DNA of 64,000 bases. Origin: Octopus vulgaris (lineage: Eukaryota). This document shows positions 1-64,000 of the stretch, one piece after another. A program made the translations under genes and the position numbers. Numbering within the stretch: position 1 is the stretch's first letter; the number at the start of each line of letters is the position of its first letter. Location of the stretch: the NCBI GenBank assembly GCA_951406725.2, contig OX597814.1, positions 47,926,001 to 47,990,000 of the forward strand, written 5' to 3'. The notes under the pieces are model-generated. The model worked only from the letters and a program-made list of their open reading frames with translations, did no database searches and was not told the origin of the DNA.

Positions 1-1490
1 GAAACCCATGTCAGGAAGGTCAAAGAAACCCAGGGAAAAGTAGCAAGATTGTAAACCCATTATTTGTCAGCTGAATCACAAAATCAATTCATTTCTCTTT
101 ACTCCATTCTCTGAAAGATCAAAAGTAAAATACTATTCAATAAATGGTTGATGTAACACCTGATTCTGCACATGTCAAACAGACAACAGCTATCATACTT
201 TATTCTTAAATGATAGATTGTGATTTCGAGATTTAGAGATTGCTATCTTTTGAAAACTGTTGTAAGAAAAGCGGTTCTAACGCTGCACACCCGATAAATC
301 AAACACTGAGTAAAAATAGCATTCTCTTCGAAGATTACAGGGGTCAATGGTACCAATATGACAGCCTGTGGAAGAGAATAGGTAGGATATTAATGAAAAT
401 CTTTTCGCTATTTTCTTATTATATCGATGCCATGCATTGAAATTCTGTGGCATGTTTTCAGTAGAGTACTGTACGGAAGCTGTTTCCTTTTGTTTTAAAA
501 CTATTGAAATAGTCTATAATATCTTTTCCTGTACTCCAAAAAGGTAGCAAATTCTTACCATGCATAAGCTGTCAATCGTTGCATTGTGTGTCAGCTATCC
601 AGTGATCATCTAGAATTGAGATGCGATATAATTTGCACCAGATTTCTTTTGCATCAAATTTACCCTATATGATGTTCTAAAACTTAATTTGAAATCAAAG
701 ATCAGGAGCTATTAAAAAACATAAACTCGCTTTCATACACGTATTTATGATATTAATCATGTTTCAAACTCTGCTCTCTTCAACATCCGCGACATATAAG
801 AGATGTCGCCGTTGATACTGAAGTGTACAAAATTAAAATATTCATTAAAAATGTGTAGAAACTGCGAGATCAATTTAACCCTGTTGAGAAATTCAAAACA
901 TATACCTAGCAGATTGAAATTAAACTACAAGCAAATAAAAGAAAGGAAACCTATTTATGAGACCCAATCAAGTGGCGCAAGATAGACAACGAATCATTAT
1001 TATGGAAAATTTTTTTCAGGTCGTAGTTGGTTTTATCACGGCTGAACTAACAAGATTTCAAGCTGCAAAGGAAATTTTTGATACTTTTTCATTTCTCTGG
1101 CAGTCCTTTGTCTGTCTGGAAAAAATTTTTGACCCAAAATTGCGTTTTAATTTTAGAAGTTTTCAATTTTAGTGAAAACAGTAAAGAACTTTAGAATGAA
1201 CCAACAGACATGAAAATTATGCTAAACTGTGGCGACTTTGGAGAACAACACATTAAATCCTTTGATATAATCAACAAAATAAATAACTACTAGTTGGAAA
1301 ACAATGTTCCAAATCTTTGGGTATCACTCCAAGTTTTTTTCACTTAAAGTCACAATCTATACCAGCAGCCTCAACAAAACATTCAGTAAACTTAAACTGA
1401 CTCAAGGTTATCTAGTTACCTTAGCTTGAATGAGCATAAAATTGTAATTTAGTTAAACTATTGATTTCGGACATATCATACTAAACTTTG
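1..1490 (+). mobile_element. Decayed hAT (ZMYM1-like) transposase remnant, truncated by the window start
   Basis: Frameshifted fragments follow the ZMYM1-like hAT order: YLSAESQNQFI (~63), YYSI/MVDVTPDSAHVKQTT (~131-190), FEDYRGQ (~326; cf. DCRGQGYD), YNIFSCTPKR (~515), and C-terminal dimerisation pieces PNLWVSLQ, FSKLKL, LVKTIDF (~1308-1475). Confidence 0.75.
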
Positions 1491-2035
1491 AACCCCTCCC
1501 CTTCCCACCCAAAGAAAAAAGGTATACAAGACTTTGCTGAAAAGGTGAAAGTCTAGTTAGTCATTCTTATGATCTTTAGCAAAAAAAAATAGTTAATTAA
1601 TACACGCTTTTTTTTTGCTTTAATAATAGGCGGGTAAGGCTCTAAAACAGTCTCGCCCTTGTATAAAATATTCTCTCACGTCCCTGGCAGTTCAATAATG
1701 TTGAATGCTCGTGTACTTAACATTGGAGCAACAGCTGTTTAAAGCTAAAGTTCGGAAGATAAAACGTAGCCTTTGATTTGTAGCTTTGGTTACATTATTA
1801 ATACGTTGCCATTATGAGGGATTATCAGAGATTGTAAGGTCGAGCGATAGTAAAGTTACTGAAAGTTTTAATTGTTAGTCACTCAGGAGTTAAAATTGCA
1901 TAGTATTTGTAACATAAACTTTTCTGGGTACGTTAACTTGTAAGCATACACGTATATCAAAGTTAGAACTTCATTTTTTATTCTCTCTTTTTTTAAAGGT
2001 TCGATTGCGCGTTATTTATAAATATGCTGACAACA

Positions 2036-2422
2036 TACTCTTTTACTCTCTTTTACTCTTTTACTTGTTTCAGTCATTTGACTGTGGCCATACTGAAGCA
2101 CTGCCTTTAGTCGAGCAAATCGACTCCGGGACTTATTCTTTGTAAGCCTAGTACTTATTCTATCGTTCTTTTTGCCGAACCGCTAAGTTACGGGGACGTA
2201 AACACACCAGCATCGGTTGTCAAGCGATGTTGGGGGGGGGGAAACACAGACACACAATCATATACACACGCACATACACATATATACATATATACGACGG
2301 GCTTCTTTCAGTTTCTGTCTACCAAATTCACTCACAAGGTTTTGGTTGCCCAAAGTGCCACGCAGTGGGACTGAACCCGGAACCATGTGATTGGTAAGCA
2401 AGCTACTTACCACACAGCCACT
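2036..2422 (-). mobile_element. tRNA-derived SINE, family A (internal deletion)
   Basis: Reverse complement matches the full copy at 58195-58621: A-box-like TGGCTGTGTGG, B-box-like GGTTCAGTCCC, internal (TA/CA) tract, (AAAAGAGT)n tail. Confidence 0.9.
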
Positions 2423-5334
2423 TGTGTTTTTTTTCCTCAGGCAACTACTTCAAGTAAATATTTTGATTCTTTATATTTACTCACTTTCCAGTACAAAACA
2501 GAAACCATATGTGCGTGTACATAATTGCCCACGCGTTTGTGTAAAATTGAAGAGAATATGAATTTCAGTTTAACACTGAAACCAAAATGCAAGCAATTGG
2601 CACAACCCTAAAAATTTCATCAATAAAGATTTGATATGAAAATATAAGGACCAATGCCTTATAAATTTTAGACTTTAATAAAATATTGTACTACAGGGTC
2701 GATCTGAAATTCAATATATCTTCAGTAAGTGTTTAGTGTATCACAAACAGTTATTTCGTAAGGTTTGTAACTAGTCTCTGCTCAATACAATTGTTTGACA
2801 TTTGGCTGTCACATGTCACATGTCAATTACGTCACATTGAGTTTTATTTTGCTGGTAGAGAGGTTCAATAGAACTAGGGAACTATCTACATTAAAAAGAG
2901 GAAAAACGAAATTGTACGTATCATATAGTTTTGCTTTGCCAATATAAAGGTTCAAATAAGATAGATAGCTATTTCCATAAAAAGAAAAACTAAATAGTAG
3001 CAATATAATAGTAATAACTATGATGAGTTCTCCCATTTGCATAATAAGGCAATACATTTTGAAAAAGAATATAGTCGATTTAAATGTTCGTAATACATTA
3101 ATCTTGAACGATGAAATTATAAGTTGGCTTTGGCAAGATATAAAAACAGAACTTGAAGAGATGTAATTGATTATAGCAGAGTATTTTATCCAGAACTCTC
3201 ACGTTTCTCTCTTCCACTGCCAATCCGATGATGATGACGACGACGACGACGACGACGACAACGACGACGACGGTTTCTAAATTAGGTAAGGTTTACACAT
3301 TTTGGACGTAGGTATTGCCGCTTATGTCGATACTTGATATAAAGTTTTGTCAAATTCGGTAGTATTTCAGCTAAAAACATAAAGGGGTGTAACTAAATAT
3401 AGTAATTCATTTTCCGGCATTGTACTGATCTGTCATCCAGCAATAACAAAGTACTAATAGACATCGCATACACATTACGTAATGTCATAAAATATAATGA
3501 TATAAAACCGAAACAAAACACTGCCGGAACCCAAGGGACACAGAACTGCACTCGATTATGATGGTTGATCGTATTTAAATGTCTCTGCTGTTACCGATAA
3601 GAAGGAAGACAGTGGATATGAACAGTGCTAATTTAAGGCGGTTGTTTTGGAGCCCGGCTTCTACGATATTGGTGCAGGGTTGGAACCGTTGTATTGCTGT
3701 GTCTGGACAGAGATGAGATGCTGCGTGATATCATCAAAATATAAGGGTGTGGTTCTGAGAAATTGTGGGTCGCGTACTTATAAGTTGAAACTTAAGATTG
3801 AGAGAGCGTATCAGTACAACACTCAATTCGGAAAATTGCATGTTTTGGAAATGTTGTTCTTGTACACTACACAGGTTTGGTAATTTCACATGTAGTTTTC
3901 TTTCCAGCGTTTGAGTAATTACATAAGATGCTGTAATATATCTTGTGAATATAAGGATCGCGAGGATTGGAGTTTAAAGCTCTGCTGGTGTCGATGGTAT
4001 TTAGAACGGAGGTTTTTGGTGTTGAACCCATCATCTAACCTCTATATTAGATTTGTGAGTTCTGTAACGGTCTGAATCTGTGTTGTTATTTAGAGAGGAG
4101 GATTTGTAGTTAGTGATTGTCAATGACTTTCCGTCGTCACCATGTATCGTACTCCTGTTGAGCATTAATGACACTACAATGAAAGACTTCCCCATTAGGC
4201 ATGAGCGCTCCAGCTGCTTTGCCACTCTTGTCCAATCAGCTCTTGATATTGTCCATCCATTGTGTCTACCTCTTGATCTACTACTTTATCTGGCACTGCG
4301 GCTTTTGAGTTTTTAAATTTCCCGATTCAAGTGTCTGATGAATGAGCTGAAATAGAAAGAGTTTATTTTTTAAGTCTGTTTCTGTCATCTTTGTGTGGTT
4401 TCTGCTGCTGAATTTTGATTTTCGAGAAATGTGTGATTTTGGATTATTGATTCTTGAGAATTTTAGGGACTAAAAAGACATTCATAGGAACAGTGATTCA
4501 CAGGAACAGGATCTATTTTATGAGAAGCAACGGAAAAAGAGACTTAGGATCAGCCCAAATAATGTATGCATGGCACATTGTATCATTCAGGTAGCATCTG
4601 CTAAACATTGACAACAACAACAAAAGTAAATCAACAATCAAGCGCTCAAAAGTGAGATCAACATGCTACATATAAACTGAGAATGTTTTTGCATTTTCCC
4701 TTTTGAACGCAGCTAGAAGTCTTTTTTAATAATGGAGAAACTGATCCCAGAGTACTGATGATTTCATCAAGCTTAAACAACGTAGCTCCACGTAGGCACC
4801 TGACTCAGAGTAGTTTAACTACGATGACCTGTTTGTGAAGCAGTGTCAAAGGGAATTGGATTAATCCAATAAAAAAAAAAAACTTGTTTCAAAAGTCAAA
4901 ATTTTATATTCTAGAATGCATCGTACTTTGACACCTCGAGTGGAGCGATCTCGAAATTAAATCAATCGAGAAGTGTATTGCTGTTGTTGTTTGGTGGACT
5001 GGCCCATCTGGAGAGGATTCTGTCTAGCAATTACGCAAGTTATCAAAAGGGTCACACACTTCAGAACCAAAAACTGTTGTCCGGTACCATTTAGATACTT
5101 TTCTCTTTCTCTGCTAACACGCAGTCACTAAAGAACTACATAACGTTATTAGACGATATACACAGGAGAGATATGGTATACAGTCATCCGAAGAGTTCCT
5201 AGAGACCTAAGACGAAACCAACAAAATAGAAGCCTCCACCTTAGAAAGTCTATTCCCCAACAACGATTCGATGGGAAAAACAAATTTTGGCAAATTTTGG
5301 CAAAAAGCCAGTTATTTGGGGGAAGAGCGGATGG

Positions 5335-5497
5335 GTGGTAGATCGATTACATTGACCCCAGTACTTATTTTATCGACCTCGAAAAGATGAAAACCAAGTC
5401 GACCTCGGCGGAATTTAAGTACGGAAGGTACAGACGGACGAAATGTCGCTAAACATTTTACTCGGCGTGCTAACAGTTCGGCCGACCCGCTGCCTTA
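5335..5497 (-). mobile_element. SINE family D fragment
   Basis: Carries gtcgacctcggcggaattt / ttatcgac..cgaaa.gatgaaa, the reverse complement of the core of the 36187-36590 copy. Confidence 0.8.
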
Positions 5498-5926
5498 AGC
5501 AATAGAAATCATATTAAATAATGTACGTAACCCTTAAGGATTACCTCACCTACAATGCCAACGAAGATACGGAAGAAATTGTATCCTGTACAACAAAAGT
5601 ATCTTTTCGCTGTCTACAAGGTAAATAATATAAGCAAAAAAGTAGGGTCGCTATGAATTTATATTTTAAAAGCTCACATTCATGACACTCTACATAGCCA
5701 TAATAAAGAACAAAATGTAACCAAGTTACAAGCTATGAAGATAATATATTCGTCGTAATGGAAAGACTGGATGGTTGACTGAGAAACTCGACTGTTCCCA
5801 ATAAAACGTGAAAAACTCATATGGAATTATGAGAAAGAGAAAGTAAAAAGAAACTTGATAAAAACACCAAAGCTAAAACATAGTCGCGTATTGAATGTAA
5901 AATGCCTAAGAGAAAAGCTTTTGCCG

Positions 5927-5969
5927 ATACATACATATATGCATGCATGTATATATGTGTGTATGTGTT

Positions 5970-6013
<44 letters not shown>

Positions 6014-6044
6014 CATATATATATATATGTGTGTGTGTGTTTTG

Positions 6045-6101
<57 letters not shown>

Positions 6102-6197
6102 CTGCCCAAGCTTGCAAAATTAAATTTAATTGTCAGCTGTAATTTTATTGTACACACACGCGCACACCTACGCACACACCCACAAACATTCATTCGA

Positions 6198-6229
<32 letters not shown>

Positions 6230-6265
6230 GCGCACACAGACACACACACACGCACACGCACACGT
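5927..6265. repeat. Compound (TA)n/(CA)n microsatellite
   Basis: Directly visible. Confidence 0.95.
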
Positions 6266-6728
6266 ATGTGTTGTGTATACAATAATTTAAATAACAGTTG
6301 ACAATTTAATTATATCAGCTGTTAATTCATATATTACATTATGATACTCTACTAGCGTGTTGAGTATTATTTAACTTTGTTGCTTATAATTACAAAGAAG
6401 CTATATATATGTTGATGTGTGGGTGTTTATACATGTAAATCTAATTATATTTACAAACGCACGCGCATTTACACTCGTAAGCACTCTCGTACAAACAAAC
6501 GCCCACACTGATTTCAGGTACGCCATTTCGTAATTTTCCACGCAAGTCTTCCTGAGAAGCTACATATTTCCTATTACAAGACCAACGAACTGTGTGGAAT
6601 CCATATCGTTTGTTAAATTGCGTATATTTTTTTGACAATAAATTGTGATTAATCACATCGAAAGCCTCATGAGATCAACAAAAGCTTTATATTATTTTCC
6701 TTTGTTCAAACACATCCTTTATATATTA

Positions 6729-7722
6729 CACTGGTCGACACATATTTTCTGGCACAAGGCTTATCAATGTTTTTATTTTTTTAATTTAATTTAATTAATT
6801 AATTTATTTTTGCTAATTTTGGGAGCTGAATCCAAATCTGGCATCAGATTTTGCCTTATCACAGCAGATTTTTGAAATATAAAGTCATTTAGTATTGCTG
6901 TAAACAGCTTTGAATGCTCATGAAAGAAGAATTAAACATATGTAGTTAATAGACATTATGTCTTTGTTTTTAATCTAATAAATTAAAACACAAAGTTGTG
7001 GGAGTAAATGCACATTAGCATGTAAGAATTAAACTTGGGTGATAACAAAACATGAAAATAAAATCTCAATTCACTGTGGTCATTCATTCAGATCATCTTA
7101 TTACTGCAAGAACTTCCTATTTTTGACAATCCCTTGTACACAGCTTCTTGAATATCTCTCATCAAGTTCCAGCAGTAATCTGTCATCATGTTTTAAGTAC
7201 CAACGGCCTTGGTAGCGTTCTTACATTACTTTTACATTTTGATGAAAACATTCACCTTGTTCTTCGATAACAGGCTCTCTGGGAATTCGCCCAAGTGACT
7301 GTGTAAGTAGTGCAACTTGATGTTCATTCTACATTCAAGTGCTTGCACACTCAAGAGCAGCTCCTCCACAGTCTATTGATAGCTGTCAGCACGTCCTTCT
7401 TTTTGATATAGTATCCATCCATAACTAGATCATAGTGGTCCAGTTCATACCTAAAATAAAAAGTGGGAGGGTTTTAAAGCAAAACTCAGCTTGAACATAT
7501 GATCCAAAATTAGCATGACATTCCAACAAAAAATTATCGCAAATAGTGGTGTAAAGTTAACTTTTGGCATGCTCCAGGTAAATAAAGTATATACCAATAG
7601 CACACAAAATGTGATGTTATAGAACAAATCTGAGGTCAGTTTTGGAATCAGCACCCAAAAATTTGTCAAGAACAGCTCTAAGATTTTATGCCAAGTGCCG
7701 AGTTTTATTTTGTTGACCAGTG
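6729..7722 (-). mobile_element. CMC/Chapaev3-type DNA transposon, internally deleted
   Basis: Termini CACTGGTCGACA...TGTTGACCAGTG, flanked by TTA and ATA (Chapaev3: CAC...GTG ends, TWA TSD). Subterminal inverted repeats at ~6812-6860 and ~7611-7667. Minus-strand transposase C-terminus MNIKLHYLHSHLGEFPESL..EEQGECFHQNVKVM*ERYQGRW..MMTDYCWNLMRD. Confidence 0.8.
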
Positions 7723-7882
7723 ATATTGAATGTGAGATAAATAGTTAGCTCGAAGTTTTAACTTGCAGGAAGAAATCCCATGTGATTATTCTAGGCGCAA
7801 ATCGACTTATTAACACTTTTACTTAACTGTTTTGTCAATGTCAACATAGTAACTGAGTAACCAGCTATTTACTCACACACAC

Positions 7883-7929
<47 letters not shown>

Positions 7930-7932
<3 letters not shown>

Positions 7933-8323
7933 TTATATATAAAAGTGAAGTTGTGTGTCTGTCTCCTACGATTTAGATTCCTAACTACTCCCACATTTTG
8001 CGGTGCAGTTAAACCAAAACCGGGTATCTTATAGTCGTAATTTATATCGAGCCCTTCTGGGTATTAGCGCGCGTCTACGATGAGTCTACGATTTAAAAAA
8101 AAAATTACCATCATTTTTTTCCATTTTAATGCATTTTTCGCTATTATATAAGGGAAGTAACTCTCTAAAAATGTCTAGATGAGTCAACGATTAAAAAAAA
8201 AATTTACCATAATTTTTTTCTATTTTTAATGCATTTTTTTGCTATTTTTTGACTATAACTCTCTAAAAATTCTTATATAGTTATTTCCCTTACAAACCCG
8301 AGCAACGCCGGGCGATACTGCTA

Positions 8324-8324
<1 letters not shown>
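7930..8324 (+). mobile_element. Non-autonomous Helitron inserted in (TA)n
   Basis: A|TC start, 3' hairpin CCCGAGCAACGCCGGG, CTAG|T end, no TSD, internal tandem duplication, (TA)n on both sides. Confidence 0.85.
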
Positions 8325-8380
<56 letters not shown>

Positions 8381-8552
8381 ATTACAGTTGTAACGATTTC
8401 AGATAAAAAAGAATTTCTAAATTTACTTTCATTTTTTATATTCTCCTCCGACTTTCTGTTTGTGTAAGATATATACTTATGTGAGTGTGTGTGTGAGAGA
8501 AAAAAAATTTCATTCGGAGATTTCATTTAATTGATCAATTGTCAACAGGCCA

Positions 8553-9196
8553 CAACTACAGATTCCTACTCCCCACCAAACTTTGGACGAGCATAACTTT
8601 CAGAAAAATTGATATTTCTTAATGAAATTTTCTACGAATATGTGTTATATCATGTAGATTCAGAATATAGAAAATTGAGGGTGGGGGTGTTTTAGGAGGG
8701 GTGGGGGACAATTAAATTGCCTGCAAATATACCTCGGACTATGTAGATTCCGATCATAGAGGAATTGGGGGGGGGGAAACAATTGGGGGTTATTTTTGAG
8801 AACTGTTCCCCACTTGGGTACGTTTCGGAACAAGTCGTCCATTTTTGCTACACTTTCTCTGTTTTGTACGTTTGTGCATCCGTAGATTTCTACTGAAGCA
8901 ACAAGCAATTAAGGCAAATGAAGCCCTCACTAGAAAGCTCATGCTAAAAATAACAGCTAAATGTCTGGTACACAGATATATGTTATTAAGAAGACTTATC
9001 TGTTGCATACGATTTTTTTTTACTTTAAGTAAATTACCAGGTAAACGGTTCTAATAGAAAGGCAGAAGATACCAGAAGCAAAAGTAAGGAATATACACGC
9101 GCAGTTAAATATAGAAGTATAAAGTATAATTTGTTACATAATCTCTATATTAAACATGATATTGAATGGAATAATTCCCCGTTTGAACTTTTTCAT

Positions 9197-9250
<54 letters not shown>

Positions 9251-9830
9251 TGTATGAGGCACTGAAACTAAGCATACCATCCCTTTGTGCTTTTTTTCCT
9301 CTACGGATTCCGACCCTCTCTTCAACGGAGATTCTGAATATGCAAATAAATCTACTTTTAGACTTTTTAATACACCCCCTTCTTAACTTTTCAATTTTTC
9401 CCCGAAATTTTACGACTAGGGTTAAAGGTTATATACGGATGCACAAACACACTAAACGGAGAAACTGAAACAAATATGGACTTGTTCCGAAACACCCATC
9501 AATGGGGAACAGTTCACGAAAATAACCCCCAATTGTTTACCCCCACCCCAAATACTATATGCTTGGAATCTACATAGTCCGTGGTATATTTATAGACAGT
9601 TTCATTAAAAAAATATCCATTTTCCTGAAAGTTAAGATGAATTGAAGTGAACTCCGCTGAATTTTCCGAAAATCCTCCCCACCCCCTCTTAAAGCACTCC
9701 CCCCACCAAGTTTTGTATATTCATAATCTATATGATATAACACATATTCGTATAAAATTTCATTAAAAATATCCATTTTTCTGAAAGTTATGATCATCGA
9801 AAGTCGGGGGTGGAGCAGAAAGCCCGTGGT
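8553..9830. mobile_element. Foldback/MITE-like element with long imperfect inverted repeats
   Basis: ~8553-8840 is the inverted homologue of ~9478-9830 (shared cataactttcagaaaaat.gatattt.ttaatgaaatttt.tacgaatatgtgttatatcat.tagatt and aaacaattgggggttattt..gaactgttcccca..tttcggaacaagtc). No coding signal inside. Confidence 0.75.
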
Positions 9831-10884
9831 GAGATGGTACCAACTGTCAATGATCTCATAACGCATGTGCTCCCAAACATTGCACAAACTTTAGCAACAG
9901 TCAATGGCTCTGTGAGCGAGCCATCTCAGTTCCACGTAATGATGCTGTCAACAAAATCAACTGGGATCTCCTGTAGCTGTAGCCCGGACAAGAACAGCCT
10001 TTCAAATCCCTCGACACTGTCTTTGGTCAGGACCAGGCTGTAGTTTTTCCGAGTTCCTGAACTCTCTACAGCCACCTGAGAGGCTACCTCACCACTTAAC
10101 ACTTACAAAGGGGGCCCCAATCATGCTGCTCAGGAATCTGGATCCACTTCGTCTGTGCAATGGCACCAGACTGGTGGTGAAAGCGATGCGACCCCATGTC
10201 CTAGAGGCAACAATTGTGACTGGGAACTATAAGGGTGAGAATGTCTTCATTCCACGGATCCCGTTAATACCATATGACCTCCTCTTTGAATTTAAACGGT
10301 TCCAGTTCCCAGTGAAACTAAGTTTCGCTATGTCAATAAACAAGTCACAAGAACAGTCTCTCAAGGTTGTTGGACTTCACCTTGCTTCTCTCATGGGCAA
10401 TTATACGTAGGATGTTCGCGAGTTGGAAATCCCCATAATCTTTTCATTTATACACCAATTAAAGGACACACTCAAAACATCGTAAATTTAGAAGCTCTAG
10501 ATAATTAAACTGTGATTGATTTCCGGATTTGTTTCAATACATTTGTTTATATTCACATTATCTGGTAGAATTTTTGTTAAATGTACTTATTAACGGGAGG
10601 GGAGCACCTGCAGGCCAGTTCTTCTCAAATTTATGCATTTTCAGGTTCAAAGGGTTTCAAATAAGTACTGACAATTGAAGGTGATTGCAAAGACAAGAAC
10701 TGCCTGGTTTCTTAACAATTTTAACAGTGAGAACATCGGATAAAAATGTTATTGACATTAATAGTTTGTACCCCAGCTAATTACTGTTGAGAACTGCATA
10801 ATTCATGTTTCATTTTAGAGATTTAAAAGACATACTTAAATTTCATTATTTTCAATAACCTGGGAAACGCCGGGTTATTAACGT
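9826..10884 (+). mobile_element. Helitron 3' remnant with PIF1-family helicase pseudogene (coding part ~9826-10508)
   Basis: [79 protein letters not shown] are RepHel/PIF1 motifs broken by frameshifts and stops. 3' hairpin AATAACCTGG-GAAACG-CCGGGTTATT at 10854-10879. Confidence 0.9.
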
Positions 10885-10894
10885 ATAAAGTTGG

Positions 10895-10967
10895 TATATA
10901 TATATATATATCTATATACATACATATATACACATGTATATATAAATACACATACATATATATACAT

Positions 10968-11002
<35 letters not shown>

Positions 11003-11056
11003 CATACATACGTACATACATATACACACATATACATACATATACACACATATACA
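10895..11056. repeat. Compound (TA)/(CA)/(TACA) microsatellite
   Basis: Directly visible. Confidence 0.9.
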
Positions 11057-11529
11057 TTCTATTGCATTTCAATCTGTTTTGGGGTTAGGGTTAGTTAGGG
11101 TTAGGGGTGGGGGGAAGGGTATCTTTTTTTCTTCACAAATGTAAATAAACCCAATCTATTTCTTAAACGAGGGACATATTCATACGGCACAGAATGTTTT
11201 CACCTCAATAGACGTCATTGATTGGTTGAAGTTGCAGAAATTGAAGAAAACAACAACAAATATCTTACAAACTATAGAATTTTCTCAATAAAGCCAAGAG
11301 AAAAAGATGTTTTATAAACACATTCTGCCAGTATACGAAGTTTAAACGTGTTTAGTTACGTGGAAATTATTTTAACAAACCGCCGTTCAAACCGAAAAGA
11401 TCCAGCAATTGGAATATTTAACAATTGTAAGAAAAATATCTACATGTTCCTTTCCGTAAAAGGGACGAATAACCAAATCAACCTTTGTGATATGTTGAGC
11501 CCAAAAGTTATCTTTCCTCTTATTCATAT

Positions 11530-11560
<31 letters not shown>

Positions 11561-11857
11561 GTGGGAGGAAACATTAAACATTACATTATTAATTCTGCTT
11601 GTATTGTTCTTATACCAGTCTCAGTGTTTTGGCTGAGGTCTATCAAGGAACAGTTCTGCCATTTACTGATCACCGGGCACACGATTTCTAGATTGATAAC
11701 TGTTAAGATACTGCTGGTGGTATATCGTCTGAATTTCATTCCATTGGGTAACTAAATGTACTTACATATCATTTCGATATATTGAGTTTTCTAGTTTGAT
11801 AGTTTTGAGTTATGGATTTGCTACTCAATCTTAATGATAGTCACATATATAACATGG

Positions 11858-12248
11858 TGGAGGCGCAATGGCCCAGTGGTTAGGGCAGCGGACTCGCGGT
11901 CTTAGGATCGCAGTTTCGATTCCCAGACCGGGCGTTGTGAGTGTTTATTGAGCGAAAACACCTAAAGCTCCACGAGGCTCCGGCAGGGGATGGTGGTGAT
12001 CCCTGCTGTACTCTTTCACCACAACTTTCTCTCACTCTTACTTCCTGTTTCTGTTGTACCTGTATTTCAAAGGGCCGGCCTTGTCACTCTCTGTGTCACG
12101 CTGAATATCCCCGAGAACTACGTTAAGGGTACACGTGTCTGTGGAGTGCTCAGCCACTTACACGTTAATTTCACGAGCAGGCTGTTCCGTTGATTCGGAT
12201 CAACCGGAACCCTCGTCGTCGTAACCGACGGAGTGCTTCCCCCTCCCC
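11858..12248 (+). mobile_element. tRNA(Arg)-like SINE, family B, full length with TSD
   Basis: Head TGGCCCAGTGGTTAGGGCAGCGGACTCGCGG..GTTTCGATTCC. 11-bp TSD ATATAACATGG at 11847-11857 and 12249-12259. Near-identical copy at 31959. Confidence 0.92.
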
Positions 12249-12815
12249 ATATAACATGGCTTCACATCCTCCTCTCACCACTACCTTTTGCTCAGTTTAA
12301 GGATTCTGAAACACTGTCTCCTTGTGATCAATACTAATAAAGAGTCATTTAAATGTCTATTTGATTGATTGATTATCGGCTATATTGTTATCTATTCTCG
12401 GTGTACAATACTTTTTAAGATGAGCAAGGACTTTTAACGTCATTATGAATGACAACACGAGGCATTTTTGCTGTTGTATAAATACAATGATGTTGGCGGT
12501 GGTGATTTCTACTTGAAACCAAATGACTACTGGAAACAAAATCTTCCCCACCAACCGAAACAATAAAATAGTTGACAGGCTGTTGCGGCGTGGGAGAACG
12601 ATGGAAAGGTTGGGTAAAGAAAGGAACGGTCATATTTAGTGGAGGGAATTATTTTCGCTCCTGTTTTAACTGTACGACAGCTGAATAGCGGAGAATAAAG
12701 GGGCAGGCGATATATAGCTATCTTTTACAAAAAACACGAATTTCTAACTGTGCACTAGTCGTCTCTTTTAACATTTGAAGAACTCCAGAAAGACACTAAC
12801 TAGTATCTCAGAAAT

Positions 12816-12847
<32 letters not shown>

Positions 12848-13054
12848 ATATGGATATTCCTGAAAATGTTTCGATACACACGCATATGATAAGGATATTT
12901 ACACAATTTATACACGTTTATACACATTTTACAATTTATACAATTTCATCAGGTGGGGCTATTAAGTTAGACATGGCTTGGACCAATCTTTGGTCGAAAC
13001 ATATCTCAGTTTTATCTAAGTTTTATACACAATTTATACATACCAATAGATATC

Positions 13055-13056
<2 letters not shown>

Positions 13057-13096
<40 letters not shown>

Positions 13097-13291
13097 ATGT
13101 ATACTACAGTGATTGTGTGCACGCGTGCGCGCGCAAACACGCACACATGAACACACACACACAAGATTAATCAAAATTAGTGGAAGTCTAATTTCCTTGA
13201 AATCCGAACATGGAACTAAGTGGTTGCGAAGCGAAATTTCGCCACACGGCTATGTGTGTCGTATCTGCACCAAGACAATAAGTATACACAC

Positions 13292-13375
<84 letters not shown>

Positions 13376-13395
13376 GTCTGTCTGTCTGTCTGTCT
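13057..13395. repeat. (TG)n and (TCTA)n microsatellites
   Basis: Directly visible. Confidence 0.9.
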
Positions 13396-13469
13396 ATGTA
13401 TACACAAACATCTATACTTGCATATGTACACGTATATGTATATGTGTTTATATATATATACTCTTTTAT

Positions 13470-13863
13470 TTTTTCTTGTTTCCAGTGACCATGCTGGAGC
13501 ACCGCCTTGGAGTGTTTTAGTCGAACAAATCGACCACAGAATTTATTTTTAAAGCTTAGTACTTATTCTATCAGTCTTTTTTGCGAACCGCTAATTTACA
13601 GGAACGTAAACACACCAACATTGGTTGTCAGGCGGTGATGGGGGACAAACACAGACAGAAAGACACACACATAGATATTTATATAAGCATATATATGACG
13701 AATTTCTTTCAGTTTCCGTCTCCCAAATCTACTCACAAAGCTTTGGTCGGCCCGAGAAAATAGTAGAAGACAACTTACTTGTCCACAGTGCCACGCTGTG
13801 GGACTGAACCCGGAACCATGTTGTTATGGAGCAAGCTTCCTACTACACAGCCACGCTTATGCC
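13470..13863 (-). mobile_element. SINE family A
   Basis: Homologous to 58195-58621 in reverse orientation. Confidence 0.88.
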
Positions 13864-13922
<59 letters not shown>

Positions 13923-14094
13923 CTGGGTTCGTGTGTTTGCATGTTGTTTGCGCACGCGCCTCTGAGTTTGCATTGTACACACATTCACACGTATATACAC
14001 AACACACACACACACACATATATAATCACACACGAACGTTGAATTATGGTTGAACGAATGAGAGAAGAAGGCTCAATACATTTTGTAGTATATA

Positions 14095-17000
14095 TAACTC
14101 ATTAAATCTTTAACTAGTTTCAGCTCGTGAGCTACGGCCAAGCTGGGACACCGCCGTTAGCCTTTCTATACCTTCACGATTTGCAACCTTCTCTGATATG
14201 TGGCATTTAGTGAATGGGGAAATTTGATGCTGCTGCCCTCATTTGCATTTCCTGCCATGAGGTAGGCCCACCAGAAACTCTTGACGGGTGGAGGTCCAGT
14301 TTTGTTTTGGAGACACCTACATCCACCTCATTCAGGTCTCTCAGGCTTTTGTGGAGAATACTGAAGTGCTGTGGGCCCTTGAAACCCTAGCTGTTGCAGT
14401 ATCGTTTCTGTGTCTTGATAGCGAAGTTCAGATCTTCGGCATTATGTAATTCTGCTGTTTGAGTAACTTTCAATGCCAAAGTTTGATACAAGTCCTTCCA
14501 GAATTTTCCAGATATATATCACTGCGTATCTTTACCGCCATCGTTCTAGGAAGTAGAGACTTAACGCTTTTAGCGTTTTGCAATAGTTGATAAGTCGCAT
14601 TGAGACGATCTTCTTTGTGTAGCTTCGCTGGATTGCTTCGAGTTCCGCCGTTAATTTTACACTATGTGGTGACCATAGTAGGGAACAGTAGTCTAAGCGG
14701 CTCAGGACATATGCCCTCCAAAGGACATTCGTAGTTTACTTTAATCTCGTTCTGAAAGTTCTAAGGATCAATCCGGCCAGCCATCTGCATTTTATTGCAC
14801 CTAGAAAGCTGCATCATTACTCATGTCATTCACTCATTGACACTCAATTACAACGACAAGGATTTCAGTCGATCCGATCAACAGAACAGCTTGCTCGTGA
14901 AATTAACGTGCAAGTGGCAGAGCACTCCACAGACACGCATACCCTTAACGTAGTTCTCAGAGTGATTCAGCGTGATACAGGATGTGACAAGGCTGGACCT
15001 TTGAAATACAGGTATTACTCATTTATGCCAACTGAGTGAATAGGAGCTATGTGAAAAAAGTATCTTGCTTAAGGACACAACATGCCATCAGGTTTCGAAC
15101 TTATCACCTTACGATCTTGAGCCGAATACTCTAACTGCTTAACCACGCGCCTTCACATTACTCGTGTCAATGCCCTGGACGCGCACTGATTTTGATTCAA
15201 GGATTGCAATACCGCCTGGACTAGTGTATTCAGTCTACATTTCATTCAACTTTGTGTGCTGGTAACTTAGGACTTGGGATTTTCCAGCATTAAACTGCAT
15301 GTTATTGTCCTCAGTCCACTTATATATTGCATCCACTTATATATTGCACCTGTTGCAGGTGCGCAAGATCCCCAGGTTTCTGTATCCTCTGAGAGACTTT
15401 TGTATCGTCTGCATAACTAGCAAAGATGGCTATTTGAGCAGCTGAGGACATGCTTGAGTGGGCTGCTATGCATAGCAATTGTCCTAAAAGTGCCTTGTGG
15501 AACACCACCTGCTATTTGTGTTCCCTTACAGGTGGATCTATTGGCCACTACTGCCCGACTTCTATCTTTTAGAAAGTCATATAGACACTCTCCACGTTTT
15601 CCTACAATGCTGAGGTCAAACAGCTTGTGACATATTATACCATGGTCGACTTTATCAAAAGCCTTTGCGATGTCGTGGTATATAACGTCCACATTCGAGT
15701 TGTTGAGCAGCAGCTTTAACACCCAGTCGTAGTGCTGTAAGAGCTGTCTGGCAGTTTCTGCCTGGTTAAAAACCATGCTTGGTGTCAATCTGCAAGTCAT
15801 TCTCTTCAAGGAACGCAATTAGTTTCCTTCGGACAATTCGTTCCCTGAGTTTTCTGAGTGAGGTCAGAGAGATAGGCCTATAATATTTAGCATCTACTCT
15901 GCTTCCTCTTTCATGGATAGGACATATATAAATTATCCCCTCTTTCAAATTGCCTAGGAGCTTACTACTTCCAAGGAAGCTCTGAAAAAAGAAGCTGCAG
16001 TGGTTCTGCAAGAACTCGTTTGCTAGATTTGAGAAGGGTTGCTGAGAATCCATCAGGGCCAGCAACTGAGTTTGCGTCGACCTCATCTATGGCCAGTATT
16101 ACATCTTTAATGTTGATGTAATCAGTTATTGCCACTTCCTCCGCTACAGGTGTAGTGGTAAAGAACTCCACTGGTTTGTTCACTTGCCTGTGTTTTAAAG
16201 GTGTAGTGAAAACACTTTTGAACTGTTCGTGCAGTATTTCATTTATCTGCATTAGGTTTCGTGCGAGGGAGCCGTCGTTTTGGAAGAAGGACCCTATCTT
16301 GTAGTGTACTGAGGCCGCTTCTTTGACAAAATTAAAGAAAGCATTAGGGTTTGACGACTTCATATATATTTTATAACTCAGATCTCTTTGTCCGCTCTCT
16401 CTTTTTCATGGGATTATTCCAGACTTTTCTCAAACTCCATCAGTGTTGTTTTCATGCAGGACTTTTCACTATTCTTGAGATATTTGTTCAGGCAGTTTGT
16501 AGTCTTTGTCCGTTGTCCCATAAGGATATTCCTCTTACTGGGAATCTCGTTTTTGTGAGTGTTGGCCTTGTACTCCGAAACAGATTTATCGCATATAGCA
16601 TGTATTACGAACAAGAAATGTTTAAGTTTTGTGTCAATGTGTGGTGCGGAGAGACTGTTTGAGGATCTCTTTCTAAATTGAGTTCCAGTTTGCTTTATGG
16701 AAGTTCAAACTGGAAAGATTTCGTGTACTTCGTATACGCTGTACGTCTGTTGCTCCTTTTGGTCCATATATAGTTATCTCTATTTTACTGTGATCCGAGA
16801 CTAATGTCAGTGTCACTTTCATCTTATGGACGATATCCTTATTGTTTATGAAGCAGAGATCCAATATATTAGTTGTCCTGATTGGCTGGAGCATAGTTTG
16901 CTCCATGAATGACGCATTGCTACAGTTGAACAGGGACTCTACCCTTGCTTGTTGGCAGTGTGTCATTCCTGAGAGCATGAGCCCCTCGAGCTATCCCACA

Positions 17001-17490
17001 TTAGGGAAGTTGAAGTCATTCACAAGGAATACACTGTTGCTCCAGTTTGGTAACAGCTTCTATTTTTGAGAAGCAGTCTTCAAACTTGCCTGTCTGATTT
17101 GAAGCATCTGGTGGGCGATATGTAGTACACATAACAATATAAAGTGTACAGTTTTAGTATCACATACTGAATTCAAATATTCTAATTGGACCTGGGGCGT
17201 GAGATCCTCACGAATCTTTTGTGCTATGCACAAAAAAGACTTTTATTCAGCTGCTGCTCGTTTCTCAAGTGGGTGAAGCTGGTTTTTGGAAGTAGCACGT
17301 ACTACGTCTGCATGCCGTCTTTTAGAAGCAGACAGTGTGCAATTTCATTCTTTCATGCCTCTCTTTTCTTTGTCCTCCCTGTGGAAAGAAGTTCTGATTC
17401 AATTCCATACAGTTTTGAAGGGCTTGCACCAATTTATTGATAACTGAATCAATTTTTATCTCAAGTCTCGAGTTTCACGCTACTGTGATC
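14095..17490 (-). mobile_element. Decayed CR1-group LINE (APE endonuclease + RT), interrupted by a SINE
   Basis: Minus-strand motifs: YRPPDAS, NDFNFP, NILDLCF, SDH (APE); GPDGF, YRPISLTS, HGF, DVIYHDIAKAFDKVDH, GVPQGT, YADDTK (RT). 3' tail at ~14100-14165. Many stops and frameshifts; 5' boundary uncertain. Confidence 0.9.
14829..15155 (-). mobile_element. SINE (family C head, family B tail) nested in the LINE
   Basis: 14-bp TSD CATTACTC(A/G)TGTCA at 14815-14828 and 15156-15169. Removing it restores the LINE frame (..GIDTSNDAAF). Confidence 0.9.
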
Positions 17491-17567
17491 TTGAGTTGCG
17501 AAATAAAAAATAAGCATATAATGTGTGTGTGTGTGTATCTATGTGGATGTATATGTATGTATATTTA

Positions 17568-17577
<10 letters not shown>

Positions 17578-17663
<86 letters not shown>
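17578..17663. repeat. (TA)n microsatellite
   Basis: Directly visible. Confidence 0.95.
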
Positions 17664-17666
<3 letters not shown>

Positions 17667-17918
17667 GAGGTGCGTGGCTTATTGGTTAAGGTGTCAGCAT
17701 CATGATCGTAAGATTGTGGTTTCGATTCCTCGACCGGGCGACGCGTTGTGTTCTTGAGCAAAACACTTCATTTCACGTTACTCCAGTCCACTCAGCTGGC
17801 AAAAATGAGTAACACTGCGATGGACTGGCGTCCCGTCCAGCTGGGAAACATACGCCAGAGAAACTGGGAAACTGGGCCCATGAGCCTGGCTAGGCTTTAA
17901 AAGGGCGCATTTATTTAT
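17664..17918 (+). mobile_element. SINE family C (tail variant 2)
   Basis: tRNA-like head with GGTTTCGATTCC, core ttcttgagcaaaacactt..cactcagctggcaaaaatgagt, tail gcgatggactggcgtcccgtccag ending in (ATTT)n. Confidence 0.85.
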
Positions 17919-18016
17919 CATTTTATATATACATATATATATATACGCATGCATATATGTAATGTCTGTATACATATATATATGCATGTATTAATGTGTG
18001 TGTATATATATATAAT

Positions 18017-18217
18017 CAAAAAAACCGAGAAAAAAGACAAGAGAAAAACAACGCGTGGACGTGGTACATGCGAAGTATTAATTAATAAGACGCTCAGAGA
18101 AGGAAAGAAAAGGTATTTCACGTTTCGAGCAAAGCTCTTCTTCAGAAACAGGAGAGAGAGGAAAGTCCAAAAGAAAACGAAGACGGAGGGAAAAAAAATC
18201 GCCAACAATACACATGT
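18017..18217 (-). mobile_element. Penelope-type terminal-repeat fragment with hammerhead ribozyme core
   Basis: Minus strand reads GTTT-CTGAAGA-A-GAGC-TTT-GCTC-GAAA-CGTG-AAAT (18149 down to 18115). Homologous copy at ~40735-40900. Flanked by TA/CA microsatellite. Confidence 0.65.
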
Positions 18218-19176
18218 AGTTATATTATACATATTTACTTACACACACACACGTGAGTAAATATGTATCTCATTCTCTATATAAAATCATACATACGTAC
18301 ACACACACACATTACGCATATATATATTTCTATACAGTTATTGTGTGAGAATTCGAGTATAACTATGTATATGGATGTGAGTATGTGCATGCATGCACAA
18401 TACCCTGAAAATAGCTGAATCAAACGAAAGGAAATGAAAAGGTACGATACTCTCCGTTTATCACGCACACATCAAATTCACTTTTATTTATTTAGTTAAG
18501 GGGTTTCACCTGCAGAGGTCGCTGGGGGTCTAGTTGAAAAATATATAAAAAAAAAAGCGAACAAAATATAAGAAAAAACGCAAAGGAAAGAAAAAAAGAA
18601 AAACTCCAGAGGGAGGAATACCAGTAGAAATCGCTGAATAACCACGTGACTTTCAAGTTCTTTGATCTTACCGTGTCTCTCTCCTTTCCCCCCACAACTT
18701 GCAAACATTTGTTTTAATACATAAAACCAACATACGAATACGTATGTATATTAATGTAAATGTATATGTGTGTGTATTCGAGTGCAATGCTCAAACTATA
18801 TTACACGGAAAGAGCAACTTGGCTGACTTTATTTTTCTCTCCCACTTCAAATACACGTTTTAAGAATGTGTGTATTTTGTAAGTGGAAGAGAAACGAAGG
18901 GTCGGGATCACTAGTGTATTGTGACTTTCTCTTTGCATCGTACTGCTTTTCCTTTTTTATAACTTTATCTGTTTATATTTCACCCCATCTTTCTCTATCT
19001 GTATCCCTCTCTCTCTTTTCTTTCTTGTATTTCATTTTGCATTCGTATATAAGAGATCATTTACGTAAGGTGGCTAAAAGGCCAACAACGAACTTATGAT
19101 ACGTGTAACTAGTGAAATACAAATCTGTGTACTATAAATCTCTAATAATTCTACACAGATACATAAAAGTCATAAA

Positions 19177-20240
<1,064 letters not shown>

Positions 20241-20593
20241 CTAGCAATTTATCTATGTACACACACATACGTACATATATATACACACCTATACGCATAA
20301 CCCATGCCAGCATGGAAAACGGACGTTAAACGATGATGATGATAATGATATATACCTATATGCATTCATATATGTATATATGAATATGAAGATATAACGT
20401 ACGTACACACACAAATATGTACATATATACACACACACACACACATACACATTTATGTATATGTACATATGTATATATATTCACATACACAGATTGTGAT
20501 ACCTCCACCACTATAACCCAACCCACTAGCTAGAACTAGTAAGAGTGTATAGATAATGTAATTTAATCTTTCTATCTCTTTCTCATTTTTACT

Positions 20594-20737
<144 letters not shown>

Positions 20738-21179
20738 TCCCTTACATGTGTGTATTGATTTATGCCCGCATATATAATGTATATAGTTATTCGAGTGTGT
20801 GTGTGAGTGCATGGATTTATGTTTGTGCCTAAAGATATATATTTTTGTGTGTGTGTGTGTGTTTGCGTTCAACTAAATGAATATGTGAATGATTGTTTAT
20901 ATTTGTAATATATTGCTTGTTATAGCCGTAGTAGTAGAAGTGATGGTAACAGTGCTAGTGGGAGTGGTTTTTGAGTCGCAACAACATTCATGCTCTACAG
21001 TTACACATGCAAGTACATAAAATGTTCTAACACACACTGAGTTAGCCATAGTAAATACATAGGGTTTAATTCATAATATACCTGCAAGAAAAGCTCGAGC
21101 AGATTCATAGTATTAAAAAAAAATGATTTTCTGAAGAAGAAGAAAAAAAAAATGTAGTAAAATAATTTACTATATAATT

Positions 21180-22314
21180 TCTCCGACCGAACCTATTCAC
21201 GTACCAAGGGAGTTAGTGACGGAAGGGCGGGCGGATGGATGGATGGGCTTACAGAGCTAGATAAATGGACCGGACAACGTAAAAACTGATAGTCAGATAG
21301 ATGGCTGGAGATGTAGGTGAGAGGGGCAATAGTTGCTTTAATTTTTTAGTCCCTCTTTATGTTCAATCAGTGCTTCAGCTGCAGTCGTCCCACCAACACA
21401 AGATCAATGGTTTCTCGTGGCTGCCGATCAACACTGGACACTTTACGCGCATACATACATATATATATATATACACAGTCCTTTATTTTTTCTCTCTTCG
21501 TCTCTTCCTGCCGTACTTCCTTCCTTTCGTCCCTCCTCACTCTCTCTTTCTCTCTCGCACGCACGCACGCACGCACGCACACAACACACAAAAGCAACAT
21601 TCTCGGATCAAATACTACATTACATTGCACAGAACAATCCATTCACTGTTGACAGCACTTGTGGTGGTAGTGCTGCTACTGCTGCCACTGGTCGCTTCTG
21701 CCGGCATCGTTGTTAACGTACGTTATCAACTTAACAGATATTAAGCTATCTCATCCGATCGACTTACTCAGTAGTACCTGCAATCAACCCACCTATTTTA
21801 AAGCGATCCTTTTCTTTTCTCCGCTATTTATTTACGAATTTTGCTCTGGAGTGCAATAACTAGCACAATTCCATTGCAATAACAATCTAAACATAGTTAC
21901 TACTACAGATTTTTACGGCAAAAAAAAAAAAGAGGAAAAAGAATCTACAGAAACTCGATTCTAGTTTTCACTGATATACTGACATGAAGTCTGAAGTACC
22001 TTTATAAACAAATATTTCTTCAAACACGCATACACAAGCTCTTATTTGTATATAGTCGCATGTAAAATACACATTAAGTACATGTATATTTCGGAACAGA
22101 TACATGTGTAAAGAGCGGGCTTCGTGTATATATTTATATGAGTGAAAGAGCCGACAAGAGATAAGGCCGAACTACGGCAATCAGTAATAATAACAAAGGC
22201 AACACTACCACTAAAAAGTCGATAGAGTGGCTACTTTTAACGAAATATGCCAGCGAGGTCAAGGCATAGAAGGCTGTGTGCGGATAGAGATTATTATGAA
22301 GCAGTGTTGACAAA
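21180..22314 (+). promoter_or_regulatory. Putative promoter / 5' UTR of the ZNRF3-like gene
   Basis: Lies immediately upstream of the first coding exon, has no recognisable TE, retains CpG, GC-box-like GGGCGGGCGG at ~21225, (CGCA)n at ~21556. TSS cannot be placed from sequence. Confidence 0.45.
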
Positions 22315-22318
22315 ATGA
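22247..22318 (+). other. Upstream ORF (23 aa, MPARSRHRRLCADRDYYEAVLTK*) whose TGA overlaps the main ATG
   Basis: ATG at 22247, TGA at 22316-22318 within ATGA. A second uORF (MKQC*) lies at 22296-22310. Translation untested. Confidence 0.5.
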
Positions 22319-22782
22319 TCGGTCGTCTTTGGCTAACTGTGTTGGATGTTTGGTGTAACCATTGCCAATACTGTGCTGTCTATCTCTTCCTGCTCTGTTT
22401 AGCCTGGCCCGGTTACATTGTAATGGCCAAAGAAAAAGCCATTTTAGAAATCTTATTGTACCAACCGCCGAAATCCGTTTCAGTGGATTACAAACCACCC
22501 GCTATCTCACCACCAGGTCCGGGTCCAGGTATCCGACCGTCACCGCCAATGATGTCCGGAGGTATACACATAGGCCCTGATATACACCATGAATACGGTG
22601 AGAATGGAAGAAGGGTAAATAACGTTGAAAATAATCCTGAGACGGGAATGGATGCGTTTGTTCCCTCTGGAAATTTAGCGCATCAGGGACTTAGGACATA
22701 CAATGAATACAAATCTTACTGGTTGAGTGGACATTTTTCACCTGCAGGGGCTGCTAAGAAGGCTGAAGGACCAATTATACAG
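22315..22782 (+). CDS. ZNRF3: First coding exon of a ZNRF3/RNF43-like PA-TM-RING E3 ubiquitin ligase
   Basis: CAAA-ATG start; hydrophobic signal peptide ending VMA. AKEKAILEILLYQ..DY and YWLSGHFSPAGAAKKAEGPIIQ align to recalled human ZNRF3 AKETAFVEVVLFE..GDY and TGLTGRFSRAGATLSAEGEIVQ. Phase-0 donor CAG|GTACAT at 22782/22783, the position where human exon 1 ends (after Q100). ZNRF3 vs RNF43 orthology cannot be resolved; likely a single invertebrate co-orthologue. Confidence 0.88.
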
Positions 22783-23648
22783 GTACATTTTCTACTTTTT
22801 CTTTTTCTTCCTCCGAACAAGCAGACATTAGATTGTTAAATTGAAAAGCCGTGTAAACAGTTTTTAAATGTTAGTGTAAACGGTGTTCTTGTGTTTATGT
22901 GTATGTGTCAAAGTACAGTAACTACAGACAGAAAATTGTGCATGTTTTGATGTTAGTAAGCAGTCTGTTGTTGTCTTTTTCATACATACATACTTACACA
23001 CATACATACATACATACATATGTATATATATGTGTGTGTATGTATGTGTGTGCTATGTATTCAGTTATGTGACGTATAGTTAAAATAGTTTATGCTTATA
23101 CGCTTACACATGTTGCATTGAGGAGGCTGATATACAAGTACCTGTATCTGTAAACACGCAACATTTGAGTATAACATTAATCATATCCCATGATTTAAAT
23201 GTATGTGATACATTCAGCTCGTGATAAGTATTAAATATATATATACACGCAATACATTATTTATTTCCAAGTGGCTTTGTAGTGTTATGGGTTATAGTGT
23301 ATTTCCACATTTACATTTGATTTTGTCGTGAAATACTACATAACTTGGTTGTTATATATATATATATACATATATCTTAATTAATGAAATACAAATGGTA
23401 CAACACTTCGGCTGTAAATAGATAAACCCTAGTTATATACTCGATTAAAGCTACAACAAAGAAAAAGAAAATGTTTGCCTGCAAATATTTATAGCTCTCT
23501 GCGATACGCTACAACATTATATGGTTTCGTACAAGTTTTGAGATGCTATGTATTTACGGACAACGGTGTGAATATATTGACTTTCTTCCTTTATTTCAAA
23601 GAAACATCTGAGTACTAGTTCATGTTAATTATTTATTCTCTGTTGATG

Positions 23649-23715
<67 letters not shown>

Positions 23716-24349
23716 ACACACATACACAAATGTATATTGGACTGCTATAAATATACTTTAGTACTGTTAAGCATTCTAGAAATGTTCCATTTGTGAGTTT
23801 TAGAAAATCAAAGCCCATCTTTTTATCACCCATAATAAAATTTTGTTTTTTGCTTATTAACACAGCTTCAAGTTCAGTATTGAGATTTTAAATCTTATCG
23901 GGATTCGAAATCAAAATATAATTAATTTAGAGCGACAGAATAGGAAGGTGGGAATCTCAAATGCTGATGTATTTTCCATGCTTAAAGTAAAAGGAGTGAA
24001 ACGATTCCCGATGGAAATCGAAACCGGTCCGCTGAAGTCTTATGGCCGTACTTCGGTGTTCCACCTCATGAATTATTGTGTTAATGCAATTTCTACAGTT
24101 AATTTCCCCCACATCTACAGTTTAAGAATTAAATACTAGTAAAGTTCACAAAAAGAAATATATTAGTGCGTATATTTGTCATTGAAGTCAATGAGTTAAC
24201 TCTTAACTGAGTTTTGTACCTTGTAAATCGGTGTGTATGTAAGCGCAGACATATCGGTGTGTATGTATGCACACAGACATATCTGTATGTATGTATGTAT
24301 GTAAATGTAATATGCAAATGTAGTTTGTTCATATGTGTATATCTGTGTT

Positions 24350-27392
<3,043 letters not shown>

Positions 27393-27554
27393 TATGTTCC
27401 AAGGGATGATAAGTTCAAAGCTGCTCAGCCACTAACACTAAAGAACTGAGAGATAAATATGAGAATGAATTAAGATTTAATCTGTAATCGTTAGTTCAAC
27501 AAAATATATTTTGTTTCGCCAATTTTATGTATTTTGTTGAGCTACCCGTTATGG

Positions 27555-27557
<3 letters not shown>

Positions 27558-27626
<69 letters not shown>

Positions 27627-27629
27627 TGT

Positions 27630-27670
<41 letters not shown>

Positions 27671-27948
27671 GTTTATATAAGCATATAATATGTATGTATA
27701 CACATACATGTTTGTATGTGTATGTATTTATATATAATATATATGATACGTATATATATATATACATGCATGTATGTGTATGTATATATTTATATATATG
27801 TATATACATATATGTATTTATGCATGTTTAATGTTTATATATATATATACACACAGATTTCTTCACGTGCAAATGTATGTATATATACCTATATAGGCAC
27901 CTATACTTGTGTGTGTGTGTGTGTGGATATATATAGAGAGAGAGAGTG

Positions 27949-28045
<97 letters not shown>

Positions 28046-28046
28046 T
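27558..28046. repeat. (TA)n/(TATG)n/(TG)n and (GATA)n microsatellites
   Basis: Directly visible. Confidence 0.95.
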
Positions 28047-29001
28047 AACGTATCCATTCATTTAATCTGAAATATATAAATTCCTAGTGTAATTTGACCA
28101 CTGTCGTCAGGCTTGTCTCCCACCGAGTCGATTGTTTTTGCCTTTTTATATTATATATCTTTATACTTTAATTTTATTACAATAATTAATCGACCTCGTT
28201 CCACTCTGCAAGACACTTTATTTATTACACATTACACAATAATAACACGTGTCTCATCAAATGTAGTAAGCACATTGTATTCAATGTTTACATATATAAT
28301 TTTTTATTGTTAACGTATCGTTCTATTTTAAGTACCTATTACTCTCTATATGTATATCATATACTTCCCACTCGATTCACAGCTTTCGCTTGAAAGTAAT
28401 CTTGCGGTTGGTTGTTTAGCATTCGGGTCGTTGTCGAGCGAGCAGACTTACTATCTACTATGAAATGCAATCTAACCGTGACCATCACTCTTCTAAGACG
28501 GTGAGGTATGAATTGAGGGAAATGTAGCTGCCATTTCTAGCATGTCAAATGTAGTCTTCCTCGTTCATATTTGACTTACGAGTACAAGTTGTATATATAA
28601 CTTATCGTCGCTGTCATTTAGCCCTAGATGTGCCCCAATCGAGCTAATTTATGATGAAAAGACTTATTTTCATGTGTAGTATATTTAGTGCTACATCATC
28701 GGATGTGTTTTATCTCGTCTCAGGCAATAGGATGTGTGCTTTAAAGGCTTCGTTGCTATTTCTAACATATCGACCATTTGAGGTCTCTCGCCCTTTGGCT
28801 TATTCTGATTCTGTTGTGTGAGCGTTTAATTGCCAATCAATATCATTCTATTGTTTGTGTGAAAACGCGTGTACTGTTCTTTTACATGTCCGCGAAACAA
28901 AATCAGTGTATCTATGTAAATTATATCTATGTGAGCAAATATTTACAAAATATTCTTGTTTATTTCAACCACTATCGCTTGAGTAAAATGTAATGATACA
29001 C

Positions 29002-29043
<42 letters not shown>

Positions 29044-29584
29044 TTAGTTCCACTGTCTGTATTGTGCAGTGGTGTGTGTGTGATTGTCAGCGTGGAAATA
29101 TGTTAACTTCCCTTCAAACTGTGCTGGTGAAAGTATTCGTATACGGTAACATGTTTGAATAATATGAAGCATACGTGACAAACATTTCCGTCCTTATATC
29201 ATTATATTAAAACCACGTTGTGCGTTATGTTGTGGGAGAAAACTATTCCAGAGAACTTTATAGCTTTAATTAACGATGGTCTGTGTCTACAAGGTACGCG
29301 GTTTTTTTTATAGCATAGTACAGTATGGAGCTAGCAGCATATAGAAACCTTATTATACGGTTTCGATTCTGGGTTCGCAGGACTTCGTATTTGTCTTCTT
29401 CACTAATAGTAAATCTGGGAACTTATCATGCTTAAGACAAGATACATAAAACTGGAATTCCCTCACCGAGCGAATGTGCCAAGACGAATTGATATAAATA
29501 TATATATTTTTTCTGGTGTCAGGAAACTTACGAAGGCCACAGGCACTCGAGGTTAGCATTACAAAAACAAAAATGTATGCACAT

Positions 29585-29755
29585 GTTGTTTAATCTCAGA
29601 TCAGCCCTGTTCAAACATACCCGTAATCAAATATGTTTCGATTATCAACATACCGTCTTTTAGGGTTATGTCTGTCTGTACCTTATGTTAGGGAGTAATT
29701 TGGCTGCTATTTCTAGCAGGCCGAGCGACCGCGTAGAAGCTTCCTCAGTGGTTCG
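29585..29755 (+). repeat. Interspersed repeat family G (representative copy)
   Basis: Motifs cagccctg..gagcagacctatgatcaaagg..tgaccat and gatttggctgctatttctagcagg.cgagcgaccac.taga.gct recur at ~28410, 28610, 31260, 31445, 31660(-), 38800(-), 48320, 54285, 58115-58780 and 60195. Confidence 0.75.
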
Positions 29756-31958
29756 TGTATTAGATTATGAATAGTTACGTATAAACATGCATAAATTTTC
29801 TAGTGTATACACGTGTCGTTTTCTGTGTACACGTTTCTATGTAGTATTTTATTTATATATATTTTATAGTACAACTATTCTTGCATCTAACCAGTTTAAT
29901 TTCTTTCATAAATATAGAATACAAGACCTATTTTAACTACCCTCTTGTCTGAATTTCAATTCTTTACAACTAAGTACAACCAGAAATCTTTGACAGATGC
30001 ACACGTTCGGCTTATTTCTGCTCGTCGATATTATTAACTGTGCACATGTCTTCAGTATATGTATTTATTAACTACAAGCACTTATTGCAATAGGAAAAAA
30101 AAAAAGAACACTGAAGAATCTGTTCGCACGCTCATATACACACACACTCGCGCGCGCACAAAAAGCTTTCACCACTATCATACACGACTAGTTATATATA
30201 AATACATGTACTATATCACTTTCGCATCGTCACTTTATTTGTGCTTGTATGTCTTTATCTCCCTCTTCCCGCCTCTCTGTATGTATGTGTGTGTGTGTGT
30301 CTATATATATATATACACGCACGCACACGTGTGCCTACGTGTGTAATATTTTGCTCTTAAATATAAAATCCTAGCAACAAACCGTTTTCCAAGCCACCTG
30401 CTAACGACCACTTGCTCTTTCCATATATACACTACATTCATATCTATCATATATGAGTATGCATAGTGTATACACGTACATGTGTGTATGCGCGCTTACA
30501 CACAGAATCAATAAGAACATTTAGTGACCCCTTTTTTTTCTAACCCACGATCATTCACACACACACTGTCAGTAACAATTCATCCGCTATTCTCGCTTTA
30601 CATAATAACGTAATTGGAAGTTCGTTGTATTGGGAGACTAAATAATGTTCGTTTATTACTTGCTGGTGGTAAAGCGAAAAAGAATTCTGCGTTCTAACTA
30701 GTTTATTCGGTTGGGATGAGGGGAAGTTGTGTGATTAGAATCAGATGGGATTTGAATGGATGCTTAGATATATTTTTTATCTTTTAGTCAGGAGGGAAGG
30801 GCAGAACCCATGACCGTTAGATGGCATCGGAGACTGGTGGGAGAAAGGGGAGGAAGGTATTCTCAAACTGAATCCTGGTCTGAATGCTTTAATAAAGTGG
30901 ACTTCGCGAAAGGCACCCTAAATTTTAGTTGGCACCCTAAATTTTAAACGGGGTGACGAGTGAAGTCCATCCATAGCTAGATTTGAACCCAGAACTGAAA
31001 GAACCGGAACAAGTACCGCTACGCATCCGATCCGACGTTCTTACAGGTCTACCAATCCACTACCTTGGATTGCTACTTTTTATAACGAACCCCACCCCCA
31101 ATGAAATTGACTGAGGCGAGATTTGAACTCAAGGCACAGGGAGTCAAAACATTTACCGAGTCATTCTGTTTGTCACTCTTACGACTCCGCCAGTTCGACG
31201 GAAAATGTCTCAAATTCCAATTGTTAGGAAACTGGAAAGTCTAGAAAACATAATTTAGCAGTTTTTGTCATTTAACTCCAAGTCAATAGTGGTCGACAAA
31301 CCTATATTCAAAGGTATTCTAACAATGACCATAACATCTTTTATTTTATTCAATTTTCTACTTGGTTAAGAGGAATGGGCTCAGACCATTGATTTTGTTG
31401 GCTCTTCATGTTATGACTGCATTTATGTGTCCATTCCTTATATGTCGTTGCTGTTTAGTTCTAAGGCAGCCTTGATTGATCAGATCTCTAGTCAAAGGCT
31501 CACTGCACCTTTTACTGTCTTGTCTTTTTTATACAGCTACTTAGGAGTACATCACCTCATATATCCGTCTTTGGTGTGATTTGTGGGAGATTTTTGGCTA
31601 CTATTTCTAGTAAGCCGGGTAACCACATAGAGACTCACTCGTCCCATGATGCGGTGTCACTCTGCTTGCTAGAAATAGTAGTCAATTCATATACTATCAC
31701 CTTTCGAAAAAGAATCTAAGAACACATTGAACAATGTAGTGCGATCTATACTTTGCTTTAAAAGATGGAATGGTCATGACTGGGACACCCTTGATTTTCA
31801 TAGGTCTGCTCAGTCAAGACTAGCTTGGAACTAGAATAACAAGAGTTCGAGGAAACTAGTAATAGTTACTCGAAACATTGAATCCATCTTATGAAAGTTA
31901 TACGCAGTCAATGCATAAAGACTATAAAAGTGTCATATGAGTGATTAATGCTTAACGG

Positions 31959-32319
31959 TGGAGGCGCAATGGCCCAGTGGTTAGGGCAGCGGACTCGCGG
32001 TCATAGGATCGCGGTTTCGATTCCCAGACCGGGCGTTGTGAGTGTTTATTGAGCGAAAATACTTCCACGAGGCTCGGGCAGGGGATGGTGGTGATCCCTG
32101 CTGTACTCTTTCACCACAACTTTCTCTCACTCTTACTTCCTGTTTTTGTTGTACCTGTATTTCAAAGGGCCGGCCTTGAAATATCCCCGAGAACTACGTT
32201 AAGGGTACACGTGTCTGTGGAGTGCTCAGCCACTTACACGTTAATTTCACGAGCAGGCTGTTCCGTTGATTCGGATCAACCGGAACCCTCGTCGTCGTAA
32301 CCGACGGAGTGCTTCCATC
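31959..32319 (+). mobile_element. SINE family B inserted into a family D copy
   Basis: 12-bp TSD AATGCTTAACGG at 31947-31958 and 32320-32331. Two small deletions relative to the 11858 copy. Family D sequence continues 32320-32495. Confidence 0.92.
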
Positions 32320-32984
32320 AATGCTTAACGGCATTTTGTCTGTCTTTATGTTCTGAGTTCAAATTCCGCTGAGATCTACTTTGCCTTTTATCATTTGGGG
32401 GTCGATAAAATAAGTACCATTCAAGTATTTGAGTCAATGTAATCAACTTACCCACTGTCCCCTAACACTCCAGGCCTTGGGCCTATTGTAGAAAACTATT
32501 ATTATTTTTTTGTTTTGTACAGGTTCCAGCTGACTGAGGCTGTGACCGTGCTGGAAAACCATCAGAGATCGCAATGATTTTTTTTCTCCAATTAACTCTT
32601 CAGTTTTGCCAAAAGCAAAAAACAAAATAAAGAAAGAACCCCCCCCCCCCAAAAAAAAAAAACAAGAAAGAAGACAAAAATAACGGATTTAAAAAAAGAC
32701 TTGAAATGGCGTTAGCCGTTACTAGAGTAAGATACATTAAAAGGAGTTGTTGCGTCTCTGCATATTAGTAAACGCGCGCGCGTATATGTAGGTGTGTGTG
32801 TACACATATTCTTTTGCTAGTTTCAGGCGTTGATTTCAGGCCATACTAGAGCACCGCCTTCAAAGGGCTGTAATCGATCATATCATCAATTACCTTAGTC
32901 TGTTTCTTATTTTATCCAGTCACAAAATGGCGCAATCCAACATACCGTACGGAAAAAAAAAACATTCACGCACACAACATACGT

Positions 32985-33358
32985 CGTGGAGCAGTGGTTG
33001 AATGGTTAAGAGATTCGCTTCGCTAGTGGTCGTGGTTTCGATCCCACTGTCCGGTGTCTTGGGGCAAATGTTATTTTCTATAGCTTTGGGTTGATTCATA
33101 CCATTTCAGTGAAACTGGGCTGACGAAAATTGACTTATAATCCAAATTGACTGCACTTGTAATCCACATAGACTGTACTTTTAATCCAAAAAAGTACATC
33201 CTTGTCACACACTGTCTCACGCTAATTCTACCTGCAAATTACTTCAAGAGTACAAATATTTGTGGAATGCCCAACCACCTACACATTAATTTAATAAATA
33301 GGAAATTCAGTTAATTGAATAACTAACTAGTCACCATCGAAACTGACGGAGGTCCACC
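32985..33358 (+). mobile_element. Old chimeric SINE (family A-like head, family B-like tail)
   Basis: GGTTTCGATCCCACTG..cttggggcaaatg head and cttgtcacac..tgtggaatgcccaaccac.tacacattaattt..actgacggag tail; strongly diverged. Confidence 0.6.
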
Positions 33359-34180
33359 TGTGTATATATGTATATTCATCATGAGCTTCCATACGATTAC
33401 CATGCACCCATTCCTGTTCTTAAGGCATTAGTTAAATCAAAGCTATAATAGTAAAAAATATTTGCCTTAGGTGCTGTGCAGCACAATTGAACCTGAAACC
33501 AAATAGATGTGAAGGGAATTTAATTATACATTATGTGCACACTTGTTATATATAGATAATTTGGTTGAATATTTAAAAGTAACACACACATTTAAATATA
33601 TATCTCCTAGATACTCCCACCCTTATATAATGTTGGGTAGCCATATATCTTCTGTATAGCAAGACATCTGCTTGTCTCTGACATAAAAATCACCTCTCCT
33701 TCCCCTCTCTTCCTATCTTTCTCAAATACCCACCACCACCACCACCACTTAATTGAGCCGGGTCTTTCCTTTTTTAACCCATTTCTCCTTTTTCTTGTTG
33801 TTTACTGTCTTGCAAATTACTTGGCAACTCCACTAGTGCCAGTGACATGGAAAAAAGCACTCAGTACACACTACAAAGTAGTTGGCATTAGGAAGGGCAT
33901 CCAATTGTGGAAACCATGCTAATGCTATCTTGGAGCCCTGTGGCTCACCAGAACCTGTCAAACCATCTAGCCCATGTCAGCTTGGAAAACAGGTGTATAA
34001 GTTGATGGTATATTTTCTCATGCCTTTTATTTCAGATAAAAATATTTTGAATTTGGTTTTGTTAACATGTTCTGTATGTTAGAAACCTTTTCTATTCAAT
34101 TAGAAAGAAACAATCTATGATAATGTCAAAATGCAAAATATTTTAGCCTGAAATGGGCTATTTTTATAAATATACACATA

Positions 34181-34837
34181 TGAGGGGGTACCCCTAAGAA
34201 ACTGGAATTTTGCAATATTATTTCATCTACTTTGTTTTACATGTTTACACTTTTATCACCTTCAAAGTATTCTCCATTTTGATCTTCCATGAGCAAGTGA
34301 GACACAAATTTTGCTGCAACTCTTTTCATTCATGCTTCCTTGGTCAAAATTGTTGGTAAGAGCTCCAGGGTACACCAGTCATATCAACAATTTTGTCAGT
34401 TGTTTGGTGACAGTCCTCCAAGATCAGTTCATGAATTTTCATTCGTTTGGGAGGTTGATGGTTGCCCTGAACAAAGTTGGTCTTCAAGTAATAAGTGACC
34501 ATTACTAAAGCATGAAAACCTCTCACAAATTTGGGTTTTGTTCATGGCAGTGGCCTTGTAAGCTGTTTGAAGCAAGCATGACAACTGTTTTGGGTGCTGT
34601 TTTCCTCAGCAGAAAACAGAATTTCACAGACGCACATTGTTCCTTCGTTTCAGCCATTGTTAAAATTGACAAACAGGGGAGAAGCACTGCAAAACAAAGA
34701 TGTACCACATGGCAGTACATCTACACACACTGCCACTGGTTGGTAGACTGATGCCTGAGGGTCACATCAAGTTGCTTGTAGCAGCAGAAGCCTGAACTAC
34801 AACAGAATATTTCCGGTTACTTTTGGGTACCCCCTCA
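34181..34837 (-). mobile_element. Mariner DNA transposon, deleted derivative
   Basis: TIR TGAGGGGGTACCC / GGGTACCCCCTCA with TA on both sides. Transposase N-terminus MAETKEQCASVKFCFLLRKTAPKTVVML. Confidence 0.9.
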
Positions 34838-34859
34838 TATATATATATATATATATATG

Positions 34860-35193
34860 AGACCCCCTTCAGTCATGACTGACCATGGGATTGCACCTAG
34901 AAAATGACCCTCCCAGGCACAAGTCCGGGCAAGGTTGTTTATGGAAGACCAGCAGTCGCCCATGCATACCAGCCTCCCCTCTCTACACCACCAGTGTTAT
35001 CCAAGGGAAAGGCAAAGGCCGATACAGCTTGGCAACTGTGATGTTGCAACTCATTTCTACAGCTCTGAACAGGAGCAATGTGAAATAAAGTGTCTTGCTC
35101 AAGAACTCAACACACAGCCTGGTCCGGAATTCGAACTCACAACCTCACGATCGTAAGCTCAACACTCTAACAACTGAGCCATGCGCCTTCACA
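34860..35193 (-). mobile_element. SINE family C (tail variant 3)
   Basis: Same head and core as 17664, different tail; inverted homologue of 50030-50325. Confidence 0.88.
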
Positions 35194-36186
35194 CATACAC
35201 ACACACACATGCACATATATACATACATATATATATATATGATATTTGTCAGCTGTCAAGGTGATAGTTATGGGAATGTTTCAGTATTATTAGACCTCAT
35301 CAGCAAAGCCTATCATCTCAAGCTGAACATAGACAGAATGTTTTTCATATTGAAGTGCTATAAAAATTTTTGGCCAATACAATTTGCATAATTACAAAAA
35401 GCAGACTAAGGAAACTAAATCAAATAGCTTGAGGTTGTGATATCTACTTCTTAGTAGAGGGAAAATAAAAGTTTACTGGCAATTGATAGTAACTTTCTAA
35501 GAAAAAAGGGAGATAAATTCAAGAAATTATTTTATTTCTCAGAGAATTAAATTTCTATACTTAGAGGGAAATTTGATGCCTGTTTCCTTTCAATTAAGAT
35601 GCAAATTTCAACTCATTTAGAATAGTTTTGGATATATCCATCTAGTACAATCATACCCTACTTGATTTATCTTAATTCATGCAATTTGATCACTTGGGTG
35701 ATTTTCCTCATTTTTGCATTTATACTTTCCAGTCTCCAGTGCTTGTACAAAACTGAAAATATTCTATATCAGCCTGCATGACTTTCTGAATAGCATACTT
35801 AACAAAAAGTTACCTTGAAATTTTCTAGCTGTGTAACTTGCTTGTTGATTTCATGTGGCCCACTTCTTGAATAATGTTGCCCATTCCTGTGCTAGATGAT
35901 AACATTTTATATTCTGTATAAGACCATCTCATCATCAAATGTTAAAGTATCTCAATTGAAAAATCATTCATTTACAATGATTATAGGATGTCAAAACAGA
36001 CAGACACACACACATGCACACACACACACTGGGCTTCTTTCAGTTTTTGTCTACCAAATCCACTCATAAGGCTTTGGCTAGTCTGGGGCTATAGTAGAAA
36101 ACAGTTTCCCTAGAAGCTACATAATGGGACTAAACCTGGAAACCAAGTGGTTGAGAAGCAAACTTCTTAACCACACAGCTGTGTTT

Positions 36187-36590
36187 GGAGAAGGTAGCAA
36201 GTTGGCAGGATCGTTAGCATGCCGGGCGAAATGCTTAGCGGTATTTCATCTGCCACTATGTTCTGAGTTCAAATTCCACCGAGGTCGACTTTGCCTTTCA
36301 TCCTTTCGAGGTCAATAAATTAAGTACCAGCTACGCACTGGTTTTGATGTAATCGACTTAATCCCTCTGTCTGTCCTTGTTTGTCCCCTCTATGTTTAGC
36401 CCCTTGTGGGCAATAAAGAAATAGGTATTTCATCTGCCACTATGTTCTGAGTTCAAATTCCGCTGAGGTCAACTTTGCCTTTCATCCTTTTGGGGTGGAT
36501 AAATTAAGTACCAGTTGAGTACTGGGGTCAATGTAATCAACTTGCCCCTTCCCCTAAAATTTCAGGCCTTGTGCCTATAGTAGAAAGGTG
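36187..36590 (+). mobile_element. SINE family D, two tandem partial units
   Basis: gagttcaaattcc..cgaggtcgactttgcctttcatccttt..ggtc.ataaattaagtacc occurs twice (~36265, ~36449). Abuts an inverted family A 5' half at ~36030-36182. Confidence 0.85.
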
Positions 36591-39500
36591 TATCTATACC
36601 TGGATAAAAAAAAAAAAAAAGTGACAGGCTTTTTATGAATGGATTGGCTTTCATCATTGGCTTAGTTTTGTGGGGCCAACTTGAATAAACAGCAAAAGTA
36701 ATATGCAACAATAAAATGGTAAGAACCAAACAAGTGTTCTTGTCTTGGATACATAAACTGCATTCCTATATTTTTCTCATGGAGCAGCTTTATCTCAGTT
36801 GATTACATAATATGAAAGCCAGCTTCAGTATGGAAGCATTGCTGTATGGTCAGCTATTATTTAATAAAATATCTGTTACTGTACTGTGTCTTTGATATAA
36901 GAATATCATCAGGAACAAACAACATCATGTGATACAATATGCATATTACCAAATAGGAAACTAAGACAGTTGAAAAGAACCTTTAGTGATTTGTATGCTG
37001 CAAACCTCTAGAAGCTTACACAAGAGACATATCTGATGACATTAAAGCCAGTACTTTGCAAACAAGACCTATTCTGTTTCTAACTACTTCATTTTAGTGC
37101 TATAGTGGTAAGTTAATACATTTACCTAACGCTGGATTCTGCTCTTGTTAGAGATGCATTCATGCAACACACATGTATACTGATCCCACTACAGTAGATG
37201 TGCTTTGTACAATACACAAAATATGGTATTGTGTGCAGACATTTCCAATCTGTTTTTCTCTAATCTTCATTTTCTTCTTGCTCTTTTACTTCCCCCCCCT
37301 CTTTATTTCACTTGCATTTCTCTCATTTGCTCTATCATGTTTTTGTACTGTCATTTGTAAATTGCTTACTTCAATGCCTATTTGCTATATCGTTAACAAG
37401 GACACACTTACACAGCATTCATATGTCATCTTTGACATGAGAAACTAGAGAGGTGGGGAGAGAAAACAGCAGACTAATGTTTGGTATAGTTTTAATGATA
37501 AATTTGCTAATAAAACATGGCAAATATTACCAAGTATATTGAATGCTACCTGCTATGTACATACATACATCATCATCCTACCACCGCCACCATCACCACC
37601 ACCGTTTTAGTGTCCACTTTTTTTATGCTTGTATGTATCAGACAAAATTTGTTGAGGCAGAATTTCTGACTGGATGCTCTTCTTGTTGCTGCCCCTCACC
37701 TATTTCCAAACAAGACAATATTTTCCCATGATTTGAGCATGTTTTTACAGAAGTCTGGAACTGAACAACATTGCTTTACAAGTATCACATAATATCTTGT
37801 CAAAGTGACACAACTGCATGCACACATCTGCTCATATAAGCACTATATACATATATATACTTCAGGTTTCTTAACTTTAACCATTCTGAAGATATCTAAT
37901 TGGGTAACCACAAAGCTCAGCTAAGCATTTTTTGCTCAGCATAGACACTGTAATAGCTCCCTGCTTTTTAATCAATGATTGCCCCTTTTGTTACTATATT
38001 TTTTTCATTTAATTTTGAAAATAATGGTAGATTTATCAAAATATCTTTACCCTTATTAAGCTGGTGTTTGGAATATAAATTAACATGAACTTTTGACGGA
38101 AGGTTTTTAATTTAGATCCCTTTAAAATAAGAAATTATTTATCATAGAAACAGGCGCAGTTCTGGAGAGATTGCAATCAAAAGGGTTAATTAGTTCAATA
38201 TCCAATTGACTAACGAACGAACTTTCCAGTTATTTGTTTAAAAGAACTACATAGACTTAATCTGTTTAACACCTGGTTTAATATTACCACCTGGCACCTT
38301 ATATGCTTTAATAGTCTACTCTGTTGAAAGCATTCAAACAAGTGTTAGGTTTGAAAATATCTTTGTTCCTCTCTCCCTCAAGTCTTGAAGGTTTTGTATA
38401 GGGTCATGACTACATCCCTTCCAGAGTAAAAGAAAAATTCAGGAAATTCTGTATCCTAATTACACACACATACAAGCATGCACAATTTGGTCAGGGGGTG
38501 GAATTTTTAAAAGTTCATGTAGCAACAATGTATAAAAGTAGAATTAATGAGAATCAGGTGATCACTGAATGTATGTTCATATCAAAATGTGTTTATGCAA
38601 TAGAGGCAACTATTCATTGACTTTACATTTCATTCATATTCCTATTGTCTTACAGAGCTGTAGTCACAGACATTCCATTTTGACCCAACACAAACTTCAT
38701 CTGTTGAATATAAATGATGAATGACATTCAGCTATCTTGCAAGTGCATTGGCATTCAACAGCTTCAGAGCTGAAATTATGCTCTGCACAATTGAAATCTA
38801 CTATTGTCTTTTGAACAGTATCTGTTAGAAATGACAGCCAAATCTCTTTCAGACCACATACTGCCATCTTTAAAAAAAAAAAAAAAAAAAGAAATAGAAA
38901 GGTCACATTAGTTCGTGTAGTACTAGATAACCCTAAAAATACAGGATGTTTATAGCTCTAATCCTTTTGATCGTAATCTTGCTCACTGAGGGTCAGCCTG
39001 GTGGAGCTAAGAAATAACTACCATCCATTATCATTAAGTCAGAGCTTGAATAATTGATAAATGTCATCTACACGAAGAACATTAAGTTTGTGTTAATAAA
39101 TTTGATGCAAAGAACATTAAAAGGTGAACTAGAAATAAATATTTGATGAGAAAAGAATGATATATATCAGTGATTACTATTATTTTCTTTCATTCTTTCT
39201 TTTATTTTGTCTGAAGAGAATAAGTCACTGAAAAAAAAAGCCTACTTTTTTTTTCTTCACCACACATTTATTTCAAGGTAGTTTTTTTTTAATGTCCCTC
39301 ACATTAAGTACATTATTGGTGACTTACCCTTAAGTGTTTTGTGGATGGTGGTATCTGCATTGATGACTTACAACTATATCTGCAGTTACCCATCATATCA
39401 GTGATGCAAACTTATACTTTGATTCAGGTGTTGGTAGGATTGGTTTTTTTTGTATAATCTTTAGAATATACAAAATGAAGGGTCAATCTTCTAGACTGGC

Positions 39501-39944
39501 CACGGGAAGATATTCGAAAGAAAAAGACTCCATTATAGGCGCAAATGCTTGCAACAGAGCAGACTGTGGTACAGACAAAGTGTCAGTTAGTAGTGTTAAA
39601 CCAGATACTGGTTTAAGTCTACCATCCAAATAGAGCATGGCAGAATTTGAACTCAGAACACAATGAACCAGAAAAAATGCTGCAAGGCATCTGGTCTACC
39701 ATTCTAGCATTTCCACGAATTCACTGTACTTTTCTTATTGGTCTTGAAAGGATGAAAGATAAACTTGATCTTGGTAGGATTTGAACCCAAAGCAGTGAGA
39801 ATTACAACAACTGCTGCAAGGCATTCCATTCAGTGCTCTAACAACTTTGCCAATTCATTGCCTTAAAGACGTTTCTTAGAGTAGCTGACCTGCTTTGCCT
39901 GACCAACAAAAACAGGAGGCTCTTAGTATCATTTAGCTAATCTT

Positions 39945-40517
39945 TTACCTTTTGCTAGTTTCAGTCATTCATTGGACTGTGGCCATGCTGGAGCACCATC
40001 TTGAAGGGTTTAGTAAAACAAATCAACCTCAGTACTTATTTTTTTATGGGTGGTACTTATTCTGTTGGCTTCTTTTGTCAAACTGCTAAGTTATAGGGAT
40101 GTAAACAAAACCAAAACCAGTTGTCAAACACAAATATACACACACACATATGCACGCACACACGAGGACAAACATACATTTGTGACTGCAGCCAAGGTGG
40201 GCCACCACCTTTTATAGTTGAATGTATCGATCCCAGTACATTTTTTAAAACCCTGGGACTTATGCTATTGGTCACTTTCGCTGAATTGCTAAATATATGT
40301 GTATACATATACACACACACAGCCACACCCACCCAATCATACACCTTCCACACTACTGCTCACTCACTATTGGCCACTCCGTCTATACACACACACACAC
40401 ATACACACATACAAACATACCCACCCATTCACAGACCTTTGACTATAGCTGCTGACTTATGACTGACCTATCAGAGTAGCAGATACTTGCATACAGATCC
40501 TACCACACACACACACA

Positions 40518-40553
<36 letters not shown>

Positions 40554-41142
40554 CAGTTTCTACCACACATACACACACAGTTACTACCACATGCACACTC
40601 CCACACACACATGCTATCATACATACATGCACTTCTACACACACATACACACATACTGACCATCTTTACACTCTTCTGTTCCAGAAACCACTTTCTCCTT
40701 CTTCTTCCACTTCTGGTCACTTCAGAAATATTACAGCACGTGGATTGTTAGCGATATTTCCTTATTTCCCTTCTTGCTTTTTAGACTTTCCTGTTTCCGA
40801 TGAAGAGCCATGCTTGAAATGTTAACAACAACTCTCTCTCCCTTCATCAAGCGTCAAATTAATGTTTCTTCTACATGTCCTCAGATTCATTTTGTTCTTT
40901 TTTTCTGTTTTTTTAAAAATTTATTTATTTATTTGGATTAATTTACATACATACATCTATACATACAAACAAACAAACAAACAAACAAACAACGGGCTTC
41001 CTTCAGCTTCTATCTACTAAATCCACTCACAAGGCTTTGGTCAGCCTGGGGCTATAGAAGAAGAGACTTGCTCAAGGTGCCACACAGTTGGACTGAACTC
41101 AAAACTACATGGCTGGAACACTAGCTTTTTAACCACACAGCA
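39945..41142 (-). mobile_element. Family A SINE split by an inserted Penelope-type fragment
   Basis: SINE tail at ~39945-40140 and head at ~40990-41142. The intervening CA-rich block ends in a + strand homologue of 18017-18217 (CCGATGA-A-GAGC-CAT-GCTT-GAAA-TGTT at ~40797-40823). Confidence 0.65.
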
Positions 41143-41981
41143 CCTAATTTAATATCTATTTCTTATCTAATACCAATTTCTTTCAATGAAAGGAGGGAAG
41201 TTAATGCTTATGAATTAACAACAGTAGTATTAGCAGAAACAAAGTTAACACATTTTTATTCAGCTAACTGCTTTTCTTTACCATATCTGCCAAAACCATC
41301 ACTTTTAGTTCTTGTATGTACACACACACAAACTCACACACATGTGTAATTTTATATGTGCATCTACTTTTTGTATGTATGTTTAAGTGTCTATGTATAT
41401 AGATGTATAATCTAGTGAAGTGCTAACATGTTTACTGTGACCAGTACAGATCATTTACATATATGTGTTTATACACATACATACACATTTATGCAACAAC
41501 CACAATGGGATTACTTGTCTACTTGGCTTTTTAAAGAAACTGAGAGCTTATGAATGTATTTGATGTATATATTTCAAAGGCTATTTAGAATTGGAACTGC
41601 AATTGGATAGTTAGGAACAGGCCTAGGGATTTCAAAAATGCTTTCTTGTGCATGTGTATTTGTTGTTTGCACTACATCTGTGAGTTTGTCTTTCAATATT
41701 TTCCTTACCAATGCCCTTTTTTCTCTGCCATCAGTTTTAGATAAATAGAAACACTGAAAATCATGGAAGTGATGTATAAATTATGTGTGTGTGTGTGTGT
41801 GTGCATGTTTAGATATGTATAAATGTATGTGTGCATGTCTGTATATGTGTTTATATATGTATTTATGCATTGTGTGTGTACATATATATGACCATATACG
41901 AATATACATTTGAATATATGCTGCTATATTCTTTTATTCTTTTATATCTTTCAACTTTGAGGTTGCAGCCATATATACATA

Positions 41982-44116
41982 CAGTGGTGGGCACAGCTAA
42001 CCAAAAAGTTAACTTCACTAATATGCTAACTAAAAAAGTTAGCTTCACAAACACTAAACTGCTAAACAGGTAAAAAAAAAAATTAGTAGAAGCTAACGCT
42101 AAATGATGACCACTAACTTTTGTCATATGAATTTAGTTTTGGCTTGGTTTTTTGGGCTCTAAAACCCCTAAAAACAGACATAGAGATCTGAAATTTTCAT
42201 ATTGTAGCTTAGATGTAGAGCCTTCCAAAAAGGTATAGCATGCCAAGATCAGATGATAATTAAGGTATACACAAATAATTAAATGAACAAATGATATTAA
42301 ACATTAGTTTTTCAGTCAACAAACATTTTATTTAACAAATGAAAAAGGTATAGTATAGCATAGGTGTCATGCCAAGGTCAAATGATGATCAAAGTGTACT
42401 ACTCTGGCTGAGCCTTCTCTATCACCTTGACATGATACTGGTTGTCCTTCATAAACATCAGCCTTTCAAAGTTACCATCTGACAGGGTGGCTCTCTTTGC
42501 CCTCAAAATATCTTTGCCTATAGAGAATAAGTGCTTAACTGTAGCACTGGATGAGATGGGGGTGTTATACTTGGTTAACAGGTCAGCCAAGACCCGCTCA
42601 CCCAAAAAGGTGACTTCAGTCAGGACCTTCTTTGAGACAGTCTCCAGCCAGGTCTTCACCAAGTTTTATGCCTTGGATTTCAGTGACCTGTGACTCCTAC
42701 TCTCCTGGAACCAAGTGATGTTGCTGAAGAAATCATCTTCCTCATTCTCATGGCACTCCAGGTCTTCTAGGAGGAGCCCAAACGTTTTCATGATGCCTAG
42801 GACTGCAGTACAGGAGATATCTGAACTTGGCCTCCCTCAACTTCATGACAGTAGCCACTACAGTTGACAAAAGGCACCTGAGATAAGCCTGGCTCTCCCC
42901 TTGGATTTTATCCCAGGTCTTGGCCACATTAGACATCACCTGGGTGTACACCGTCAGGAAGCCAACATCAGAATCAGTGAAGGTCTATAGCTTCAGCTGT
43001 GTCCTCATCCTGTGGACAGCAAGTTGTTGAGGATAACACCAGTTATTGGTAGAGTTCTATATGGAACTGTTGGGGACCACCAGCTTCCTTTTCAACATGT
43101 CCAGAATGCTGTCTGCCACCACCATGCTGCAGCTTTTCCACAGCTGCTGTGCCTTGGACCTGGCCTTTCTGTAGGCTGACTTGAACGAAACGCTGTCAAA
43201 AGCTTTGTCAGCGTCCACACTGGCTACCAAGTTGAAGGTATCGGCTGTGCACTTCATTAGCACTGGCAGGTTTAAGCCCACGCTGCTGAACTCGTCAAGG
43301 ATGGCATCAACAGAAATGTACTTAACTTTGTCCACATCCCCAACCTTGGGATCCACATCCATCCAGGTCAACATCCTTGACGCCCTCCACATCTGGATCG
43401 GCAGCAGCCTCAGGAATGTCTGGCAAGAGATCAACTTCTCTACCAAATTGCATAAATGCCTTAAATAAGTTTTTGCCATTGTCTGTTGGGGTCCTGGTCA
43501 CCTTTTCTCACTGATAAGTGACGCATTGTGGATGATGACACATGGCACATGACACACCAGAAGTACAGGATTTTGGCATTCCTCTTATCTTTTGACATAA
43601 GGACAAAATAGTCCTTCAGGTGGGGCCACAGGCCCTGAGACTCCTGACTCTCCACCTGAGCGACCTCTACCTCACCCACAGCTGTTGCAGACTCCTCAAC
43701 AGACTCTTCATCTTCAGACTGAATAAAAATGTCTTCACCTTCCATAACGATAAGCAATAACATGATAAGCCGAAAACGTACACTGCTGTCACTGACACTA
43801 TAAGACCGTCTGTATTGTGACAACATCATAAGTGAACACAACTCAAAACTGAAGAATGACACAATGCTGCTCAGCTAGCTGCTGCTGCATTGACCAATCA
43901 CGTCTTGTGATGTGTACATATAGTCAGCCGATAGTGTACCTGACGGGCTCTTTGAGATGCGTCCACAACAGACAGGAACAAACATATGAATTTTGTTAGT
44001 GGACTTAAAATTAGCAGAAGCTAATTGGTCCGTTAACGGAAATGCTAATCTGCTAAACGAAAAGCCAGCTTCACTAATTAGCTGTTGGTGTATTATCGGA
44101 ACTGTGCCCATCACTG
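41982..44116 (-). mobile_element. hAT (Ac-like) DNA transposon with disrupted transposase
   Basis: TIR CAGTGGTGGGCACAG / CTGTGCCCATCACTG; subterminal GCTAA repeats. BED-finger start WPHLKDYF..FWCVMC, CTADTFNLVA (CxxHxLNL), and YNTPISSSATVKHLFSIGKDILRAKRATLSDGNFERLMFMK (dimerisation). No clean 8-bp TSD. Confidence 0.92.
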
Positions 44117-44418
44117 TATGTGTGTGTGTGTTTGAATAAATATATATCTGTATATATGATGTATATGTGTGTGTGTGTTTATAAAAGTGCATATATACAT
44201 ATATGTGTGTGTGTGTGTTTATAATCTGTTGAAACTCAATGTTTGTCTCATACCACTCTGATATTCAGATGAGTGTGTGCATGTGTGAGTGCAAGCATGC
44301 ATATGTGTGTGTTTATGAGTGGATTTAAAGGCAGTAAAAGAGGGATATATTTGTTCAATGAATATATTATTGAGGTATTGTTTTACTGCCAGATGCCCTT
44401 CTTATTGTTAACTCACAT

Positions 44419-44813
44419 ACTTTTACTTTTACTTGTTTCAGTCATTTGACTGTGGCCATGCTGGAGCACCGCCTTTAATCGAGCAACTCGACCTCGGGAC
44501 TTATTCTTTGTAAGCCCAGTACTTATTCTATCGGTCTCTTTTGCCAAACCGCTAAGTGACGGGGACATAAACACACCAGCATCGGTTGTCAAGCAATGCT
44601 AGGGGGACAAATACAGACACACAAACATACATGCACACACATATATATATACATATATACGACGGGCTTCTTTCAGTTTCCGTCTACCAAATCCACTCAC
44701 AAGGCGTTAGTCGGCCCGAGGCTATAGTGGAAGACACTTGCCCAAGGTGCCACGCAGTGGGACTGAACCCTGAATGATGTGGTTGGTAAGCAAGCTATTT
44801 ACCACACAGCCAC
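44419..44813 (-). mobile_element. SINE family A, near full length
   Basis: Closely matches the reverse complement of 58195-58621. Confidence 0.92.
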
Positions 44814-45196
44814 ATTTTTTTTTTTCAAATAAGATATCTTATATTTTACACATTTTGAAAAGCACAAGGCCAGTAAATATTTAATTGACAGGAGAAATTG
44901 CAACATCAACATTTGTAACTTATTTGTTTGGAAAAATGCAAATGTAAAGAGACACACATGCACAATCATACACACACACACAATACACCATGCACTTCTT
45001 ATACTTTCTATCTACTAAATCCTCTCATAAAGTTTTGGAGTTTTGGTTGGCCCAGAGCAATAGAAGACACTTGTTCAAGATACTGAATGGTGATAGTTAA
45101 CTAGGAAGCACATGACTTGGAAAGGAACTTCTTAATATCACATGACTTTAACACTGTGTGTGTGTTTGTGTGTGTATATGTATGTCATCATCATTT

Positions 45197-45388
45197 AATG
45201 TCTGCTAAAGAAAAGATTTCTTCAGCTTCGAATGGCAGTTATGCAATTACCCTGATAATACTGTACCAACAGTAACACCAGAATGCACATTTAAGTGTGC
45301 AGTCAATGCAGTTGAAACGCATGTAGGTCCATGAAAGAATGCTGTAAATAACTATTTAATAAAGTCATAAGTGTGGAAAGCCTCCATT

Positions 45389-45432
<44 letters not shown>
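45197..45432 (+). mobile_element. Second Penelope-type terminal fragment with degenerate type I hammerhead
   Basis: ACC-CTGATAA-T-ACTGTA...TGCAGT-T-GAAAC-GCAT-GTA-GGT (45249-45328), followed by AATAAA and (ATT)n. Confidence 0.5.
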
Positions 45433-45436
<4 letters not shown>

Positions 45437-46552
45437 TCGGATTTACCAAGCGAGAAAAATCACTAGAGTCTAGCAACTTATTGCTAACTCTAGTATCAGC
45501 AACATTCACTGTGGTTAATCGGCATACAAAACTGATTTGAGAGGAAAAACGGTAACCCCTTACATATCCCTTTGAAATCATTTTTGAATATATATAGATA
45601 TATTTGAAAGTCTATGAAGATTACCTAATAGTTTTTGAAGTGTAAAGGTGATTTAAAAAAAAACATTAAAAAAAAATGTTATGAAATCTTTTGAGGAAGT
45701 TACTAACCTGTTTTTGAGAAGATTTTTTCCTGGTGTGTGAGCACATTCATTATATATATATATATATATATACACATACACACACATATTTATATTTATT
45801 TATATATATATATACATACAGAGAGAGAGTGAAAATATTTTTATTGATCTATAGATGTAGCTAGCTTTATATTCTTATTGGCATGAAATAAATGGTAAAA
45901 TCCTCTTCTTGGTCTTCATTTGGAACCAAATATTTTATTTTGATGTGAACAAAACTTTGTAACATTATCATGTTGGTAGCCAAATTGTCTCAGTAATCGT
46001 TATAAGGATTAGTCGGTAAGAGGATCAATTGATTGGCAACCAGTTTATCTATAAGATTATTTGAGTAAACAGTGATGTAGATTAAACTTAGGATTTAATA
46101 GAGATGATCTCTGTGCAAAGCAATGTAACATTGGTGTATATGTTAGTATTGTTGGCCAGATGTGACCACATACGCTGATGTACTGCTGTTAGATTTGTCA
46201 TTGATTATAATTAATATTATTGTCAAGGTTGTATAATCAATTAGTGGTTGTGATATTTGCAGTTATAACTGAAATTACTACTGTTGCATGAATTAAACCA
46301 AGAATCCATCTCTATGCGGTTACCTGATTTGCTAGGAAAACCTACCCAATTGGTATTAAGTAGGAGTTAAAATATCATCATTATCATCATCATTTATTGG
46401 TCCCTTTTCCATGCTTGTATGAGTCAAAAGGAATTTGTTGAGGCAAATTTTCTAAGGCAGGATGCTCTTCCTGCTGCCAACCCTCAGCTGTTTCCAAGTA
46501 AGGTATATTATTTTCCCATAGATAGAAATGTTTTTAATGGAATACTGAACAT

Positions 46553-47031
46553 GGACAGCATCTCGAAAGAGTCCAGAAGCTGGCTACCCGCATGGTTCTT
46601 GGTCTCAAGAATTTGTCTTATGAAGAAAGGCTGAAGATGCTCAACCTTTATTCTCTAGAAAAATGACGACGCCGTGGTGATCTCATTCTTGCTCACAACA
46701 TCATAAGCAGAAAGTGTAACCTCTCGAAGGAGCTGTTCTTCACTCCTGCTCCAGAGCTTCGGCTGCGGGGTCATTCTGCAAAGCTCTATCTGCGACAATT
46801 TCATCTCAATCAAAGGAGAGGGGCTTTCTCTGTCCGGGTTGTGGATCCGTGGAATAAGCTGCCGGACAAGATGGTGAAGATGCCGACGACCGCTTGGTTC
46901 AAAGTCTCCCTTGACCACAGGCGGCCTGAGCTCTTTACATGAACACCACCCTGTACATAACTCCATGTCCCCCAACATGGCCTTGCTTTTTTGCTTTCTG
47001 AGCCAAAAAATTAACTAACTAACTAACTAAC
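46553..47031 (+). mobile_element. 5'-truncated CR1-clade LINE 3' end
   Basis: [69 protein letters not shown], short 3' UTR, (TAAC)n tail. Sits inside an older family F copy. Confidence 0.92.
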
Positions 47032-47106
47032 CTCATTTGCATGATGCTGATTCTCATTTGCAGCCATCACGTAATGTCTAGCCAAGGGTACATAAACACA
47101 TTTATA

Positions 47107-47146
<40 letters not shown>

Positions 47147-47148
<2 letters not shown>

Positions 47149-47317
47149 ACGGAGTGGTTGGCGTTAGGAAGGGCATCCAGCTGTAGAAACACTGCCAGAT
47201 AAGACTGGAGCCTGGTGCAGCCTTCTGGCTTCCCAGATCCCCGGTCGAACCGTCCAACCCATGCTAGCATGGAGAACGGACGTTAAACGATGATAATGAT
47301 GATGATGATGATGATGA
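47147..47317 (+). mobile_element. Retroposon family F with (GAT)n tail (RTE-like 3' end)
   Basis: ggcgttaggaagggcatccagc..caacccatgc.agcatgga.aacggacgttaaacgatgatga. Fragments also at ~20297, 33880, 37570(-), 46375(-), 49775(-), 61980(-), 62505(-). Confidence 0.8.
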
Positions 47318-47860
47318 TATATAGTTGGCTTCTTTCAGTTTCCATCTACCAATTCCATTCATAGTTGGCCCAAGCCTATAATAGAAGACACTTGCCCAAG
47401 GTGTCATGCTTTGGGACTGAACCCAAGACCATGTGGTTGAGAAGTAATATTCTTAACCATACATCCATACTTGTGCTTGGCTTTTTTCAAAAAGAAACAA
47501 GACATTGGATAATGATGAACAAAAAAAAAACAAGTTAAAAAGATGGGGTAATCGTTACTAGTATGCCTTTGATTATATATTTTCTCAATCACTTTTCCTA
47601 GATTTTATAGTTTGAACAGTTGTGATGTGTATAACACAATATTTTGGTGATCAGCAAAATGTTATAAGAAACAAATTATAAGATATGAACAATATCAAGG
47701 CAAACGAAACAACTACTGTTATTCAGTTTTCTTTTTAGAGAATTACATTAACTCATTAGTATTTAAACAGAGCATATGGAGAAAATGCTTGCTGAGGTTT
47801 TCAGGTCTTGATTCATACTATGCATTATTAAAATATCACTGGTGACTAGGGTTAATATAT

Positions 47861-48037
47861 ATTTCATTACTACCCACAAGGGGCTGAACATAGAGGGGAC
47901 AAACAAGGACAGACAAAGGGATTAAGTCGATTACATCGCCCCCAGTGCGAAACTGGTACTTTATTTATCGACCCCGAAAGGATGAAAAGCAAAGTCGACC
48001 TTGGCGGAATTTGAACTCAGAATGTAACGACAGACGA
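47861..48037 (-). mobile_element. SINE family D
   Basis: Reverse complement of the first unit at ~36255-36422. Confidence 0.88.
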
Positions 48038-48544
48038 GGGTTAATATAATTGACAAAACTCCTCTCTGAAATTTGAGTTTTTGCGTCTATGTTAGAATTC
48101 TTGGCATTATATTTTCTGAGTTCGAATGCTGCCATGGTCAACATTACCTCTTGGGGTTGATAAAAAAGTACTAGACATAATGATACTCATTAGGCATGTA
48201 TGGAACCAAGTTAAAAATATTCATTGATGCCACTTTATATTCAGCTGTATGCTGCTTTGAATTTGTTCCTTCATATAGTTTGTCTGTAGAGTGTTCATAC
48301 TTTACTTTTTATAGTTATCTCCTGATCAGCTCTCATCAAGAGGACCAACCATAAAAGACTTTCTAGTTGTGATCGTCACATCTTTTTTGTATACTCAGAA
48401 CAACATAATTCAATATTGTTCTGGTTGTATCCTTCCATTTTTAAGACAATATGATCTGAGGGAGATTTGGCTGATATTTCTAGCAAAATGAAAGACCACA
48501 TAGAAGCTTTCTTGTTGGTTTGCTGTCCCACTTTATCTCCTCTC

Positions 48545-48956
48545 ACTTTTACCTTTAACTTGCTTCAGTCATTGGACTGTGTCCATGCTGGAACACTTCC
48601 TTGAAGGGTCTTGTCATCGATCCCAGTACTTTATTTTTCATAGTCTGGTACTTATTCTATCAGTCTCTTTTGTGGAACTACTAAGTTACAGGAATGTAAA
48701 CAAACCAACACTAGTTGTCATGTGGTGGTGGGGAGACAAATACAAACTCACACACAGGTAGATATAAATACATACATACATACCTTGTATGTGTGTGTGC
48801 ACACGCTTCAATTTCTGTCTACCAAATCCACTTACAAGGCTTTGGTTATCCTGGGCTTATAGTCAAGGACACTTACCCAAGGTTCCACACAGTGGAGCTG
48901 AACCCTGAACCATGTGGTTAAGAAGTAAACTTCTTAACACACAGCCACATCTGCAC
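48545..48956 (-). mobile_element. SINE family A (older copy)
   Basis: Diverged full-length homologue. Confidence 0.85.
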
Positions 48957-50029
48957 CTTTTTATCTATCTATTCATTATTTATTTATTTATTTAAAATGG
49001 TTGGCTATTGTGAGATGTCCTTCTGGTTGAGAACCTAGTCTATCAAAGTATCTCTGCAATTGTGATGATGTGAAATTATAATGATATGATAGCAATTTAT
49101 CATTGATGCTTGTCAAGGCTGGGTTTTTTTAAATTTATTTTTATTTTTGTTGTTTTCAAGGATTCTAATGACTTTTTGCTTTCACTTGCACGAGATACAC
49201 ACATCATATGGTCTTGTGCTTGTAGAAATATAGAAAGCAGTGTTGCATAAAAACAACCAAATAGAACAATAGTTGTAAATTATTCCCAAAGGATTTTGAA
49301 GAACCAATTAGCTTAATAGCAATTTGTACCAGGCACAAATATATTCACAATCAAAGCTAATACAAATTAACAACTGTTTTTTCTATGTTATCAGTCATCA
49401 AATTGCTATTCATCTTGTCTTAGAAACTCACAAACTTTCACAAACACACATTCAGTTATTAATGCATGTTATATGTATTTGATAGACAAGTTTAACCTAA
49501 CAATGACTGCCTTTGTGCTTTACATTTTCTTTTCTTCACAGTTGGCAGGAGAATGTAGATGGTAAATTTTAAAAAAAAAAAGTGTTGATATAAAAACCTA
49601 AAAGTATTTTTTGTGTGTTTGAAGAAAATTGCAATGAGTATTTTAAATTTAGAATTTTAAGAGCACATGAATTATCTGCCTGTTTTTCTATCTATCCACA
49701 TGTGTGTATAAGTGTGTACACATGCATATATAAATTTATATTGGTGTATGTATGCATGTATACACTCACACACATCATCGTCATCATCATCATAATTTTT
49801 ATGTCTGCTTTTTCCATACTGGCATGGGTTGGATGAATCTTTTTAGGAAGTATTCTCCAGCCAACTGTCCTTCATGAAGCCAACCCTTATTTTTAAATTA
49901 TCCCTCTGGTCTTTGACTGTAAAACTGCCAAGCTGTAAGTCATATTGTTTATGCAAATATCACTACTATACAGTCAGTACCAATCAAACAAACATACATA
50001 CATGTGTATACACATGCACACACACATAC

Positions 50030-50325
50030 AGTGGTTAGAGTGTCAAGCTTACGATCGTGAGGTTGTGAGTTCGAATCCTGGACCGGGCTGCGTGTTGTGT
50101 TCTTGAGCAAGGCACTTTATTTCATGTTGCTCCAGTTCACTCAGCTACAGAAATGAGTTGCGATGTCACAGGTGCCAAGCTGTATCGGCCTTTGCCTTTC
50201 CCTTGGATAACACTGGTGGTGTGGTGAGGGGAGGCTGGTATGCATGGGCGACTGCTGGTCTTCCATAAACAACCTTGCCCGGAATTGTGCCTGGGAGGGT
50301 AAATTTCTAGGTGTAATCACATGTC
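50030..50325 (+). mobile_element. SINE family C (tail variant 3)
   Basis: B-box GAGTTCGAATCC; homologous to 34860-35193. Confidence 0.88.
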
Positions 50326-50369
50326 AGTCTCAGCATATATATATGTATGTATATGATGGTCTCTCTTGT

Positions 50370-50642
50370 CGAAAATGATGTATGAGTGTTTAGCTTTTGC
50401 CAAATGATCTGCACAAATGATTTGTTTTGTAGTGATCAAATGTGTGTACTGTACATTAGTTCACTCTCTCCATCAAATCCATGTTGCCTGAACAGTTGCA
50501 TGGTGTACCACACACCAGGTGTTGAAGTGATTGGAGGGCAATATGAGATGAAGTGTTTTGCTCAAGAACATAACACACCACCCTGCCAAGGAATTGAAAC
50601 TACGATCTTGCGATCGTGAGTACAATGCCATGCACCCTTGCA
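50370..50642 (-). mobile_element. SINE family C-like head with a further tail variant
   Basis: tgaagtgttttgctcaagaacataacac..gaattgaaactacgatcttgcgatcgtgag is the reverse complement of the C head; the remainder is unrelated to the other tails. Confidence 0.65.
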
Positions 50643-50668
50643 CACTCACACACATGTGCGCACACACA

Positions 50669-51743
50669 CCAGGCTGAGTAAAAAAGTAGGCAACGTTTGG
50701 AAGCATGAAATTCATTACAATATATTTCAACAATGCGGAAATTTTATTCATCAAAAGTAAGTACTATTACAGTCAGCACATTTTTGCCAATGAGTTACGA
50801 ATCTGTTTATTCCAGTAACATAAAAATCTGGATTTCTGGAGTTGATTAAATCTTTGAATGCACTTTCAGCATCAGTTTGATTTTTTAACTCCTCTGACAG
50901 GAAACCATCAAGGTGCTTGAAAAAGTGGTACTTAGGAGGAGAAAGGTCTGGGGAAGAACTTCATAGAAGTTGAAGTTCCTTCAACTTCTGGAGTATCATT
51001 ATTGAAACGTATGGTCAAGTATTGTCATGAAGAATGATTGGCCCTCTTCTGTTGACCTGTCTGAGACAGAGGAGTAGCAGTTTTTCATTCATTTTGGCAA
51101 TTTCATGGCAATATGTTTCTGCAGTAATGGTTTTTCTGGGTTTTAAAAAGTTATAATGGATGAGTCCAGCAGTACATCACCAAACAGTCAACATAACCTT
51201 CTTTTTGAAGATCTTGGGTTTAGGGAAGGTTTTCAGTGCTTCGTTTTGGTCCAACCACTGTAAACAATGTTTTTTTATTATTGTAGAGAATCCACTTTTT
51301 ATTGCAAGTTAAAATATGGTCGAGAAGTGGATTGGTCTGGTTACAGAGAGGAAGTGATGAGCAAATTTCATATCTGCGCATTTTCTGATTTTCATTCAAA
51401 TCATGTGGTACCCATTTGTTGAGCTTTTTTGATTTTCTGATCACATGCAAATGGTTGCAGGCAGTTTTCTGGTTAACGTAAAGTTCTTTTGCCTGTTCTT
51501 GAGTGGTTTTACGTGGATATTTCTCAGTGATGGTCTTTAATTGACCGTCATCGATGACAGATGGGTGTCCACTACACTCACGATCTTCAAAGCTCAGGTC
51601 TCCCCTTGATGCATTTGGGCAAGTCTATGTTTGTATTATTAGACAATTGGAAAAGAATGTTTAAAAAAAAATTCAAAACTCTGCAAAAGTCTAGTACAAA
51701 TTCTTCGTGGTTCAAAGCATTGCTTATTTTGTACTCAACCTGA
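50669..51743 (-). mobile_element. Mariner DNA transposon remnant (Hsmar1/SETMAR-like motifs)
   Basis: Imperfect TIRs CCAGGCTGAGTAAAAAAGTAGGCAACGTTTG / rc TCAGGTTGAGTACAAAATAAGCAATGCTTTG. KKLNKWVPHDL..RYEICSSL..LDHILTCNKKWILYNN, ILHDNT, SPDLSP..YHFFKHLDGFL. Confidence 0.92.
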
Positions 51744-52669
51744 TGTATATGAACTGGTCTTCTGTGTTATTTCTATCTCCCAAAACTCACTCATAAGGTA
51801 TTGGCCAACCTTGAAATCACTTGCAAAAACGAACTTCTTAATCACACAGTCATGCACATAATGAAATGAAGAGTAGAGGAGAGAGAGAGAGAGAGAGAGC
51901 AAGCTGGTAATGTTTAAATATTTGATGTAAACATACAAGGTTTGCCAGACAACAAAGAACAAAACAAAGCTCACAGAAAACCAGGCTCCAGATAGAAAGG
52001 ACAACACTCCCAGAAAAACAACACATATACAACTAGATAGATTGACGAAAAAAGCCATTCAATTAATTTTCAATTAATTAAACAATCCCCAATCCTAATG
52101 ATGAACCCAATGCATCCATGCAAGCTACTGCATGTCATGATGAGGTGGCTTCTGTTACTACACCCATGACAGTAACCTTGGATGATATATGATGGCAGCC
52201 TTTTTGGCATCATGAGGATATCAGCTGGTTCGCCTCACCCAAATAACATTCCAGATGCAGCTGTTGATAAGGGTCAAATCCAATGAGCTAGGAAGTCACA
52301 TGGTTCTGCTTGGTCTCATTGGGTATGAACTGCCCTCTCCTCATCATGTACAACTTGTACCTGATGTCTTCATGCACCTCATCTGAAAGTAGGCTCTGTC
52401 ACTTTGAGCTGCTCAGCAGTGGTCATCATCAACTCACATTGGATGTTATTGATTTCCTGGACTTGCTAAATAAACTCAGCTGCTCTGAAAACATCTGGCC
52501 ACCAAGAATATTTCTTTCTCTTGGACATAGGTGGCACAGGAAAACAGTGAACACAGGACACCTGATTACATTCAAGAAGCTGGTAATCTGGGAGTCACTG
52601 TAGTTAGCTGCTGAAGCAAGAAGCACAGCATATTTTGCAAAAAGTTTCTCAATTGATATATAAGTTCAT

Positions 52670-52709
<40 letters not shown>

Positions 52710-52710
<1 letters not shown>

Positions 52711-53074
52711 TAGCAGTATCGCCCGGCGTTGCTCGGGTTTGTAAGGGAAATAACTATATAAGCATTTTTAGAGAGTTATAGCCAAAAAATGGGAATAAAA
52801 TGATGGTAAATTTTTTTTTTAGTTAAAAAGGTCGAGTTGCGTCCCCTAGACAGTCTGTGGTTTGTGTTTCTGATTCTCGACCCCATGTCGAATTGATCGA
52901 TTTTTTTCAGAACTGGGGAACTTTTCAAAATTTTCGCTGCGTTAGTTTTGAATTATGACATTGGGCTATGTGTGTGTCAAGTTTCATCAGAATCGGTTGA
53001 AAGCCGTGGTCAGGGTGAGGGTACAACCTAACAGACACACAGAAACACACACAGACAAACTGCCGTTTATATAT

Positions 53075-53077
<3 letters not shown>
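52710..53077 (-). mobile_element. Non-autonomous Helitron inserted in (TA)n
   Basis: Minus strand A|TC start and CTAG|T end. 3' end matches 7930-8324, 5' part differs. Confidence 0.85.
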
Positions 53078-53117
<40 letters not shown>

Positions 53118-55439
53118 TAGAAGCAAAGTTTTGAAGCATCAGGTCTTTGTTATGCAGAGCTTGCTTATCATTACTGTTTATTCTGGTATAAATAGAAATA
53201 ATAACATTAATCCTACACTACATTTTGGAGAATAGATGTAGCATTTTGTCTTTTAACTACAAATTGTTAACTAGCAGGATGTTTTGGGCAATTGAATACA
53301 TTTTTTTATAATCATATTTACTTCATTTAAATATAAACAAAATATAACTTCTGTGAAGGTAACACTTGTTTGGGAAATATTACTTGCTCCAGAGAATTAT
53401 TAGAGGTTTTGTTTCTGTAATCTATTATGTTCATATTACATTGTTATTCAACAACTAAGCTAATTTAAGTTTTCTCTAAGATGCATACATGCATAGCTTT
53501 ATGGTGACTAACATATCTTTGTGCTTATCAGTCAATCCTCCATTTTAATGTAAATCATCGTTGGCATTGTTGTCATCACCATCATCATCATCATCTTGTA
53601 CTCATTTTCCATACTGGTACAAGTTGGTCAGGTTTCTGTGGTCCATTTCAGTTCTTATTTACAGTTATTGCTCACTAGACGTGTTGGAGGACCAGAGTTT
53701 GCTAATACATTCTGTTTTTTGTAGTTTTTACGACTGGATGCCAACTACTTTGGAGTATAGTGAATTTGTTTTGTCAATAATACCAGCATTAATTAGAGAG
53801 GTTGTTACATTCTTAATGTGATCAAATTTATTTGATCACCAATCACTTTGCCGAATATACTAAATACATTCTATTGTGGCATCAGCACAAGTGAGGTGTC
53901 ATGTCACCTGCCAGACTAAAGAGTTTGCTCTATTCTATGTAACTTGCATTCTTTTCTATAAGTATGAAACAGATGAGATGTAAATATGATAGGATAGGAT
54001 GATAGGGAAGAGGGGAAATAGGGGAGATGTTAAATTCCCAAGGTTTTCTACAACAGAATTAATGCTTCACTAAATCAGTAATGTGCAATTTTTTTCAATG
54101 TTATAGATGTGATGCATGTTAAGCATGTCTTTTGTGAAAATTGTGTCATCACCACTTACCAGCATCATCATCGTATTCCTCCTACATAGATCGATGTTAT
54201 CTCAACCAATCCAAATACTGCTCAAAAGACAATAGTGAACTTGTGCATTTTTTTCTGTAGCTCAGAAGTTAACGTTGCTTAAAATTGTTGTTTATAGCAA
54301 GATCAAATTTGATTGAGCAGGTCAATGATCTAATGCATTGGAGCTGTACCAACTCTGTCATTTTCTATATTAGTAGCTTCATTTCTATATTAGTAGCTTA
54401 AGGCAGTAATGTGTGATTTGGTTTCTATTTCTTGCAGGATGAGTGACCACATGGAGGTTCACTTGTTGGTTTGGTTTTGTTTATGTAGCTATTTCATTCC
54501 TTCTTTTTTTTACAGCAAATAATCAATATGTCCTATTCCAAGATATCCAGGTATCAAATTGCAGCATTCATATATTATGAGTCATCCAGGTTTTGCGTCT
54601 AAGTAAATGCCTGTATTATCCATATACACAGCCTGAACCATCCATATTCATAGCCTGAAGCATCCATTTAAAGGCACTGTGTACATACTGTTATGCAAAT
54701 ACTCTAAGCTTAATAAATACACATTAACCTCAAGTGTACACTTATCCACTTTTGTGTGTATACATTCATTACAATGAGTGCTTATATGAGCATTCACTTA
54801 TGATCAACAACACACAAACATTACTTGTATTCATTATTGCATGTAAACACATACACTACCAAAGTATATACACTGATCGTTTGATTATTGACACTGTGAA
54901 GACACACACACTCACACTCACACACACGCACATACACATTGAGTTCATCTTAAGTGAGACTCATTCATATACAGCAACTTATGTCCCAAGCACCCACATA
55001 TTTCTATATACTTCATATGAACTATTTGATAAGATGTCTGTAATTGTTCTGTCAACTTTGTAAACCATCACTCTTCTACCTTGATCAGATAACCAGTTAG
55101 TGTTCTAGGCAGAGCAGTTACAATGTGGAAGCTACGTCCCACTGGGTTACGGCATAGTTCCTTTTGTTAGAAGTACTCTTCTCTCAAGGCATATAATCTC
55201 CTTTTCACTGATCAATTTTGTCTTAGCCTCTAACTGTTAGTCCCATCTTTTAACTATCTCTTTCTCATTCTGTCTCTCTCTCTTTTCTCACTCTCTTTAT
55301 CTCTCAGTATTTGTGTAGCTCTGTGTGCTTAAATATATTTATACATACACATATAAATATTTATTTTCATATACACATACACACGCATTTGCGTATGCTT
55401 GTATATATGTTTTTACGTGCACATGTGTGTGTTTGTGTG

Positions 55440-55605
55440 TGCAGACATGATTTCGTGGTTCAGAAGTTTGCTTCATAACCATATGGTTTCAGGTTCAGTC
55501 CCACTGCTCAGCACTGTGGGCATGTGTCTTTTATTATAGCCTCAGGTTGACCATAGCTTGTGAGTGGATTTGGTAGATGGGGACTAAAAGGAAGCCTGAT
55601 GTATG
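55440..55605 (+). mobile_element. SINE family A 5' half
   Basis: ggttcagtcccactg..gtgagtggatttggtaga homology. Confidence 0.8.
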
Positions 55606-55948
55606 CATATATATGTGTGTATGTGTGTGTGTACATGCACATTTATATGTGCATGTGCACACAGACACACACTCACTCACATGCACGTGTGCACAGACAC
55701 ATATTTATTTTCACTAGCTTTGATTACTGGTAGACTTTTTTAGTGTTGTTTTAAAATATAATTCCACCCCACTCTTTTTTAGGTTTCCTTTGCCTCATTA
55801 AAATCATTTCTGTGGTCTTCAAAACATTTTGTTATCTTCTTTCATATATGTACGAATAAAAAAATTTGCACATTTCCAAATATAAAGAAAGGTTTTAATT
55901 ATAGTCAATATTCTTGTATATGTATGTGTCTGTGTATGTGCAAGTATG

Positions 55949-55992
<44 letters not shown>

Positions 55993-56349
55993 TTAGGTAC
56001 AATTTTTGCTTGTTTGACTAACCAAATGACTGCAAATTCTTGTAATCAGTTTTGAGGTGTTGGCACATCACCTGCTCACTATGATTAACACCACCTTCTC
56101 ACTATGTGTGCATTTATTTAGAGTTTGCCCTGTTGCAAGAATTCAAACCTGGGTCTTGACAAGGGCAAGGTTATTTTGACTTCAAGGTGCACCAACTTGT
56201 TATGCATCCTTCCTTACATGTTAGAAACTAAATTTGCTCAATAATTCTCCCTCTTCTTAAAAAAAAAAATCTATGGATTCTGAGAAAACCTACCCCACCA
56301 CTACATTTCACCTCTTTCTAACATGTAAACCACTTTTTGTATTGTATTC

Positions 56350-58080
56350 CTCTTTGTGACATAAATCTCTCGACCCTTCTTTTTTAACCTATAGTTCACC
56401 TCTGTTGTCTAGACTAAACTCTCTTCAGATTTTACTTCAAAATATGGTGTTTGCTCATATGTAGATTCTTCTCTCCCCATCTACTCACCTCTTTCACTGG
56501 GATATCAGCAACAAAGATTTCCTTTTACTCTGGTTCTGAGGCTCCCTTTCTCCAAGTACATCTACTTTCTATATCTCTCATCAAACTCCTTCAACCTCCA
56601 AAATGTTTTGACCATAATTCTTGATATATCAAGGCTATCTGTGTTACTTCATCACTTTTGACTCTTGCACTTGTCACATATTGATGCCACTGATGCAGAA
56701 ACTGAATGTTTCCTACTCCTCACAATCCTCAACTCTTTACATCAACTTGATTCATCACTAACCCACATCCTTGACCAACATACTGACACTCCAAGTATAC
56801 TTGTTCACTTTCTCACCTCCAAATCTAACCTCTACAGTCTTTGCACTTATTGGGTCATATGATCATTGTCTCAGTGTGATTAACACAGGCACATCCTATG
56901 AAGTGCCTTCCACCTCCTGAACTCTAGTAAGCCAAGCCAGCTGACTGGTAGGAGCTCTGACAGTTCTATGCTATCACTGGCAGCATATGTGTGTATATAT
57001 ACACACACTCATACACTCACACACATCAATCCTGAACTATCAGGAGCAACCATATGAACTCATCCTCTTAGGCTTGTCCTTGCACATCCTATACACAACC
57101 AAAACTCATATCCCCATGTCCCCTAAGTGGTTTAGCCATAACTGCACTGCAGCAGTTTGGGTTAAAAATACTGCCTAGGCCACTTGGAGAAAATCAAATA
57201 CCCCATACAAACTGGATGGCTTTTATCCAGTACCACATATCATACAAAACTGTCCATACTGTGACGTATTCCTCTGTACATTACACAGGTTGCAATCTCT
57301 CCCACATTCCAACTTACAGCGAATTTTTTTGACGCTTTACCAAAAGTTCTTTACTAACTTTGTGGAATCCATGTTTCCTCCATTTCTCAACTATGGTGGT
57401 TCTGTAAGTAATATTCCCATGATAAAGACACTATATTTGCTACCCACTTTACACTTAAGTACACATTGTACACACTAGAGAAATTTCCTCCAAGACTTTC
57501 CTTTTCATTTCACCAGACTCACCTCTCACGCATATAAACCAAATGTGAAAGCATCTGATTTCTTCAAACCAAAAGGGCCACTAGCCCAGACAATATCACT
57601 TTGAATTCTTTTAAACAATAAACCCCAGAGTTAGCCCTATCTCCTCACTAGATTCCTCTCTCTCCCTCCCCGTGTTACAGTATCCTTCATACCCAAAAAA
57701 GGTAACTATTATACTATCTGCCAGCTTCCATACTTTTGTGCTCACTTTCAGTATTTTAAAAGTGAAGAACTTGGTATAGACATCAACCTTCTCCATTACC
57801 TTGAATCTCTTAGTGATCACTTGTAAGGCTTTCATAAAGTCATATCTACAAGAAACCTACTCTTCTAAGACACTCAGCAGTGGGACTTACTCTTGAGAAG
57901 TTTGGTGGAACACTGTTGTTGTCCTTGAGATCAGCAAATCTTTCAGTGATGTCTGGCATGCAAATCTCCTGTCAAACCTGCTTGCCTTTAGGCTCCATCC
58001 ATCTCTTGTCTCTTAGATTAGTAAGCATCTGTCAGTTCATATATGTTCGCCAATGTTCAGTTTTGTTATCCACATTCTTT
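56350..58080 (+). mobile_element. Highly decayed CR1-group LINE (EN/RT remnant)
   Basis: LNSLHQLDSSLTHILDQHTDTPSILVHFLTS..GSYDHC resembles the APE C-terminus (PT..PD....NILDLFLTS..GSSDH); PKWFSHNC and PELA.LL follow in ORF2 order. Confidence 0.6.
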
Positions 58081-58194
58081 CTTATACATCAGCAATCCAC
58101 TTGCCAACACCTCTAACCAGCCCTGAAAAAATAGGCCTATGATCAAAGGCATTTTAGTCATGACCATCTTAACTTTTTAAAAATCAGCTGTATA

Positions 58195-58621
58195 GGCGCA
58201 GGAGTGGCTGTGTGGTAAGTAGCTTGCTAACCAACCACATGGTTCCGGGTTCAGTCCCACTGCGTCGCATCTTGGGCAAGTGTCTTCTGCTATGGCCCCG
58301 GGCCAACCAATGCCTTGTGAGTGGATTTGGTAGACGGAAACTGAAAGAAGCCTGTCGTATATATATATATATATATGTGTATATGTATGTATGTATGTAT
58401 ATGTGTTTGTGTGTCTGTGTTTGTACCCCTAGCATTGCTTGACAGCTGATGCTGGTGTGTTTACGTCCCCGTCACTTAGCGGTTCGGCAACAGAGACCGA
58501 TAGAATAAGTACTGGGCTTACAAAGAATAAGTCCCGGGGTCGAGTTGCTCGACTAAAGGCGGTGCTCCAGCATGGCCGCAGTCAAATGACTGAAACATGT
58601 AAAAGAGTAAAAGAGTAAGAG
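58195..58621 (+). mobile_element. SINE family A, full-length reference copy, nested in a family G repeat
   Basis: GGCGCAGGAGTGGCTGTGTGGTAAG head, GGTTCAGTCCC B-box, internal microsatellite, tail GGCGGTGCTCCAGCATGGCCGCAGTCAAATGACTGAAAC + (AAAAGAGT)n. Confidence 0.93.
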
Positions 58622-58634
58622 TATATCTTAGACT

Positions 58635-58671
<37 letters not shown>

Positions 58672-59116
58672 TAGTATGTTCTACCTTTCAGTATATTGCA
58701 CCTTTTTTTGAAAAAAAACAAATGTGATTCGGGATATTTGGTTACTATTTCTGAGTAGTGTAGCGACCATGTAGAGGCTCCTTTATGTAACCCTCCTCTG
58801 CCTTCTCCTCTTTTGATCCCACTTTTCCACTTTTTTTACATGGACAATTTTTAAATAATGATGAAAATAGTAGAGAGAATATCTGTCATCAGGATCATGG
58901 CCACCATTGAAATTATTAAAATATTTATTATTTTTGTTGTATATATCATGATGCATCAGATTTTGAGCAATTAGCCTGATAAACTTGTTAGTCAGTGCTT
59001 TTCCTTAAGGACAAAAAACATTTATCAAGATGATCCATTTGAGAGCTAAAAAAGGGATATTGTACATATACTTGCTTCTTAGTATAAAATTCACCGTGAT
59101 TATAACAGCAATAATA

Positions 59117-60012
59117 CGAGGTGATATCAAAAAGTTCCAGACTAGTTTTGTAGCATACTAACAGATAGCAGCACACGATTGTGTTGTGAATGAGAGTTAG
59201 CAGTGACCTTCATGAGGCAGTGTGCTGAGTAACATTGCTGTGCTTACTTCGCAAGTTGTGAAATTCGTGTTTTTGTCATCACATGTATGCTGTAGTCTGT
59301 GATTTTGACATAGACAAGAAGAAAGAACCAATGTGAAATTTTGTGTTAAACTTGGGAAGTCTGCTGCAGAGACATTGAGTATGCTTCAGCAGGCTTGCAA
59401 CGATGAGGCAACGGATCATACACAATATTTTGAGTGGCAAAGGTGCTTCAAAAGCAGAAGAATGTCCCCAGAAGACCTGCCATGAGTGTCACCCCTGAAA
59501 ATGTGGTGTTGTGTATTGAGAATTCATCCCCCAGGGCCAGGCTGTCTATTGAGAGTTCTACTGTTTTGAAGCATTTGAAGGAGGACACTTGGCAAAAGCA
59601 ACCAGATCTTTGGAGTGTGAAGAATTGGATTCTTCATGATGACAATGCACCCTGTCACTGAGCTCTCCTCACTCATAAGTTTCTTGCCAAAAACAACATG
59701 ATTTTGCTTCCGCACCCACCCTATTCACCACATTTAGCACCTGTGTACTTCCACCTCTTCCCCAAGATGAAAACGCAGCTCAGAGGTCACCATTTTAACA
59801 CTGTAGTCAAGATCCAGAGTGAATCACAGAAGGTCCTTGACTCACTTACAGAAAACGACTTCCAGGCCAGATTCCAAAAGTGGCAGGAATGCTGGGACCA
59901 GTGTATTTCTGTGCAAGGTAACTATTTCAAAGGAGATGATGTTAAAACTTAGGTAAATAAGTTATTTTTTTATTAAACATAGCTAGTCTGGGAACTTTTC
60001 GATACTACCTCA
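59117..60012 (+). mobile_element. Mariner DNA transposon, deleted derivative
   Basis: TA-flanked TIRs CGAGGTGATATCAAAAAGTTCC / GGAACTTTTCGATACTACCTCA. NVKFCVKLGKSAAETL, WILHDDNAPCH, HPPYSPHLAPVYFHLFPKMK motifs. Confidence 0.93.
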
Positions 60013-60711
60013 TAAGTTAGTAAATAAATTTTGTCCCTTCATTTTTAATATTTGATATTTCCACTATTTTAAAGTAATCAGTATTATATATTAGACATTT
60101 TTCATTCTTCTTTTGATAGTAAAAAGATAAACATTTTAGTATTAAATAAACTTTCATCTTAGCACAACTTAATTATTGTTGTTCTTGATGTTGCTTGTTA
60201 ACACTAGATTAGCCCTGCTTCAGCAGTCTTGTTTCAAAAGGTATGTTAGCTATGAGCATTCTATCTTTATTTAAATAGATAATGTATCTAGAACTACATT
60301 ATCTGATATGTTTGTCGTTTTCAGATAGTAAGTTTGGGAAAGATTTAGCTGCTATTTCTAGCAGGTCGAGTGGCCATGAAAAGCTCCTCCATTGGTTCAA
60401 CATAATGATTAACTTTATTGCTTTGGTGAAACAAATTAAATCTGCTGCTGATATTAATTAGATTGTTTTGTCAGATTTTTTTTAGAATTATATTTAAGAA
60501 TATCATGATGATGATGATGATTTAAGAATACTCATTTTAATTCTACCATCATAACAACACATTATTAGCACCATTTTTATTTTTCCAAACAAAGTCAAGA
60601 TCATTTTCAAAATATTATTAACATTATGAAAAGCAAAACCTTTATAACTGCCATTGTTATACTAGTTTTAAATTATCTGCTTGCCTTTGAAATATTAGTA
60701 TTATAAATGTA

Positions 60712-61075
60712 GGTGCAGACATCATTGTGTGATAAGAAGTTTGCTTCCCAACCACATGGTCCCAGGTTCAGTACCACTACATGGCACCTTGGGCAAGTGT
60801 CTTCTACTTAGCCCCAGCCAACCAAAATCTTATGAGTGGATTTGGTAGATGGAAATTGAAAGATGTGTGTGTGTTTGCATTTATCCCCTACCATTGCCTG
60901 ACAGTTGGTATTGGTTTTTGTTCCTGTAACTTAGCAGTTTATCAAAAAGATACTAATAGAATAAATACCAGGCTTAAATAATAAGTACTGTGGTCAATTT
61001 CTTTGACTAAACCCCTCAAGGTGATACTTCACTTCAGCATAGCCACAGTTCAATGACTGAAAAATGTAAAAGATG
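60712..61075 (+). mobile_element. SINE family A (older copy)
   Basis: Diverged full-length homologue ending cagttcaatgactgaaaaatgtaaaaga. Confidence 0.82.
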
Positions 61076-62262
61076 CTATTGAAAACTGCATCTTTGAATT
61101 CACTTGTATCACATTCTTGGCAATTACATCTGTTAATTCTCCTTCAGGTTTTACTTAAACTAATTAAATTTAAAAAAAAAATCATAATATGGAGAGGTGA
61201 GAGATGTCAAATGTCTCAAGTAATCATTTTGAAATTGTATGAGAAAAAATAATTATATTGATTTTTGTATCAGACCTTCACAGGCCTCTGATCTATATTT
61301 GTTCATTTTCTTGTTCATCCTTAGATACACAAAGAATTAAGTTTAGAAAGAAGGAATCTAAAAAATCTAATAAAAAATTTTAGAATTTAAAGGAAGAACT
61401 AGCTTGGTTCTATATAGACTGAATAATTTTTTTTTTAAATGTCTTAGTAAAAAATTCTTTCAATGTTGATTTTTGCTGTAAAATAAATGCTTTATTGTAA
61501 AATGGCACTCCCAATGAGATTGAAACTGGCTTGTTAAATTTATGAAGTACCCTCAAGCATTTTGGTTATTTTCATTTCAAGATAACTATGAATGAATAGA
61601 GTTGATTAGTGTGACACCAATGACAGCGTTCAGGCATTCTGTCTAAACGTGTATGTTATGGGAAAGCACTACAGGATATTACAATTTCTTTTAATGTTGT
61701 TTCAATAGTTGGTGCATTCCAACTATTGAGCTACCTTCAGCCAATTACTTGATACTTATTAGCTTTAGCATTAGCATTTAGAGTTGATTTGTATATACAT
61801 ACATGCATACACGTGCACACACACACACACACACACAATTATCTTCATGAAATTTAAGAGTTCTATTTCATTAAAATATTTTCTTTCAGTAAATTTTATT
61901 TTCTATTACACACACACACACACACAGTGTATGCTTCTATGTATGTGTATGCTTATGTGTGTTTATGTATGTGTATATCATCATTATTTTAGCATCCACT
62001 TAGCCATGCTTGCATTGATCACATAGAATTTCATTGAGACAAATTTTTCTATGGATGCCTTTCCTGTCAGCCACCTTCATCTCTGTTACCAAGTAACATA
62101 GTATTTTCTCTTAGACATTTGTGGAAAAAGTATAAATGAGTGACATGACACCACTTGTATGAAGGTGATGGTTATTCCCCCAACTATAATATTATGTCAA
62201 GACAAGGAGGCACATACACATATGCATGTATGTGTGTGTTTGTGTCTCTTTCTCTTGACATC

Positions 62263-62267
<5 letters not shown>

Positions 62268-62328
<61 letters not shown>

Positions 62329-62495
62329 CATGACAAGTTTCTTTCAGTCTCTGTCCACCAAATTAATCCACAAGGCTTTGGTCAGCCCTTGGGTATAGTA
62401 GAAGACACTTGTCCATGATGTCATGCATCAAGATTGAATCTTCTACCATGTGGTTTGAAAATGGGCTTCTTACCCTTATAGACATGCCTGTGCCT
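62268..62495 (-). mobile_element. SINE family A 5' half with expanded (TA)n
   Basis: tttctttcagt..cacaaggctttggtcagccc..agaagacacttg homology. Confidence 0.75.
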
Positions 62496-62760
62496 GATCA
62501 TCTTTACATCCAAAGTTTCCATGCTGTCATAGGTTGGACGAGATTTATTGAGGCAGTATTTCTTCAGCTGGATGCTTTTCCTGGTGCCAACCCTTATTTT
62601 TTGACTAGGGTCTTTTTATCCTACCGGTTTTCATGTTGAAGCCACTGAGCTACAGGATGTATTGTTTACTGGAAATAAATTCAAAACATCCCCATTGCCC
62701 AAAGAAATATCATTCCAGAAGAAAAACACGCGCATGCAAAACTGTAAACATCTATGTGTG

Positions 62761-62815
<55 letters not shown>

Positions 62816-64000
62816 ACATGCATTTACATATGTATGTATCTAACCTTATCAGTTATTTTGCTTATTTATCTTGATCTTATATTTTTTCTCTTTCTTATTT
62901 TTAATATCATATTTTATACTATTCTCTTGTTACTTTATCTTTTAGTAGAAGATATGCTCTGTCTGATGCAATTTTTATCTACAATACTTGTGTCTTGTTA
63001 TCTTGTGTATCATAGTTAATTTCTTGTGGCAGTGATTTTGGTTGACTTGCTCCAAAGCAAATGAATTAAATGCAATTAGCTTTTGAAAATAGCAAATATA
63101 TTTTGTATTCCATGGCATTAATTTCACCTAATATCAAAGAAATATTGATGAAAGAGAAAGCACTTCAGATCTGGGTAGAATATCTAAACTAAATGTTCCT
63201 TCATGTATGCAAATGCAAAATAAAGTTTCTTAAAAATGCCTAGATTAAAGACAGAAATAAACCATATGAGGTTGTTTGCTGACCTAAATATGAAAAAATA
63301 ACTGTGTAGCTTGGATGATGTGTGGAGGGGTTGTCAAATACATAAGGACAAAAATGACTTATTTGTTGACATACTCACATCAGAGAAAAATCAGCTTACT
63401 GAAAAAAAATCTACTTTTCTGTTATGTACTTCTGTTTGTAGAAGAAAAATAAACTTGATGTATATAATGGATTAATATATACAACAACACGGATTTCCTT
63501 GGATTCTGGATCTTACATATGTAGTATTTGTTTAAACGTAGTTTCAATTTTTATTCCTTCATTATCATTGAAAATCTATCTGTAATTATTTACTTATATT
63601 ATTAAGTAAGTTAGCAGCTGGCAGCTGAAAGGATAGCTGGAAGTAACCGGCTTACATTGAATGAATAATCTTGGTGTATACACAAACTTCCCAACACTTG
63701 GATATTTATTTTAATCATAGGATTGGCAGTAAATATTAATCTCTTGGGAGTTGTAATCACAGCGGATCTATGTGGGATTAGGATGTATAACTTAATTTTA
63801 TACAGTGTTTAAATGTGTAATCTTTGTCATAGTGACATCTTTCATTGAGGAAACACAAGATTATATTAATGTATATGTGTGCATGCACATGCGTATAGCT
63901 TGATGCAAGCATAACTATGTGGTCAAGAATTTCACTTAGCAACCCCACAATTTTTGCTTCTGATTTCGTGTGTGACACCATGGGTATGTGTCTTCTACAA

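What the first reader, a model, noticed from the sequence alone, without database searches (positions are those of the whole stretch)
14095..14165. LINE and family A SINE share a 3' tail with a covarying hairpin (candidate partner pair)
Seen: LINE 3' end (minus) CTAACGGCGGTGTCCCAGCTTGGCCG-TAGCTC-AC-GAGCTG-AAACTAGTTAAAGA versus SINE end (~58552-58610) CTAAAGGCGGTGCTCCAGCATGGCCG-CAGTCA-AA-TGACTG-AAACATGTAAAAGA. The flanks are nearly identical; the last stem differs in sequence yet pairs in both. Known: stringent SINEs borrow the 3' stem-loop recognised by their partner LINE RT. Inference: this CR1-group lineage mobilised the most abundant SINE here, and structure rather than sequence of the terminal stem matters.
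Basis: partly seen in the sequence, partly recalled or inferred. Interest (0 to 1): 0.7.

Follow-up and report, generated by a model that had tools for sequence, protein, structure and literature searches.

The report
Octopus SINE outlived its tail donor
A very common short repeat in this octopus-like genome ends in the same two-hairpin tail as a whole clan of long jumping genes; its tail matches best an old clan member with no intact copy found, not the one in this window, so the repeat likely kept spreading by borrowing the copying enzyme of surviving cousins.

Summary
The shared tail is real (39/54 identical) and belongs to the LINE: 21 of 29 other copies found without it carry it. It is predicted to fold as two abutting hairpins, not one, with four-base loops. 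At least nine related CR1-like families carry it, and 4 of 13 pairs covary between them. The window's lineage is not the closest partner. An old family, J, matches the young SINE at all 36 core positions outside the second loop; the window's family differs at 6, family G at 2. J copies lie about 14% from their majority and no intact one was found, yet SINE copies run down to 2-6%. Best reading: the SINE took its tail from J or a J-like ancestor, then likely rode cousin enzymes (G for the main wave; two families are intact today). The compensatory changes arose between LINE lineages, not between the SINE and its donor. This is a known kind of system (stringent SINE/LINE pair, also in bivalves); I found no paper naming it for octopus. 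Earlier scan notes on this genome report a Tx1-shared tail, probably of another SINE, and an ORF1-only element that may share this tail (unchecked).

The parts
14107..17417 (-). 5'-truncated, decayed CR1-like LINE copy (old subfamily A0 of lineage A)
   Evidence: 72-75% nucleotide identity to intact copy L155; ORF1 remnant 17335-17198, ORF2 remnant 17242-14186 in several frames
14135..14156 (-). LINE tail hairpin H1 (8 pairs, one G.G mismatch, loop YCCA), predicted
   Evidence: alignment columns 3-24; family majority fold
14121..14134 (-).
   Evidence: alignment columns 25-38
14100..14120 (-). AAAC motif and short terminal repeats ending the LINE; no poly(A)
14829..15155 (-). A second, unrelated SINE inserted into the LINE's ORF2, with a different tail
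   Evidence: gap in the LINE alignment; 3' ends of its copies
58190..58625 (+). Full-length copy of the abundant SINE: head with A/B-box-like motifs, CORE-like segment, internal microsatellite, 3' body, LINE-derived tail
   Evidence: boxes and CORE likeness judged by eye only
58557..58578 (+). SINE tail hairpin H1, with an unpaired A.G at its base as in family J
   Evidence: (whole tail z -3.06)
58579..58592 (+). SINE tail hairpin H2, stem CAGTC/GACTG as in LINE families J, G and I
58593..58622 (+). AAAC motif and terminal repeats of the type seen in LINE families C and E
44420..44813 (-). Further copy of the same SINE with the tail (others at 2048-2422, 13489-13867 and 48546-48958 on minus, 60726-61073 on plus)

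Best explanation
The SINE and a clan of CR1-like LINEs share a 42-base 3' tail predicted to fold as two abutting hairpins followed by AAAC and short repeats; the SINE likely took this tail from family J or a J-like ancestor, and after J decayed it was likely copied by the reverse transcriptase of cousin families. Shown here: the tail sits at the end of every clan family sampled; stems covary between families while the first loop (YCCA), the G.G mismatch and AAA stay nearly fixed and the second loop varies freely; J is the closest match; no intact J was found; the SINE has copies much younger than J. Inferred from the stringent-LINE model: ORF2 protein binds the folded tail through the region between endonuclease and reverse transcriptase, nicks DNA and primes on the terminal repeats. 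Inferred here: the fixed features around H1 are what clan enzymes read, so a passenger with an old tail stays usable. G (2 differences, 5-6% old, the same age as the SINE's main wave) is my best guess for the later carrier. The window's lineage is a cousin that may have contributed but is not the donor.
For: Tail at a fixed place after ORF2 in searches whose query lacked the tail: lineage A 22/30, C 29/30, G 30/30, J 21/30 plus 7 with the 3' half. Ten real copies: 97.7% of cells paired, 4 of 13 pairs with two-sided change, covariation 0.321 versus at most 0.109 for slid partners; RNAalifold gives the same structure. Within lineage A one pair steps T-A, T.G, C-G from older to younger subfamilies. 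The most distant family, D, folds the same way with a different H1 loop. Differences from the young SINE outside the H2 loop: J 0, G 2, C 5, A0 6, E, B and A1 7. J lies outside the A/B/C/E/G/I clade (100/98), is a median 14% from its majority, has no non-self ORF match above 81%, and its best protein matches have short open frames. SINE groups: young 4% (10th percentile 1.6%), middle 6%, old about 20%. Literature: stem recognised generically and loop specifically in zebrafish L2 (PMC4176376, abstract and section 13).
Against: No mobilisation or binding was tested. J versus G rests on 0 versus 2 differences in 36 positions, and the shared states may be ancestral (D also has A at the base of H1; G and I share the stem), so an unsampled basal lineage could be the donor. 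No sampled LINE has the SINE's second loop (0 of 30 seen among 737 matches). In zebrafish L2 a foreign loop abolished mobilisation, which argues against free cross-use if H2's loop is the determinant. The terminal 12 nt match C (0 differences) and E (1) better than J or G (3 each). SINE copies are rarely followed by TA repeats (9/48) compared with G (14/32, p 0.02) and C (25/28, p 1e-9). Genome searches score only the best candidates (150 of 9531), so a young J-like family is not excluded. Ages rest on small, partly selected samples and heterogeneous old groups. Control (a) ignores relatedness.
Confidence: 0.58

Rival explanations
1. One unseen J-like LINE lineage carried the SINE throughout, and cousin families cannot mobilise it.
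For: Loop-specific recognition in zebrafish L2. No sampled family has the SINE's H2 loop. Searches scored only the best candidates, and other clan families were glimpsed as single copies (L105 3' end, L141).
Against: In one search the first long open frames (743-1294 aa) appear only at 57% identity, several with the 1038-1039 aa length of A1; all closer matches are short. A pattern aimed at LINE-like tails with the SINE's hairpin gave 28 SINE bodies, 2 tail-only pieces and 0 LINEs in 30 of 737; that pattern would miss a LINE with J's A at the H1 base.
Confidence: 0.2
2. The now-active family C (or its relative E) is the SINE's partner.
For: Identical terminal repeats (0 of 12 differences), and an H2 loop ending in AT like the SINE's. 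C is very young: at least 122 places identical over 200 aa, many with open frames over 1000 aa.
Against: Five core differences outside the loop. Only 577 tail matches genome-wide, 2 of the first 100 CpG-decayed, so it is too recent for SINE copies 4-20% diverged. TA-repeat flanks 24/30 versus 9/48 for the SINE.
Confidence: 0.12
3. The window's lineage A is the partner and the SINE's stem diverged from it by compensatory change.
For: Lineage A was active continuously from about 12% to under 1% divergence, so an enzyme was always available. Its side branch I has the SINE's stem.
Against: Its tails are among the most distant from the SINE (5-9 differences outside the loop; terminal 12 nt differ at 3-6). 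The youngest A1 has lost the closing pair of H2.
Confidence: 0.08
4. The LINE 'tail' is a SINE fragment that landed next to the LINE end.
For: None beyond local similarity.
Against: The tail is at a fixed offset in most copies of every family, changes in step with the ORF tree and never has SINE body between ORF and tail (class 'both' empty).
Confidence: 0.01

Closest known systems
Bivalve BivaV-SINE2 and BivaCORE-SINE1 with CR1-14_CGi (PMC4824008; section 11, passages and part 3 of 4 of supplement file 2 read; supplement file 1 could not be searched)
   Same: Mollusc tRNA-type SINEs sharing a CR1-group 3' tail with stem-loops and compensatory changes; partner inferred from sequence only.
   Different: The bivalve SINE tails in the supplement show no likeness to this tail by eye. 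Here there is a two-hairpin tail and a ladder of at least nine related LINE families with ages.
Bivalve HCD SINEs with CR1-Zenon, CR1, L2 and Nimb partners (PMC11481361; abstract and section 13 read)
   Same: 35-61 bp tail homology at 72-95% identity; some pairs have poorly matching activity profiles.
   Different: There, different partners come with different tails. Here one tail appears to persist across the loss of its best-matching LINE.
Stringent L2 elements ZfL2-1 and ZfL2-2 of zebrafish (PMC4176376; abstract and section 13 read); eel UnaL2/UnaSINE as listed in PMC3747384 (passages)
   Same: Stem exchangeable if pairing is kept, as the covariation here implies.
   Different: One stem-loop with a specific loop, tested by assay. 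Here two hairpins, one loop fixed and one variable, untested.
Octopus SINEs OK, OR1 and OR2 (Ohshima and Okada 1994; seen only as a citation and as CORE-SINE mentions in PMC4758252 and PMC4824008; the name OK is recalled) and the 'tRNA-Core' family named as a main octopus SINE (PMC8967140 passages)
   Same: Abundant octopus tRNA-type SINE with a CORE-like segment; this SINE may be one of them.
   Different: Sequences not available to compare. The passages read name no LINE partner.

Membership tests
Stringent SINE/LINE pair with a common 3' tail | SINE 3' end homologous to a LINE 3' end | tested here: met
   39/54 with the window LINE, shuffles at most 32; 37/40 core positions with family J
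Stringent SINE/LINE pair with a common 3' tail | The tail is intrinsic to the LINE | tested here: met
   22/30, 29/30, 30/30 and 21/30 in tail-free searches
Stringent SINE/LINE pair with a common 3' tail | Conserved stem-loop with compensatory changes | tested here: met
   4 of 13 pairs with two-sided change, 97.7% paired; stepwise T-A, T.G, C-G
Stringent SINE/LINE pair with a common 3' tail | Ends in short tandem repeats, not poly(A) | tested here: met
Stringent SINE/LINE pair with a common 3' tail | SINE and partner active at the same time | tested here: inconclusive
   J (14%, range 7-25%) overlaps only old SINE groups; G (5-5.6%) overlaps the main wave; small samples
Stringent SINE/LINE pair with a common 3' tail | LINE ORF2 binds the stem-loop and mobilises the SINE in trans | not testable with these tools
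   needs cell or in vitro assays
Pair 'window lineage A0 + this SINE' | This LINE has the closest tail to the SINE | tested here: not met
   6 differences outside the H2 loop versus 0 for J and 2 for G
CR1-group LINE | ORF2 with APE-type endonuclease and reverse transcriptase | tested here: met
   PF14529, PF03372 and PF00078 above cut-off in intact A1 and C copies
CR1-group LINE | Upstream ORF1, frequent 5' truncation, repeat-ended 3' UTR | tested here: met
   300-aa frame with CCCH and Myb-like hits below Pfam cut-offs; truncated copies
CR1-group LINE | RT groups with reference CR1, L2, Crack or Daphne elements | not tested
   No named references at hand; homologues are almost all unnamed. 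The CR1-like label rests on a recalled C-terminal motif.
tRNA-derived CORE-SINE (octopus OR1/OR2 type) | tRNA-like head with A and B boxes | tested here: inconclusive
   Box-like motifs by eye at 58200-58256; ARAGORN and Rfam found no tRNA
tRNA-derived CORE-SINE (octopus OR1/OR2 type) | CORE domain after the head | tested here: inconclusive
   About 20 nt resemble the BivaCORE segment by eye; no alignment run
tRNA-derived CORE-SINE (octopus OR1/OR2 type) | Identity with the published octopus SINE consensuses | not testable with these tools
   The 1994 paper was seen only as a citation; the CORE-SINE and octopus genome papers asked for by id were not held

The most novel reading that the evidence does not exclude
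An orphaned SINE survived the death of its tail donor without changing tails and was handed along between sister LINE lineages, because the clan's enzymes read one fixed hairpin while the second hairpin's loop and stem change from family to family. Two intact young families in the same genome make cross-mobilisation, and possible escape of LINEs from their parasite by tail change, directly testable.
Probability: 0.4. Interest if true: 0.62.

Novelty: new member of a known kind. Interest (0 to 1): 0.45.

Why it matters
SINEs make up about 12% of an octopus genome (PMC13282606, parts 1-2 of 3 read), and this is the commoner of the two families counted here (roughly one copy per 8 kb). The papers I searched name no enzyme that spread it. 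The clan offers a natural series of tail variants with ages, an observed wobble intermediate in a compensatory change, and two intact young families (A1, C). That would allow a direct test of how strict 'stringent' recognition is between sister LINEs, and of whether SINEs die with their partner.

Tried and rejected
SINE fragment beside the LINE: rejected. Family C as sole partner: attractive, lowered by its age, copy number and flanks. Family G as donor: favoured, lowered when I and J showed the same stem. A LINE with the SINE's exact hairpin and loop: none in 30 of 737. A LINE or SINE subfamily with C's stem and the SINE's loop: 38 matches genome-wide; of 30 seen, 28 had SINE body and none an ORF, which fits chance double mutations. 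Extra homology between J's 3' UTR and the SINE body: looked significant for one chosen pair of copies (0/500) but not for majority sequences (315/1000), so rejected. Rfam and ARAGORN found no tRNA or structured-RNA family. Public runs hold family C at 99% or more under four organism labels, but these are contigs and RNA status is a guess, so they give no evidence on expression or cross-species tail variants. The protein Atlas gave no answer. Paper searches found no report of this pairing; subscription papers, Repbase and Dfam entries were not searched.

Full report
Observation. The two strings are present as quoted, at 14160-14107 (minus) and 58553-58606 (plus). They share 39 of 54 letters without gaps; shuffled tails reach at most 32 in the window. 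The LINE copy runs from 17417 to 14107, is 5'-truncated in ORF1, broken by frameshifts, and interrupted at 15155-14829 by another SINE. The window lies in G000, 2.8 Gb. Its repeats and the nearest named protein homologue (Argonauta hians, 63%) suggest an octopus; I did not try to identify the assembly.

Is the tail the LINE's own? A search that left the tail out of the query returned 30 loci including the window. 22 carry the core motif, 21 of them 71-77 nt past the query; four more show part of it by eye and four lack it; the background is 20 of 2000. The same test gave 29/30 for family C, 30/30 for G, and 21/30 plus seven partial for J. Among 317 tails scanned (with duplicates), 158 had an ORF upstream, 128 a SINE body, and none both.

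Structure. Family majorities fold as two abutting hairpins: H1 of about 8 pairs with a G.G mismatch and loop YCCA, then H2 of 5 pairs with a 4-nt loop, then AAAC and short repeats (one three-copy group folds H1 only partly). On ten real copies, one per family or subfamily plus the SINE, 97.7% of cells pair and 4 of 13 pairs change on both sides, two in each hairpin; slid partners give at most 45%. RNAalifold finds the same fold unprompted. The shuffle control ignores relatedness, so I rely more on the ladder in lineage A, where the innermost H2 pair goes T-A, T.G, C-G from old to young subfamilies. The most distant family, D, keeps the fold with a longer H1 loop (z -2.7 and -3.0). H1's loop is nearly fixed in the clan and the SINE, whereas H2's loop differs in almost every family. 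The window copy is decayed and does not adopt the fold (z -0.3).

The clan. I label families by letter. A is a single ladder from about 12.5% divergence (A0, the window's subfamily) to intact 1039-aa copies up to 99.6% alike (A1). B is 4.8% diverged and E 8.8%. C is a recent burst: 0.3%, 577 tail matches, open frames over 1000 aa. G is 5-5.6%, with no non-self match above 93%. I is a side branch inside A, seen in two copies. J is 14% and lies outside the clade of A, B, C, E, G and I (100/98). ORF2 carries endonuclease and RT domains; ORF1 has weak CCCH and Myb-like hits. 'CR1-like' rests on these and a recalled motif, not on a tree with references.

Who gave the tail? Differences from the young SINE majority at the 36 core positions outside the H2 loop are J 0, G 2, C 5, A0 6, and E, B and A1 7; J also shares the unpaired A.G at the base of H1 (A in 19 of 21 copies). 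The SINE has kept this stem since its oldest groups and varies only the first loop base. The shared states may be ancestral, so 'J or a J-like ancestor' is what the data allow. An apparent extension of homology into J's 3' UTR did not hold for majority sequences.

Who carried it later? No intact J was found: the best non-self ORF match is 81%, and in a protein search the first long open frames appear at 57% identity (150 of 9531 candidates scored). SINE copies from 730 kb of fixed-position samples plus the window fall into groups about 4%, 6% and 20% from their majorities, the youngest tenth at 1.6%. So the main wave postdates J. G is the nearest tail and matches in age. The terminal 12 nt match C and E better (0 and 1 differences, versus 3 for G and J). 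C is too recent for most copies, and its TA-repeat flanks (24/30) contrast with the SINE's (9/48); G's rate (14/32) is also higher than the SINE's. These comparisons are confounded by age and by selection for long copies. The later carrier is therefore not settled.

Mechanism. By analogy with zebrafish L2, where the stem is read generically and the loop specifically by the region between endonuclease and RT (PMC4176376), I infer that ORF2 binds the folded tail and primes on the terminal repeats. If H1's fixed loop is the specific determinant, any clan enzyme except D's would accept the SINE, which explains its survival. If H2's loop is, cross-use should fail and an unseen J-like carrier is needed. 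I put the first at 0.58 overall. None of this was assayed.

Known and new. Tail sharing with compensatory changes is described for bivalve SINEs and CR1-group LINEs (PMC4824008, PMC4758252, PMC11481361). The passages I read on octopus repeats give abundances and ages but no partner. Eight full-text searches found no report of this pairing; the 1994 octopus SINE paper, Repbase and Dfam were out of reach, and supplements other than part of one file of PMC4824008 were not read. Earlier scan notes describe a Tx1-shared tail in a 'Nin-type' SINE; the second SINE here has a different tail and is probably that one (Tx1 not tested). One note reports an ORF1-only element with a 'family A' tail and no known partner; this clan may be that partner (not checked). 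Verdict: a real, new member of a known kind, with a partner history more complex than proposed. Interest 0.45.

Noticed in passing
L153, L154, L155 (A1) and L171-L200 (C): Two very young, intact LINE families coexist. C copies are mostly followed by TA repeats (24/30), and LINEs of different families pile up beside each other in TA tracts (L151, L152, L154, L157).
   Followed up: partly
L139:1426-1467 (minus) and other A1 copies: In the youngest A subfamily an upstream change adds a pair to H1 before H2 loses its closing pair: a register shift between the two hairpins.
   Followed up: partly
L172, L174, L175; 6 of the first 100 matches: A sub-lineage of the active family C has spread with a C.A mismatch in H2, half-way to the SINE-type pair.
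   Followed up: partly
L390/L391 (G000:C1:139852965-139853032): A C copy ends in an exact tandem duplication of the 42-nt tail unit, suggesting template slippage at the AAAC/AAG junction.
   Followed up: no
window 36032-36179, 40947-41141, 62286-62455; L075, L086, L103, L111: 48 of 114 SINE heads in the samples are not followed by this 3' body or tail; several continue into a different shared body, so the head serves at least two SINE forms.
   Followed up: partly
window 14829-15155 (minus): A second SINE with a different, poly(A)-less tail is inserted in the LINE's ORF2; probably the family that earlier notes link to Tx1 elements.
   Followed up: partly
L105 (minus, about 6540-6700), L141, L084, L157 (plus, near 5274): Single copies of further clan-like LINE ends with other H2 stems or 3-nt loops.
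   Followed up: no
L191:1560-2172, runs X1, X3, X8, X16: Family C is present at 99% identity or more in contigs under four organism labels; close relatives, mixed samples or recent transfer were not told apart.
   Followed up: no
window 9943-10410 (+): A 155-aa frame that resembles the C-terminal part of a PIF1-type helicase, perhaps a Helitron remnant (likeness recalled, not tested).
   Followed up: no
window about 24400-27430: A 3-kb TA/TG/CA microsatellite tract.
   Followed up: no

What the first reader, a model, noticed from the sequence alone, without database searches (positions are those of the whole stretch)
22465..22710. ZNRF3/RNF43-like ectodomain carries a ~70-aa Pro/Gly/Asn-rich insertion
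Seen: between ..LLYQPPKSVSVDYK and EYKSYWLSGHFSPAG the exon encodes ~70 extra stop-free residues (PPAISPPGPGPGIRPSPPMM..GENGRRVNNVENNPETG..). The insert is bracketed by similar DYKP / EYKS motifs. Known: in vertebrate ZNRF3 these two segments are joined by a short turn (the first beta-hairpin of the PA domain), in the ectodomain that binds R-spondin. Inference: a lineage-specific, probably disordered extracellular loop on a core Wnt-receptor ligase could change ligand, receptor or dimer contacts, and the dibasic GRR could be a processing site.
Basis: partly seen in the sequence, partly recalled or inferred. Interest (0 to 1): 0.75.

Follow-up and report, generated by a model that had tools for sequence, protein, structure and literature searches.

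The report
Octopus Wnt brake with rebuilt clasp
In octopus, the argonaut and one more distant related lineage, the enzyme that likely clears Wnt receptors from the cell surface carries about 70 extra amino acids, with a short well-kept proline-rich stretch, in the arm that in vertebrates clasps a second copy of the enzyme, so the extra piece likely changes how the signal R-spondin switches the enzyme off.

Summary
Real and spliced in. Window 22315-22782 is exon 1 of the Octopus ZNRF3/RNF43 gene (identical to O. sinensis XP_029636713.1, residues 1-156). The beta1-beta2 loop is 87-94 aa in 11 rows from Octopus, Argonauta and an unnamed sister lineage, and 15-18 aa in 24 other lophotrochozoan and deuterostome rows. 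All five runs that cover the exon (five studies) hold the whole insert and splice to exon 2. AlphaFold2 keeps both strands and leaves the insert unresolved. Not a random loop: residues 58-74 are 15/17 identical across the deepest split, like the folded domain (96/106), while the rest of the insert is 12/54. In vertebrates this hairpin is the dimer clamp and an LGR4 contact; its docking pair Tyr118-Gly119 (36 of 39 outgroup rows each) is replaced in all six insert rows that can be scored, whereas R-spondin contact residues and an R-spondin gene are kept. Best reading: a rebuilt clamp that retunes switch-off, not ligand binding (inferred). The DYK/EYK bracket is chance-level; the RR is no furin consensus in octopods. 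Nautilus and LGR partner untested.

The parts
22315..22782 (+). Coding part of exon 1 of the ZNRF3/RNF43 gene (residues 1-156); intron 1 is 130,445 nt, exon 2 at G000:C1:48079228
22315..22428 (+). Predicted signal peptide, residues 1-38 (hydrophobic core about 19-35; cleavage before K39 inferred from homologues)
   Evidence: hydropathy; alignment; helix in models; no signal-peptide predictor was run
22435..22461 (+). Strand beta1 of the PA domain (residues 41-49)
   Evidence: AlphaFold2; alignment
22495..22707 (+). Insert (residues 61-131 on the simplest alignment; the whole loop between the strands is 22462-22707), predicted unresolved
22489..22539 (+). Conserved Tyr-Lys plus Pro/Gly block (residues 59-75), starting at the likely equivalent of clamp residue Tyr74
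22555..22563 (+). Invariant Ser-Gly-Gly (residues 81-83), possible glycosaminoglycan site (untested)
22597..22614 (+). GENGRR (residues 95-100): only dibasic site of the insert; may instead echo the ancestral x-N-G turn
22708..22737 (+). Strand beta2 of the PA domain (residues 132/133-141)
22783..22784 (+). GT splice donor used in the laid contigs
21593..22314 (+). 5' leader on the same contigs as the exon (to 21593 in two runs; a separate contig of a third run reaches 21002)

Best explanation
This is a spliced-in, roughly 70-residue insert at the tip of the beta1-beta2 hairpin of the Octopus ZNRF3/RNF43 ectodomain, which likely arose once in a cephalopod ancestor and likely rebuilt the dimer clamp, so that R-spondin would still bind but would switch the ligase off through changed dimer or co-receptor contacts. 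Shown: the insert, its place between two intact strands (predicted), its inclusion in spliced RNA, its restriction to one clade, the conserved Pro/Gly block beside a fast-changing linker, the replacement of the clamp's docking pair Tyr118-Gly119, and the retention of R-spondin contact residues and of an R-spondin gene. Inferred: the hairpin tip tolerates insertions because it is a flexible surface arm; once the long loop was in place the old hairpin-to-Tyr118 contact was lost; the Tyr59-Lys60-polyproline block was kept by selection as a new short docking segment (for the partner protomer or a co-receptor) on a disordered tether; Frizzled ubiquitination by the RING goes on as in vertebrates and C. 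elegans.
For: Loop 87-94 aa in 11 of 37 rows, 15-18 aa in 24, 2 rows lacking exon 1. Of 150 profile hits 55 had both strands scored and only the Octopus row had a loop of this size. Insert rows form one side of a branch, support 100/100, stem 0.87, short inner branches (again 100 in a 52-row tree). Residues 58-74 are 17/17 identical to Argonauta and 15/17 to P0004, against 40/54 and 12/54 for residues 75-128, 13/37 for the signal region of the same exon versus P0004, and 96/106 for the PA domain; 0 of 2000 shuffles reached the block's score in each of 4 distant rows. 5 of 5 covering runs, five studies, hold the full insert and continue into exon 2. Both AlphaFold2 models give strands 41-48/49 and 132/133-141 with pLDDT under 50 over nearly all of 55-128; Foldseek ranks ZNRF3 chains first. 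The hairpin embraces the partner protomer and contacts Leu115', Tyr116', Tyr118', Arg145', Gln148' (PMC3905715, PMC3861454) and LGR4 via Tyr77, Thr78, Glu62, Glu67 (PMC12488874). Tyr/Phe118 in 36 of 39 and Gly119 in 36 of 39 scorable outgroup rows (10 of 49 unscorable) versus Glu-Gln/Arg in 6 of 6 insert rows with exon 2 (18 of 19 each). R-spondin contact residues Gln100, His102, Lys125, Glu127 map to Q156, H158, K180, E182. The genome holds Fu1, Fu2 and TSP exons of an R-spondin with the Ser, Asn, Arg, Met, Arg, Gln, Gly contact positions kept.
Against: No binding partner of the block is identified and no model resolves it. The conservation rests on one deep comparison (octopods versus one unnamed lineage) and on protein identity only. 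The stem branch is long, so the Tyr118-Gly119 change may be one of many unrelated changes: a single co-occurrence shows no co-evolution. Much of the dimer interface is kept (E151, R199, Y171, R232), so the dimer may be little changed. Loops of 31 and 36 aa occur in two unrelated divergent rows, so the site takes insertions without special meaning. The vertebrate dimer is weak in solution and RNF43 is monomeric, and RNF43 without its PA domain still suppresses Wnt (PMC7291719 abstract). No LGR4-6-type partner was looked for in this genome.
Confidence: 0.5

Rival explanations
1. Tolerated passenger: the insert is a near-neutral expansion of a flexible surface loop; the Pro/Gly block is kept only as a stiff spacer that lets beta1 and beta2 pair or protects from proteolysis, and signalling is unchanged.
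For: Residues 75-128 change faster than the disordered tail (12/54 versus 389/724 against P0004) and their local similarity is no better than shuffles (282-722 of 2000). Hairpin is a flexible element in crystals; independent 31- and 36-aa loops exist; PA domain dispensable for Wnt suppression in RNF43.
Against: 15/17 identity of the block across the deepest split, equal to the folded domain, is more than a spacer usually needs; length stays within 87-94; invariant SGG at the same offset.
Confidence: 0.27
2. Glycan carrier: the invariant Ser-Gly-Gly (and further Ser-Gly pairs) take a glycosaminoglycan or mucin-type glycans, making the ligase its own proteoglycan co-receptor for R-spondin or Wnt, or sterically blocking the dimer as glycans are thought to do in RNF43.
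For: Ser-Gly at offset 30-31 of the loop in 6 of 6 rows, 2-4 Ser-Gly per row; an Asp lies 8-9 residues behind it in the printed rows (by eye). Heparan sulfate proteoglycans can replace LGRs for R-spondin (PMC5800842 abstract); RNF43 glycans map to the clamp.
Against: The Octopus site lacks the acidic cluster usually needed for chain attachment (recalled rule); Ser-Gly is common in Gly-rich loops; no N-glycan sequon in the loop.
Confidence: 0.1
3. Processing loop: a convertase cuts at the RR, leaving beta1 held non-covalently and exposing new ends that regulate the ligase.
For: Exactly one dibasic site in each of 6 rows, always after G-E-N/S; that motif arose in 0.2-0.3% of shuffles of the distant rows (1-2% for a looser pattern; pattern chosen after seeing it).
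Against: No R-x-x-R in Octopus, Argonauta or P0004; present elsewhere in the loop of three distant rows. A dibasic site alone arises in 34-51% of shuffles. The motif resembles the family's own turn (NG in 21 of 24, ENG in 9 of 24 short loops), so it may be inherited.
Confidence: 0.08
4. The block is conserved for its nucleotide sequence (RNA structure for editing, splicing or translation control of a long first exon), not for the peptide.
For: The signal region is 36/37 identical to Argonauta, high for a signal peptide; frozen sequence around editing sites is known in coleoids (recalled).
Against: Versus P0004 the same signal region is 13/37 while the block is 15/17; no repeat pairing the insert with flanking DNA among those printed; no letter change inside the exon in five runs' contigs (contigs drop minor variants).
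Confidence: 0.05

Closest known systems
Vertebrate ZNRF3 (PDB 4C86, 4CDK, 8XFP, 9KB8/9KB9)
   Same: PA ectodomain, single TM, RING-H2; best PDB sequence hit E 2.6e-43; Foldseek rmsd 1.6 A over 131 columns to 4c86_A; R-spondin contact residues and both ectodomain Cys kept; dimer core Glu95 and Arg178 equivalents kept.
   Different: Loop 88 instead of 15 aa; Tyr118-Gly119 replaced by Glu-Gln, Leu115 by Ala, Gln148 by Glu; alphaC-beta7 loop likely two residues longer (or Ala201 replaced by Arg; register ambiguous).
Vertebrate RNF43 (PDB 4KNG, 4C9V)
   Same: Same architecture; also departs from ZNRF3 at the hairpin (shorter, flexible, glycosylated) and is monomeric.
   Different: Much weaker match (E 1.5e-17); RNF43 shortens the hairpin, Octopus lengthens it.
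Other lophotrochozoan ZNRF3-like proteins (chiton, bivalves, Haliotis, nemerteans, Owenia)
   Same: 33-55% identity over beta2 to RING in the search tables; same order of domains; unnamed exon read-throughs end at the same Gln.
   Different: All scorable rows have the 15-18 aa loop and nearly all keep Tyr/Phe-Gly-Trp.
C. elegans PLR-1
   Same: Invertebrate member of the same cluster, lowers surface Frizzled (PMC3937510 passages).
   Different: Not compared by sequence here; nematodes lack R-spondin (same review), this genome has one.

Membership tests
ZNRF3/RNF43 transmembrane E3 ligases | ZNRF3-type PA ectodomain (PF18212) | tested here: met
   98.5 bits, cut-off 26.2, residues 157-261 of P0002; Foldseek
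ZNRF3/RNF43 transmembrane E3 ligases | Signal peptide, single TM helix, cytoplasmic RING-H2 | tested here: met
   RING over cut-off in P0002, P0003, P0004; TM helix 275-310 and RING region confident in model; signal peptide by hydropathy and homology only
ZNRF3/RNF43 transmembrane E3 ligases | Best solved relatives are ZNRF3/RNF43, not Goliath/GRAIL | tested here: met
   top 10 of 40 PDB sequence hits ZNRF3, next 3 RNF43; GRAIL 3icu at rank 49
ZNRF3/RNF43 transmembrane E3 ligases | R-spondin Fu1 contact residues (Gln100, His102, Lys125, Glu127) and ectodomain disulfide | tested here: met
   Q156, H158, K180, E182, C163, C189; Met-finger pocket loop altered
ZNRF3/RNF43 transmembrane E3 ligases | Ubiquitinates Frizzled and is cleared by R-spondin | not testable with these tools
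   needs cell assays
ZNRF3-type clamp dimer | Short extended beta1-beta2 hairpin docking on Leu115/Tyr116/Tyr118 of the partner | tested here: not met
   loop 88 aa, unresolved in both models; Tyr118 and Leu115 replaced
ZNRF3-type clamp dimer | Core interface residues (Glu95, Arg178, Arg145, Tyr116) | tested here: met
   E151, R232, R199, Y171
RSPO-LGR4/5/6-ZNRF3 module | R-spondin gene with Fu1-Fu2-TSP | tested here: met
   G000:C23:10399021-10402424; PF15913 64.5 and 44.4 bits, PF19028 45.5 bits; all 13 PDB hits R-spondins
RSPO-LGR4/5/6-ZNRF3 module | LGR4/5/6-type receptor | not tested
   no query sequence or family model was on hand
Furin-type processing site | R-x-x-R consensus (recalled) | tested here: not met
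   absent from the loop in Octopus, Argonauta, P0004; present away from the RR in P0037-39

The most novel reading that the evidence does not exclude
Coleoid cephalopods rewired the R-spondin/ZNRF3 switch: the vertebrate-type clamp was discarded and replaced by a tethered, conserved Pro/Gly docking motif (possibly with a glycosaminoglycan on the invariant Ser-Gly-Gly) that serves as a built-in co-receptor, letting R-spondin tune Wnt strength without an LGR4-6 receptor. This would be a natural experiment on whether ZNRF3 dimerisation and LGR contact are needed for R-spondin action.
Probability: 0.15. Interest if true: 0.8.

Novelty: new variant of a known kind. Interest (0 to 1): 0.5.

Why it matters
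The hairpin is the one element of ZNRF3 that links ligand binding, dimerisation and LGR4 contact, and the role of the dimer is still debated. A lineage that has kept R-spondin and its contact residues, yet carries a 70-residue arm with a conserved new motif and has lost the clamp's docking tyrosine, offers swap experiments on that question and a candidate change in Wnt tuning on the cephalopod stem. If the insert is a passenger, it still marks a site that takes large insertions, and the exon is missed in one public gene model.

Tried and rejected
Homodimer prediction of residues 39-268: no answer (score 0.00 twice); not evidence either way. No RNA holder is on record as such in the run search; RNA origin is read from the spliced junction. 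Runs X21, X22, X24 laid nothing at 80% likeness, so no codon comparison and no dN/dS. Family search of the genome with PF18212 found nothing and its controls did not ring; a protein query then found the exons. Atlas search of residues 50-130: no usable hit. Exon alone against PDB gave only catalase at E 1.7-3.7, rejected as chance. Duplication origin from the DYK/EYK bracket: chance-level. Retained intron or skipped insert: eight in-frame GT-AG pairs of 150 nt or more exist inside the loop but no contig skips any part. Repeat or transposon origin: insert DNA and exon protein each match only their own place (the tool warns that no match does not show rarity). Loss of R-spondin as cause of relaxation: rejected, gene present. 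No insert-free row joined the insert clade in the 52-row tree, so Nautilus could not be placed. Four long loops (52, 41, 30, 23 aa) are mis-picked beta1 strands by eye. The supplement of PMC12111769 could not be read; it may list cephalopod R-spondins. Paper searches on LGR4/bursicon receptor/mollusc gave 0. Earlier-findings look-ups gave nothing relevant.

Full report
Observation. The window holds an open frame from ATG 22315 to a GT donor at 22783, 156 codons. It is identical to residues 1-156 of proteins named from Octopus sinensis (P0002, P0008 = XP_029636713.1) and differs at one residue from O. bimaculoides. The full protein has a ZNRF3 ectodomain (PF18212, 98.5 bits, cut-off 26.2) and a RING; of 40 PDB sequence hits the first 10 are ZNRF3 (best E 2.6e-43) and the next 3 RNF43 (best 1.5e-17). 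Four downstream exons lie at one locus 130,445 nt further on; exon 1 has no second match in the genome. The exon alone matches no family, since the Pfam model begins at exon 2.

Inclusion in RNA. The run search listed no holder on record as RNA. Of 8 runs laid, 5 (five studies) covered the exon; each has one contig across the whole insert that leaves the window at the donor and continues with the first bases of exon 2; none skips part of the insert; 3 runs laid nothing (junction checked against the genome). Contigs drop rare variants, so minor skipping is not excluded. Public isoforms either have the whole exon or lack it entirely (X3 and the O. vulgaris model); none has the strands without the insert.

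Distribution. Measured from the end of beta1 to the Leu of beta2, the loop is 87-94 aa in 11 of 37 rows (Octopus, Argonauta, and six unnamed rows of a more distant type), 15-18 aa in 24 rows (17 named: chiton, seven bivalves, three Haliotis, two nemerteans, Owenia, two hemichordates, hagfish; 7 unnamed), and 2 rows lack the exon. A profile search over 1.84 billion representatives gave 150 rows: 68 had no PA match of 40 bits, 27 could not be scored (mostly models starting at exon 2), 55 were scored, and only the Octopus row has a loop of this size; the next plausible lengths are 36 and 31 aa in two divergent rows. On trees built without the insert, the insert rows form one side of a branch with full support, a long stem (0.87; 0.67) and short inner branches. 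That the distant type is squid or cuttlefish is an inference from this position; it is not shown. Nautilus was not found, and gastropods are scored only through Haliotis.

Anatomy. The insert is not uniform. Against P0004, residues 58-74 are 15/17 identical, the PA domain 96/106, residues 75-128 12/54, the signal region 13/37 and the disordered tail 389/724; against Argonauta 17/17, 103/106, 40/54, 36/37, 632/724. No shuffle of 2000 reached the score of residues 58-83 in any of 4 distant rows, whereas the middle part scored no better than shuffles. Ser-Gly-Gly at 81-83 is invariant in the 9 aligned rows (the labels printed are one too high). Each of 6 rows has one dibasic site after G-E-N/S, with no R-x-x-R in octopods or P0004; the short loops of relatives turn on x-N-G (21 of 24), so the motif may be inherited. 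The DYK/EYK bracket is chance-level. The simplest alignment makes Tyr59 the family's Tyr74 and puts one insertion at 61-131; Tyr129 and the GENG motif are alternative anchors that cannot be excluded.

What the site does in relatives. In crystals the hairpin is a flexible arm that embraces helix A and the beta3-beta4 loop of the partner; R-spondin tightens this embrace; the dimer is weak in solution and RNF43 is monomeric with glycans on the clamp (PMC3905715: passages and section 10). Val64, Phe66, Gly72, Asp73 and Tyr74 contact Leu115', Tyr116', Tyr118', Arg145', Gln148', Gly150'; R-spondin binds Gln100, His102, Lys125, Glu127 (PMC3861454: passages). The hairpin edge also contacts LGR4, and LGR4 lacking that region signals less (PMC12488874: passages and section 8). 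RNF43 without PA domain still suppresses Wnt but ignores R-spondin (PMC7291719: abstract). Heparan sulfate proteoglycans can replace LGRs (PMC5800842: abstract).

Mapping to Octopus (counted on the alignment printed; columns). R-spondin contacts are kept (Q156, H158, K180, E182), as are E151, Y171, R199, R232 and both Cys. The docking pair Tyr118-Gly119 is Tyr/Phe in 36 of 39 and Gly in 36 of 39 scorable outgroup rows (10 of 49 not scorable) but Glu-Gln/Arg in 6 of 6 insert rows that reach exon 2. The genome has an R-spondin: Fu1, Fu2 and TSP exons over their Pfam cut-offs, with the Fu1 contact positions kept. R-spondin in molluscs is already reported (PMC12111769: passages; supplement unreadable); an older review held the module to be vertebrate-only (PMC3937510: passages). 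An LGR4-6-type receptor was not looked for.

Mechanism. Most likely (0.5) the insert arose once, displaced the old hairpin-to-Tyr118 contact, and its Tyr-Lys-polyproline block became a new tethered docking segment, changing how R-spondin clears the ligase while ligand binding and RING activity stay; every functional step here is inferred. Against it: one deep comparison, a long stem on which many sites changed, a largely intact dimer core, and other independent loop extensions. Rivals: tolerated passenger (0.27), glycan carrier (0.10), processing loop (0.08), nucleotide-level constraint (0.05).

Novelty. A member of the ZNRF3/RNF43 family that fails the short-clamp feature: a new variant of a known kind. 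Five paper searches (listings, with passages read of PMC7521923, PMC9545775 and PMC11698847) showed no report of this insert; the library lacks most subscription papers. The sequence itself is in public annotations under uninformative names. Interest 0.5.

Noticed in passing
G000:C23:10399021-10402424 (L006, L007, L010): R-spondin gene with Fu1 (Met-finger motif as in RSPO2), Fu2 and TSP exons; expression not checked.
   Followed up: partly
P0002, P0009 (isoform X2): Annotated in both O. sinensis and O. bimaculoides, it lacks residues 311-367, including the first two RING cysteines: a possible ligase-dead, dominant-negative isoform.
   Followed up: no
P0005, P0010, P0006: Isoform X3 and the O. 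vulgaris model lack exon 1 (signal peptide, beta1, beta2, insert); many gastropod-like representatives also start at exon 2, likely gene models broken by the long first intron.
   Followed up: partly
window 21002-22314: Leader covered by contigs holds 19 upstream ATGs (7 after 21980), with frames up to 147 codons; possible translational control.
   Followed up: no
P0008 residues 250-263 (exon at G000:C1:48083370-48083579): The alphaC-beta7 loop, which lines the Met-finger pocket, is likely two residues longer in the insert clade, or Ala201 (19 of 19 outgroup rows) is Arg.
   Followed up: partly
P0090, P0119: Independent hairpin loops of 36 and 31 aa in divergent unnamed family members; P0090 ends its loop with a GENG turn like the octopus motif.
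   Followed up: no
window 21969: Run X14 has a 29-letter loose end before this place; two pieces of it were not found in the window, so adapter or other 5' exon.
   Followed up: partly
window 24130-27430: About 3.3 kb of AT-rich microsatellite with strong GC skew in intron 1.
   Followed up: no
window 9943-10407 (+), 15420-16990 (-), 42402-43874 (-), 51223-51624 (-), 59434-59949 (+): Decayed mobile-element frames; by eye Helitron-helicase-, LINE reverse-transcriptase-, hAT- and mariner-like (labels recalled, not tested).
   Followed up: no
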